Assembly: GCA_021294815.2 (NCBI GenBank)
Contig: CP095464.1
Location: 210,001-242,000 of the forward strand
Origin: Verrucomicrobiota bacterium
GTDB lineage: Bacteria > Verrucomicrobiota > Verrucomicrobiia > Opitutales > LL51
Direction of reading: 5' to 3'
Length of the DNA stretch: 32,000 nucleotides
Shown here: positions 1 through 32,000 of the stretch, one piece after another
How the letters are laid out: each line of letters begins with the position of its first letter
Position numbering within the stretch: position 1 is the first letter of the stretch
Notes under the pieces: model-generated
The model's input: the letters and a program-made list of their open reading frames with translations, nothing else
What the model was told of the DNA's origin: nothing
The model's database searches: none
Program-made: the position numbers and the translations under genes

Positions 1-1323
1 CTTAGATGTGAAGTAAACAATGCGTTGAATAATCTGTTCCCGGCAGTGATTTTTATTGGGACAGCGCCACATCACCTCACCCTCGTCGCGCACTAACTCG
101 GTACCGCAACAAGGACAATGTTGTGGGAAATGAAAAGGTAACACTCCCTCTGGACGACGCTCTTTGACGACCGCGACAATTGCAGGAATGATCTCCCCCG
201 ATTTTTCGATACGCACGACATCGCCTTCACGGATATCTTTGGCGGCAATCTCATCGGCATTATGCAGCGTCGCCCTCGCGATGGTCGATCCCGCGAGTTG
301 GACAGGAACAAGCTCGGCAACAGGTGCAATCACTCCCGTCCTTCCAATTTGTAGCGTAATTTTTTTTAGAACGGTCTCCGCGCACTCAGGCTCAAACTTG
401 TATGCAAACGCCCAGCGGGGCGCCTTCGCCGTATGCCCTAACACCGCCTGTTGTGCAACCTCGTCCACCTTGAAGACGACGCCATCGGTGTGGTACGGGA
501 ACTGCTGACATTCATGGTGAAGCTGCTCTATGACGCTTTCAAGCGCATTTAAATCCGATAAAAGGTGATAGGCATCCTGCGATGCGAAGCCTTGTTGTTT
601 AAAAAAAGCATACATCTCGTGCTGGCGTGTAAAAAAATTTCCCGCACCGATGCCGTAGGTTAACAAACGAAGCGGGCGCGACCGAACGACCTCGCTGTCC
701 ATCAATTTTAACGTCCCTGATGCCAAATTACGCGCATTAGCAAACATCTCCTGCCCCGCTTCTCGCCGCGCCTGGTTAATCTGCTGAAAAACCGATTCTT
801 CAATATAGACCTCTCCACGGACTTCTAGTAATTCCGGGACATCGTGTAATGTCAACGGCAGCTCCTCGATTGTTTTGACATTGTCCGTCACGTCATCGCC
901 CTCAATGCCATTACCGCGTGTCAAAGCATATGCCAAAGTCCCATGCTCGTACACTAAATTGACTGCAAGGCCATCGATTTTGGGTTCCGCCACATACGTA
1001 ACTTTTTCGACGCCGAGATTTTTACAAATTCGCGCATCAAATTCTCGAACTTCGTCGAGATTATAGGTATTTTCGAGACTTAACAGAGGTACCGTATGTT
1101 TTCGCGTCAGACGTATCCCGCTGCGGTCATCGCCGACGCCGATCTGCTCTAGTTCCGGAATTAACCGCTGTTCGATGTGCCGTAACTCATTTTTCAGGCA
1201 GTCGTACTCGAAATCCGAAATCTCCGGCTTTGATTCCTTGTAGTAGAGGCGGTCGTGGCGCTCAATCGCCGTCCGGAGTTGCTCCCACTGCTTCTGGAGC
1301 TTGCGCTTTTCTTTAGGCGTCAT
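1..1323 (-). CDS. ligA: NAD-dependent DNA ligase LigA, N-terminal ~441 codons (3' end lies beyond the window edge)
   Basis: Absent from the ORF track because it runs off the edge. The reverse frame is open from the ATG at 1323-1321 down to position 1. Translation MTPKEKRKLQ...EPKIDGLAV (KxDG adenylation motif)...RWAFAYKF...LQIGRTGVIAPVA...ATLHN...CPCCGTELVRDEGEVMWRCPNKNHC (Cys4 zinc finger). The hldD stop TGA lies 1 nt upstream of the start. Confidence 0.9.
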   Translation of the reverse strand, partial: MTPKEKRKLQKQWEQLRTAIERHDRLYYKESKPEISDFEYDCLKNELRHIEQRLIPELEQIGVGDDRSGIRLTRKHTVPLLSLENTYNLDEVREFDARICKNLGVEKVTYVAEPKIDGLAVNLVYEHGTLAYALTRGNGIEGDDVTDNVKTIEELPLTLHDVPELLEVRGEVYIEESVFQQINQARREAGQEMFANARNLASGTLKLMDSEVVRSRPLRLLTYGIGAGNFFTRQHEMYAFFKQQGFASQDAYHLLSDLNALESVIEQLHHECQQFPYHTDGVVFKVDEVAQQAVLGHTAKAPRWAFAYKFEPECAETVLKKITLQIGRTGVIAPVAELVPVQLAGSTIARATLHNADEIAAKDIREGDVVRIEKSGEIIPAIVAVVKERRPEGVLPFHFPQHCPCCGTELVRDEGEVMWRCPNKNHCREQIIQRIVYFTSK

Positions 1324-1324
1324 C

Positions 1325-2326
1325 TCACGCCCCAAGTAACTTTCCTGGCACCAGATAGTTCAAAACATAGTCTTGGACTGCTTCTGCGAGCGGTGTCGTT
1401 GGTGTCGTATAACCAATATTACGTAGTTTTTGAATATTACCGCAGGTGTAGTACTGGTACTTCGCGCGGAGTGACTCCGGCATATCAATATATTCGATTT
1501 TAGGCGGTAAGTTCAAAGCGCTAAAAATTGGCGACACCAAATCAACCCACGTGTGTGCAACACCGGAACCGAGGTTATAAATACCGGCGGTGGGCTCGCC
1601 GTCGACAAATTCTGGAACATCGCCGAGAAAAATCGTCATCGCGACCGCATCTTTCACATACAAAAAATCGCGTTGTTGTCGGCCGTCGAGATAATCCGGA
1701 TGATAACTCTTAAACAACTTTACACTACCAGTCGCTTGGATCTGATGGAATCCACGACGAACCATACTTTCCATCGGACCCTTATGATCTTCATTGGGGC
1801 CAAAAACATTAAAATACTTCATGCCATAAATCGGCAACGCACGACGCCAGGCATAGATATCAAAAAGCTGCTTGGAGTAACCGTACGCGTTGAGTGGGCG
1901 CAACTGGTCGATGCAAAGCTCATTGTCATCCATTCCGTCTTGACCGTCACCATAAGTCGCGGCAGAGGATGCATAGACGAAACGGATCCGGCGTGAAACA
2001 GCAATCTGTGCAAGTTTTTTAGTAAAATCAAAATTGTTCTGCATCAGGTAGCGTGCATCGGTCTCCGTGGTGTCGGCACACGCCCCGAGATGAAAAATTG
2101 TCCGAATTTCCTCGGCTTCGGGTGTTTCGAGATATGACCAAAGGTCATCCGCATCGACAAAGTCGCTAAAACGCAGTGGAATAAGATGTTTGTAACGGTC
2201 ATCGCGCCCCAACCGATCGCATACAACAATCGACTCGATCCCGAGATTATTCAATGCCCAGACCAGTGCGCTCCCAATCAACCCGGCACCACCAGTGACT
2301 AAAATTGTTCCCTCATGAATGCTCAT
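1325..2326 (-). CDS. hldD: ADP-L-glycero-D-manno-heptose 6-epimerase
   Basis: 333 aa. Motifs: VTGGAGLIGS Rossmann motif, FVYASSAATYG, PLNAYGYSKQLFD, YFNVFGPNEDHKGPMES, DGRQQRDFLYVKD. AGGTGA Shine-Dalgarno sequence upstream of the ATG. Confidence 0.85.
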   Translation of the reverse strand: MSIHEGTILVTGGAGLIGSALVWALNNLGIESIVVCDRLGRDDRYKHLIPLRFSDFVDADDLWSYLETPEAEEIRTIFHLGACADTTETDARYLMQNNFDFTKKLAQIAVSRRIRFVYASSAATYGDGQDGMDDNELCIDQLRPLNAYGYSKQLFDIYAWRRALPIYGMKYFNVFGPNEDHKGPMESMVRRGFHQIQATGSVKLFKSYHPDYLDGRQQRDFLYVKDAVAMTIFLGDVPEFVDGEPTAGIYNLGSGVAHTWVDLVSPIFSALNLPPKIEYIDMPESLRAKYQYYTCGNIQKLRNIGYTTPTTPLAEAVQDYVLNYLVPGKLLGA

Positions 2327-4091
2327 TTTTCACCTGCTGTTTCTCGTATAATTTTTTGTAAAGGGTTGTGTGCGCGAGGAGTTCGCTGTGGGTTCCCCGT
2401 TCAACGATCTCGCCGTGATCAAAAACAAGCGCTTCATCAATCATGGACATCATACTAAAACGGTGCGAGATCATAATGACGGTACGATCCGCTGCAATGG
2501 CCTCTACAGCCTGGTAAATCGCATGCTGGCTCTCCGAATCCAACGCCGACGTCGCCTCATCAAAGATCAAAATCTTACTGTTTTTCAAAAAAACACGCGC
2601 CAATGCAATCCGTTGCCGTTGACCACCACTGAGACAGCTCCCACTTTCCCCGACGATCGTGTCATAACCCTGCGGTAATTGAGCGATAAAGTCGTGAGCG
2701 TAGGCCGCCTTGGCCGCCTGCACAACCGTCTCATAAGATGCTTTAGGATTTCCCCAAATGATATTATTAAATACCGTATCATTGATAAGTGCCGGGTCTT
2801 GCGGGACATAACCAATCTGCTCACGAAGGTCCCTTTGTCGCAATGAGCGAAGATCAATATCGTCAAGAAATACCGTGCCCTGTTGTGGATCATAAAAGCG
2901 CAGGATCATGTTGACAAAAGTCGACTTCCCCGCGCCACTGCTACCGACCAGTGCGTATTTTTCCCCGGGATTCAGTGTGATATCAATATTTTTTAATGCG
3001 GGCTTTTTCTTCCCGTAAGAAAATGTAACGTCTGAAAACTTAATTTCGCCACGGCATTGCTGCAACTTAATAGGATTTTGGGGATCGCAAATCTGCTCTG
3101 GTTCGCCTAAAATCGACTCAATTCGATCGACGGCCCCCATACTTGTCTGGATCTCGCTGCTGATCACTCCCAATCGTTTCAAAGCATCATAACCGAAGTA
3201 GAGCGCCGTCGCTAAGGACATAAAAACCTCCAACGAAAGCCCTTTCCGATAGGCGTAAAACATCGTAAATCCCACACCCGCAGCCGAGAGAATTTCAACC
3301 ATTGGCGTCACAAACAACTGGTATTTAACAACCTTCAGGTACGCATTTGCAAAATTGCGACACGCCAGACGATAGCGTTCAGTCTCCGCTTGTTCGAGGC
3401 AAAAAGCACGCACTTCCTTTAACGCTGCCAAATTGTGGTTTAATTTATCAATCACATTGGCAACACGGCCCTGCATTTGCTCGGACTTTCGCCGTAACCG
3501 TACTCCAATGCGCCGGATCGGGAAAATAAACGCCGGTAATGCCGACAGAAACAATAACAACGCAATTAGATCCCGCTGCTGAATACACAAATACGCCAAA
3601 TACCCCGTCGCGCCTAAAAGAACCATCGGTTGCGTTACGATATCTTCTGCGATATTCACAATCCCCGTCTGGATCATAGTACTTGCATCGATAGAACGCG
3701 AAATAACTTCTGCCGGCGGATAATCATTAAAAAAACCGAGGTGGAGGCGCTGGATTTTTTGGAAAATTTCCAGGCGGAGGCCTTCGACAATTCGCTGCCC
3801 ACAGGCCGCAAAGTAGTAAGAACTCAAAAACCCCGAAATGCCCCGGACTAACATCACAAAGACCGGTAAGAGCGTCAGCACGACGAGCATCGACGTTGGA
3901 ATTCTCGTATCTCCAAAGAGATTTTTGGAGGAAAATTCTAAAATGATCGGGATCCCAAACCCACTCGAAATCCCGTACAAAATACCAGCGAGGATGGCAA
4001 TCCACACCTGCCCCTTTGCGTCGCGCAGATACCGCAGGTAGCTCAATAGCCGCCGTGGGCTGGCAGAGCACGCTCTCATGATTGCGAGCAT
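2313..4091 (-). CDS. msbA: ABC transporter permease/ATPase fusion, MsbA-like lipid A/lipid exporter
   Basis: 592 aa. N-terminal six-helix TMD followed by an NBD with Walker A GSSGAGKST, signature LSGGQRQR and Walker B ILIFDEATSALD. Sits next to LPS genes. Overlaps the hldD start by 14 nt. The msbA assignment is by context; the family call is firm. Confidence 0.75.
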   Translation of the reverse strand: MLAIMRACSASPRRLLSYLRYLRDAKGQVWIAILAGILYGISSGFGIPIILEFSSKNLFGDTRIPTSMLVVLTLLPVFVMLVRGISGFLSSYYFAACGQRIVEGLRLEIFQKIQRLHLGFFNDYPPAEVISRSIDASTMIQTGIVNIAEDIVTQPMVLLGATGYLAYLCIQQRDLIALLLFLSALPAFIFPIRRIGVRLRRKSEQMQGRVANVIDKLNHNLAALKEVRAFCLEQAETERYRLACRNFANAYLKVVKYQLFVTPMVEILSAAGVGFTMFYAYRKGLSLEVFMSLATALYFGYDALKRLGVISSEIQTSMGAVDRIESILGEPEQICDPQNPIKLQQCRGEIKFSDVTFSYGKKKPALKNIDITLNPGEKYALVGSSGAGKSTFVNMILRFYDPQQGTVFLDDIDLRSLRQRDLREQIGYVPQDPALINDTVFNNIIWGNPKASYETVVQAAKAAYAHDFIAQLPQGYDTIVGESGSCLSGGQRQRIALARVFLKNSKILIFDEATSALDSESQHAIYQAVEAIAADRTVIMISHRFSMMSMIDEALVFDHGEIVERGTHSELLAHTTLYKKLYEKQQVKNEHS

Positions 4092-4109
4092 GCGAGATTT
4101 CCCCGTACG

Positions 4110-5117
4110 TCAAAGGTTAAAAGACCATTGGTCGCGTAATTCACGAAATTTTGGCGTCAAAATCACCCGCTTTATCGCTTCGTTGAGCGTTTCTCGCCAA
4201 GGGTTATTGGGCAAAATTCGAAACGCGAGTTCCTTACGGATCCCGAGCGACAGATACCGAAGACGGGGATCCTGCGCGAGCCAATCCTGCGCCGTAAAAT
4301 GGTCGACGAGTGCATAATCGAGGTTTTTGCCCTCCAATTCCTGTAAAATGTATTGTCGAAGCGTCTTGAGATCATCACAGACCACAATTTTGGCATCCTG
4401 AATCTGGGCCGAACGGATAAATCGCTCGGCAGAAGAATCGCGTAATACCCCGATGCATTTCCCCGTAAAATTCAGCTTTTTTGACGGTTTTGCTGTTGTA
4501 TCTTGACTTTGGATCTTAAGAAAAACCGCACCAAGATCTGTTGATACAATGCCGCTCGTGTAATCTTTAGCATCTTCATCGCACCAATTCGAACCCAAAA
4601 CAACATCGATGGAGTGATCCTGTAACTTCTGGGCTACCTCGGCTGCTGAAATCGCCACAAAATCGTGTTGAAACGCCCCCTCTTGCGCTAAAAGTAAAAA
4701 AACATCGATCTCGAACCCGGCAAATTCATGACCACGTTGTTCACAGAACGGCAAGTTGTGATCGAGTACGCCGACACGGAGAACCTTTTTCGCCTCGGTA
4801 TTTGGAGCTGCTTGTTGTTGCGATACCCGTTGAGGAAGTAGGCGCTCCGCAAGCTTCGCAGCCGCATCGATTTTTTGGGAATCTAACGTAATTTTGAATC
4901 CCTCGGTGTTGGCTTTTTGGTGGCTTAAATCGTGGCGCTCGTGATAAGAAAAAAGCGCATCGGCAATCGCTCGCGCGGCATTGACGTGTTTCGCTTCGAT
5001 CGTCAGACTGGTGGGTTCTTCTTGCGCTGTTCCGAGCTCCGAAGACGGCCCTGATTGCCCACAACAAAGCGGTATCCCTAAAAAAATTCCTAGCAGCCCC
5101 ACCATCCATCCACGCAT
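4110..5117 (-). CDS. Periplasmic solute-binding protein, family 3 (amino-acid type), with a ~110-aa N-terminal extension
   Basis: 335 aa. Signal peptide MRGWMVGLLGIFLGIPLCCG. The C-terminal ~220 aa resemble SBP_bac_3 (LRVGVLDHNLPF..GFEIDV...IDVVLGS). No cognate permease or ATPase is adjacent. Confidence 0.6.
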   Translation of the reverse strand: MRGWMVGLLGIFLGIPLCCGQSGPSSELGTAQEEPTSLTIEAKHVNAARAIADALFSYHERHDLSHQKANTEGFKITLDSQKIDAAAKLAERLLPQRVSQQQAAPNTEAKKVLRVGVLDHNLPFCEQRGHEFAGFEIDVFLLLAQEGAFQHDFVAISAAEVAQKLQDHSIDVVLGSNWCDEDAKDYTSGIVSTDLGAVFLKIQSQDTTAKPSKKLNFTGKCIGVLRDSSAERFIRSAQIQDAKIVVCDDLKTLRQYILQELEGKNLDYALVDHFTAQDWLAQDPRLRYLSLGIRKELAFRILPNNPWRETLNEAIKRVILTPKFRELRDQWSFNL

Positions 5118-5155
5118 AGGCTCTTTCTGTAATCTTACTGCGTGATGTCAATGTT

Positions 5156-6025
5156 TTAGGTCTGGAAGTACGCGAGCTCCGCCCATTGTCCAAGCACCCT
5201 CGTATTCAAAAAATAAGAATCCCAGTACTGCTTGACGAGCGGTGTAAATACCGCCTCAACCGCCGAAGCCTCTTCTTTTAAAATCCCGCTTAGCGAAAGG
5301 CAGCCATAGCGATTGACAGTGTTGACTAAAATCGATGCGTGTTCGATCAGTACGGACGCAAGGACATTCGCCATGATGAGGTCGCCCTGACGGCCTAAAA
5401 TGCCCGCCTTGAGGTCCGCGGTCCGGAATTCGATTCCTGGCGTCTCGTTAAGCACCGCATTGCTGCGACTGACCTGGATCGCATCTGGATCGATATCGAA
5501 GCCATACACGCCTGCAAACCCAAGTTTTGCGGCCGCAATCGAAAGAATTCCTGAGCCACAACCGACATCAATCGCCTGCTTTAAAAAAAGATCTTTCGAA
5601 AATAATCCCTTGTAATCCACCGCACGCGATAGGCAAAGGCGCGTCGTCTCGTGCATCCCCGTCCCAAACGCCATTTCTGCGTCCAGAAAAATGCCAAAAT
5701 CGCCCGAGGGGATTTCATAAGTGTCACGCTCCCAAACAGGGACTATGTGAATGGGCCCAATACGAACTGGATGAAGATACCGCTTATATGCGTCTTTCCA
5801 ATCACAAGCCTCGACGGGCTCGACCACTAAAGATTTTTCTTTTAGTGCAGGATAGAGAACCTGTAATTCCACCCACGCGGGCTCGTAATTCTCGTCGAAA
5901 TAACCACACAGTTGGCAGGCAGCATCAGTCTTTTCGATGGTCCAATTAGGCTGCTCATGCACCTCCAAGAGCTGCGACAACTCCGTACATTCTTGGGTAG
6001 ATAACGCTAAAAAGACCTTATTCAT
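5156..6025 (-). CDS. prmA: Ribosomal protein L11 methyltransferase
   Basis: 289 aa. SAM motif DVGCGSGILSIAAAKLG..FDIDPDA, with FGTGMHETTRLCL preceding it. Overlaps the rpe stop by 8 nt. Confidence 0.85.
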   Translation of the reverse strand: MNKVFLALSTQECTELSQLLEVHEQPNWTIEKTDAACQLCGYFDENYEPAWVELQVLYPALKEKSLVVEPVEACDWKDAYKRYLHPVRIGPIHIVPVWERDTYEIPSGDFGIFLDAEMAFGTGMHETTRLCLSRAVDYKGLFSKDLFLKQAIDVGCGSGILSIAAAKLGFAGVYGFDIDPDAIQVSRSNAVLNETPGIEFRTADLKAGILGRQGDLIMANVLASVLIEHASILVNTVNRYGCLSLSGILKEEASAVEAVFTPLVKQYWDSYFLNTRVLGQWAELAYFQT

Positions 6026-6650
6026 CTTCTAATTGCTGTACAAAGGCTCGCGGGTCGGGTGCATGAAAAAACGCACTTCCTGCGACGATGATACTGGCTC
6101 CCTGCTGGATACACATTGGAGCAGTCCTGAGATCCATCCCTCCATCGACCTCGATTGGAATTGTCGGATCACTTTCGTGGATTTTTTGAATTTTTTCGGC
6201 AACCCCTGGAATAAACGTCTGTCCCGCGAAGCCCGGATGGACGCCCATCACAACATAGTAATCCGGATAGTAAAGTATTGCGGTCTCGACGGGAGTTTCC
6301 GGATTTACTGCCAGTCCCGCGAGCAATCCAAACTGTCGAATTTTTGTTAATGATTTTTGCGGATCATCGGACGCTTCGATATGAACCGAAATCCGATCAG
6401 CGCCAACCTGAGCAAAAGATTCGATAAAATTTTGAGGATGCTCTAGCATTAAATGTACCTCGAACTTCAGATTTTTTTTATATGGCAACAGACGTCGAAC
6501 TGTTTCCGGGCCTAGCGCTAAATTCGGTACAAAATGTCCATCCATGACGTCGATGTGTACCCACGAAGCGCCACTGCGATGGATAACTTCGAAACTAAAA
6601 CGTAAATCGGAAAGATCTCCCGCAAAAATCGACGGTGCGACGATAACCAT
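6018..6650 (-). CDS. rpe: Ribulose-phosphate 3-epimerase
   Basis: 210 aa. APSIFAGD...HIDVMDGHFVPNL...HLM...VNPETP...VMGVHPGFAGQ.F...VDGG are classical Rpe motifs. Confidence 0.9.
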   Translation of the reverse strand: MVIVAPSIFAGDLSDLRFSFEVIHRSGASWVHIDVMDGHFVPNLALGPETVRRLLPYKKNLKFEVHLMLEHPQNFIESFAQVGADRISVHIEASDDPQKSLTKIRQFGLLAGLAVNPETPVETAILYYPDYYVVMGVHPGFAGQTFIPGVAEKIQKIHESDPTIPIEVDGGMDLRTAPMCIQQGASIIVAGSAFFHAPDPRAFVQQLEDE

Positions 6651-7154
6651 TTACCAAGCGTGTGACACAATTCCCGCGATCGTTGACGCGATGCGCCAAG
6701 ATAGATATGCCATATTCTGGTCGCGTGCGGTTTGAAAACTGTCCTGTTTTCCCAGATCGACCTCAGAAAACGTCGACTGGTCGGATAAAACATTTCCCTC
6801 CGCGTCAGTTAATGTCCAGCGGGCCACCATTTTTTGTGACCACGCCAGCGCTTCATCCTCGTCAAAAGGATCATCAACCGATGTACCCTGGGTAAATTCT
6901 GTAACTTCAACCTCTAGATCCGGTACGTTTTCCGAATACGGTACCACCTTTATCGAAGTTTTTTCCTGGAATGCTCTAAAGAGCGCCGTTGTTAACGATT
7001 CCGCGAGCCTCGGTGCTGTCGAGCTATTTTTGACGGGAGCGATATAAATCGACGCGATGGGACACGAATCCTGTCGGGTGTAATGCTGACAGCCCGCTAG
7101 CACAAACCCTGCAATCCACAGGGCACATTGTTTACAGAACCACGACACGTTCAT
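6651..7154 (-). CDS. Lipoprotein, LptE-like (LPS assembly)
   Basis: 167 aa. Lipobox FVLAGC at residues 17-22. Size and the I.IAPVKNSS... pattern fit LptE/RlpB-like proteins. Neighbours are bamD-like and msbA. Weak family signal, judged by eye only. Confidence 0.5.
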   Translation of the reverse strand: MNVSWFCKQCALWIAGFVLAGCQHYTRQDSCPIASIYIAPVKNSSTAPRLAESLTTALFRAFQEKTSIKVVPYSENVPDLEVEVTEFTQGTSVDDPFDEDEALAWSQKMVARWTLTDAEGNVLSDQSTFSEVDLGKQDSFQTARDQNMAYLSWRIASTIAGIVSHAW

Positions 7155-7162
7155 CCCAAAAA

Positions 7163-8260
7163 TTAGACGTGGAATTTTATGCGACGGCTTCCCGGATATT
7201 TTTTAACGGCCTTAGTCGTCTTTGCAGCGGCCTCCAGTGCTAAACGCTCTTGCTTCGGCATGTACGACGGGAATAGAAAGTCAACTGCCGTCGTTTTTGG
7301 CTTCTTACCGTGTTCAATCGCATCGATCTTTTCTTTGGCCACTTCGGCGGATAGCGTGTAGGGCGCGAAGTCGATCGCGAGCCGGTATAACCGCTTGGCG
7401 GCAATATCGTTGTAGCATGCGTTAAAATAGAAATCCCCGAGCGCAATCTTTGAACGTCCAACGGCCTCCTCAAGCTCGCGGATCCGTTGCTGTACCTCTG
7501 GGACACGGGCATCGAGCGGGAATAATGACAAAAACTCCCGATAGTAGCGCCGCGCCGCAAGTGCGCCCCCTTGATTGTACTCTACCCCTTTGACAACACT
7601 GCTATAGATTTCCGCGATCCGTAAATAAGCATCGGGAACCTCCTGGGAATCCGGGTAGAGATCAATTACCCGTTCCAAAGCATCAATCGCCTGCTCATGA
7701 TGCTTGCCGCGCTGGTGAAGTTTTGCGATTTCAAACAGTGCTTGAGGTGCTAACCGGCTATAGGGGGCATACTTTACCACGAGCTCATAGTTTTTAACCG
7801 CTGAGGTGTAGTCCTTTAGCCCTGGGATGATACCAAAATAGCGGGGCCGTGTGCCTGACTGAAGACTTTTGGCAACAGCGAATCCATGCTCAATCGCCGG
7901 TGCAAACCAAACGCTCCCGGGATATTTTTCGATAACCGCTGAAAACATCTTCATCGCGGAACTAAACTCCCGATTGTTCTCGTAGAGCTCTCCACGGCAA
8001 AAATAAGCCTCTGGTGCCGCGTCGCTGTTGGGATAACTATTATAAATTTGCTCGTAGATCTTGAGCATCTCGCGTCGATTGCCCGACGCTCGAGTTTTTT
8101 CTCGCTCGGTCAAGAGCTCTGATAACGGTAATTTGACCGATTGCTGTTTGGCGGATTCCTTTTGTCGACTTTCTCTGTAAAACGACGTATGCGAGCGAGA
8201 AAATGCCGGAACCGCGAGACCTAAAAAGAGGACGACGCCCCAAGGCGCTTTGTTAAACAT
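7163..8260 (-). CDS. TPR-repeat outer membrane assembly factor, BamD/YfiO-like
   Basis: 365 aa. Has a signal peptide. Repeated TPR-like helices with YP(G/D)S motifs (EKYPGSVW, YAPYSRLAPQALFEIAKL, DLYPDSQEVPDAY, IALGDFYFNACYNDIAAKRLYRL). Longer than E. coli BamD and lacks a clear lipobox. Confidence 0.55.
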   Translation of the reverse strand: MFNKAPWGVVLFLGLAVPAFSRSHTSFYRESRQKESAKQQSVKLPLSELLTEREKTRASGNRREMLKIYEQIYNSYPNSDAAPEAYFCRGELYENNREFSSAMKMFSAVIEKYPGSVWFAPAIEHGFAVAKSLQSGTRPRYFGIIPGLKDYTSAVKNYELVVKYAPYSRLAPQALFEIAKLHQRGKHHEQAIDALERVIDLYPDSQEVPDAYLRIAEIYSSVVKGVEYNQGGALAARRYYREFLSLFPLDARVPEVQQRIRELEEAVGRSKIALGDFYFNACYNDIAAKRLYRLAIDFAPYTLSAEVAKEKIDAIEHGKKPKTTAVDFLFPSYMPKQERLALEAAAKTTKAVKKYPGSRRIKFHV

Positions 8261-8270
8261 ACGCCACCGT

Positions 8271-8296
8271 AAGAAACAAACCCATTCCCAATGGGC
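8271..8296 (-). terminator. Possible weak intrinsic terminator/attenuator between fabH and the bamD-like gene
   Basis: On the minus strand: CCCATT-GGG-AATGGG hairpin (6-bp arms at 8281-8286 and 8290-8295) followed by TTTGTTTCTT. The stem is short and AT-containing. Confidence 0.3.
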
Positions 8297-8306
8297 AACA
8301 AAAAAG

Positions 8307-9275
8307 TTACGCCCAACGGACCAATGCCGAACCCCAGGTCATCCCTGCACCGAATGCGACGAGCAATACGAGATCCCCCGACTGAATTTTACCTTCGCGG
8401 ACAGCTTCATCAAGCGCGATCGGGATCGACGCCGCTGAAGTATTGCCGGTATGCGCTAAGTTGACAAAAAGTTTTTCTTCGGGGATTTTGACGCGCTCCG
8501 CGATCGCCGTAATAATCCGCGTATTGGCCTGATGCGGGACTACACACGCGATGTCTTCAATGCCAAGGTGGTTACGCAAAAGAATATCCTCAACCGCCGC
8601 ACACATCCGGCGAACGGCCTCCTTAAATACCTCGCGACCCTCCATTTTAAGATGGCGTTCTGTCCCCCAGGAAACATCGCTTCCTGGGCAATAAAGTAGT
8701 TTAGCACATCGCCCATCAGCACCAATGAGCACATCTAAAATACCAGCCCCACCTGTTCCATGGGCTCGCGATACCACCGCTGCCCCCGCACCGTCACCGA
8801 ATAAAACACAAGTCGAACGATCTTCCCAATCAACGACCGAGGACAATTTTTCGCCCCCGATTACCAGGACATTCTTGATCGAGGCATTACTCGCAATGAA
8901 ATTACGTGCCACATCCAGTGCATAAATAAACCCCGAGCAGGCTGCTCCGAGGTCAAAACAAGGAATATCACTACAACCGAGTTTTTCCTGAATCAGACAG
9001 GCGGTTGAAGGAAACTGAAAATCGGGCGTTATTGTCGCTGTGACGATCATATCGAGATCGCAAACTGCAACCCCCGCACTGGCAATCGCACGCTTCGCCG
9101 CCTCAAAGCATAAACCCGACGTATTTTCTGTATCGAGGCAAATGTGACGCGATTCAATTCCCGTCCGCGTTACAATCCACTCGTGCGTCGTCTCGACCAT
9201 GCTCTCCAAATCGGCATTCGTCAAGACGCGATCGGGGACATACGAGCCGATCCCTCGAATAATAGCGCGATCCAT
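8307..9275 (-). CDS. fabH: 3-oxoacyl-ACP synthase III
   Basis: GIGSYVP..V.TN.DLE, active-site AACSGFIYAL, HQANTRI and GNTSAASIP motifs. The track ORF starts at a TTG (9299) overlapping rpmA. The ATG at 9275 (MDRAIIRGIGSYVP) fits the family N-terminus better. Confidence 0.88.
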   Translation of the reverse strand: MDRAIIRGIGSYVPDRVLTNADLESMVETTHEWIVTRTGIESRHICLDTENTSGLCFEAAKRAIASAGVAVCDLDMIVTATITPDFQFPSTACLIQEKLGCSDIPCFDLGAACSGFIYALDVARNFIASNASIKNVLVIGGEKLSSVVDWEDRSTCVLFGDGAGAAVVSRAHGTGGAGILDVLIGADGRCAKLLYCPGSDVSWGTERHLKMEGREVFKEAVRRMCAAVEDILLRNHLGIEDIACVVPHQANTRIITAIAERVKIPEEKLFVNLAHTGNTSAASIPIALDEAVREGKIQSGDLVLLVAFGAGMTWGSALVRWA

Positions 9276-9288
9276 CCGCGGATCCGGC

Positions 9289-9531
9289 TTACGCAACAAC
9301 GTTTACGCGCCGGTGCTTTGCATCCCACTCCACACGACCATCAACAAGCGCAAACAGCGTAAAATCACGTCCGAGGCCCACATTTTTCCCCGGATGCATT
9401 TTTGTTCCCCGCTGGCGCATCAAGATATTTCCTGCACGAACTGCCTCGCCACCGTATTTTTTAACGCCGAGCCGCTGGCTGTTGCTGTCCCGACCATTAC
9501 GCGATGTTCCCTGACCTTTTTTATGTGCCAT
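9289..9531 (-). CDS. rpmA: 50S ribosomal protein L27
   Basis: 80 aa. [29 protein letters not shown]...[23 protein letters not shown]. Confidence 0.95.
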
Positions 9532-9540
9532 ACTGCCTCC

Positions 9541-9855
9541 TTACGCCTTAATTGACTCGATGCGAATCACCGATAACTCCTGACGATGCCCGCGACGACA
9601 TTCATACCCGTGGCGACGTTTTCTTTTAAACACAACGACCTTCTTACCGCGTTTGTTCTCGAGAAGCATCGCTTTAACGACTGCTCCCTCAACATAAGGT
9701 ACACCTACCTTCGCACTGGGCCCTTCGCCAACAAATAATACCTTGTTCAAATTAATCACGTCACCCGCCTTGGATCCGGCGTAACGATCGACGCACAAAA
9801 CATCGCCCTCATGCACGATCCACTGCTGCCCCTGAGTCTCGATAATCGCCTTCAT
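9541..9855 (-). CDS. rplU: 50S ribosomal protein L21
   Basis: 104 aa. [16 protein letters not shown]...V......[17 protein letters not shown]. Classical rplU-rpmA pair. Confidence 0.92.
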
Positions 9856-9952
9856 TACCTTTGTTTGCCGAGTAAAAAGCCCATCTGCCAGAAAGCAAGT
9901 CTATTCTCGAATTTCCCGACGAAAAGAGTTTACACGAAGTTGGGAAGTCCTA

Positions 9953-9981
9953 TTGACAAACCGTGTGGGGTGTGGTATGAT
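9953..9981 (+). promoter_or_regulatory. Near-consensus sigma70-type promoter for the small peptide gene
   Basis: TTGACA (9953-9958), a 17-bp spacer, then TATGAT (9976-9981) preceded by TGG (extended -10 TGn). AAAGGA RBS at 9999-10004, 6 nt before the ATG at 10011. Confidence 0.7.
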
Positions 9982-10010
9982 CGTGGGATCATTTAGAGAA
10001 AGGAAAATCG

Positions 10011-10184
10011 ATGAAAGAAAAATTAATGATGAGTCTTATGGTTTTCGGTCTTGGAAGTGCACTCTTTGGTACACCGACAGCGAAACCGGGGAATGAGAAC
10101 CCGAATCCGGAACAACCGACTTGCGAAGGGCCGACTTGCGAAAAACCAATGCCCCCTTGCCAAGGCGATACTTGCAAAAAGTAA
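10011..10184 (+). CDS. Small secreted Cys-rich peptide (57 aa), unknown function
   Basis: Below the ORF-track size cutoff. MKEKLMMSLMVFGLGSALFG/TPTAKPGNENPNPEQPTCEGPTCEKPMPPCQGDTCKK: signal-peptide-like N-terminus followed by a Pro/Cys-rich 37-aa mature part. Has its own promoter, RBS and terminator on the plus strand, inserted between minus-strand operons. Confidence 0.65.
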   Translation: MKEKLMMSLMVFGLGSALFGTPTAKPGNENPNPEQPTCEGPTCEKPMPPCQGDTCKK

Positions 10185-10208
10185 GACGCTTTTAGTTTGT
10201 TTACAAAG

Positions 10209-10231
10209 GCCGAGGAAATCTCGGCTTTTTT
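10209..10231 (+). terminator. Rho-independent terminator of the small peptide gene
   Basis: GCCGAG-GAAAT-CTCGGC hairpin (10209-10225) followed by TTTTTT (10226-10231). The T-tract overlaps the convergent lpxK stop codon (10230-10232). Confidence 0.75.
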
Positions 10232-11444
10232 ATGATACGGCTGCGCAATTGAGCGCATTGTCTAGCAGATTCTTGAGCGCGCACTCGTTGCGTAGAAATT
10301 GAATGTCCACACGAACATAGTAAAGCGGCGTGTGAAAGGGATAATTTTTGGGGATTCGAACGGCATCCTTTTCCGTTGTAATGAGGTAATCCGCGTTGAG
10401 CGCATGTTCGTCGATGCTGGAAAGTTCCGCTCCTGAAAACCGATGATGATCAAGATAACGCTTCTTATAGATGACTTTGGCACCTAAACGTACAATCAGC
10501 TGCTCAAATCCAGTCGGTGAGGCAATTCCGCAGAAAAGCGCCACCTTTTTCCCAGAAATGGCATCCAATGGTAGGATTGTTGCCTCATTTTGACTGACAA
10601 AATAACACGACTGATGCCGGCATTCCACAAGTGGCGCGGTTGGATTACCATAGCGCAAATTTTGCTCCAATAGCGGATCGAGTGTATCCTCGGATTTCGT
10701 CAACAATAGTAAGGACGCCCGATCAAGATTACAGAGCGGTTCCCGTAGAATTCCCCGCGGCAGGAGGTAGTAATTTCCAAAAGGATTACTACTGTCGACC
10801 AAAACAACCCGCAAAGTCGACGCGATCCGAAAATACTGATAACCATCGTCTAAAATGAGGACATCGGCGTGAAAGCGCTTAATCGCACAACGCCCCGCTT
10901 TAACACGATCTTTGTCGACAATGACCGGTACGCCTTGGAGATTTTTCGCCAACATATAGGGCTCGTCGCCGGCGTGTTCAGAATCCATGAGAATCTGTCG
11001 CCCGTCGCTGACGATTTTAGGTGGACGCTCCGGGGCGTGCGTCATCCACCGCCAAAATTTTTGATAAAACGGCTCCCCCTTACTTTTATAGCCACGACTG
11101 ATAATGGCTGGTCGCCGTCCCATCGACAACAAGAGATGTGCGAGATATTCTGCAACTGGTGTTTTGCCGGTACCACCCATCGTAATATTACCAACAACGA
11201 TCACATGACATCCTAATGCCTGGGCCCTCAGTAAGCGTTTACGATATAACCACTGACGCAACTGAACAATACCGAAAAATACAAATGACAGCGGGACTAA
11301 AAAGGCGGCAAAAATCCGCGCTCCCCGCGTTCGGCGACGATCATATAACACATCCGCAACAAACTGCGCAAAACGATCCCCACTCCTATGGAGATGTTTT
11401 TGCTGTTTTTTTAAAAAATAACGAACTTTACGTAGAAATCGCAT
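10230..11444 (-). CDS. lpxK: Tetraacyldisaccharide 4'-kinase
   Basis: [21 protein letters not shown]...[11 protein letters not shown]...GDEP..LA...LDDGYQ. The track start (TTG at 11465) overlaps holA. The ATG at 11444 lies 4 nt after the holA stop. Confidence 0.88.
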
Positions 11445-11448
11445 ACGT

Positions 11449-12516
11449 TTAGTCTTTTGTCGCAAGGGCTCCTTGTCCCACTTTGCTCATCGTACGCAAA
11501 TGAAAGTAAAGTGTTTCGAAAACCGTTATTGACTCACGGTAATAGGTAGATAAATCGACGATCGCCCACAAAAGTTGGCGCTGGAACTGAAGCCACTCCC
11601 TGACGCTATGCTGTTGTGCAATTGGTAACAACTTCGACAGATACCACGGATTTTGGCTAAAAATACTTTCATCCGATGCCTTGGGATAACGCGTTGCAAG
11701 CTGTTCAAGTGTTGCTTTATTAATACGCGCCACGTGATCATGCTCACATAAATAAGCGAGCTGTACCAAAATACGAACCCGGTTTTGTAAGGCCATAAGC
11801 AACGGACGCCCCTCTTCCTGATATAAAAAGTAGCGCCGAATTTCTTCCCGAAAACGCTCAACATCGTCTTGAAAAAAACTATCGATTGTTTCAAAAAAAT
11901 CGCTATTTTGAATGTCTACCACAACCGCTCGGATATCCTCGATTTCAATATCACGGCGATCGCCGACGTATAGTAACAATTTTTCGAGCTCATTATCGAT
12001 GACGGCCGTTTCATTCCCTGTTCGTCTCAAGAAAAGCGCTGCGGCTTCAGAAGTGATTTTTTTCTGCTCCTTTTCGATTTTTTTAGAAAGTAACCGCTCG
12101 CAATCCAATGCCTTCAGTGATTCACACAGCTCGGACTGACTGTGGTCTAAAAACCATTTCACGACCTTTTGTCGGCGATCACACGCTCCTGCGGTTAATA
12201 AAAATCCGGTGGGCACAGTTTTCAAAGTTTTCTGAACAACCTCGATCCACTCCAGAACAGCTTCTGATTTCAAGACCACACTGTCATTGAGATACGATAC
12301 CCCGCGGTACCAGACGAATTTTTCCTCGGAAAAGAGTGACGACGTTCGAAGTGCCTCATGGACCCGTTTTAATTCCGCAACCACCTCGGCAACCTTTGTC
12401 GCTTCACTCGCAATCACCTCAATTTCTTGATTCCGATGCGACTCCAAAACTGCCTCTCCGCGGTTAAGAACCGTGAAGGCATCGCTACCGAAAATAAAAA
12501 ACCGCTCGCCGACCAT
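11449..12516 (-). CDS. holA: DNA polymerase III subunit delta
   Basis: 355 aa. Its length, N-terminal FIFGSD.F pattern and the ITSEAAALFLRRTGNETAVIDNELEKLLLYVGDR..IEIEDIRAVV and RPLLMALQNRVRILVQL segments line up by eye with E. coli HolA domains II/III. Confidence 0.65.
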   Translation of the reverse strand: MVGERFFIFGSDAFTVLNRGEAVLESHRNQEIEVIASEATKVAEVVAELKRVHEALRTSSLFSEEKFVWYRGVSYLNDSVVLKSEAVLEWIEVVQKTLKTVPTGFLLTAGACDRRQKVVKWFLDHSQSELCESLKALDCERLLSKKIEKEQKKITSEAAALFLRRTGNETAVIDNELEKLLLYVGDRRDIEIEDIRAVVVDIQNSDFFETIDSFFQDDVERFREEIRRYFLYQEEGRPLLMALQNRVRILVQLAYLCEHDHVARINKATLEQLATRYPKASDESIFSQNPWYLSKLLPIAQQHSVREWLQFQRQLLWAIVDLSTYYRESITVFETLYFHLRTMSKVGQGALATKD

Positions 12517-12540
12517 GTTTGATCGTACGATTGTATTTTT

Positions 12541-13248
12541 TTAACTTTGGCAATCCTCAGGTAATGCTTTTTCCGCCCTACTGGGTTTCGGCGGGTATTC
12601 AGGATTCACGACACCTCCCGAAATAATCATCTTCATGCCGTCAGAAATACTCATTTCGAGCACAACAACATCTTCTTTCGGAACAAATAATAAAAATCCG
12701 CTTGTCGGGTTTGGTGTCGTCGGGATAAAGACATTGACAACATTTTGCTGCGTTTTGACCTGGACCTCCCCGCGCGTCTCACTCGTTAAAAATCCCAACG
12801 CATACATCCCCTTATGCGGGTATTCGATTAAAACTACTGCCTGAAAAACCGCTTCTTGATTCTTATTAAATGTATCGACGACCTGTTTGACGGTCTTGTA
12901 AACAGAGCTCACAAAAGGCACATTATTGATCAGGCTTTCAATGAGCCCTAACAACTTTGCAGTCATGCGGACTAAAAAATACTTGGAGACAAAGCCCAGT
13001 AACGTTACCAGTCCGACAACAAGGATCGTCGACCCAAGATTGACGATCGTGCTCATCCAGAATTTATCGGGAAGTTCGAGACCAAGCGACTCGAGGATTA
13101 ACGAACTCACTGGCGAACCAACATAATCGAGTAAGAGTCCGACAACAATTGCGGTCACCCCAAGCGGAAGCAATAAAAAGAGCCCCGTCAGAAAACAATT
13201 TTTCGCGACTTTTAAGAGACGCCAGCGTTTACGGACCGCACATGCCAT
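12541..13248 (-). CDS. DUF502 family membrane protein
   Basis: 235 aa. Two N-terminal TM helices and the signature IPTTPNPTSGFLLFVPKEDVVVLEMSISDGMKMIISGG. Confidence 0.8.
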   Translation of the reverse strand: MACAVRKRWRLLKVAKNCFLTGLFLLLPLGVTAIVVGLLLDYVGSPVSSLILESLGLELPDKFWMSTIVNLGSTILVVGLVTLLGFVSKYFLVRMTAKLLGLIESLINNVPFVSSVYKTVKQVVDTFNKNQEAVFQAVVLIEYPHKGMYALGFLTSETRGEVQVKTQQNVVNVFIPTTPNPTSGFLLFVPKEDVVVLEMSISDGMKMIISGGVVNPEYPPKPSRAEKALPEDCQS

Positions 13249-13284
13249 ATTTTTATCTTAACCAATCTCGAGCGAATACAACAC

Positions 13285-13701
13285 TTATATTCTCGTGACC
13301 ACTAGATGTCGAACGCCCTCTACATCGACGGAAAAAGTCACACGATGCGTACTGTTGAGTTCTTGGAAATGCGCGGGCCACTCGATCACAACAATATAGG
13401 GCGGCGTAACGTATTCTAAAATATCAATCGACATCCCCGTCTCTAAACGATAGGCGTCGATGTGAACTAGTGTTAAGTCTGATCCGGAATAAATCGAAGC
13501 AATATTAAAGGTAGGACTCGTAATAGGTTCTGTGACCCCTAGTGCGCGCGCAATTCCTTTGACAAAAGTCGTTTTCCCGACACCTAAATTGCCTGCTAAG
13601 GCAATAATATCCCCGGCTTGAAGCGTTTTTCCAAAAACTTCACCCTGCCGTATCAGTGCTTCGGGCGTTGGACAAATCCACTTAAAAGATGGTACTTCCA
13701 C
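13285..13701 (-). CDS. tsaE: tRNA t6A biosynthesis ATPase TsaE (YjeE)
   Basis: 138 aa, GTG start. LAGNLGVGKTTFVKGIARALG...ITSPTFNI...H.D.YRL. Confidence 0.88.
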   Translation of the reverse strand: MEVPSFKWICPTPEALIRQGEVFGKTLQAGDIIALAGNLGVGKTTFVKGIARALGVTEPITSPTFNIASIYSGSDLTLVHIDAYRLETGMSIDILEYVTPPYIVVIEWPAHFQELNSTHRVTFSVDVEGVRHLVVTRI

Positions 13702-14455
13702 AAACCGTTAAGAGAATGGTTAGGGCGTTGTTAGCCGCATGCGCAAAAATAGCAGGCCACAGATTTCCATAGCGCTCATACAGCCACGTCAACAAAAGGC
13801 TAAACAAAAATAATCCTGGAAAACTCCGTAAATTGCCATGGAGTTGTGCAAATAACCAAGCCGTTAGCAGCGCGGCACAATACGGTCCCCGAAAAAGACC
13901 CTTCAAGTAACGGTAACAATAGTAGCGGAACCCGATTTCTTCGATAATGGGTGCTAGAATAACCGCCGCAACAGCAACACCAAAAACAGGCCACAATTCT
14001 GTCGCGTTCTGTAGGAGTAGCAAAATGCCCTGTGGAACGGATGGATATTGCCAGTAATCTAATAAAACTTCCCAAAGTGGCGTAATTAGAATAACAATTC
14101 CTAGCCAGAGAAGCGCCATACAACCCAAGCTTGCCCAGAGTTGACGGCGATATAATGGCAGCGGATTCACCGATGGATAATAACGAAACTGGTTGAGGCG
14201 AATGCCAAAAAATCCACAAGACAATGCCGTTACCCCAACGGCTACTTCTAAAAGAGATTCCCGTGCGAGTGGTGATAGCGTCTGGAGATGTGATGTGAGA
14301 AAAATTCGCGGTAATAGGAGACACTGTAATCCCCCAATGCCCGTGAAAATAAAGCGTAGCGGTGCAATTTTGATCGGCGATAGTGCGCTCATTGCTTTAA
14401 TTAATGCGTAACGGCATAATGACACATTTAAAGTCGTCATTCGTTCGGATGACAC
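13682..14455 (-). CDS. CPBP family intramembrane glutamic endopeptidase (CAAX protease-like)
   Basis: Multi-TM protein with APIIEEIGFRYY, FAQLHGN and FAHAANNAL motifs. The start is uncertain: GTG 14455, ATG 14440 or ATG 14392, none with a good RBS. The longest form overlaps the dnaN end by 59 nt. Confidence 0.8.
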   Translation of the reverse strand: MSSERMTTLNVSLCRYALIKAMSALSPIKIAPLRFIFTGIGGLQCLLLPRIFLTSHLQTLSPLARESLLEVAVGVTALSCGFFGIRLNQFRYYPSVNPLPLYRRQLWASLGCMALLWLGIVILITPLWEVLLDYWQYPSVPQGILLLLQNATELWPVFGVAVAAVILAPIIEEIGFRYYCYRYLKGLFRGPYCAALLTAWLFAQLHGNLRSFPGLFLFSLLLTWLYERYGNLWPAIFAHAANNALTILLTVCGSTIF

Positions 14456-15515
14456 CGGGGCTCATTTCGTTCTTAAATTCGAAGGCAATCTCATCACTCG
14501 TTAGGACCTTGAGTGGATCGCAGAGGAATTGCGGATTAAAGCCCATTGCGATGTCTTCATCCTCGTAGGCAATCGGAAATACCTCGCGCGCCTCGCCATA
14601 GGCCTGACTCTGAGCGGAAATTTCGAGACTGTTTTTGGAAAATGCAAGCTTCACCGCGTAATTTTTCTCGTCGGCAACAAGCGCAATCCGCTGAATCACC
14701 GATAAGAGTTGTTCGCGATCGATGTGGATATGGTGATCGAGCGTGGATGGAATGACTTGTTTGTAATTCGGATAGTTGCCTTCGACAATTTTGGAGACGA
14801 CGTAAATTGAGTCCGTCATACTACCCTCTCCGGCAACATCAAAGAGAAATGCGATCTGTTTATCCGTTATCATGATTTGGGCAGTTTCACCAACGCCAAG
14901 CGTGCGCTCAAGCTCGACGACGGTTTTTGCCGGCACAATGACACTTCGCTGAAGAAGACACCCTGGGACTTCATTCGCAATCATCGCCAAACGTCGCCCA
15001 TCGGTCGCGATAAAATGGAGCTTCTCACCCTCTACGAGCCAGTACATGCCATTTAACAGATAGCGGTTTTCATCCCGTGATTGCGCATACGAAATGCTTT
15101 TGAGCATCCTGGCAAACTGCATCTGATTTAGCGTAACCTTCTGTTCAATCTCGAGTTGCGGAAGCTTAGGGAAATCCTCTGCGGGCAATCCCAGAACACG
15201 GAAATGCGAACTCCCCCCTGAAATACTAATTTGCTCATTCGTCTCCGAACGAAACTCAACGGTCTTTGCCGCAAGCGCCTTGATGATCGAAGTGAGTTTT
15301 TTGACCGGTAAAGTTGTGCTTCCCGGCTCTGAAACTTCTGCCTTTACGAGGCAGCGCATCCCAATGTCAAGATTGGTTGTCGATAGTGCGATACGTTCCG
15401 GCATGGCTTCTAATAAAACATTGGACAAGATGGGCATTGTTAATCGTGTCCCCACAACATTCATGACCTGTTGTAGCCCCGCTATGAGCGCCTCCTTCTC
15501 GATCGAAAACTTCAT
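14397..15515 (-). CDS. dnaN: DNA polymerase III subunit beta (sliding clamp)
   Basis: 372 aa. MKFSIEKEALIAGLQQV..VVGTR.TMPILSNVLLEA...L.L..TNLDI. Three-domain length, C-terminal MPLRIN. Confidence 0.92.
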   Translation of the reverse strand: MKFSIEKEALIAGLQQVMNVVGTRLTMPILSNVLLEAMPERIALSTTNLDIGMRCLVKAEVSEPGSTTLPVKKLTSIIKALAAKTVEFRSETNEQISISGGSSHFRVLGLPAEDFPKLPQLEIEQKVTLNQMQFARMLKSISYAQSRDENRYLLNGMYWLVEGEKLHFIATDGRRLAMIANEVPGCLLQRSVIVPAKTVVELERTLGVGETAQIMITDKQIAFLFDVAGEGSMTDSIYVVSKIVEGNYPNYKQVIPSTLDHHIHIDREQLLSVIQRIALVADEKNYAVKLAFSKNSLEISAQSQAYGEAREVFPIAYEDEDIAMGFNPQFLCDPLKVLTSDEIAFEFKNEMSPGVIRTNDDFKCVIMPLRIN

Positions 15516-15624
15516 TACCCATCACCGTAGGCCTCGCACTACAAATGACAAGCCCTATCCCACGGGTGACGATTTTATCGTTGGCAGATGGATTTTACGG
15601 TTTATCCTCATCGCCAAACGGATC

Positions 15625-16989
15625 ATGCGCCTTGGAAGATATTTAGCGAAAAATCGAATTATCGAGCTGAAAAGCCACGAGTTTAAGGATGCCCTCGTCG
15701 AGCTTTTATCGACTTGCGCGATCGCCAAGAACGCTGAGGAACAAGACTCGATCGTTAACGAGATTCTCGAACGTGAACAAACGATTACGTCGTATTTAGG
15801 CAATGGAGTTGCCCTTCCTTACATCCGACGTCCGATTAATAAGCCCTATATTTTCGCCATTGGGCGCTGTAAGAATGGTCTTAATTTTGCAAATTCCGGT
15901 GAACATAAGGATACACGGATCATCTTTTTGATGATTATTTCGACCGAAAACGAAGAATCCTACCTTACCGTACTCGCGGCAATCGCCCGTATTTTTCAGA
16001 GCCAAGAAAATATTCATCAGATTCTCGCGAACCAATCTATTGGCTCCTTCCGTGGTCATATTCGAAACCTCTTTGGTGCGTGTAAATCGATTACCAATCA
16101 AAGTAAGAACCATCAGAATCAACTGATGCTCCGGGAAGCACAAAAGATTGTGAAAGCGACTAAATGTAGTACGGTTCTTATTTTTGGAGATATTTTAACG
16201 AGTTCGTTCGAAATTGAAGCACCGACCAGTAATGCAAAACTCGTCCTCGTCACCCATAAAACGGATAGTCTTGCTGCTTCGGAAAATAATTTTGATGACG
16301 TTATTTACGTTCATCCATTCTCGAATTACCGTCTTTCTCAGGCCCGTAGCGCGATTATCATCGGTTTAACACGCGGTATTATTAGTCATAAAGACAAAGT
16401 TTGCTGCTTCTCAGGTCTCCCTCAAAGTGATATTTTTGATACCATTTCTATTATTGATGTCGCCAAAGAGTTTGGGAATTCGTTCTTTAATAACGAAGAT
16501 CTTTTATCGGAAGGCATCCATCCGGAGGCACTCGAACGGTTATTGGCCATCGCGGCGGATATCTCCGTCGAAGGTAGGGAAGGAAAGCCCGTGGGTTGTC
16601 TCTTTGTCATTGGGGATATTGCTAAAATTAAGCCCTTTACAAAGCCTCTCGTCCTTAATCCATTCTACGGCTACAAAGAAGAAGACCGTAATATTTTAAA
16701 CCCCTTTATGGCAGAAACCATTAAGGAATTTTCTTCTATTGATGGCGCATTTATCGTCCGAGGTGACGGCGTTATCGAGTCCGCAGGATCGTTGATTCAG
16801 GCATCGAGTGAAAATGCTATCCAGATGCCAAGCGGATTTGGAACGCGTCATGCCGCCGGAGCGGTTATTTCAGCCGTTGCCGATTGTATCGCAATCGCGG
16901 TTTCGGAGAGTACCCATCAGGTAACGCTGTTTAAAGATGGTAAAATGATGCTATTCTCTGACCAAAGTTTTTCATCCTCAACCATCTAA
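15625..16989 (+). CDS. Fusion protein: EIIA(Ntr)-like PTS_EIIA_2 domain, PK_C-like middle domain, DisA_N diadenylate cyclase domain
   Basis: The track ORF starts at a TTG (15280) inside dnaN. The first plausible start is the ATG at 15625 (454 aa). The N-terminus aligns with PtsN (ILEREQTITSYLGNGVALPYI vs ILTREKMGSTGIGNGIAIPHG). The C-terminus carries DAC motifs: GCLFVIGD, IDGAFIV (16741-) and GTRHAAG (16840-16860), then AIAVSESTHQVTLFKDG. Confidence 0.8.
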   Translation: MRLGRYLAKNRIIELKSHEFKDALVELLSTCAIAKNAEEQDSIVNEILEREQTITSYLGNGVALPYIRRPINKPYIFAIGRCKNGLNFANSGEHKDTRIIFLMIISTENEESYLTVLAAIARIFQSQENIHQILANQSIGSFRGHIRNLFGACKSITNQSKNHQNQLMLREAQKIVKATKCSTVLIFGDILTSSFEIEAPTSNAKLVLVTHKTDSLAASENNFDDVIYVHPFSNYRLSQARSAIIIGLTRGIISHKDKVCCFSGLPQSDIFDTISIIDVAKEFGNSFFNNEDLLSEGIHPEALERLLAIAADISVEGREGKPVGCLFVIGDIAKIKPFTKPLVLNPFYGYKEEDRNILNPFMAETIKEFSSIDGAFIVRGDGVIESAGSLIQASSENAIQMPSGFGTRHAAGAVISAVADCIAIAVSESTHQVTLFKDGKMMLFSDQSFSSSTI

Positions 16990-17028
16990 AAGGCTTTTGC
17001 TCTTATCTAGGAAGGGTATATCGGAAAA

Positions 17029-17985
17029 ATGCAGCCTCTCATTAAAAAGAATGAAGCATTATCGGTACGGCGTTTTTTTGACATGGGCCGTGCCTCGCTA
17101 CAACTTGCGCTCGTCGCAGGTGAATCGGGTCTCAATACCCACGCGATCACCGATAATGCCGTTAACCGTCCAGGTCTCGCATTGACGGGGTATTTTAAGC
17201 GTTTCGCTTCGAAGCGTGTTCAATATCTCGGATTCTGTGAGCTCTCTTACCTTCTCGATCTCGATCCAGAAGCTCAACTCCATGCAATCGATGGAATTGA
17301 TGAAGTCGGTATCCCGTGTTTCGTCGTCACGGATCGAATTCCGGTACCCACCTCAATCGTAGAGCACTGTAATGAACGGGCTCTACCCCTTCTATCGACG
17401 CATCTCACGTCTGCGGAATTCGTTGAACGTGCAACGATTGCACTCGACGAGTATTTCGCACCCAATACCGTTCTCTCCGGAACGCTCGTAGAAGTCAATG
17501 GCATAGGCGTACTCATCCAAGGGTTACCGGCTTTGAGTAAAAGTGTTTCGACGATTGTACTCATCGAACATGGCCATACGCTGATTGCGGACGAAGTCGT
17601 TTGTGTCTCTCGTAGCCATGACGGCCTCCTAGTGGGCAGCGGTAAAGATCTCGCACGCGGGTTTATGGAATTCCGCGGCATTGGGCTCCTAAAAGTCTCT
17701 GAACACTTTGGGACACATGCGGTTCGTGCCAAAGGTCCGGTCGATCTCATCGTACAGTTCCTAGACGTCTTACCGAATGCGGAAAAAACAGGTCTCGAAG
17801 CACCGTCTGAAGATACCATCCTCGATTGTACCCTACCACTCATCCAACTCCCTGTCTGCTCAGGGAATGATGCCTGTCGGCTTGTCGAGATTGCGGCAAC
17901 GCTCCACCTACTACGGAAGCGCGGTCATAATCCGGCAGAAGAGCTTGCGCAACGTCTCCTACAACAGATGGAAACCTCGGCTTAG
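17029..17985 (+). CDS. hprK: HPr kinase/phosphorylase homolog with a non-canonical P-loop
   Basis: 318 aa. NRPGLALTGYF..F...RVQYLG..E..YL, HGHTLIADE and MEFRGIGLLKV align with HprK/P. The Walker A position reads GLPALSKS (17521-17544) instead of GDSGxGKS. Confidence 0.8.
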   Translation: MQPLIKKNEALSVRRFFDMGRASLQLALVAGESGLNTHAITDNAVNRPGLALTGYFKRFASKRVQYLGFCELSYLLDLDPEAQLHAIDGIDEVGIPCFVVTDRIPVPTSIVEHCNERALPLLSTHLTSAEFVERATIALDEYFAPNTVLSGTLVEVNGIGVLIQGLPALSKSVSTIVLIEHGHTLIADEVVCVSRSHDGLLVGSGKDLARGFMEFRGIGLLKVSEHFGTHAVRAKGPVDLIVQFLDVLPNAEKTGLEAPSEDTILDCTLPLIQLPVCSGNDACRLVEIAATLHLLRKRGHNPAEELAQRLLQQMETSA

Positions 17986-18120
17986 TATAAGGTATTGTTG
18001 AGTTTATTTTGAATCTGCATACGCTCAACCCAACTACTCTGGCGACTTTTCGCTAACAAGTCGAGAGCGAATATGGGGACTTCGCATTGACGGTTCCTTG
18101 AAAAAAAGTACGCTCATGCC

Positions 18121-19677
18121 ATGGATGCATGGCAATATTTTTGTGACCATCACTTCACCTACCGCTCTGTCGGCCTGGGTCTTGACGTCAGCAAGCTCTC
18201 GCAATTCGATGAGACATCCCAAAAAATCGATCGCGAATCGGTTTTTAAAGAGATGAGCTTTTTAGAAAGTGGAGGTATCGCTAATCCCGATGAAAACCGT
18301 ATGGTCGGCCACTACTGGTTACGCAATCCCGCGATTGCTCCGACTCCCGAACTCAAAAACGCCATTACCGAGGTTTGGGATTCCATTGATCGCTTCGTCT
18401 ACGCCGTTCATTCCGGAGACATTACCGGAGAAACGCATGCCTTTAAAAATCTCCTCTGTATTGGGATCGGCGGATCTGCCCTAGGACCTCAACTTGCTTG
18501 CGCAGCACTTTCCCCTCAAAAACCAAAGCTCGCGGTCTATTTTCTCGACAACACGGACCCAGAGGGCATCGATACCGTTCTTGCTCAACTCGAAGGACAA
18601 CTGGATGCCACACTCGTCATTGTGACCTCGAAATCTGGTGGCACTCCCGAGACCCGCAATGGAATGCTTGAAGTTGCCCATGCTTACCAAAACGCAGGAC
18701 TTTCCTTTGCCCGACACGCTGTCGCAATTACCTGTATAGATAGTAAACTCGACCAGCAAGCGCGAAAAGAGGGCTGGCTGAAACGCTTCCCCATGTGGGA
18801 CTGGGTCGGTGGCCGGACTAGTATCGCCTCTGTCGTCGGTCCTTTACCGATGGCTCTCTGCGGCATCGATTACAAAACCTTTCTGAACGGCATGCGCGAT
18901 ATGGACTCGCTTACACGCCGCCACGACCCCAACAACCCGGCACTCCTCCTGGCAACAGCTTGGTACGCCGCAACCGACGGAAAAGGTACAAAAGATATGG
19001 TTATCCTTCCCTATAAAGACCGCCTATCGTTATTTTCTCGATTTCTCCAGCAACTCATCATGGAATCGCTTGGCAAAAAGCTCGATCGGGACAACCATCC
19101 AGTATACCAAGGAATTACCGTTTACGGCAATAAGGGCTCGACGGATCAGCATGCCTACGTCCAACAACTCCGCGACGGACTTTCGAACTTTTTCGTTACC
19201 TTCATCGAAGTCCTCACGGACCGCGATACCGAACCGGTCATGATCGACGCTCACACGACGACAGGCGACTATCTCGAGGGCTTTTTCTTAGGGACACGCC
19301 AAGCACTCCACGAAGCCGATCGCTCCTCCATAACACTCACTATTGATCGCATCGACGCCTACCATCTCGGCGTTCTGATTGCACTCTACGAACGGACGGT
19401 CAGCTTTTACGCCACAATGGTTCACATCAATGCTTATCATCAACCCGGTGTTGAAGCCGGCAAGAAGGCGGCCAATACAATCCTACAGCTCCAAGCGACA
19501 GCACTCGAACATCTCAAGTCTCACCCACAACCGAAAACGGTTCTAGAGATTGCGGCCTCAATTCAAACACAAGATTTTGAGACACTGTTCAAACTCCTCG
19601 AGCACCTATCGACCAATAAACGGCTTCAACGCACGGAAGCAGACGATCCGCATCAAAATCGCTATCTCTGGCGTTGA
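18121..19677 (+). CDS. pgi: Glucose-6-phosphate isomerase
   Basis: 518 aa. NRMVGHYWLRNP, IGIGGSALGP, VIVTSKSGGTPET, GGRTS..S.VG, GNKGSTDQHAYVQQLRDG, INAYHQPGVEAGK. Confidence 0.92.
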   Translation: MDAWQYFCDHHFTYRSVGLGLDVSKLSQFDETSQKIDRESVFKEMSFLESGGIANPDENRMVGHYWLRNPAIAPTPELKNAITEVWDSIDRFVYAVHSGDITGETHAFKNLLCIGIGGSALGPQLACAALSPQKPKLAVYFLDNTDPEGIDTVLAQLEGQLDATLVIVTSKSGGTPETRNGMLEVAHAYQNAGLSFARHAVAITCIDSKLDQQARKEGWLKRFPMWDWVGGRTSIASVVGPLPMALCGIDYKTFLNGMRDMDSLTRRHDPNNPALLLATAWYAATDGKGTKDMVILPYKDRLSLFSRFLQQLIMESLGKKLDRDNHPVYQGITVYGNKGSTDQHAYVQQLRDGLSNFFVTFIEVLTDRDTEPVMIDAHTTTGDYLEGFFLGTRQALHEADRSSITLTIDRIDAYHLGVLIALYERTVSFYATMVHINAYHQPGVEAGKKAANTILQLQATALEHLKSHPQPKTVLEIAASIQTQDFETLFKLLEHLSTNKRLQRTEADDPHQNRYLWR

Positions 19678-19726
19678 CATTTTGCCCGACAGATTAAGGT
19701 CACAGGAGCGAAGGAGGTGAGAAGCG

Positions 19727-19927
19727 ATGTCCGTTGAAGTTACTTTACGCAAGGGCGAGACCGTCGACAAAGCATTACGGCGGCTCAAAAAGAAGCTCGA
19801 CCGCGAATCCGTCCTAAAAGACGTACGGGCGAAGCGCTACTTTGAGAAGCCATGTGAGAAACGTCGTCGAATCAAGAAGGCTGCGGTCTTTAACAACATG
19901 TTGCGTGTGCGCTACGAGAATATGTAG
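19727..19927 (+). CDS. rpsU: 30S ribosomal protein S21
   Basis: 66 aa. [35 protein letters not shown]. Perfect AAGGAGGTGA Shine-Dalgarno sequence upstream. Confidence 0.93.
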
Positions 19928-19954
19928 GCTTTTTAGTTCATTTTAGGCATAGAA

Positions 19955-19976
19955 AGGGGGCTTCGGCCCTCTTTTT
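19955..19976 (+). terminator. Rho-independent terminator after rpsU
   Basis: AGGGGGC-TTCG-GCCCTCT hairpin (7 bp including one G-U pair, UUCG loop), running into the CTTTTTG T-tract. Confidence 0.7.
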
Positions 19977-20112
19977 GTTTCGACTACTCTGACAGCTTAC
20001 TCATGAAAGAGACCAATATACGTTCGTTTATCGCAGTATGTGATTTAAAGCATCTTGACAAAACCCACGCCTAATAAAATGGTTTTTGAATCCTGAATTA
20101 GGGAATACATGC

Positions 20113-20514
20113 ATGAAGAAACACTTTTATCTACTTTCACTGGCAATATGTCTTGTTTATCCAATTTTCGCCATTGCAGCAGGCCCTTATGATGATCTAA
20201 TGCCGCAATTAGTGCAAATTTACGGCAATATTCCGGAGGTAGATCAATTTATCGAGCTTGCCAACAAACATTGGAAATTTATCCGAAAATGGCACATTAA
20301 AATGCGGCGATCGTTGTGGCCGCCAATGTCCGAAGAAGATCGTAAAGCACTTAGGTTAATTGAAGATAAATCAAAGCCGGAACATTTATCCTCTCACCAT
20401 CCTTTTGTTGCCGACTGGTTTATTGATCACCTCGGATTATCGCCGAGAAAACAAGGCCCCCATTTCGGATCGCTAGTGAAACTCTTGAACACCCGCGATG
20501 CTACTAAAAACTGA
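20113..20514 (+). CDS. Secreted protein of unknown function (family member P1)
   Basis: 133 aa from the ATG at 20113 (the track ORF starts at an upstream TTG). Signal peptide MKKHFYLLSLAICLVYPIFAIAA. The mature region is paralogous to P3 (GPYDDLMPQLVQIYG / APYDHLREPLENLYG; FIELANKH / FISLANRNH; VADWFI / VETWFI). Confidence 0.6.
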   Translation: MKKHFYLLSLAICLVYPIFAIAAGPYDDLMPQLVQIYGNIPEVDQFIELANKHWKFIRKWHIKMRRSLWPPMSEEDRKALRLIEDKSKPEHLSSHHPFVADWFIDHLGLSPRKQGPHFGSLVKLLNTRDATKN

Positions 20515-20629
20515 TAGTAAAAATATCTTGACAAAATTTATCAAAGGCGAAGCTCCATGGCTAAGCGTTGGCGCAGAAGCTTTTGGTGGGAAGGTATTCT
20601 GTTTTCCCACTGATAAGAAAGGAAAACAC

Positions 20630-21109
20630 ATGAAGAATCATATTACTAAACTCTTATCAGTATTATTGCTGGGTGGTTCTATTTCAACTGCACTTGCTGT
20701 CAGACAGGGGCCACCGGTTCGTGCAACACACGAACACGTTTATGGCCTGCGAAACTTTTTGAGAACCCTTCACCAACAAGACGGTGTCAGCGGAGAGTTA
20801 TTTCATTTCGTCAACGAGCGTACAGGAAACATCAATCTCACCGGCGTTAGTTCCACAGATCTCGATATCTTGGTCGCCTTTTTCGTCTTACTACACCCGG
20901 AATGTATAGGGGAACTCACCTCATCGCTCGAAAGATACGGCGAGAGAACGCAGACCTGGGTTGAGCCTGGGATTGTGCATCTTTGGTCACTCAAGGAACA
21001 AATCGAGGATGGCAATTTTACCGCAGCAGAAATACGGGATGCGGTTCGTCGGAATTTTCTCACGGTGCAGGAAGCTCAAGATCTCTTCAATATGTGGCTT
21101 TCGGCCTAG
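20630..21109 (+). CDS. Secreted protein of unknown function (family member P2)
   Basis: 159 aa from the ATG at 20630 (AAAGGA RBS upstream). Signal peptide MKNHITKLLSVLLLGGSISTALA is almost identical to that of P3. I recognise no family in the mature part. Confidence 0.6.
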   Translation: MKNHITKLLSVLLLGGSISTALAVRQGPPVRATHEHVYGLRNFLRTLHQQDGVSGELFHFVNERTGNINLTGVSSTDLDILVAFFVLLHPECIGELTSSLERYGERTQTWVEPGIVHLWSLKEQIEDGNFTAAEIRDAVRRNFLTVQEAQDLFNMWLSA

Positions 21110-21197
21110 AAGAAATGATTTTTTAGGGTACGCATTTGGGTGGAAAGATTTTTAACGGAAGAATTGTAAATGCTTCTGTTATCAAGGGAAAAAATAC

Positions 21198-21836
21198 ATG
21201 AAGAATCATATCACTAAACTCATATCAGCATTATTAATCGGCGGTTCCATTTCGTCTGTGATCGCAAGCGCACCGAAATCTGTTCGGCCGGGTCCTCGGG
21301 GAAACCTCATTTCAAGGACAATGAGTGTCGCTCATGCGCCTTATGATCATTTGAGGGAGCCTTTGGAGAATCTCTACGGCAAGGATGAGCTAGGCGGCGC
21401 ACTTGTTGATAACTTCATTAGCCTCGCAAACCGCAATCACCAGCGAATTAAGGGAAACGCGACCCCCGAGGAGCTTGCACAGTTAGGTCTCCCCGCTCAA
21501 GGAGCCATCAATCCAGCGCTTGTCGAGACTTGGTTTATCTATCAATTCACTCAAATACCCGCAAAGGAACGCAATCTATATTTTGTGGAGCGCATCGAAG
21601 AGTTGAATGACAGCGATTCGTATGAAGAAGATGGTGATCCATGCGACGAAGGGGCAGCGGAAAGGACAATCGAAAACCTAAGGCAAATCCAAGAAAAAGT
21701 TGAAAAACGAGAAATTTCTTGGTCCCAAGTTGAGACACTACGTCACCTTCACTTGCTACCCGATGGTTCTAACGAGGAGGAGGAAGAAGAAGAAGAAGAG
21801 GAGGAAGAAGCCTATCTGACCGGGGAACTTGACTAA
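21198..21836 (+). CDS. Secreted acidic protein of unknown function (family member P3) with a poly-Glu tail
   Basis: 212 aa. Signal peptide MKNHITKLISALLIGGSISSVIA. The central region is paralogous to P1. The acidic C-terminus includes 12 consecutive Glu. Confidence 0.65.
   Translation: MKNHITKLISALLIGGSISSVIASAPKSVRPGPRGNLISRTMSVAHAPYDHLREPLENLYGKDELGGALVDNFISLANRNHQRIKGNATPEELAQLGLPAQGAINPALVETWFIYQFTQIPAKERNLYFVERIEELNDSDSYEEDGDPCDEGAAERTIENLRQIQEKVEKREISWSQVETLRHLHLLPDGSNEEEEEEEEEEEEAYLTGELD
21774..21809 (+). repeat. GAR trinucleotide tract encoding Glu x12 within P3
   Basis: GAG GAG GAG GAA GAA GAA GAA GAA GAG GAG GAA GAA, in frame with the 21198 start. Confidence 0.95.
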
Positions 21837-21858
21837 GTCTTGGTTTTTAATCTTATAA

Positions 21859-21889
21859 AGAGGGTCCATGTCTAGTGGGCTCTTTTTTT
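21859..21889. terminator. Probable bidirectional terminator at the convergent P3/ybeY junction
   Basis: AGAGGGTCCA-TGTCTAG-TGGGCTCTTT: a ~10-bp stem that needs three G-U pairs, followed by a T7 run. A-rich on the 5' side, so it could also serve the minus strand. Confidence 0.5.
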
Positions 21890-21921
21890 ACTGAAAAAAC
21901 AGAGATAAAATTCTACTCAGA

Positions 21922-22368
21922 TCAGCGAATGACTTCGGGAAGATCTTTTAAAAACTCCTGGCAATAAGCTTCTGCTGTACGCATCACAGAACACTCTTCT
22001 GGGGTTTTATCATTTAAACCCGATAGGTGTAGAAATCCATGGATGAGATAAAGTTTGAGCTCGTCATCGAGACCCATATCAAAACGCTTTGCTTGCTGTT
22101 CGGCATAGGCGGGACAAACGATAATCTCCCCAGCAAGACCAAACTCTGGATCTCCCGGAAAGGTAATCACATCCGTTAATGAGGTGTCCTGTAAAAACTG
22201 CTGATGGAGTGCCCTCATTCTAGATGGAGAAACGAACGCCACCGATAACACCCCGGGTCCAATCTTGTATTGAGGATTTTGATCGAGTTTTTGATAGAGC
22301 GACACAACCGCTGCCTCCGAAATAATCCATCGACGACAGTGGTTCGAAACCTCAATCGTGCGCGCCAC
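21922..22368 (-). CDS. ybeY: rRNA maturation endoribonuclease YbeY
   Basis: 148 aa, GTG start. TDVITFP and IHGFLHLSGLND (UPF0054 metal motif, with Asp where the third His is expected). Confidence 0.8.
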   Translation of the reverse strand: MARTIEVSNHCRRWIISEAAVVSLYQKLDQNPQYKIGPGVLSVAFVSPSRMRALHQQFLQDTSLTDVITFPGDPEFGLAGEIIVCPAYAEQQAKRFDMGLDDELKLYLIHGFLHLSGLNDKTPEECSVMRTAEAYCQEFLKDLPEVIR

Positions 22369-22372
22369 AAGG

Positions 22373-22543
22373 CTACTTCTTGATCTCGCGGTGTAGCGTG
22401 TGCCGACGGAGAAATTTGTTGTACTTCATCTTCTCAACGCGTTCCGTCTGCGTCTTTTTGTTACGCGTCGACATGTACCGCGATACCGGCGCCCCTTCCG
22501 CGCGTGCCTCCGTACACTCTAAAATAATGTGCTCTCTCGCCAT
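22373..22543 (-). CDS. rpmG: 50S ribosomal protein L33 (Cys-poor, non-zinc form)
   Basis: Not in the ORF track (56 aa). [56 protein letters not shown] matches the L33 pattern (Y.T.KNKK....R.E..KY......HT.H.E.K). Fills the gap between rsfS and ybeY exactly. Confidence 0.85.
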
Positions 22544-22546
22544 AGC

Positions 22547-22987
22547 TTAAGCCGTGTATGCTGCGGTTTCCGCCTTAAAGTCAACAGGGAAATCACTCGC
22601 CAAAAGAACCGGAGCACGTTCCCAGAGCTTGTCCAAACGATACAATGAACGTACTTCGTGAGTCACTAAATGCGCTATGAGATCAAACGCGTCAAGCACG
22701 AACCAACCACTTTGAGGCTGATAATCGATGCGGCCAACAAATCCAAATCGGTGTTTGACAACCTCATAGAGCGCACTCCCTAAGGCCCGGAGGTGTGCCT
22801 CCGAGTTACATGTCGCCAAAAGAATGTAATCCGCAATTCCCGAAATCCCGTGCACATCGAAAATCTTTAGCTCCTCGCATTTCTTATCTTCCGCAATTTG
22901 AACACATATTCGTAATAAATCCTGTTCGGGCTTTTGCATAAACCTAGACTGGAGACTCAAAAAGGCGCCGCAAGCATTAACACTCAT
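22547..22987 (-). CDS. rsfS: Ribosome silencing factor RsfS (Iojap family)
   Basis: IFDVHGISGIADYILLATCNSEAHLRALG......WFVLDAFDLIAHLVTHEVRSLYRLDKLW. The start at 22987 has an AGGGAA RBS and overlaps the dprA stop. An alternative ATG is at 22939. Confidence 0.85.
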   Translation of the reverse strand: MSVNACGAFLSLQSRFMQKPEQDLLRICVQIAEDKKCEELKIFDVHGISGIADYILLATCNSEAHLRALGSALYEVVKHRFGFVGRIDYQPQSGWFVLDAFDLIAHLVTHEVRSLYRLDKLWERAPVLLASDFPVDFKAETAAYTA

Positions 22988-24092
22988 AATTTCCCTGGAG
23001 ATTTCGGCGAATTACTTGGCGTAATTCCAACATCTGCAAACGCGGCAAAAGACGAAAAACGGGGATATCGAGCGCCTCGGAAAGCGCGTCCGGCGATGTA
23101 CCATTCTGCTCATGGATGAACGCGACAATTTTTTGCTCAACCGGGTCCTCGAGTACCGATTCCACTTTGTCTTGAACGGCAAAGTCAAAACAGGCCTGGG
23201 ATACAGGGCAATTGAGCTCTTCCAGTATGTGATCCATACCCGCAACTAAAGTCGCACCTTCTCGAATCAAAGTATGGCAACCTCGGCTCATCGGTTGATC
23301 AATGCGCCCTGGCACCGCCATCACACCGTGCCCATAGTCATTCGCCAGATGTGCCGTAATCATACTGCCGCCATGCAGATCGCTCTCAATCACCAAAACG
23401 TGCGAACACATTCCCGCCAATACACGGTTGCGTATCGGGAAAGTTACTTTACTCGCTTTTTTTCCAAACGGAAATTCGGAAAGAATTGTGCCCTGCTCAA
23501 GGATCTTTCGGTAAAGTGGAGCATTTTCTCGGGGATAAATCACATCAATCCCAGAGCCTAAAACCGCAACAGTCGCATCATTTGCCCCAGACGCTAACGC
23601 ACCTTCATGAGCAGCAGTATCGATGCCCAGGGCCATACCACTACCGATTACAAACCCCATCTTCGCAAGCTCTAAGGCAAATTCACGCGCAATCTTCAAA
23701 CCGTAGACGGAAGGCTTCCTCGTTCCGACGATTGCAATATATTTTTGTGCACCAAGCGCTCCCTGCCCTTTCGCATAGAGCCCAATCGGCGGGGTATCGA
23801 TACTTTTCAGTAACGGAGGGAAGTCTGCATTCTCCTCGATCAAAAACCGGACGTTTTGGGTAATCAGTTGTTCTTTTTCTCTCTCTAGATTGAAATATTT
23901 CCGCCAATTCGCGATTCTTTCGGCTGCTTTTTTGGAGACACCGGGAACAGAGCAAAGTGTATCGTAGGAAGCCGTTAAAATCGAAACAAAATCTTCTTGG
24001 AAAAACGCGAGTAAATGACGCAACGTTGCGGACCCAACATCCTCTAAGGCGTTGAGAATCATATGCTGCGACAGAACCTCATCGATGTCCAT
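22977..24092 (-). CDS. dprA: DNA processing protein DprA
   Basis: IAIVGTRKPSVYG...A.ELAK.GFVIGSGMALGIDTAAHEGAL......VAVLGSGIDVIYP.EN. ATG at 24092 (the track uses the GTG one codon upstream). Confidence 0.88.
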   Translation of the reverse strand: MDIDEVLSQHMILNALEDVGSATLRHLLAFFQEDFVSILTASYDTLCSVPGVSKKAAERIANWRKYFNLEREKEQLITQNVRFLIEENADFPPLLKSIDTPPIGLYAKGQGALGAQKYIAIVGTRKPSVYGLKIAREFALELAKMGFVIGSGMALGIDTAAHEGALASGANDATVAVLGSGIDVIYPRENAPLYRKILEQGTILSEFPFGKKASKVTFPIRNRVLAGMCSHVLVIESDLHGGSMITAHLANDYGHGVMAVPGRIDQPMSRGCHTLIREGATLVAGMDHILEELNCPVSQACFDFAVQDKVESVLEDPVEQKIVAFIHEQNGTSPDALSEALDIPVFRLLPRLQMLELRQVIRRNLQGNYEC

Positions 24093-24137
24093 CACACATG
24101 ACGCTCGCAGAATCTAAAAAAAATGTCGAGCTCTTTT

Positions 24138-26660
24138 CTATGAAAAATCAAAATCGAGTTGAGACCTCTTATCCGGCGCCTTAACGATCTTACGGAGGTG
24201 CTTCTGAACACTATCACCCTCGGATTCTAATTTTTCTAGAACCTCTGTCGCTCGCTGAATCACCGGCATCGGCATCCCCGCCAATCGTGCAACGTGAATT
24301 CCATACGACTTATCGGAAGCACCAGGCTCAATAGTGTGGAGAAAAACAACTTCGTCATTCCATTCTTTAACGGCAACATGGAAGTTCTTGACGCGAACGA
24401 GGTCTTCGGAAAGTTTGGTCAGCTCGTGGTAGTGGGTTGCGAACAAGGTTCTAGGGCCTGACGGAACCCAGTGTTCATGTAGAAATTCGACAATCGCCCA
24501 GGCTAAACTGAGGCCATCGTAAGTACTCGTTCCGCGCCCAATTTCGTCCAAAATAATCAAACTGCTTTCCGTTGCGTTATTGAGAATGTTGGCCGTCTCA
24601 TTCATCTCGACCATAAACGTCGAGCTTCCATGGACGAGGTCGTCACTTGCTCCAATCCGCGAGAAAATTCGGTCTACAAGCCCTAAGGTACATGTTGTCG
24701 CAGGAACAAAACTTCCGATCTGCGCCATCAATGTTATGAGGGCTACTTGGCGGATATAGGTCGATTTCCCGGCCATATTCGGCCCCGTAATCAGTGTAAT
24801 CTGTGTTTCCGCGCTGCTTAATCGCGTGTCGTTGGCAATAAAATGCTGCATCTCATTTGTCAACATACGCGCAAGGACTGGGTGACGCCCTTCACGGATT
24901 TCAATCATGCGCTCCTTATTCAGGATCGGTCGACAGTAATTCCACTGTTGTGCGAGTGATGCCCATCCACTCAATACATCAATCGCCGCTAAAATATGCG
25001 CATCGGCATCAAGTTGTTTTCGAAACGATAAAACCTGTTCAACCAGCGACTGAAAAAGCATCGCTTCGCGCTCAATTAGCCGATCATGGGCCGTTAGAAT
25101 TTCACGTTCTTTTGCTTTCAGCGTCTCGGTCGTGTAGCGTTCCGCATTCACCGTCGTTTGGCGGCGGATATAGTCGCTCGGCACAAGGTGGAGATTCGAT
25201 TTCGTCACCTCGATAAAGTACCCAAAATTGTTATTATACTTTATACGTAGGGTTTTGATACCGGTTCGCGCTTGTTCCTGATTTTCAAAAGTACAAAGCC
25301 AGGAACTCGTATGATGGACCAGAGAACGCAATTCATCGACTTGCGGATCAAACCCACCAGCGATATAACCTCCCTCGCTGAGATCATTGGGTAACTCTTG
25401 TGCCAACGTTCGTTGAAGAACAACACGTAACGGCTCGAGGGAATCTATTTTTTTCGATAAAGGTGGAATCGCTTCGTGTGGCCATTGACTGAGCAGCTCA
25501 ATAATCGACGGAAGCTGTTGTAAGGTCGTACGCAACATTCCGAGTTCACGCGGATTTCGACTACGGTTACTGATGCGTGTTAGAATGCGAGGGATGTCGG
25601 CAATCGCTTTGAAGAATTGCTTTAGGTTCGCGATTTTTTCCGGTACCTCTCGGAATCCAGCAACAACATCTTGGCGACGAATAATCCCTTCTAAATCAAT
25701 TAATGGTTCCCGGACCCAGCGTTCCAGTAGACGTGCCCCCATCGCCGTTTTCGTCTCATCGAGTGCATCGAGTAAGGTATGTTCTCGCCCTCCATGGACA
25801 TTGCGCAGAATCTCGAGATGATGGAGCGTCCGCGCATCGATGATCATTGCCGTCTGGGGCTGGTATTTTCGCAACTTTTGAAGGTTATGTGGTGGCTGTT
25901 TTAGATTATCGCTGACGTATAAAATGAGGGCACCCGCAGCACCAATCGCCGGATCTTCGTGCACAATGCCATAACCATGGAGGTTGCCGACTTTTAGGCG
26001 TTCCAATAACAGTTCGAGTCCACGCTGCGCATCAAAATAATAGTGCGGTAGATCGGTAACCGTACATTTTTCCAAAATGCGCTTTAATGCCTCGTGTTCA
26101 CGCGTCGGTAATTGTTCTAGTTGCGTACGGTCATCGACATCGACGACAATCTCGCGGGGATCGAGTGCAGCTATAACGTGTTCTAATTCGCACAAATTGG
26201 GGGCATCGGCAATCTGAAATTCCCCTGTCGAAACCTCAATCCATGCAATTGAAATGTCTTTTCGATGCAGCTTTAAACTCAAGAGATATTGGTTATGCGA
26301 TGGCGTCAGCAGGTTCTCCGCAATGAGCGTTCCCGGAGATAGTATTTTAGAAATCTGGCGGCGGATAATTTTTCCCGGACGTGCAAGTTCAGTCTGATCA
26401 CAGATCGCGACTTTATAGCCGGACTGGATGAGTTTGGCAATGTAACCGTCGACCGCGTGGTGCGGAATACCAGCCATCGGCGCTTTATGACGTTGTGTTA
26501 AGGTAATGCCCAGGATCTTAGAACCAATAAGCGCATCTTCTTCAAACATCTCATAAAAATCGCCGAGACGAAAGAGTAGCAATGCATTCGGGGGAATCGA
26601 CCGTTTGAGCTCGCGGTATTGCTGCATGAGTGGGGTTAATGCGGAATCCTCAGTCGCCAT
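24138..26660 (-). CDS. mutS: DNA mismatch repair protein MutS
   Basis: 840 aa. TPLMQQY..LK......LLFRLGDFYEMF.EDA (mismatch-binding domain), Walker A GPNMAGKSTY, STFMVEM, DEIGRGTSTYDG. Confidence 0.95.
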   Translation of the reverse strand: MATEDSALTPLMQQYRELKRSIPPNALLLFRLGDFYEMFEEDALIGSKILGITLTQRHKAPMAGIPHHAVDGYIAKLIQSGYKVAICDQTELARPGKIIRRQISKILSPGTLIAENLLTPSHNQYLLSLKLHRKDISIAWIEVSTGEFQIADAPNLCELEHVIAALDPREIVVDVDDRTQLEQLPTREHEALKRILEKCTVTDLPHYYFDAQRGLELLLERLKVGNLHGYGIVHEDPAIGAAGALILYVSDNLKQPPHNLQKLRKYQPQTAMIIDARTLHHLEILRNVHGGREHTLLDALDETKTAMGARLLERWVREPLIDLEGIIRRQDVVAGFREVPEKIANLKQFFKAIADIPRILTRISNRSRNPRELGMLRTTLQQLPSIIELLSQWPHEAIPPLSKKIDSLEPLRVVLQRTLAQELPNDLSEGGYIAGGFDPQVDELRSLVHHTSSWLCTFENQEQARTGIKTLRIKYNNNFGYFIEVTKSNLHLVPSDYIRRQTTVNAERYTTETLKAKEREILTAHDRLIEREAMLFQSLVEQVLSFRKQLDADAHILAAIDVLSGWASLAQQWNYCRPILNKERMIEIREGRHPVLARMLTNEMQHFIANDTRLSSAETQITLITGPNMAGKSTYIRQVALITLMAQIGSFVPATTCTLGLVDRIFSRIGASDDLVHGSSTFMVEMNETANILNNATESSLIILDEIGRGTSTYDGLSLAWAIVEFLHEHWVPSGPRTLFATHYHELTKLSEDLVRVKNFHVAVKEWNDEVVFLHTIEPGASDKSYGIHVARLAGMPMPVIQRATEVLEKLESEGDSVQKHLRKIVKAPDKRSQLDFDFS

Positions 26661-26710
26661 AAGGGCACAACATAGCGGACACCGCTTCGGTGCTCAATCT
26701 CAAAATCCCA

Positions 26711-28210
26711 CTAGCTGTATTGTTCGAGGAGAAAAGTCATTAATTCGGACTCGCTCAGGCGGCGCTGTTCCATGGTATCGCGGTCACGGAGCGTATAGGT
26801 TCCCTGTTCGAGAGAATCGAAATCCACGGTAATACAATACGGCGTTCCGATTTCATCCATGCGACGATAACGACGGCCGATTGCCCCACTCTCATCGTAT
26901 TGTACAAACCAATGACGTGCGAGTTTTTGATGTAGTTGTTTCGCAAGGTCGACCAACTCTGGACGATTTTTGACCAATGGGAATACCGCTGCTTTAACAG
27001 GTGCGATTTTGGGATGAAACTTCATCACAACACGTGTCTCATTCTCAACGGACTCCTCATGGTAAGCCGAACAGAGAACCGCTAAAAACAGTCGATCGAC
27101 GCCAATAGCAGGTTCAATAACGTGTGGCAGATAGCTACGATGCTCCGCCTCATCAAAGTATTCGAGATTTTTCCCGCTAGCATTTTGGTGTTGCGTCAGG
27201 TCAAAATTCCCTCGCGCCGCAATTCCTTCGAGCTCTTGAACTCCGAATGGATAATGGAAGGTGATATCGGTACAAGCACGTGAATAATGTGCTAGCTTTT
27301 CGGGACGATGGACATCCAATGCAAGGCGTTTTTCATCGAGGCCGATTGATTTGAGCCAGTCAAAACGCGTTTGGACCCAGTATTGGTGCCAGTGCTGCCA
27401 ATCCGCATTATCTTGAATAAAAAATTCCATCTCCATTTGCTCGAATTCGCGCGAACGGAAGGTGAAATTACGGGGCGTAATCTCGTTACGGAAGGAACGG
27501 CCCATTTGCGCAATCCCAAACGGTAACTTGAGGCGATTCGTATTGAGGACGTTTTTGAAATTCACAAACATCCCCTGTGCAGTTTCAGGCCGGAGGTAAG
27601 CAACGGATGAATCGTCAACCACCGCACCAACATGGGTTTGGAACATCAAGTTGAACGCTCGTGGTGCTGTTAAGGAGCCCGGTTGACCGGTTGCCGGGGA
27701 AGGAATTAACGCATACTCTTCCGGCATCGCCTCTGTGTAGGGTTTTAAAACAACCGGATCTAAAGTCCCCTGCTTCGCCTGCTTACGTTTAAGTTTGTCG
27801 GCCTGCTGCTCCGCTTCCGATTGCATGTTTTCATCTTCGAGTACAGAGACGTAGCCCAACAATTCACCGGCAACCGTAACCTTTGCAAAGTAAAGTTGAT
27901 CGGCCCGATAACGCATTTTCGAAACCTTACAGTCCACCATCGGATCGGAAAAACCATCGACATGTCCCGAAGCCTTCCAAACCGCAGGGTGCATAATAAT
28001 CGAACAGTCGATACCGACAATGTCCCCGCGTTGATGGACCATTGCGTTCCACCAAGCATCTTTGATATTTTTCTTAATCTCGATACCGAGTGGACCATAG
28101 TCAAAAAATCCGGCAATCCCGTTATAAATATCAGACGACGGAAAAATCGCCCCCCGCCGTTTACACCACCCTAAAATTTGGTCCATCGTCGGACCTTCAT
28201 CAAGCGCCAT
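26711..28210 (-). CDS. glyQS: Glycine--tRNA ligase (dimeric class II type)
   Basis: [53 protein letters not shown], and a C-terminal anticodon-binding domain. The ATG at 28210 ([12 protein letters not shown]) lies 1 nt after the upstream stop; the track ORF starts earlier. Confidence 0.9.
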
Positions 28211-28211
28211 A

Positions 28212-28487
28212 CTAAAGTGAACTGCGTTCGAACCACCCCTTTTGGTGATAGGTATTCTTAAGCCCAAGTATGGCAGTATAGAGGTAGACTAAATACAACA
28301 CACACTGTTGAACCTCGCCAATCCGAAAGTTATGCCACACAAAGAAAAAATTTGACCCAAGCCATAAGACGTAACTCAATTTGAAACGCGTCGTCGCATT
28401 AAAATAAGAACCTAAAAGCGCTATCGCCGTAAACGTCCAGATAACCGCTTGTATGTGCTCTTGAAACCAATAATAAACCTCATTCAT
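28212..28487 (-). CDS. Small three-helix membrane protein, PnuC-half-like (paralog B)
   Basis: 91 aa from the ATG at 28487 (the track ORF extends to 28544 across the upstream gene). Three hydrophobic helices. Roughly half of its aligned positions match paralog A by eye. The stop of A (28489-28491) is 1 nt from this start. Confidence 0.6.
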
Positions 28488-28488
28488 T

Positions 28489-28758
28489 TTATACCTTTGT
28501 TCGCTGTAACCAACCGCGTATGTGGCGCGTGTTTTTGTAACCAATCGCCATCGTGATTGCGGTCACGAAATAAAAAATACTTTGCTGGATCTCGCCAATG
28601 TAAAAGTTATAGAAGACAAAAAAGGAATCGCTACAAAGCCATAGCGCATAACCCAATTTGAAACGCGTGGTACCGTTAAAATACGAGCCCAGCAGCGAGA
28701 TAATCGAGAACCCCCATAAGATACTTTGTCCACCGGTACTCGCCCAAGCCTTATGCAT
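28489..28758 (-). CDS. Small three-helix membrane protein, PnuC-half-like (paralog A)
   Basis: 89 aa. Helices around ILWGFSIISLLGSYF, LGYALWLCSDSFFVFYNFYIG and IQQSIFYFVTAITMAIGY. The start overlaps the AAA_28 gene stop by 8 nt. Confidence 0.6.
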   Translation of the reverse strand: MHKAWASTGGQSILWGFSIISLLGSYFNGTTRFKLGYALWLCSDSFFVFYNFYIGEIQQSIFYFVTAITMAIGYKNTRHIRGWLQRTKV

Positions 28759-29323
28759 CTTTTAATACAATTTTTCCATCCTCATTAATATGGATATTAC
28801 AGGCTAACATCTCGGGGTACGATAACATACAAACACGATCACCAAACTTTTCCAAAAAGAATTTTTTAAGGAGATCTTCTACATTTTGCGCAAATTGACG
28901 ATCGGTATCGCGTACACCATCCGCTTCAAGTGTCTCCTTACCCTCACCAGTTAACAAAATGATCTCGTCATAATCCTGTGTCCACGTTGTGAGTGCCGAC
29001 AATAGATGTTTTTCTAAATCCGTGATCGGATGTTGGCGGGTTGCCTCTGAATAAAAGAAAGAATCCAAAACTCCGCGGTCGAGCACCAAATAGGTATATC
29101 CGTGTGCGATAGCCTCAAGTTCCTTAACCGCTTGTTTGAGTGCAATATAGAGCGTCGACTCTACGGTCTGCCCCTTATTAATCGGAAACGGAGATTCGCG
29201 TGCCGTCTCGCTGATGACGATCGCATTATAGCCCTTTCGCTTTAATTCGGAACAAATGCGATGCGAAAGCGTCGATTTCCCACAACCATGTGTCCCGGTA
29301 ATCAAACATCTACGAATGGCCAT
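28751..29323 (-). CDS. AAA_28 / NadR-type (ribosylnicotinamide kinase-like) P-loop ATPase
   Basis: 190 aa. Walker A ITGTHGCGKSTL, then VLDRG (Walker B-like), then YDEIILLTGEG..LEADGVRDTDRQFAQ, which resembles the NadR C-terminal kinase domain family. Confidence 0.6.
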   Translation of the reverse strand: MAIRRCLITGTHGCGKSTLSHRICSELKRKGYNAIVISETARESPFPINKGQTVESTLYIALKQAVKELEAIAHGYTYLVLDRGVLDSFFYSEATRQHPITDLEKHLLSALTTWTQDYDEIILLTGEGKETLEADGVRDTDRQFAQNVEDLLKKFFLEKFGDRVCMLSYPEMLACNIHINEDGKIVLKDA

Positions 29324-29368
29324 CGTAGCGGTGACACTGGGATTTTTCCTAAAAAAGCAAATTTTTTC

Positions 29369-30520
29369 TTAGAGCGCTTCTTGGATCCAACGGACGACAT
29401 TCATCTGCGGTTCCGCCGATAAAATATGTTTCAGTTCCTCGGCATCATCCGCTGCTTGCTGGCGAATCGCTCGATCGTTCATCGCCGCCCGTACCGCTTT
29501 ACCAATGAGCTTCGGTTTCGCCGAAAACTGTAAAAACTCCGGTGCTACCGCTCGTTTAAGCAGAATACTGGCCATATAGAGAAACTTTACCTTCAACAGA
29601 ATCTTGGCGAGACCGTACGTTACCGTGTTCACTTTATACACAATCACCCCAGGAATTCCGGCCAGTGCACATTTGAGCGACATTGTCCCAGGACTCATCA
29701 AGGCCGCACAAGCACCAATTTGACATGCTCCACTCCGGACAAAAGAAATCGTCAATCCCTTACAACGTTGGCTCTGTTTTTCAAGAATCGACAAAATATC
29801 GTCATCGGGATAGATCACAACAAGTTCCCGCGACTCTCCTAATTTTTTGAGCTGTTGAACAGCCTCCAGCATAATGGGGAATACCTTTTGAACGGATCCT
29901 ACACGACTGCCTGGCAGCAATAAAAGTGGCCCCTCAGGATCATAGTGCACCGGTAACTCATAACCTTCATCCAAGAAGGGATGGCCTAAAAATTGAACCT
30001 CCAAGGGAGTATCGCGGTAGCATTCTTTTTCAAATGGGAAAATGGCTCCTAGTGAGTCGATATATTTAGCAATCCGGAAGCGGCGCTTCGCTCGCCATGC
30101 CCAAATCTGTGGGCTAATGTAATAATACAGTTTCACGTTGCCACCGGCTTTGTGACTGATGCCACGGCGATATAGTTCTTTGGCAATCCGAAGATTGAGT
30201 CCAGGGAAATCGACAAAACAAACTGCTTTCGGTCGGTAGCGCTCAATCCAATCGCAGGTCATTTTTAAAAAACGCATAAAAAACCGAAGATGCTTTAAGA
30301 CCTCCGTTGTCCCAATTACAGAATAGTCGACGAGATTAAACAGAAAATCGACGCCCGTTTTTTCAAGGTTTTCGCCACCGATTGCACAGATGTTACACGT
30401 CGGACGTTCCGCTTTGAGCTGCCGTACAAACGTCGCCGCATGCTCATCGCCCGAATATTCCCCCGCAATGACCAGTAAATCGGGATATTCCGCCGCCTCG
30501 TTGAAGACTATTTTCTGCAT
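29369..30520 (-). CDS. lpxB: Lipid-A-disaccharide synthase
   Basis: 383 aa. LLVIAGEYSGDEHAA, DFPGLNLRIAK, YYISPQIWAWR..R, LLLLPGSR..V. Confidence 0.88.
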   Translation of the reverse strand: MQKIVFNEAAEYPDLLVIAGEYSGDEHAATFVRQLKAERPTCNICAIGGENLEKTGVDFLFNLVDYSVIGTTEVLKHLRFFMRFLKMTCDWIERYRPKAVCFVDFPGLNLRIAKELYRRGISHKAGGNVKLYYYISPQIWAWRAKRRFRIAKYIDSLGAIFPFEKECYRDTPLEVQFLGHPFLDEGYELPVHYDPEGPLLLLPGSRVGSVQKVFPIMLEAVQQLKKLGESRELVVIYPDDDILSILEKQSQRCKGLTISFVRSGACQIGACAALMSPGTMSLKCALAGIPGVIVYKVNTVTYGLAKILLKVKFLYMASILLKRAVAPEFLQFSAKPKLIGKAVRAAMNDRAIRQQAADDAEELKHILSAEPQMNVVRWIQEAL

Positions 30521-30523
30521 GGC

Positions 30524-31615
30524 TCAAACATTAAAACGAAAAATGATGACATCGCCATCCCTAACTTCATAGTCGCGACCCTCTAAACGGTACTTCCCTG
30601 CTTCCTTCGCCGCATTAAAAGAACCCGCTGCCACAAGATCCTCATAGCTCACAACCTCTGCTTTAATGAAGCCTTTTTCGAAGTCGCCATGGATAACGCC
30701 TGCGCACTGTGGTGCCTTCATCCCTAATCGGAAGGTCCACGCTTTCACTTCTTTTTCACCCGCCGTCAGAAATGAAGCAAGTCCCAAAAGACGGTAAGTT
30801 GCGCGAATGAGTTGGGCCACACCACTTTCTGGAACACCGAGATCCGCTAGATAGCGCTGTGCTTCTTCGGGTGTAAAATCAATGAGGTCGGCCTCTAGTT
30901 GGCCGCAAATAATACAGCATGCCGCATGTTGCTTTTGGGCATATTCCATAACAGATTGGGTATGAGTATTACCCTGCAATTCAGTTTCAGAAACATTACA
31001 GGCATAGAGTACGGGCTTTGCTGAAAGTAGATGAAAGGTTTTTAATAAAGCACTCTCCTCTTCATCGACGTCGAGCGAACGTGCGGGATTGCCGGCATTG
31101 AGGTGTTGTTGAAGGCGTTCTAGTAGGGCTGCTGCTTTAATCGACTCGGCATCGCCAGATCGTGCTTTTTTCAACACCTTGGCGAGCTGACTTTCAACGG
31201 ATTGTAGATCGGCTAAAATGAGCTCTGTATTGACAATTTCAATATCGCGAATCGGATCAATACTGCCGGAACTGTGGACGATATCATCATTTTCAAAACA
31301 ACGCGCAACGTGGACAATTGCGTCGACTTCCCGAATGTTCGCTAAAAATTTATTGCCAAGACCCTCACCTCGATTGGCTCCCGCAACAAGACCCGCGATG
31401 TCCACAAATTCAATCGCTGCAGGGACGAGTTTATCCGTTTTCGCAATGGGCTGTAAGACCTTGAGACGAGGTTCGGGAACTTCAACCATCCCTACGTTCG
31501 GATCGATCGTACAGAAGGGATAGTTTTCGGCGGGCGCACGACGCGCCCGAATTAACGCGTTAAAAAGTGTACTTTTCCCCACGTTGGGCAGCCCTACAAT
31601 ACCGGCCTGTAACAT
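30524..31615 (-). CDS. ychF: Redox-regulated ATPase YchF (Obg-family GTPase)
   Basis: 363 aa. [47 protein letters not shown]-terminal TGS-like [17 protein letters not shown]. Confidence 0.93.
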
Positions 31616-31656
31616 GCAAAAACGTTAAAAAACTACCGCTTCCCCTGGCAAGCCCA

Positions 31657-32000
31657 TTAACGACAACAAAGCTTACGTATGCCCCAAATTCCAAGGCCAC
31701 TTAACACAATATTGGGCAACCATAAGAGTAAATCCGGCCGTAGCTGGGGTCGTTTGGTAAGGAACGAGAGGAGCATCATGGTAACATAATAGCCAACACA
31801 AATCAGAAAGGCAATCGCCGCATTCGCCGAGGTTTCTCGTCGTGCAAAACGGATCGAGAGCGGGATCGCCATAAGAACTAACGCTAAAATTCCAAACGCC
31901 ATCGCCGCCTTCATTTGAAATCCAACGTGGACTTCCATGAGAAGACTACGATCGTCATCCCGCTCCGCCTGATTCTTCAATGCACACATCTCGCCGTAGG
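31657..32000 (-). CDS. LPS export permease LptF/LptG family, C-terminal part (5' end beyond the window)
   Basis: The frame stays open to position 32000. ..FGILALVLMAIPLS......NAAIAFLICVGYY....L.....RP.L.P.LL.WLPNIVL...G.W..RK is the typical YjgP/YjgQ C-terminus. Confidence 0.7.
   Translation of the reverse strand, partial: YGEMCALKNQAERDDDRSLLMEVHVGFQMKAAMAFGILALVLMAIPLSIRFARRETSANAAIAFLICVGYYVTMMLLSFLTKRPQLRPDLLLWLPNIVLSGLGIWGIRKLCCR

What the first reader, a model, noticed from the sequence alone, without database searches (positions are those of the whole stretch)
15625..16989. Diadenylate cyclase fused to an EIIA(Ntr)-like domain whose phospho-acceptor His is Tyr
Seen in the sequence:
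- The 454-aa product starts with a PTS_EIIA_2 domain that aligns residue for residue with E. coli PtsN around the active site (GNGVALPYI vs GNGIAIPHG).
- The phosphorylatable His (His73 in PtsN) is a Tyr here (TAC at 15820-15822). The second conserved His region (T-HLH-TL) reads SYLTVL.
- A ~150-aa middle domain (KCSTVLIFGD...KLVLVTHKTDS...IIIGLTRGIISHKDKVCCFSG) has the pattern of a pyruvate-kinase C-terminal-like regulatory domain.
- The C-terminus is a DAC/DisA_N domain. It has the DGA motif (IDGAFIV), but its RHR motif reads RHA (GTRHAAG).

Established knowledge: DAC domains make c-di-AMP using the DGA and RHR motifs, and EIIA(Ntr) signals through His phosphorylation.

Inference: the cyclase is controlled by a PTS-like sensor domain that can no longer be His-phosphorylated. 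It may act as a protein- or metabolite-binding module, or be phosphorylated on another residue. I do not recognise this three-domain architecture as a characterised cyclase class.
Basis: partly seen in the sequence, partly recalled or inferred. Interest (0 to 1): 0.7.

Follow-up and report, generated by a model that had tools for sequence, protein, structure and literature searches.

The report
c-di-AMP cyclase with dead PTS partners
This is a c-di-AMP-making enzyme of a Verrucomicrobiota family that carries a sugar-phosphotransferase (EIIA) sensor domain. In one Puniceicoccales lineage both that domain and the HPr-kinase gene next to it have lost their phosphate-handling residues yet are still conserved, which suggests a signalling relay rebuilt without phosphorylation.

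Summary
ORF 15625-16989 encodes a 454-aa protein with three domains: PTS_EIIA_2 (aa 8-138), DacZ_P (164-282) and DAC (314-441). Tyr66 sits exactly where PtsN has its phospho-His. The DAC motif reads RHA rather than RHR.

The context changes the reading in four ways:
- **The architecture is common.** It gives 2865 hits in Verrucomicrobiota and already has its own Pfam domain, but I found no experimental study of it.
- **RHA is normal for this class.** The third position varies freely, and a haloarchaeal DacZ ortholog reads RHH. The enzyme is probably active.
- **His-to-Tyr is derived and clade-specific.** Tyr occurs in the 16 sequences at 60% identity or more. His occurs in 103 of the 120 closest homologs and in 75 of about 82 distant representatives. 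The domain is still under strong purifying selection (dN/dS 0.01-0.08).
Gene 17029-17985 reads GLPALSKS where canonical HprK has the Walker A loop GxSGxGKS, and it lacks the catalytic-site His. It is also under purifying selection. It lies next to the Tyr-type cyclase in 12 of 14 loci and next to a non-Tyr cyclase in 0 of 74.

Best reading: an active DacZ-class cyclase whose PTS input has become phosphorylation-independent, probably through this pseudo-HprK. That last step is inferred, not shown. It is a new variant of a known kind.

The parts
15625..16989 (+). Cyclase gene: 454-aa EIIA(Ntr)-like / DacZ_P / DAC protein (stop codon included)
   Evidence: ORF and sequence. Pfam domains. Orthologs start at the same Met. 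99% identical copy in L001 and P0001.
15646..16038 (+). PTS_EIIA_2 domain (aa 8-138), EIIA(Ntr)-like fold
   Evidence: Pfam 66.9 bits against cutoff 27. Foldseek best hits are PtsN structures, TM 0.79-0.81. dN/dS 0.01-0.08 within the clade.
15820..15822 (+). Tyr66 codon (TAC) at the position of the phospho-acceptor His (PtsN His73)
   Evidence: Alignment to PtsN. Tyr in 16 sequences, His in 103, Asn in 1 among the query plus 120 closest homologs. His in 75 of about 82 distant EIIA-carrying representatives.
15961..15963 (+). Tyr113 codon at the position of the second conserved His of EIIA_2 domains (PtsN 'THLH')
   Evidence: Alignment. Invariant Tyr in all 120 close homologs, including those with the phospho-His. 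Most distant relatives have His here.
16114..16470 (+). DacZ_P domain (aa 164-282), the PK_C-like putative sensor domain of DacZ-class cyclases
   Evidence: Pfam 41.1 bits against cutoff 27.4. Aligns to a haloarchaeal DacZ. PK_C-like fold according to PMC6741144.
16564..16947 (+). DAC (DisA_N) catalytic domain, aa 314-441
   Evidence: Pfam 75.6 bits. PDB sequence hits to CdaA. Foldseek hits to DisA and CdaA. dN/dS 0.01-0.02.
16741..16749 (+). DGA motif (Asp373-Gly374-Ala375)
   Evidence: Read from the sequence. Near-invariant in 150 representatives.
16846..16854 (+). RHA (Arg408-His409-Ala410) at the place of the RHR motif
   Evidence: Aligned to GTRHRAA of CdaA. R and H are invariant and the third position is variable. 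Haladaptatus DacZ reads RHH.
17029..17985 (+). HprK-like gene (318 aa), 39 bp downstream and in the same frame as the cyclase; predicted pseudokinase
   Evidence: Pfam Hpr_kinase_N and Hpr_kinase_C, and TIGR00679 at 250.5 against cutoff 240. Degenerate catalytic motifs. dN/dS 0.06-0.08. No terminator-like site between the two genes.
17521..17544 (+). Degenerate Walker A loop of the HprK-like protein: GLPALSKS instead of GxSGxGKS
   Evidence: HMMER alignments to 1ko7, 1knx and 1jb1. 0 of 18 close homologs are canonical against 95 of 102 distant ones. Coordinates checked.
17476..17478 (+). Ser150 of the HprK-like protein, at the position of the conserved active-site His (HGVLV in solved HprK/P)
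   Evidence: Alignment. The position is F, S, N or L in all 18 close homologs and His in 88 of 102 distant ones.
15516..15624 (.). Divergent intergenic region between dnaN (-) and the cyclase (+); presumed promoter region
   Evidence: Gene layout. One weak sigma-70-like match at 15581-15608, not above the shuffled expectation.

Best explanation
**What it is.** The gene encodes a DacZ-class diadenylate cyclase, and I expect it to be catalytically competent. It belongs to a large Verrucomicrobiota family in which an N-terminal EIIA(Ntr)-type domain sits in front of the DacZ_P sensor domain and the DAC domain.

**Ancestral state.** In most of the family the EIIA domain keeps its phospho-acceptor His. 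The family-level design is therefore most simply a PTS phosphorelay (EI to HPr/NPr to EIIA-His) setting c-di-AMP synthesis.

**State in this clade.** In the clade of this window (uncultured Puniceicoccales, cyclase 60% or more identical) the His became Tyr. The domain is fixed in a non-phosphorylatable form, functionally like the dephospho state. It was not discarded and stays under strong purifying selection.

**The neighbour.** In the same clade the cyclase gene is followed, 39 bp downstream and with no terminator-like site between them, by an HprK homolog. That homolog's nucleotide/phosphate-binding P-loop and active-site His are destroyed, yet it too is under purifying selection.

**Proposed mechanism (inferred).** The phosphotransfer input has been replaced by a phosphorylation-independent protein-protein input. 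The dead EIIA domain acts as a docking module. The HprK-derived pseudoenzyme, alone or together with HPr, and possibly still sensing a glycolytic metabolite, modulates the cyclase through it.

**Shown:** the domains, the substitutions, their phylogenetic distribution, the gene linkage and the selection. **Inferred:** cyclase activity, ancestral His phosphorylation, loss of HprK catalysis, and above all the physical or functional coupling of the two proteins.
For: **Identity and architecture**
- Domain hits are all above their Pfam cutoffs.
- The AF2 model's N-domain best matches PtsN, and its C-domain best matches DisA/CdaA.

**Cyclase probably active**
- D373-G374-A375, R408, H409 and S427 are (near-)invariant in 150 diverse representatives.
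- The third 'RHR' position varies freely. A PGAP-named haloarchaeal DacZ reads RHH and SES.
- The DacZ of Haloferax volcanii makes c-di-AMP (PMC6741144).
- The DAC domain has dN/dS of 0.01-0.02.

**His is ancestral and Tyr is derived**
- His occurs in 103 of the 120 closest homologs and in 75 of about 82 distant EIIA-DAC representatives.
- Tyr occurs only in the query plus P0001-P0015.
- The nearest outgroup (P0016-18, 55% identical) has His.

**The EIIA domain is still functional**
- At matched DAC-domain divergence, EIIA identity is the same in the Tyr and His clades: 0.78 against 0.78, 0.74 against 0.78, 0.65 against 0.66.
- Its dN/dS is 0.01-0.08.

**The HprK homolog is degenerate**
- It reads GLPALSKS where solved structures read GDSG[IV]GKS or GRSGIGKS. 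His is replaced by Ser150, and the Glu after GKS is replaced by Val.
- 0 of 18 close homologs have a canonical loop, and the loop residues vary among them (ALS, TFP, PLP, DNI, ASI). By contrast, 95 of 102 more distant HprKs are canonical.
- It is still conserved, with dN/dS 0.06-0.08 and an intact EFRGIG signature.

**Linkage**
- The Tyr-type cyclase has hprK* immediately downstream in 12 of 14 loci. This includes L085, where the other flanking genes differ.
- The count is 0 of 74 for non-Tyr cyclases: 71 GTDB loci, the sister L081, and the independent His-loss cases L087 (Asn) and L088 (Gln).
Against: - No experiment and no complex prediction supports an interaction between the EIIA domain and the HprK-like protein.
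- The association of Tyr66, the degenerate HprK and the adjacency traces to a single clade. It may therefore reflect a single evolutionary event (n = 1).
- Two Tyr-clade genomes (L004, L008) keep the Tyr-type cyclase without hprK* next to it. In L008 hprK* is cleanly absent between the cyclase and pgi. The pairing is therefore not obligatory in cis.
- Two independent losses of the His (Asn, Gln) have no HprK neighbour.
- I could not determine whether these genomes still encode HPr, EI or a canonical HprK. The window has none.
- Phosphorylation of the His in the His-type relatives is itself only inferred from conservation.
- The P-loop Lys-Ser is retained, so residual phosphate binding cannot be excluded from sequence alone.
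Confidence: 0.5

Rival explanations
1. Locked relic. The PTS input was simply lost in this lineage. Tyr66 freezes the EIIA domain in one conformation, and the domain is kept only for folding, oligomerisation or basal autoinhibition of the cyclase. The neighbouring HprK-like gene has an unrelated function, or a function only loosely related through carbon metabolism, and is adjacent by chance or for co-expression with pgi.
For: - The His-to-Tyr change is a single transition (CAY to TAY) fixed in one clade.
- L004 and L008 keep the Tyr-type cyclase without the neighbouring gene.
- Other His-loss variants (Asn, Gln, Ser, Arg) exist without any HprK neighbour.
- The linkage is phylogenetically a single event.
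- The gene order dnaN/cyclase/hprK*/pgi/rpsU is a housekeeping neighbourhood.
Against: - The EIIA domain is as constrained in the Tyr clade as in the His clade. That is more constraint than a mere spacer would need.
- The cyclase-hprK* pair stays together when the other flanks change (L085).
- Two independent PTS-type proteins lost their phosphate chemistry on the same branch and lie 39 bp apart. This is an unlikely coincidence, although it cannot be quantified with n = 1.
Confidence: 0.27
2. Alternative phosphorylation. The EIIA-like domain is still regulated by phosphorylation, but on Tyr66 or on a nearby Ser/Thr. The kinase would be a different enzyme, possibly the divergent HprK homolog acting with new substrate specificity.
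For: - Tyr is a phosphorylatable residue and is strictly conserved in 16 of 16 clade members.
- HprK-family proteins are Ser kinases, and one is encoded directly downstream.
- The P-loop Lys-Ser and the EFRGIG signature are retained.
Against: - The glycine-rich part of the Walker A loop is gone, contains Pro, and varies between close relatives. The conserved His is also lost. This argues against any nucleotide-dependent catalysis.
- No tyrosine-kinase gene lies in the window.
- No new conserved Ser or Thr appears next to the active site in the clade-specific substitution list.
Confidence: 0.07
3. Inactive cyclase. Because RHR reads RHA, and the CdaA-type SEET reads SEST, the DAC domain is a pseudoenzyme that binds ATP or c-di-AMP rather than making c-di-AMP.
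For: - RHA aligns to RHR of CdaA, and S429 aligns to the second Glu of the CdaA 'SEET' motif.
- The protein scores far below the NCBIfam equivalog cutoffs for CdaA, DisA and DacZ.
Against: - The same deviations (RH-x and S-x-S) are the rule across 150 representatives of the DacZ_P-type group.
- They also occur in a PGAP-named haloarchaeal DacZ (RHH, SES), whose Haloferax ortholog is an active, essential cyclase (PMC6741144; PMC10249747).
- DGA, Arg408, His409 and Ser427 are invariant. The DAC domain is the most constrained part of the protein (dN/dS 0.01-0.02).
Confidence: 0.05
4. Artefact. The N-terminal domain is not translated because the real start is internal, or the Tyr codon is a sequencing or assembly error.
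For: No obvious Shine-Dalgarno sequence lies upstream of the ATG at 15625. The promoter-like match there is weak.
Against: - More than 100 orthologs start at the same Met and have the same length.
- The N-terminal region has dN/dS of 0.01-0.08.
- Tyr66 is present in 16 sequences from independent samples and assemblies.
Confidence: 0.01

Closest known systems
DacZ / CdaZ (DacY) class diadenylate cyclases (Haloferax volcanii DacZ, Methanocaldococcus jannaschii CdaZ)
   Same: - A PK_C-like regulatory domain lies directly in front of a C-terminal DAC domain (Pfam DacZ_P + DAC).
- The best NCBIfam hit is DacZ.
- It is 31% identical over 229 aa to a PGAP-named Haladaptatus DacZ, with the same RH-x and S-E-S motif variants.
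   Different: - It carries an extra N-terminal EIIA(Ntr)-like domain.
- It is bacterial (Verrucomicrobiota).
- It scores 110 bits against the 430-bit equivalog cutoff, so it is not an ortholog of haloarchaeal DacZ.
EIIA-DacZ_P-DAC cyclases of Verrucomicrobiota (His-type orthologs, e.g. Rubellicoccus peritrichatus, Cerasicoccus arenae/maritimus, Coraliomargarita). They are catalogued in databases but I found no experimental study. From memory, unverified here, they are covered by Galperin's 2023 survey of DAC architectures (PMC10127676, not held).
   Same: Same three-domain architecture and length, 45-55% identity, the same RHA motif and the same Tyr113.
   Different: - They keep the phospho-acceptor His.
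- None of the 71 GTDB loci has an hprK gene within 10 kb. Their conserved neighbours are nuoA-like, trpA, dnaG and rpoD.
EIIA(Ntr) / PtsN of the nitrogen-related PTS (E. coli, Burkholderia, Neisseria)
   Same: - Same fold. It gives the best structural matches, TM 0.79-0.81.
- The active-site loop aligns residue for residue.
- Unphosphorylated PtsN acts by binding partner proteins such as KdpD (preprint 10.1101/2023.07.05.547876). This is a precedent for a non-phosphorylated EIIA working as a docking module, and it touches K+ homeostasis, as c-di-AMP does.
   Different: - Here the domain is fused to an enzyme rather than free-standing.
- The phospho-His is Tyr and the second His is Tyr.
- It scores 33.8 bits against the 138.7-bit cutoff of the PtsN equivalog model.
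HPr kinase/phosphorylase (HprK/P; solved structures 1ko7, 1knx, 1jb1) — for the neighbouring gene
   Same: - Both Pfam domains are present.
- The TIGR00679 score is just above its cutoff.
- 137 bits to 1ko7 over the full length, with the EFRGIG signature loop and IAD[DE] kept.
   Different: - The Walker A loop GxSGxGKS is GLPALSKS.
- The conserved His is Ser.
- The Glu after GKS is Val.
- There is a long branch: 50% identity or more within the clade and 40% or less to all canonical HprKs.

Membership tests
DAC / DisA_N diadenylate cyclase domain (PF02457) | Profile match above the Pfam gathering score | tested here: met
   75.6 bits against cutoff 27, covering 3-119 of 119 profile positions. 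Foldseek hits to DisA and CdaA at E about 1e-7.
DAC / DisA_N diadenylate cyclase domain (PF02457) | DGA motif followed by hydrophobic residues | tested here: met
   IDGAFIV at aa 372-378. D, G and A are near-invariant in 150 representatives.
DAC / DisA_N diadenylate cyclase domain (PF02457) | RHR motif | tested here: not met
   The motif reads RHA. Arg and His are invariant. The third residue is variable across the DacZ_P-type group and is His in a named DacZ. The strict motif therefore does not define this class.
DAC / DisA_N diadenylate cyclase domain (PF02457) | c-di-AMP synthesis from ATP | not testable with these tools
   Needs an enzyme assay or complementation of a c-di-AMP-null host.
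DacZ/CdaZ-class cyclase (PK_C-like domain + DAC) | DacZ-type PK_C-like domain directly N-terminal to the DAC domain | tested here: met
   PF21755 DacZ_P at 41.1 bits against cutoff 27.4, aa 164-282. The alignment to Haladaptatus DacZ spans both domains.
DacZ/CdaZ-class cyclase (PK_C-like domain + DAC) | Orthology to haloarchaeal DacZ (NCBIfam NF041371 equivalog cutoff) | tested here: not met
   109.8 bits against cutoff 430.
PTS EIIA_2 / EIIA(Ntr) | Profile match and fold | tested here: met
   PF00359 at 66.9 bits against cutoff 27. TM 0.79-0.81 to PtsN structures.
PTS EIIA_2 / EIIA(Ntr) | Phospho-acceptor His in the G-x-G-[IV]-A-[IL]-P-H loop | tested here: not met
   Tyr66 occupies the position. 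It is His in 103 of the 120 closest homologs.
PTS EIIA_2 / EIIA(Ntr) | PtsN equivalog score (TIGR01419) | tested here: not met
   33.8 bits against cutoff 138.7.
PTS EIIA_2 / EIIA(Ntr) | Presence of EI and HPr/NPr partners in the genome | not testable with these tools
   None lies in the 32-kb window or in the 10-kb flanks of clade loci.
HprK/P (neighbouring gene 17029-17985) | Profile match (TIGR00679; Pfam N and C domains) | tested here: met
   250.5 bits against cutoff 240. Hpr_kinase_N at 100.9 bits and Hpr_kinase_C at 129.8 bits.
HprK/P (neighbouring gene 17029-17985) | Walker A P-loop GxSGxGKS that binds ATP, PPi or Pi | tested here: not met
   The loop reads GLPALSKS. 0 of 18 close homologs are canonical against 95 of 102 distant ones.
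HprK/P (neighbouring gene 17029-17985) | Conserved His preceding the P-loop strand (HGVLV) | tested here: not met
   Ser150 occupies the position. It is F, S, N or L in all 18 close homologs and His in 88 of 102 distant ones.
HprK/P (neighbouring gene 17029-17985) | Signature loop (L/M)E(I/V/F)RG(L/I)G | tested here: met
   MEFRGIG is present in the window and in 17 of 18 close homologs.

The most novel reading that the evidence does not exclude
A pair of PTS-derived pseudoenzymes controls c-di-AMP synthesis without any phosphotransfer. One is an EIIA(Ntr) domain that cannot be phosphorylated. The other is an HprK that cannot bind nucleotide. On this reading the HprK-derived protein docks on the dead EIIA domain of the cyclase, directly or via HPr, and relays a metabolic signal such as a glycolytic intermediate. 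This would be both a new regulatory input for a diadenylate cyclase and the first HprK-family pseudokinase with an assigned role.
Probability: 0.3. Interest if true: 0.75.

Novelty: new variant of a known kind. Interest (0 to 1): 0.6.

Why it matters
How c-di-AMP synthesis is controlled is still poorly understood outside CdaA/GlmM/CdaR and DisA. The role of the N-terminal domains of DacZ-class enzymes is described as unknown (PMC6741144, PMC10249747).

**The family.** A very large Verrucomicrobiota family puts a PTS EIIA(Ntr)-type receiver in front of the cyclase. This predicts a direct link from the PEP/PTS phosphorylation state to c-di-AMP. The prediction can be tested in cultured His-type species such as Cerasicoccus, Coraliomargarita and Rubellicoccus.

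**The clade of this window.** It is a natural experiment on that link. The phospho-site was mutated, a linked HprK lost its P-loop, and both are still under strong selection. If the two proteins work together, this shows how a phosphorelay can be converted into a binding-only circuit, and it gives HprK-like pseudoenzymes a function. EIIA(Ntr) and c-di-AMP are each known regulators of K+ homeostasis, so the fusion may join two systems so far studied separately.

**If the link is coincidental.** The finding then reduces to a clade-specific variant of an uncharacterised but already catalogued cyclase family.

Tried and rejected
**Literature**
- Searches for an EIIA-DAC study found nothing relevant ('diadenylate cyclase' + EIIA + Verrucomicrobia; 'DacZ_P'; 'c-di-AMP' + 'PTS_EIIA_2'; EIIANtr + c-di-AMP).
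- Galperin's 2023 survey of DAC architectures (PMC10127676) is not held. Whether it lists this architecture rests on my memory only.
- A search for degenerate HprK in Verrucomicrobia returned only noise.

**PTS partners**
- I looked for ptsH, ptsI and other PTS genes in the window and in all clade loci, using tblastn with B. subtilis and E. coli HPr and Pfam on all larger ORFs. Only hprK* was found.
- Whole genomes could not be searched.

**Ideas tested and dropped**
- That the 271-aa protein with no Pfam hit after the cyclase in L083 shows loss of HprK. Rejected: it is the same HprK-like gene, interrupted by scaffold Ns.
- That independent losses of the His (Asn in P0040, Gln in P0136) also have an HprK neighbour. 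They do not, and their unknown neighbours show no similarity to HprK.
- That the EIIA domain is decaying in the Tyr clade. A raw EIIA/DAC divergence ratio suggested relaxation (2.9 against 1.9). This disappeared once pairs were matched for DAC divergence and when dN/dS was computed.
- That RHA marks an inactive enzyme. Rejected.

**Searches that gave nothing or could not run**
- The scan for haloarchaeal DacZ among 10 short representatives found none above the cutoff. A plasmid-borne Haladaptatus dacZ was then found by tblastn.
- Rfam found no riboswitch or other RNA in the window.
- Promoter and terminator scans were at chance level.
- My first regular-expression tally of HprK P-loops failed. 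It was replaced by an alignment-based tally.


Full report
**1. The object**

The window is a housekeeping stretch of chromosome from an uncultured Puniceicoccales bacterium (Verrucomicrobiota). Its genes include lpxK, lpxB, mutS, dprA, rsfS, ybeY, rpe, prmA, fabH, tsaE, dnaN, pgi and rpsU. The nearest public copy is 99% identical at the cyclase protein level (L001, 'uncultured Verrucomicrobia bacterium').

The ORF 15625-16989 (+) encodes 454 aa. The ATG at 15625 is the real start, because more than 100 orthologs begin with the same MRLxRY and are 443-454 aa long. The longer mechanical ORF from 15280 runs into dnaN on the opposite strand.

**2. Check of the observation**

Pfam gives three hits, all above their gathering scores:

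| Domain | Residues | E-value |
|---|---|---|
| PTS_EIIA_2 | 8-138 | 2.5e-18 |
| DacZ_P | 164-282 | 1.7e-10 |
| DAC | 314-441 | 3.2e-21 |

- The best NCBIfam hit is haloarchaeal DacZ, far below its equivalog cutoff (110 against 430 bits). PtsN, fructose-EIIA, CdaA and DisA are also sub-threshold.
- A profile alignment places Tyr66 (TAC, 15820-15822) on His73 of E. coli PtsN (LGNGVALPY against IGNGIAIPH). It places Tyr113 on the His of PtsN's 'THLH'.
- HMMER alignments to solved CdaA structures put GTRHAAG on GTRHRAA.
- An AlphaFold2 model built on 118 homologs has mean pLDDT 80 and a disordered linker at 152-159. Its N-domain is closest to PtsN/EIIA(Ntr) crystal structures (3urr, 2a0j, 4gqx, 1a6j; TM 0.79-0.81). 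Its C-domain is closest to DisA/CdaA.

**3. How unusual is the architecture?**

It is not unusual.
- The homolog search returned 2865 proteins. The 120 best all carry the same three Pfam domains and come from Opitutales and Puniceicoccales, including cultured species such as Rubellicoccus peritrichatus. Cerasicoccus species appear among the loci.
- In an exhaustive search with the DacZ_P+DAC part against 1.84 billion cluster representatives, 85 of the best 150 (down to about 30% identity) also have the EIIA domain. The rest are two-domain DacZ_P-DAC proteins of about 280-330 aa.
- Source databases already call these proteins 'diadenylate cyclase' or 'PTS sugar transporter subunit IIA'.
- One paper notes that Verrucomicrobiota are the main gut phylum with DacZ-type cyclases (PMC12901056).
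- I found no experimental work on the EIIA-fused form. The survey that probably catalogues it (Galperin 2023, PMC10127676) is not held.

**4. RHA is the norm for this class**

- Among the query plus its 120 closest homologs, Arg408 and His409 are (near-)invariant. Position 410 is Ala in 114, Ser in 5 and Val in 2, and never Arg.
- Among 150 diverse representatives it is A69, T16, Q12, R11, H8, V6, E5, M5 and others. D373-G374-A375, R408, H409 and S427 stay essentially invariant.
- The position where CdaA has the second Glu of 'SEET' is Ser in 138 of 150.
- A plasmid-borne Haladaptatus salinisoli gene that PGAP names 'diadenylate cyclase DacZ' aligns over both domains (31% identity, E 2e-30). 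It reads GTRHHAA and SESD.
- DacZ of Haloferax volcanii is a demonstrated, essential c-di-AMP synthase (PMC6741144; PMC10249747).
- The DAC domain here is the most constrained part of the protein (dN/dS 0.01-0.02).

I therefore expect an active cyclase. This is an inference.

**5. The His-to-Tyr change is derived and clade-specific**

- At position 66 the query plus its 120 closest homologs have His in 103, Tyr in 16 and Asn in 1, with one truncated sequence.
- The 16 with Tyr are exactly the query and P0001-P0015, that is, all sequences at 60% identity or more.
- The next relatives (P0016-18, 55%, also Puniceicoccales MAGs) have His.
- Among distant EIIA-DAC representatives His is kept in 75 of about 82, with scattered Gln (3), Asn, Ser and Arg.
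- Tyr113, the 'second His', is invariant in the whole Opitutales-type family, His66-bearing members included. Most distant relatives have His there. It is therefore unrelated to the Tyr66 event.

The ancestral design is thus an EIIA domain with an intact phospho-site. This suggests, by inference, control of the cyclase by PTS phosphotransfer.

**6. The Tyr-type domain is not decaying**

- A raw comparison suggested faster EIIA evolution in the Tyr clade.
- When sequence pairs are matched for DAC-domain divergence, EIIA identity is the same in both groups: 0.78 against 0.78, 0.74 against 0.78, 0.65 against 0.66.
- Nei-Gojobori dN/dS within the clade is 0.01-0.08 for the EIIA part.
- The DacZ_P domain is somewhat more diverged in the Tyr clade (0.70 against 0.84 at matched DAC divergence).
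- Besides H66Y, the clade-specific fixed changes are spread over all domains. In most clade members (14 sequences) the residue three positions after Tyr66 became Arg, giving PYIRR.

**7. The neighbour: an HprK that has lost its P-loop**

The next gene lies 39 bp downstream, in the same frame, with no terminator-like site between. It is 17029-17985 (318 aa). It matches both HprK Pfam domains and passes the TIGR00679 cutoff narrowly (250.5 against 240).

Alignments to solved HprK/P structures show the following:
- The Walker A loop GDSG[IV]GKS/GRSGIGKS is GLPALSKS (17521-17544).
- The conserved His of 'HGVLV' is Ser150.
- The Glu after GKS is Val.
- The EFRGIG signature and IAD[DE] are kept.

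The same holds in the homologs:
- All 18 close homologs (50-95% identity, Puniceicoccales) have a non-canonical loop, and its residues vary (GLPTFPKS, GLQPLPKS, NLPASIKS, GLPDNIKS, GLPAIPKG and others). None has the His.
- Of the next 102 hits (40% identity or less, other Verrucomicrobiota and beyond), 95 have the canonical loop and 88 have the His.
- The jump from 50% to 40% identity marks a long branch.
- The gene is intact in every genome seen, with dN/dS 0.06-0.08.

A glycine-less, proline-containing and variable P-loop argues that nucleotide, PPi and Pi binding is lost. I call it a predicted pseudokinase (hprK*). This is an inference from sequence.

**8. Linkage**

| Cyclase type | Loci with hprK* immediately downstream |
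|---|---|
| Tyr-type | 12 of 14 |
| Non-Tyr | 0 of 74 |

- The 12 Tyr-type loci are the window, L001, L002, L003, L005, L006, L007, L009, L083, L085, L089 and L090.
- In L085 the other neighbours are different (argS ... cyclase-hprK*-fabV), so the pair moved or stayed together as a unit.
- The two exceptions are L004 (rearranged) and L008 (cyclase directly followed by pgi).
- The 74 non-Tyr loci are 71 GTDB species representatives within 10 kb, the nearest His-type sister L081/L082, and the independent His-loss cases L087 (Asn) and L088 (Gln).
- His-type cyclases instead sit in a nuoA-like / cyclase / trpA context near dnaG and rpoD.

The three events (His-to-Tyr, P-loop loss, juxtaposition) map to the same branch. 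This is striking, but phylogenetically it is one observation.

**9. Mechanism**

- Best-supported reading (overall confidence about 0.5; the descriptive parts are much firmer): an active DacZ-class cyclase whose EIIA(Ntr)-type receiver was converted from a phospho-acceptor into a phosphorylation-independent docking module. The co-transcribed HprK-derived pseudoenzyme, with or without HPr, is its likely partner.
- Precedent for the logic: unphosphorylated EIIA(Ntr) regulates targets such as KdpD by direct binding, and both EIIA(Ntr) and c-di-AMP act on K+ homeostasis.
- Main rival (about 0.27): the PTS input was simply lost, the domain is kept for structural or autoinhibitory reasons, and the neighbour is coincidental.
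- Minor rivals: alternative phosphorylation (0.07), inactive cyclase (0.05) and artefact (0.01).

**10. What could not be settled**

- Whether these genomes retain HPr, EI or a canonical HprK.
- Whether the two proteins interact.
- Whether the His-type relatives are really phosphorylated.

**11. Verdict**

The non-phosphorylatable sensor domain stands. 'Unrecognised architecture' and 'RHA is aberrant' do not.
- The added value is the clade-restricted pairing of two PTS-derived proteins that both lost their phosphate chemistry but not their selective constraint.
- This is a new variant of a known, uncharacterised cyclase family. Interest is 0.6.

Noticed in passing
window 17029-17985 (+); P-loop at 17521-17544: The gene directly after the cyclase is an HprK homolog. 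Its Walker A loop reads GLPALSKS instead of GxSGxGKS, and its conserved His is Ser. The same degeneration occurs in all 18 close homologs, and the gene is still under purifying selection. It is a predicted HprK-family pseudokinase.
   Followed up: yes
window 20086-21836 (+): Three consecutive ORFs (142, 203 and 212 aa) lie between rpsU and ybeY. They have no Pfam family even at E 0.1. They are found only in the 99%-identical relative L001 and are absent from that position in L089 and L090, where rpsU is followed directly by ybeY. This is also the lowest-GC 2-kb bin of the window (0.439). It is possibly a lineage-specific insertion of unknown function.
   Followed up: partly
window 11449-12516 (-): A 355-aa ORF conserved across the clade between DUF502 and lpxK has only a faint DNA_pol3_delta match (E 0.018). 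It is probably a divergent holA.
   Followed up: partly
L088 8001-12232 and window 15625-19677: pgi lies shortly downstream of the cyclase both in the Tyr clade (cyclase-hprK*-pgi) and in a distant Gln-variant EIIA-DAC locus (cyclase, two unknown or DUF559 genes, then pgi). This may be chance, or a weak recurring link between this cyclase family and glucose-6-phosphate isomerase.
   Followed up: no
cyclase aa 164-285 (window 16114-16479) compared across homologs: At matched DAC-domain divergence the DacZ_P sensor domain is more diverged among Tyr-clade members than among His-type members (identity 0.70 against 0.84). The EIIA domain shows no such difference. The ligand or partner of the middle domain may have changed in this clade.
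   Followed up: partly
L078 10677-10919 (-): In one His-type locus (a marine Puniceicoccaceae MAG) an HPr-like gene lies about 8 kb from the cyclase. At least some His-type genomes of the family therefore encode the PTS phosphocarrier.
   Followed up: no
L035 and L066 (record titles): Two loci carrying typical Opitutales-type EIIA-DAC genes come from MAGs labelled Polaribacter sp. and Zhongshania aliphaticivorans. These are most likely binning contamination rather than transfer.
   Followed up: no

What the first reader, a model, noticed from the sequence alone, without database searches (positions are those of the whole stretch)
20113..21836. Three-gene family of unknown secreted proteins at a convergent junction (candidate accessory islet)
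Seen in the sequence:
- Three co-directional ORFs lie between the rpsU terminator and the convergent ybeY. Each has a plausible RBS and a cleavable-looking signal peptide.
- They are mosaically related. P2 and P3 share an almost identical signal peptide (MKNHITKLLSVLLLGGSISTALA vs MKNHITKLISALLIGGSISSVIA).
- P1 and P3 share mature-domain blocks: (G/A)PYD.L...L...YG, FI.LAN+.H, and V(A/E).WFI......P.+.....F.
- P3 additionally has a strongly acidic C-terminal half.
- I recognise no known family or catalytic motif in any of them.
- P1 in particular looks AT-richer by eye than the flanking housekeeping genes.

Inference: a lineage-specific, recently duplicated and recombined set of exported proteins. 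They could be effectors, adhesins, periplasmic modulators or a toxin/immunity-like set. I cannot predict their function from sequence.
Basis: partly seen in the sequence, partly recalled or inferred. Interest (0 to 1): 0.65.

Follow-up and report, generated by a model that had tools for sequence, protein, structure and literature searches.

The report
Hypervariable exported orphan-protein array, copied into protist
Three real genes for small exported proteins of no known family sit at a fixed, fast-changing spot in the genome of an uncultured gut Opitutales bacterium, and a piece of this locus has been inserted into the nuclear genome of the mouse-gut protist Tritrichomonas musculus, where one of the genes still looks conserved.

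Summary
P1 (20113-20514), P2 (20630-21109) and P3 (21198-21836) are real genes: dN/dS is 0.11-0.20. All three have Sec-type signal peptides and lie between two strong terminators.

P1 and P3 belong to one orphan, all-helical family. P2 shares only a 68-nt RBS and signal-peptide cassette with P3.

No match was found in Pfam, NCBIfam, PADLOC, PHROGs, PDB sequences or Foldseek. A profile search of 1.84 billion proteins found only 7 representatives, all from this locus.

The locus is present in every relative I could find, about 10 contigs of one Opitutales genus. Its content varies from 3 to 8 genes, and the window carries the minimal version. Within one species (flanks 97-99% identical), individual islet genes drop to 57-80% identity.

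There is no sign of horizontal acquisition. This is an endogenous hypervariable locus.

Unexpected result: a 1.8-kb fragment (a decayed P2, an intact P3, part of ybeY and part of mutS) lies in a 3.8-Mb nuclear contig of Tritrichomonas musculus. Independent metagenome assemblies reproduce it. Between two diverged protist copies, P3 is far better conserved than its neighbouring segments.

Most likely these are extracytoplasmic partner-interaction proteins of a protist-associated bacterium. Their function is inferred, not shown.

The parts
19727..19927 (+). rpsU (ribosomal protein S21), conserved left flank of the locus
   Evidence: Pfam Ribosomal_S21 on the orthologs. 100% amino-acid identity across relatives. 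An exact-sequence look-up found only 10 contigs in the whole collection.
19949..19978 (+). Intrinsic terminator of rpsU (13-bp stem, UUCG loop, U-tract)
   Evidence: RNA fold centroid -18.2 kcal/mol, z -2.5.
20052..20063 (+). ATCTTGACAAAA motif upstream of P1 (-35-like); the same 12-mer recurs upstream of P2
   Evidence: Read directly from the sequence. No full sigma-70 consensus was found by the scanner, so promoter function is inferred only.
20113..20514 (+). P1: 133 aa, signal peptide MKKHFYLLSLAICLVYPIFAIA, basic mature protein (pI 9.3). A short member of the P3 family that lacks the C-terminal module.
   Evidence: Orthologs are 90% (L005) and 68% (L002/L003) identical. dN/dS is 0.18 against L005; dS against L002/L003 was saturated, so no ratio there.
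20525..20536 (+). Second copy of the ATCTTGACAAAA motif, upstream of P2
   Evidence: A 19-nt stretch, 20518-20536, is 100% identical to the region upstream of P2 in L003.
20623..20690 (+). RBS and signal-peptide cassette, copy 1 (5' end of P2)
   Evidence: 68-nt direct repeat, 84% identical to 21191-21258.
20630..21109 (+). P2: 159 aa, signal peptide MKNHITKLLSVLLLGGSISTALA. The mature domain is a separate orphan, predicted helical with low confidence. The 203-aa upstream-extended ORF is probably a miscall.
   Evidence: Orthologs of 158 aa start at the short ATG. dN/dS 0.15-0.19.
21191..21258 (+). RBS and signal-peptide cassette, copy 2 (5' end of P3)
21198..21836 (+). P3: 212 aa. Signal peptide, a variable linker, an all-helical core (aa 48-185) and an acidic tail. 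It is the hub of the family and is present in every complete islet examined.
   Evidence: AlphaFold2 gives mean pLDDT 71, with the core mostly 83-94. dN/dS 0.11-0.20. Allele classes.
21774..21836 (+). Acidic tail of P3: E12 followed by the conserved C-terminus AYLTGELD
   Evidence: The YLTGELD end is conserved in most P3 alleles (YLTEELD in L017) and nearly so (YPTGELD) in the protist copy.
21857..21894 (+). Intrinsic terminator after P3 (13-bp stem plus U7), in the convergent gap with ybeY
   Evidence: RNA fold -21.7 kcal/mol, z -2.6 on the + strand. The - strand shows no significant fold.
21922..22368 (-). ybeY, conserved right flank. The true start is probably near 22251 (106-109 aa in relatives).
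   Evidence: Pfam YbeY on the orthologs. 86-90% amino-acid identity. The 3' part, 21938-22211, is also present in the protist insert.

Best explanation
**What it is**
- The window comes from an uncultured Opitutales (Verrucomicrobiota) bacterium. The longest contig on record for its P2 protein is 878 kb.
- Between rpsU and ybeY it carries the minimal, three-gene version of a chromosomal locus found in all sampled members of its genus.
- The locus is a tandem array of small Sec-exported orphan proteins, all or mostly helical.
- P1 and P3 belong to one family, which expands to 6-7 members in relatives (types P1, g2, g3, g4, g5, P3).
- P2 is a second orphan that has received the P3-type RBS and signal-peptide cassette by gene conversion.

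**How it evolves**
- By gene loss and gain, gene splitting, exchange of 5' cassettes, and replacement of whole alleles by very divergent ones.
- Each gene nevertheless stays under purifying selection.

**Inferred mechanism**
- The proteins leave the cytoplasm through Sec.
- They act in the envelope or outside the cell as binding or interaction proteins; no catalytic motif was seen.
- Their targets impose diversifying or frequency-dependent selection.
- The most likely partner is a Tritrichomonas protist of the mouse gut. The bacterium would live on or in it, or be eaten by it. Part of this very locus has entered the T. musculus nuclear genome, and there the P3 gene, signal peptide included, appears to be kept by selection.

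**Shown**: gene reality, export signals (rule-based check), family limits, hypervariability, and the protist insert with its pattern of conservation.

**Inferred**: cellular location beyond the inner membrane, the target, the lifestyle of the bacterium, and function in the protist.
For: **Real genes**
- dN/dS is 0.11-0.20, with dN of 0.13-0.23 against the L002-L004 lineages (lower against L005 for P1 and P2).
- Neighbouring housekeeping genes show dN/dS 0.01-0.09 and dN mostly 0.002-0.03 (0.055 for dnaN).

**Export**: every intact family member passes the signal-peptide rule; controls behave as expected.

**Orphan family**
- No hit in Pfam, NCBIfam, PADLOC or PHROGs.
- PDB sequence profile: best E 0.076.
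- Foldseek with the P3 model (pLDDT 71, helical core): best E 0.8 against PDB and 0.18 against BFVD.
- Exhaustive profile search: 7 representatives, all from this locus.

**Fixed site, variable content**
- Window and L005 carry 3 genes, L002 has 6, L018 and L019 have 7, and L003 and L017 have 8 ORFs.
- P2 is absent in L002 and g4 is split in L003.

**Within-species hypervariability**
- Flanks are 97-99% identical.
- P3 drops to 66-78%, the g3 5' part to 57-72% and the g4 5' part to 82% nucleotide identity.
- P3 has at least four allele classes, 42-61% identical to one another.

**Gene conversion**.

**Protist link**
- L001 (T. musculus JAPFFF010000014.1, a 3.8-Mb contig of about 20-30% GC) holds a patch of about 40% GC at roughly 9342-11165.
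- The patch is collinear with P2, P3, the 3' part of ybeY and the 3' part of mutS.
- It is reproduced at 99.4-100% identity in six contigs from at least four separate sources. Several of them span both junctions with the AT-rich protist DNA.
- A second, diverged copy of the protist locus (L014) shows P3 at 98.7% with no indels. The P2 pseudogene is 92.2%, the ybeY fragment 94.7% and the protist flank 96.1%.
- Fisher tests give p = 2.7e-6 against the other insert segments and p = 0.007 against the protist flank.
- Verrucomicrobia of the 'Nucleococcus cluster' are known intranuclear or cytoplasmic symbionts of parabasalids, with genomes of about 1 Mb (PMC8204192).
Against: - There is no direct evidence of expression, secretion beyond the periplasm, or any binding partner.
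- No secretion system is visible in the 32-kb window.
- The window still encodes full LPS assembly, DNA repair and DprA, so strong genome reduction is not evident.
- I could not show that the bacterium and the protist co-occur in the same samples.
- No paper in the searched library links Opitutales to Tritrichomonas.
- DNA uptake from prey bacteria would also explain the nuclear insert.
- The selection signal in the protist rests on one pair of sequences: 3 synonymous and 4 non-synonymous differences.
- Elevated dS in islet genes could reflect paralog exchange rather than selection by a partner.
Confidence: 0.5

Rival explanations
1. Ordinary periplasmic or envelope proteins under weak constraint. 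The array is a lineage-specific set of structural or chaperone-like periplasmic proteins. It drifts and recombines because it matters little. The protist insert is an incidental piece of prey DNA.
For: The signal peptides guarantee export only to the periplasm. dN/dS is below 0.2, so there is no positive-selection signal overall. The window encodes a normal Gram-negative envelope. Trichomonads are phagocytic (general knowledge).
Against: Drift alone does not easily explain 57-80% identical alleles inside 97-99% identical genomes. It also does not explain why P3 is retained in every complete islet examined while its sequence is the most variable. Nor does it explain the preferential conservation of P3 in the protist nucleus.
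Confidence: 0.2
2. An array of periplasmic immunity proteins, like the orphan immunity clusters of gut Bacteroidales. These would protect against periplasm-acting toxins delivered by competitors. Diversity would track the toxin repertoire.
For: Tandem small genes with signal peptides, variable copy number, divergent alleles and a gut habitat. The mature proteins are small and helical.
Against: No toxin, T6SS, Rhs or CDI gene lies next to the array in any locus. There are no PADLOC or Pfam immunity families. The family is absent from all other bacteria among 1.84 billion representatives, whereas immunity families usually spread horizontally. No recombinase or mobile element is present.
Confidence: 0.1
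3. A horizontally acquired accessory islet. It would have been brought in by a mobile element and would encode effectors or a toxin-immunity set.
For: P1 and the intergenic spacers are somewhat AT-richer. The three genes have the lowest codon-usage scores in the window. Gene content differs between relatives.
Against: The same site is occupied in all relatives. There is no tRNA, integrase, transposase or flanking repeat. P2 and P3 have native GC. No donor or homolog exists anywhere else.
Confidence: 0.05
4. Spurious ORFs or decaying pseudogenes in a long intergenic region.
For: No known domains. Some copies in relatives are split or lost: g4 in L003 and P2 in L002.
Against: Reading frames, starts, signal peptides and motifs are conserved across lineages with synonymous divergence of 0.3-1.5. 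dN/dS is 0.11-0.20. The AlphaFold2 core of P3 is confident.
Confidence: 0.02

Closest known systems
Hypervariable tandem paralog loci for exported or surface proteins in host-associated bacteria (for example Anaplasma msp2/p44, Borrelia vls, mycoplasma vsp/vlp). Recalled from general knowledge, not tested here.
   Same: Tandem paralogs with shared 5' and signal-peptide cassettes. Segmental gene conversion. Strongly divergent alleles in otherwise near-identical genomes. Copy-number change at a fixed locus.
   Different: No sequence or fold relationship. There is no expression site with silent cassettes. No phase-variation repeats or invertible promoter were seen. The proteins are small soluble helical domains rather than membrane-anchored antigens. 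All copies carry their own RBS and start codon.
Symbiont-to-host nuclear DNA transfers: Wolbachia inserts in insects and nematodes, functional symbiont- or prey-derived genes in protists, and bacterial fragments reported in Trichomonas vaginalis. Recalled from general knowledge.
   Same: A rearranged bacterial fragment with internal deletion and pseudogenes sits in AT-rich eukaryotic DNA. It is reproducible across assemblies, and one ORF is kept intact.
   Different: The retained gene is an orphan exported protein rather than a metabolic enzyme, and it keeps its bacterial signal peptide. The donor lineage is an undescribed Opitutales genus with no documented association with the protist.
'Nucleococcus cluster' Verrucomicrobia: intranuclear or cytoplasmic endosymbionts of termite-gut parabasalids and of ciliates (PMC8204192)
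   Same: The same phylum, a parabasalid partner and a gut habitat. Genome size is about 1 Mb there; here the longest contig is 878 kb.
   Different: Membership of that cluster was not tested, because no 16S or marker phylogeny was possible with these tools. An intracellular lifestyle for the window organism is unproven.
Orphan immunity-gene arrays (acquired interbacterial defence clusters) of gut Bacteroidales. Recalled from general knowledge.
   Same: Arrays of small, often exported proteins with strain-level variation in gut bacteria.
   Different: No neighbouring toxin or recombinase, no spread to other taxa and no match to known immunity families.

Membership tests
Sec/signal peptidase I exported proteins | N-terminal positive n-region, hydrophobic h-region of at least about 10 residues, and small residues at -3/-1 of a cleavage site | tested here: met
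   Rule-based scan. P1, P2, P3 and every intact homologue pass, with AIA, ALA and VIA sites. The controls that pass are the expected exported proteins. SignalP itself was not available.
Bacterial lipoproteins (signal peptidase II) | Lipobox [LVI][ASTVI][GAS]C with an invariant Cys at +1 | tested here: not met
   No conserved lipobox. The 'LAIC' of P1 has Ile at -1, and the Cys is absent from the P1 orthologs of L002/L003.
Any curated protein family (Pfam-A, NCBIfam, PADLOC, PHROGs) | Score above the family threshold | tested here: not met
   The best hit was Pet100, at 17 bits against a 24-bit cut-off. Nothing else came close.
Any solved fold (PDB) or predicted viral fold (BFVD) | Foldseek E <= 0.001 or TM > 0.5, or a significant PDB sequence-profile hit | tested here: not met
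   P3 model: best E 0.8 with TM <= 0.24 against PDB, and best E 0.18 against BFVD. PDB sequence profile: best E 0.076. The P2 model has low confidence (pLDDT 58) and gave nothing. The AlphaFold DB of cellular proteins was not available.
One paralog family comprising P1, P2 and P3 | Significant similarity of the mature domains | tested here: inconclusive
   P1 and P3: met (E 2e-5 and 1e-7). P2 against the rest without the signal peptide: HMM score (1.2-5.9 bits) no higher than the best of 2000 shuffled controls. hhalign gave E 6e-4 but 28% probability, on the C-terminal module only.
Horizontally acquired genomic island | Atypical composition; a flanking tRNA, repeats or mobility genes; absence from close relatives | tested here: not met
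   Only P1 is modestly AT-rich. No tRNA or Rfam RNA. No mobility genes in any locus. The site is occupied in all relatives.
Toxin-immunity or polymorphic-toxin locus | An adjacent toxin or delivery gene, and a recognisable immunity family | tested here: not met
   The neighbours are pgi, rpsU, ybeY, rpmG, rsfS, dprA and mutS. No PADLOC or Pfam hit.
SAP/HeH-type helix-extension-helix module (a lead from memory for the C-terminal 'ISWSQVExLRxLxLLP...' block) | Match to SAP, LEM or Rho_N profiles, or to their fold | tested here: not met
   No Pfam hit for P3 at E <= 1, or for the longer relatives g3 and g4 at E <= 0.1. No Foldseek match. Kept only as an untested resemblance.
Nuclear insert of bacterial DNA in a eukaryote (for the T. 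musculus copy) | Bacterial segment flanked on both sides by host DNA, reproducible in independent data, with signs of residence such as rearrangement and pseudogenes | tested here: met
   Read-level validation in the original long reads was not possible.

The most novel reading that the evidence does not exclude
The window belongs to an undescribed endosymbiont of murine Tritrichomonas, possibly intranuclear, with a genome of about 0.9-1 Mb. The rpsU-ybeY array would encode its host-interface proteins. One of them, P3, would have been transferred to the host nucleus and domesticated as a secreted protist protein. That would be a symbiont-to-host transfer of an orphan effector-like gene in a widely used mouse-gut immunology model.
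Probability: 0.25. Interest if true: 0.85.

Novelty: new variant of a known kind. Interest (0 to 1): 0.6.

Why it matters
- Tritrichomonas musculus strongly shapes mouse mucosal immunity and cannot be grown axenically (PMC11978803).
- A dedicated bacterial partner, and a bacterial exported protein fixed in the protist genome, would be new players in that system. They could help explain why the protist resists axenic culture.
- For bacterial genomics, the locus is a clean example of an endogenous hypervariable array. It is built from a protein family with no relatives among 1.84 billion sequences.
- It therefore offers a tractable case of how orphan exported proteins diversify by cassette exchange and allele replacement.

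Tried and rejected
**Searches that found nothing**
- Domain libraries (Pfam, NCBIfam, PADLOC, PHROGs).
- PDB sequence profile.
- Foldseek with the P3 model against PDB and BFVD, and with the low-confidence P2 model against PDB.
- JGI metagenomes, by peptide patterns and by a conserved rpsU DNA pattern.
- Rfam and tRNA scans of the whole window.
- Eight literature searches found no paper linking Opitutales or Verrucomicrobiota with Tritrichomonas. The T. musculus genome paper does not mention symbionts or gene transfer.

**Limited or failed attempts**
- GTDB species representatives: only one species carries the family.
- The first related-loci scan, using the broad alignment, failed for lack of conserved stretches.
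- The consensus promoter/terminator scan missed both obvious terminators and found no more promoter-like sites than in shuffled sequence.

**Ideas tested and rejected**
- P2 as a family member: not supported by an HMM search against shuffled controls.
- Foreign origin by composition.
- A chimera from whole-genome amplification or assembly as the explanation for the protist copy. Rejected because short-read metagenome contigs from other studies reproduce both junctions.
- SAP/HeH resemblance of the C-terminal module: no profile support.

**Could not be done**
- Co-occurrence of bacterium and protist in the same samples.
- Finer taxonomic placement of the window organism.
Full report
**1. The observation**

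The + strand between rpsU (19727-19927) and the convergent ybeY (21922-22251/22368) carries three ORFs:
- P1, 20113-20514, 133 aa
- P2, 20630-21109, 159 aa
- P3, 21198-21836, 212 aa

Each is preceded by an AGGGA/AAGGA motif.

A 13-bp hairpin with a U-tract follows rpsU (19949-19978). Another follows P3 (21857-21894). Both fold better than shuffled controls, with z about -2.5. The simple consensus scanner missed both.

All three proteins start with a positive n-region, a hydrophobic core and an AIA, ALA or VIA cleavage motif. In a rule-based scan, every intact homologue shares this. The only exception is L003 g5, the 3' half of a split gene. Of 24 other window proteins, only the solute-binding protein, LptE and a BamD-like protein pass.

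P2 and P3 share a 68-nt repeat that is 84% identical and covers the RBS and signal peptide.

P1 and P3 are homologous in the mature part: E 2e-5 for the window pair, and E 1e-7 between the P1 ortholog of L002 and P3.

P3 ends in E12-AYLTGELD. The mature proteins differ sharply in charge:
- P1: pI 9.3
- P2: pI 5.3
- P3: pI 4.5, net charge -24

The AT-richness of P1 is modest, at 41.8% GC against 47.9% for the window. P2 and P3 are typical.

**2. The genes are real**

Orthologs exist on contigs whose flanking genes are about 90-93% identical in nucleotide sequence to the window.

| Gene set | dN/dS | dN |
|---|---|---|
| P1, P2, P3 (against L002-L004) | 0.11-0.20 | 0.13-0.23 |
| Neighbouring housekeeping genes | 0.01-0.09 | mostly 0.002-0.03 (dnaN 0.055) |

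These values are Nei-Gojobori estimates. The genes are therefore constrained, but they evolve several-fold to more than tenfold faster than their neighbours.

dS is also elevated against L002-L004: 0.9-1.5 versus about 0.3. Against L005 the picture differs. P1 (dS 0.27) and P2 (0.12) are closer than the flanks (0.37-0.44), whereas P3 is far (0.78). The islet is thus a recombinational mosaic.

**3. The family and its limits**

- Nothing was found in Pfam, NCBIfam, PADLOC or PHROGs.
- The PDB sequence profile gave a best E of 0.076.
- AlphaFold2 models the P3 core (aa 48-185) as eight helices, with pLDDT mostly 83-94. The linker and tail are disordered.
- Foldseek found no similar structure: best E 0.8 in PDB and 0.18 in BFVD.
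- An exhaustive HMMER profile search of 1.84 billion representatives returned seven proteins, all encoded at this locus.
- Only one GTDB species representative has the family.
- JGI metagenomes have none.

After removing the signal peptide, P2 cannot be tied to the family. Its HMM scores (1.2-5.9 bits) are no higher than the best of 2000 shuffled controls, and hhalign gives 28% probability. I treat P2 as a second orphan with a P3-type 5' cassette.

In the window/L005 lineage, the first codons of P2 match P3 better than they match the P2 of L003/L004. This points to gene conversion.

**4. The locus across relatives**

Looking up the exact RpsU sequence finds only 10 contigs in the whole assembly collection. 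Every one that is long enough has the array at the same site.

Typing the ORFs gives these architectures:

| Locus | Gene order | ORFs |
|---|---|---|
| L018, L019 | P1-g2-g3-g4-g5-P2-P3 | 7 |
| L003 | same, with g4 split in two | 8 |
| L002 | same, without P2 | 6 |
| L017 | an extra P3-like paralog and a 61-aa ORF upstream of P1; no g2 | 8 |
| L020 (the contig ends inside the array) | a 142-aa P3-like ORF in place of P1, then g3-g4-g5 | at least 4 |
| Window, L005 | P1-P2-P3 | 3 |

The window therefore carries the minimal version.

Types g2, g3, g4 (an internal duplication) and g5 all relate to P3. The shared motifs are PYDxLxxxLExxYG, WFIxxxxxxPxxERxxYF and a C-terminal IxxxxxLRxxxLL block.

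L003, L018, L019 and L002 have flanks that are 97-99% identical, so they belong to one species. Within that species, local identity collapses:
- P3: 66-78%
- g3 5' part: 57-72%
- g4 5' part: 82%

P3 falls into at least four allele classes that are 42-61% identical to one another.

No tRNA, Rfam RNA, integrase, transposase or toxin gene is nearby. This is an endogenous hypervariable locus, not an acquired island.

**5. The unexpected link to a protist**

The P3 search returned a 186-aa 'hypothetical protein M9Y10_008409' of Tritrichomonas musculus, on a 3.8-Mb nuclear contig.

In that contig (locus L001, about 20-30% GC), a patch of about 40% GC at roughly 9342-11165 is collinear with bacterial sequence:
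- the intergenic DNA upstream of P2, as in L003-type islets
- P2
- P3
- the 3' part of ybeY (86% identical to the window)
- fused directly to the 3' part of mutS (90% identical)

The roughly 1.9 kb that separates these last two fragments in the bacterium is deleted.

P2 carries an in-frame stop and a frameshift, whereas P3 is intact.

The genome paper reports FACS-purified protists, lists 'whole genome amplification' as a keyword, and describes removal of contaminant and chimeric contigs. It says nothing about this locus (PMC11978803).

A chimera is unlikely. Six contigs from at least four separate sources match the locus at 99.4-100% identity, and several of them span both junctions with protist DNA. 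The sources are ERZ13404918, ERZ28596434, three SRR59277xx runs and GCA_948735255.1.

A further contig, L014, is a diverged copy of the same protist locus. Comparing the two copies by segment:

| Segment | Identity (gaps excluded) | Gap columns |
|---|---|---|
| Protist flank | 96.1% | 28 |
| P2 pseudogene | 92.2% | 27 |
| ybeY fragment | 94.7% | 0 |
| P3 ORF | 98.7% | 0 |

The P3 ORF shows 3 synonymous and 4 non-synonymous changes. Fisher tests give p = 2.7e-6 against the other insert segments and p = 0.007 against the protist flank.

P3 therefore looks selectively maintained in the protist, while the rest of the insert decays.

**6. Interpretation**

Shown:
- Export signals.
- Purifying selection combined with a very high rate of change.
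- Copy-number variation, allele replacement and cassette conversion.
- Extreme taxonomic restriction.
- Physical transfer of the locus into a Tritrichomonas nucleus.

Inferred:
- The proteins act outside the cytoplasm as interaction proteins, under diversifying or frequency-dependent pressure.
- The partner is probably the protist.

Verrucomicrobia of the 'Nucleococcus cluster' are known intranuclear or cytoplasmic symbionts of parabasalids, with genomes of about 1 Mb (PMC8204192). The longest contig on record for the window's own P2 protein is 878 kb. I could not place the organism phylogenetically or show co-occurrence with the protist. Uptake of prey DNA remains an alternative route for the transfer.

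The rival explanations, with their evidence and weights, are given in their own section:
- weakly constrained periplasmic proteins
- an immunity array
- an acquired islet
- spurious ORFs

**7. Verdict**

- Its interpretation is partly right: the proteins are exported, lineage-specific and recombined. They are not recently duplicated, and the locus is not an acquired islet.
- The protein family is new. The kind of locus (a hypervariable array of exported paralogs) and the kind of event (bacterial DNA in a protist nucleus) are both known.
- The combination is new and testable: an orphan exported protein conserved after transfer into T. musculus.

Noticed in passing
L001:9342-11165 (T. musculus JAPFFF010000014.1); corresponds to window 20623-22211 plus 24102-24397: A 1.8-kb bacterial fragment (decayed P2, intact P3, ybeY 3' part fused to mutS 3' part) is inserted in AT-rich protist nuclear DNA. 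It is reproduced in independent metagenome assemblies. P3 is annotated as M9Y10_008409 and appears conserved between two protist copies.
   Followed up: yes
window 22547-24095 (rsfS, dprA) and 21922-22251 (ybeY): The housekeeping genes just right of the array are unusually diverged between relatives. RsfS is 66-69% identical in amino acids with dS 1.5-1.9. DprA is 85-87% and YbeY 86-90%. MutS, ProS, LpxB and YchF are 96-99%. The recombination or divergence hotspot seems to extend beyond the islet.
   Followed up: partly
window 10011-10184 (+): A 57-aa ORF with a signal-peptide-like start and a Pro/Cys-rich tail (MKEKLMMSLMVFGLGSALFG...CEGPTCEKPMPPCQGDTCKK) lies alone on the + strand between rplU and lpxK. 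It could be a small exported peptide or a spurious ORF.
   Followed up: no
window 21615-21665 (P3 residues about 140-155): The window's P3 has a 15-residue acidic insertion (EEDGDPCDEGAAERT). It is absent from all other bacterial alleles. An insertion is present at the same position in the protist copy (NDEEDGDSFDKDRTK). This suggests old allele lineages shared across species.
   Followed up: partly
window 20498-20629: Gene callers extend P2 upstream to a 203-aa ORF, both here and in the NCBI/ENA record of L005. Orthologs of 158 aa and the RBS position indicate the 159-aa form is correct.
   Followed up: yes
L017:7416-8087: One relative (DRR784077) has an additional 223-aa P3-like paralog, only 27% identical to P3, inserted upstream of P1. 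It lacks g2. This shows the array also gains members.
   Followed up: partly
L007:196-828 and L018:11209-11850: P3 allele class B (210-213 aa) carries an extra C-terminal helix (KDQVNLLRHSLLALSDF) before the acidic tail, as in paralogs g3 and g4. The shorter P3 alleles therefore look like truncations of a longer helix-loop-helix module.
   Followed up: no
L001:10005-10033 and L003:9975-10003: The bacterial RBS region upstream of P3 (TTCATAAAAAGGAGAAAACACATG) contains a TCAYW-like element a short distance before the ATG. From memory, this resembles the trichomonad initiator motif. It might have eased expression after transfer.
   Followed up: no

Follow-up and report, generated by a model that had tools for sequence, protein, structure and literature searches.

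Three adjacent genes on the minus strand of the window, by which we mean the whole 32,000-nt stretch of DNA analyzed here, appear to constitute a minimal Pnu-type module for the uptake and trapping of a nutrient. They encode a kinase-like ATPase and two half-size membrane proteins, B and C (Table 1), which would assemble into a dimeric pore, likely a B/C heterodimer, with nicotinamide riboside (NR) as the leading candidate substrate. We assign to this reading a probability of roughly 0.6, and the evidence that bears on it comes from the organization of the locus, from profile and structural comparisons of the three proteins and from the conservation of the genes among relatives.

Table 1. Features of the three-gene locus, with positions in the window.
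Feature	Position	Strand	Description or basis
ATPase	28751..29323	-	190 aa; stand-alone AAA_28 (NadR/Ttd14-type) P-loop kinase-like protein; proposed trapping kinase
Small protein B	28489..28758	-	89 aa, 3 TM; fast-diverging paralog of half-size Pnu repeat
Small protein C	28212..28487	-	91 aa, 3 TM; paralog nearest to single-copy orthologs
Walker A / P-loop GTHGCGKST, ATPase residues 10-18	29270..29296	-	read off sequence
DGVR, ATPase residues 135-138	28910..28921	-	LID-like motif common to NadR RNK domain (ADGLR)
YALWLCSD, B residues 37-44	28627..28650	-	[F/Y]xxW(x)3[N/D] form of Pnu ligand-binding motif
YVLWLGSN, C residues 39-46	28350..28373	-	Pnu-type motif, basis as for B
ATPase stop / B start overlap, 8 nt: ATGCATAA	28751..28758	-	read off sequence
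B stop / C start junction TAAAATG	28485..28491	-	1-nt spacer, read off sequence

A preliminary description of this DNA had reported three packed minus-strand reading frames, with an 8-nt overlap between the first two and 1-nt gaps leading to C and to glyS, and this arrangement was confirmed from the sequence. The B/C junction reads TAA (28491-28489), A, ATG (28487-28485), and the junction between C and glyS reads TAG (28214-28212), T, ATG (28210-28208), the latter being the glyS start. The glyS gene downstream of C encodes a class-II GlyRS, the copies in relatives carrying tRNA-synt_2b and HGTP_anticodon; counted from ATG 28210 the product has 499 aa, as compared with 500-503 aa in relatives, and the longest open reading frame begins at TTG 28267. 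Both the ATPase/B overlap and the 1-nt B/C spacer suggest translational coupling, and the three genes are part of a housekeeping operon, not of a prophage. A riboswitch search of the entire window against Rfam returned none, the NAD, TPP and FMN types being absent upstream of the ATPase; as the gap 5' of this gene is 45 nt, too short for a riboswitch, RNA gives no clue to the ligand.

The two small proteins share 52% identity over 85 residues (BLASTP, E 3e-32), a likeness far above chance that identifies them as paralogs, in agreement with what had been proposed from the bare sequence. Their suggested relationship to PnuC holds through intermediate sequences and a family profile, but not as a direct match to PF04973 (NMN_transporter; gathering cut-off 27.3 bits, profile length 175): C reaches 16.4 bits (E 0.009, over profile positions 107-172), below the cut-off, and B gave no match in the Pfam search. 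Since both proteins taken alone fall below the Pfam threshold, the homology to PnuC rests on the intermediates. A search of 1.84 billion sequences with a 7-sequence clade profile (A1) retrieved 124 proteins at E<=1e-3, nearly all of 65-130 aa, the small PF04973-positive ones among them being reached at 1e-9 to 1e-6. Examples that lie above the PF04973 cut-off on its C-terminal repeat are P0054 (40.6 bits, reached by A1 at 1.5e-9), P0067 (35.6 bits) and P0140 (34.7 bits); P0061 and P0127, also returned by the large search, were discarded as tandem-repeat false positives. In a 103-sequence alignment combining the window proteins, their near relatives and the A1 matches (A2), 79 members match PF04973 and no competing family is found. 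The A2 profile recognizes the solved PnuC structure 4QTN on both repeats (E 5.9e-7), and hhalign against nine full-length PnuC proteins aligns it with the C-terminal repeat (96.4%, 1.1e-9) as well as with the N-terminal one (95.8%, 6.9e-9), the alignments spanning all three helices.

Narrower queries reached less far. No PnuC was found when PDB sequences were searched with C alone, with A1 or with a 14-sequence clade profile (A4), and hhalign of A4 against full-length PnuC gave an E value of about 0.009 only; against E. coli PnuC alone the A4 match was not significant, with the register correct. The alignment that had been made by eye to the C-terminal repeat of E. coli PnuC (around 182-221) has the register given by hhalign. 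Foldseek of the C monomer against the PDB yielded nothing significant (top matches SemiSWEETs, E 1.7-3, the first of them at E 1.7 and TM 0.49), and a viral fold search returned small proteins together with full-length phage PnuC at TM 0.6-0.9. A natural fusion, P0055, contains two such units and a linker helix. On the profile evidence, B and C are single-repeat (half-size) homologs of the Pnu family.

The three helices anticipated for each protein are borne out by the AF2 model of C (pLDDT 94.8; helices 2-31, 35-56 and 59-79) and by a hydropathy and charge pattern consistent with three TM segments in an N-out/C-in orientation, the K/R residues of the 103 A2 members clustering in loop 1 and in the C-tail. 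The Pnu ligand-binding motif has been defined as WxxW(x)3D/N (PMC5749112); in the window proteins the first W is Y/F and the second W and the N/D are kept, the register against QWALWIVVN of 4QTN being taken from the profile match of A2. A PnuT W-to-F mutant retains substrate binding (PMC5749112). Across A2 the motif is conserved almost without exception (W42 in 103/103 and N/D46 in 102/103, C numbering), and both small proteins carry a set of conserved polar residues comprising N30, N46, N53, E58 and Q61. At the cytoplasmic end of TM3, where Pnu transporters have a gate Trp, the residue of the window clade is T79 (signature G-x-K-N-T), and 50 of the 103 members of the wider family have W. The clade has a conserved W six residues past T79, within an invariant cytoplasmic tail that is peculiar to it, G-x-K-N-T-x-H-x-x-x-W. 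As to the divergence of the two copies, C is 60-71% identical to the single-copy orthologs; B matches the A1 profile at E 1.4e-42, sits on a long branch in an NJ tree and departs at conserved positions (N46->D, W51->F, H52->Y) and in the YLY segment of TM3.

The ATPase is placed by Pfam in AAA_28 (PF13521; 54.3 bits for a cut-off of 27, E 2.5e-14, profile positions 1-153 of 164), and is a kinase-like P-loop protein of the NadR-RNK / thymidylate-kinase fold class. The P-loop and the EADGVRDTD segment that had been pointed out are both present. Using hhalign, residues 3-166 align end to end with residues 231-386 of E. coli NadR, its RNK domain (E 1.5e-4), the aligned segments being GxxxxGKST, ExxRE/ExxRD, D-R/D-T and the ADGxR lid. 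The P-loop residues H12, G13, G15, K16 and T18 are invariant across 20 homologs, and D135, G136 and R138, which align to VADGLR of E. coli NadR, are invariant in the corresponding alignment (A3). The protein is a single domain without NMNAT or HTH, and its homologs range from 170 to 228 aa.

Structural comparison resulted in a different set of neighbors. The best Foldseek matches of the AF2 model (pLDDT 88.6) are deoxyadenosine kinases (dAK) and thymidylate kinases (TMPK), at 3e-6 to 4e-5 and TM about 0.6; the proteins named are Giardia and Mycoplasma deoxyadenosine kinases, thymidylate kinases, AbmG and Dm-dNK, and NadR is missing from the top 50 matches. The earlier assignment to AAA_28/NadR is upheld by the Pfam score and the RNK alignment. 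The ATPase profile found dAK/dGK 2JAS (2e-3) and TMPK (7e-3) among PDB sequences, NadR being missing from the matches at E<=1, and among PHROG families a 'thymidylate kinase' family scored best (5e-19). On the other side, Pfam dNK gave no match for the ATPase, Thymidylate_kin matched a single homolog faintly, and hhalign against E. coli Tmk covered only the N-terminal 110 residues. The RNK domain has itself been described as TMPK-like (PMC7221760), and the fold matches therefore cannot discriminate RNK from TMPK/dNK. With dAK and TMPK as the nearest solved folds and no NadR among them, NR is to be taken as a leading candidate substrate and not more than that.

The ATPase gene lies directly upstream of a small gene in about 14 distinct Puniceicoccales/Verrucomicrobiota loci, with at least three kinds of flanks (lpxB, priA or lptF/G upstream; glyS or cysS downstream). 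Most of the orthologous pairs overlap, by a few to ~30 nt, or abut, and short spacers of 18-24 nt are present in two loci (L033 and L039). Two small genes are found only in this genome and in one close relative, L014, all other relatives examined having one, of ~83-96 aa. The synteny that had been expected of the triad accordingly applies to the ATPase/small-gene pair and not to the second small gene. The basic unit is the ATPase plus one half-transporter, presumably acting as a homodimer, and the tandem B/C pair is, by its distribution, a lineage-specific duplication. For the same reason, of the two terms first applied to this transporter, 'semi', in the sense of a single repeat, fits better than 'split' with its implication of an obligate heterodimer. 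Codon differences with L014 are 37 synonymous and 0 nonsynonymous for the ATPase, 9 and 2 for B, and 19 and 7 for C, a pattern that marks all three genes as functional and under purifying selection. A nearer homolog of the small proteins (L034) has no adjacent kinase, and none was seen near the distant half-size homologs in the phage loci examined, so that kinase coupling is a trait of this clade and not of half-size proteins in general. A distant AAA_28 homolog (P0044) in a phage-like locus is followed by a soluble protein and is uninformative on coupling. A tblastn search of 50,697 phage records with C returned nothing.

Metabolic trapping is the accepted logic for PnuC with NadR and for PnuT with thiamine kinases, and a similar scheme can be proposed for this locus. 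Two three-helix subunits would pair in parallel, by analogy with SemiSWEET and SWEET, to give a six-helix pore comparable to that made by the two repeats of full-length PnuC. A nucleoside-like nutrient would enter by facilitated diffusion through the pore, and its phosphorylation by the ATPase would trap it in the cell; facilitated diffusion with kinase trapping has precedent in Pnu transporters (PMC5749112). The relatives with a single small gene would use a homodimer. In this genome a B/C heterodimer is most likely, as B and C are tightly co-translated and both conserved. NR would be the foremost substrate candidate, other nucleoside-like compounds being candidates as well. A more ambitious version of this scheme, which we hold to be slightly short of an even chance, describes a 'SemiPnu' dimer midway to the full-length transporter: duplicated, asymmetrically diverged and an obligate B/C heterodimer, yet unfused, coupled, possibly physically through the KNTxHxxxW tail, to a new stand-alone AAA_28 trapping kinase in a reduced-genome, probably host-associated member of the Verrucomicrobiota.

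Among the alternatives, the one with most weight, although we consider it rather unlikely, concerns the substrate: the module might serve a (deoxy)nucleoside (PnuN-like), thiamine or riboflavin, with the ATPase as a kinase of the (deoxy)nucleoside type. Thiamine, riboflavin and deoxynucleosides all have Pnu transporters, either known or predicted (PMC7749635), and the dAK, TMPK, AbmG and Dm-dNK structural matches, the PDB sequence matches without NadR, the PHROG family and the absence of NAD, TPP and FMN riboswitches upstream all lean in this direction. However, Pfam assigns the ATPase to the NadR RNK family and not to dNK or Thymidylate_kin, its alignment with NadR RNK runs end to end and includes the DGxR lid when that with Tmk is confined to the N-terminal part, and fold matches are non-discriminating for a domain that is TMPK-like in NadR itself. 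A further step down in probability, the two paralogs may each homodimerise, B having gained a second substrate specificity by neofunctionalisation, with the kinase either common to both or replaced by another one in the case of B. As the single-copy orthologs must act as homo-oligomers, homodimerisation would be ancestral; moreover, B has the long branch and the altered positions, and W(x)3N/D is complete in both copies, having been lost from the N-terminal repeat of full-length PnuC. Against this, the 1-nt spacer and the common operon suggest equimolar co-translation, and SWEET/PnuC evolution has been proposed to proceed via heterodimerisation after tandem duplication (PMC7162841).

Two further explanations were considered. 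It is improbable that the small proteins anchor the ATPase to the membrane or regulate it, or that they are domesticated phage-type (e.g. holin-like) membrane proteins: most of the distant half-size homologs do lie on phage/virus contigs without a kinase, their families phrog_2421 and phrog_19093 are listed as 'unknown', and the invariant clade tail may be a docking site instead of a gate, but conservation is highest at the intramembrane polar and aromatic positions of the Pnu ligand site (W, N/D, N, Q), the genes stand under purifying selection in a housekeeping operon and not in a prophage, and a kinase beside a Pnu protein is the classical trapping layout. That a frameshift or stop split a full-length pnuC into B and C as its two halves, a pseudogene decaying in a reduced genome, would agree with adjacent reading frames in different frames and a 1-nt spacer, and with the small contig (878 kb), which suggests genome reduction. 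This possibility was ruled out, with a residual chance that is close to nil, because B and C each align full length to the same repeat with no linker helix between them, have their own start codon and their own W(x)3N/D motif, are far more alike than the two repeats of PnuC are to each other, correspond to a single gene in all other relatives examined, and accumulate synonymous changes in large excess over nonsynonymous ones.

Among vitamin transporters, PnuC is the textbook case of the 'full-length SWEET-like' kind. Stand-alone three-helix Pnu repeats coupled to a kinase, if the uptake-and-trap reading is true, would be the SemiSWEET equivalent of the PnuC family, and would offer a minimal symmetric system of ~90 aa for studying the structure and mechanism of facilitated diffusion with metabolic trapping. 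The single gene, the tandem pair of the window, the natural fusion P0055 and full-length PnuC would, in this order, form a series that illustrates the rise of pseudo-symmetric transporters. The building block of PnuC, with three or four helices, and its relation to SWEET are still argued (PMC7176098, PMC7162841), and the 'SemiPnu' reading, if true, bears on the dispute over the Pnu protodomain. Half-size PnuC-like proteins are common in phage data, where they are auto-annotated, and the module would provide a functional lead for the many such proteins that are unannotated or automatically named. It also hints at a route by which Puniceicoccales with small genomes scavenge a nutrient. Most related MAGs presumably come from JGI metagenomes, with isolate codes that we take to resemble those of termite-gut samples. 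Searches of the literature yielded no account of a semi-, half- or truncated PnuC; an earlier mention in Jaehme 2014 or in Jaehme & Slotboom 2015 is possible.

In respect to the PnuC/Pnu family (PF04973, TC 4.B.1; 4QTN), the likeness of B and C consists in a family profile homologous to both repeats, a variant of the ligand-binding motif in the equivalent helix (TM2, corresponding to TM6 in PnuC), the N-out/C-in orientation of each three-helix unit and an adjoining kinase-like gene, on which the metabolic-trapping model is based. The differences are also clear: B and C are one repeat of ~90 aa and PnuC has two repeats plus a linker (3+1+3, 7-8 TM, ~220-240 aa), so that in the former a pore must arise by oligomerisation; the motif is present in both B and C and only in the C-terminal repeat of PnuC; its first Trp is Tyr/Phe, and in the clade Thr takes the place of the gate Trp that ends TM3; and both proteins score under the Pfam cut-off. 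SemiSWEETs are likewise free-standing three-helix units, and B and C would resemble them in dimerising in parallel into the pore of a 3+1+3 relative; a SemiSWEET is the top PDB fold match of C, at the non-significant level given above. MtN3_slv and PQ-loop gave no match at E<=10 for B or C, nor at E<=0.01 in any of the 103 A2 members, SemiSWEETs have no kinase coupling, and the PnuC and SWEET bundles differ in helix connectivity, their homology being disputed (PMC7176098, PMC7162841).

The ATPase shares with NadR RNK and other AAA_28 proteins the PF13521 match, the P-loop, ExxRE, D-[RT], the DGxR lid and a TMPK-like fold, and differs from NadR in being a distant, stand-alone protein of 190 aa without NMNAT or HTH (pairwise hhalign E 1.5e-4). 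The phage system NARP3, composed of the PnuC-like Bas30_87 and the NadR-like Bas30_86, is a comparable two-gene cassette of a transporter and a NadR-family protein (PMC13464706). Other phage pnuC-nadR pairs were seen in phage loci. In NARP3 and these pairs the transporters are full-length (~225-240 aa) and the NMNAT domain of the enzyme allows NAD synthesis to be completed, unlike the half-size transporter and kinase-only enzyme of the window. The architecture recurs in small viral PF04973-like proteins (phrog_2421, phrog_19093; auto-named 'PnuC' in UniProt, 68-101 aa), which are half-size members of the same family; these share 25-35% identity with the window proteins, are encoded in phage/virus genomes with no adjoining kinase in the loci examined, and mostly keep the gate Trp.

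The genes for the ATPase and the two small proteins B and C are packed at exactly the coordinates, overlap and 1-nt gaps reported in the preliminary description, as seen from the junctions read in the sequence: the ATPase stop and the B start share 8 nt (ATGCATAA), between the B stop and the C start there is a 1-nt spacer (TAAAATG), and the C stop is followed, after 1 nt, by the ATG at 28210 of a class-II glycyl-tRNA synthetase (glyS). This ATG is a likelier glyS start than the listed TTG, since it yields 499 aa against 500–503 aa in relatives. On the other side, a 45-nt gap lies between the ATPase gene and lpxB upstream of it, with ychF and an LptF/G-neighbour ORF farther out; no terminator or riboswitch was found between these genes, and the entire stretch reads as a single housekeeping operon. 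The paralogy proposed for B and C is borne out by 52% identity (E 3e-32), and C is identical to hypothetical protein LW808_001020 of a Verrucomicrobiota MAG (878-kb contig). Elsewhere in the window, the true start of the ORF with a c-di-AMP cyclase domain probably lies farther downstream than the listed TTG, which overlaps the 5' end of dnaN.

Coordinates of the features discussed, in the window or in fetched genomic loci
Feature	Sequence	Positions	Strand	Size	Remarks
ATPase gene	window	28751-29323	minus	190 aa	
Gene B	window	28489-28758	minus	89 aa	
Gene C	window	28212-28487	minus	91 aa	
Cytoplasmic tail of B	window	28492-28520			tail motif of kinase-coupled clade
Cytoplasmic tail of C	window	28215-28240			tail motif of kinase-coupled clade
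glyS, as listed	window	26711-28267	minus		TTG start at 28267; overlaps end of gene C
dnaN	window	14397-15515	minus		
ORF	window	15280-16989	plus		PTS_EIIA_2 + DacZ_P + DAC (c-di-AMP cyclase) domains; listed TTG start
Three consecutive ORFs	window	20086-21836	plus	142, 203, 212 aa	no Pfam match at E<=1e-5
ORF	window	11449-12516	minus	355 aa	no Pfam match at E<=1e-5
ATPase/small-gene pair	L037	3001-3850			glyS upstream; tRNA U5-methyltransferase-like gene on opposite strand
ATPase/small-gene pair	L039	2526-3368			cysS downstream
P0044 gene	L006	4001-4534			distant AAA_28 homolog
Distant half-size gene	L009-L011	5001-5246			PF04973-like
Distant half-size gene	L012-L013	5001-5237			PF04973-like

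Judged singly, the two small proteins are borderline. C matches the C-terminal repeat of PF04973 (NMN_transporter), the Pfam family of Pnu transporters (profile positions 107–172 of 175), with E 0.009 and 16.4 bits for a cut-off of 27.3, B has zero Pfam matches, and the suggested comparison with the SWEET and PQ-loop/SemiSWEET families returned no Pfam match for either; neither C alone nor the profile of its 7-sequence clade reached a solved structure. A full HMMER pass of this profile over 1.84 billion representatives (E<=1e-3) resulted in 124 matches, nearly all of 65–130 aa (median ~80 aa), from which P0061 (476 aa) and P0127 (758 aa) were rejected as false positives, being tandem-repeat proteins that score via many weak repeated stretches. 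The PF04973 cut-off is exceeded on the C-terminal repeat by the homologs P0054 (40.6 bits), P0067 (35.6), P0078 (33.6) and P0140 (34.7). A 103-sequence half-size-family alignment was built from both window proteins, 96 of the matches and five near relatives; 79 of its members match PF04973 (E<=0.01), while any other family is matched by at most two. The corresponding profile reaches Neisseria mucosa PnuC (4QTN) with E 5.9e-7, strongly at residues 161–239 and weakly at 41–118, and in hhalign against nine full-length PnuC sequences (E. coli and eight phage proteins) it spans all three helices of both the C-terminal (96.4% / 1.1e-9) and the N-terminal repeat (95.8% / 6.9e-9); a 14-sequence close-clade alignment gives E only ~0.009, with the register unchanged. 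The proposed relationship to PnuC is thus sustained by family profiles, but not by the direct Pfam threshold. With intermediate sequences connecting them to PnuC, each small protein corresponds to one Pnu repeat, the window clade being a divergent branch within a large half-size family.

The three helices anticipated for each small protein are found in the AF2 model of C (2–31, 35–56 and 59–79; pLDDT 94.8). Over the 103 family members, lysine and arginine average 1.85 per sequence in loop 1 and 3.7 in the C-tail, compared with 0.1 in the N-tail and 0.3 in loop 2, a distribution which indicates a predicted N-out/C-in topology. This is the orientation expected for each PnuC repeat, given the 3+1+3 architecture of Pnu proteins. 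In C numbering, the conserved positions are G26 (102/103), N30 (84/103), F/Y39 (92/103), W42 (103/103), N/D46 (102/103), N/D53 (98/103), Q61 (87/103) and G75 (101/103), and the stretch (F/Y)39-x-x-W42-x-x-x-(N/D)46 is in register with QWALWIVVN of 4QTN. The position is that of the ligand-binding motif of Pnu transporters, WxxW(x)3D/N (PMC5749112); its first Trp is replaced by Tyr or Phe, and in PnuT a W-to-F exchange at the motif is tolerated for binding (PMC5749112). Where canonical Pnu transporters have a gate Trp, at the cytoplasmic end of helix 3, 50/103 members of the wider family have W and the window clade has Thr. The tail, G-x-x-N-W in the wider family, is invariantly G-x-K-N-T-x-H-x-x-x-W in the kinase-coupled clade of the window, and could be a candidate docking site for the ATPase.

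Foldseek comparison of the C monomer with the PDB gave nothing significant (SemiSWEETs on top at E 1.7–3), as one would expect of a helical protein with 90 residues; in addition, the connectivity of PnuC bundles differs from that of SWEET bundles. Compared with predicted viral structures, C is most similar to proteins of 68–101 aa and to full-length phage PnuC (TM 0.6–0.9, rmsd 1–3 Å, E 0.04–2), several of them auto-named PnuC. The best BFVD fold matches also comprise eukaryotic-virus proteins, namely W8W1N3 of Invertebrate iridescent virus 30 (101 aa, named NMN transporter) and AMV001 of Amsacta moorei entomopoxvirus (80 aa), with E 0.2–0.3 and TM ~0.6–0.75.

The assignment of the ATPase to the AAA_28/NadR type holds: it scores 54.3 bits against Pfam AAA_28 (NadR/Ttd14 domain; cut-off 27), covering nearly the entire profile, and in hhalign its residues 3–166 align with the ribosylnicotinamide kinase (RNK) domain of E. 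coli NadR (231–386; pairwise E 1.5e-4), with ADGVR over ADGLR, whereas E. coli Tmk is aligned over the first 110 residues only (E 6.6e-4). Invariant in 20 homologs are H12, G13, G15, K16 and T18 of the P-loop, E39/R42/E43, D82-R83 and D135-G136-x-R138. The nearest folds to the AF2 model (pLDDT 88.6) are deoxyadenosine kinases, thymidylate kinases, AbmG and Dm-dNK (E 3e-6 to 4e-5, TM ~0.6), with NadR absent from the top 50 structural matches, and the family profile finds only weak matches among PDB sequences (PSTK, dAK/dGK, TMPK). These results are compatible, since the RNK domain has itself been called thymidylate-kinase-like (PMC7221760), and the ATPase is a stand-alone, distant NadR-RNK family member with a nucleoside/nucleotide-kinase fold. 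A distant AAA_28 homolog, P0044 (34–38% identical; loci L006–L008), lies in a phage-like locus, where a ClpB/sigma54-type AAA protein gene and then several small ORFs in a row precede it, and HD-domain, VWA and Holliday-junction-endonuclease genes come after it; the next gene codes for a 167-aa protein that is soluble and not membrane-bound.

Surveying the arrangement from both the small-protein and the ATPase side, and counting duplicates of one contig once, we found ~14 distinct Puniceicoccales/Verrucomicrobiota loci, the window not included, in which a small gene immediately follows the ATPase gene. The expected synteny of all three genes therefore extends to the ATPase/small-gene pair, but a second small gene occurs only in the window and in its close relative L014 (C 92% identical), all other loci examined carrying one. 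The pair junctions mostly abut or overlap by a few to ~30 nt, with spacers of 18–24 nt in L033 and L039. Because the flanks vary (lpxB–pair–glyS, priA–pair–glyS, lptF/G–pair–glyS, glyS–pair, pair–cysS), the conserved unit is the pair itself and not the surrounding genes. The ATPase is absent beside a nearer homolog (L034) and beside distant phage/virus homologs (L009–L013), near whose half-size genes there is no kinase. The latter genes, encoding P0175 (81 aa) and P0169 (78 aa), lie on phage/archaeal-virus-like contigs; one set of neighbours consists of ParB, a methylase, a portal protein and peptidase S49, the other of PCNA and Fusello VP2. In a neighbour-joining tree C clusters with the single-copy orthologs (60–71% identity), and B is on a long branch (39–52% identity to all others). 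Codon differences between the window and L014 are mostly synonymous (synonymous/nonsynonymous: ATPase 37/0, B 9/2, C 19/7), so all three genes are maintained under purifying selection.

Clearly, B and C are not the remains of a broken full-length pnuC, as both ORFs fit the same repeat and no linker helix is present; the single-copy orthologs and the purifying selection also counter this reading. A role outside transport, as membrane anchor, regulator or phage-type small membrane protein, is unlikely, the best-conserved residues being those of the intramembrane ligand site. Single-repeat Pnu homology, three transmembrane helices, the ligand motif in both copies, purifying selection on all three genes and a tight, conserved linkage with the gene of an AAA_28 kinase-like protein form the observed basis of the transport mechanism we propose. 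Two parallel subunits would build a six-helix PnuC-like pore, with W and N residues of both at a central site; substrate would enter by facilitated diffusion and be trapped through phosphorylation by the kinase, a principle that is established in the case of PnuT and has been proposed for PnuC/NadR (PMC5749112). Relatives with one small gene would be expected to form homodimers, and in the window the co-translated, asymmetrically diverged B and C would most likely form a heterodimer; two separate homodimers with different specificities are a less probable alternative. P0055 (208 aa), which has no Pfam match at E<=1, naturally joins two half-size units in tandem (repeats 19–80 and 120–191, hydrophobic linker) in a 3+1+3-like layout: it shows that two units are able to work inside one parallel assembly, and may represent an independent route to the full-length architecture. 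Nicotinamide riboside is the leading candidate substrate, given the relation of the ATPase to AAA_28/RNK, and deoxynucleosides (PnuN-type), nucleosides or other vitamins are possible.

Half-size PF04973 proteins are already in public data, mostly from phages and often unnamed or auto-named PnuC; within the searchable literature, to which the main subscription papers do not belong, we found no paper that describes a PnuC of half size or 'semi' type, kinase-coupled or otherwise. The dimer that we propose here would matter for transporter evolution and mechanism. In comparison with the Pnu family, B and C have a single repeat per chain, no gate Trp and no direct Pfam score above threshold, but share the homology and the kinase association and carry a substituted form of the motif. 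In build they resemble SemiSWEETs, as single-repeat three-helix units, and in working principle the ATPase/B/C system would be analogous to PnuC with its trapping kinase.
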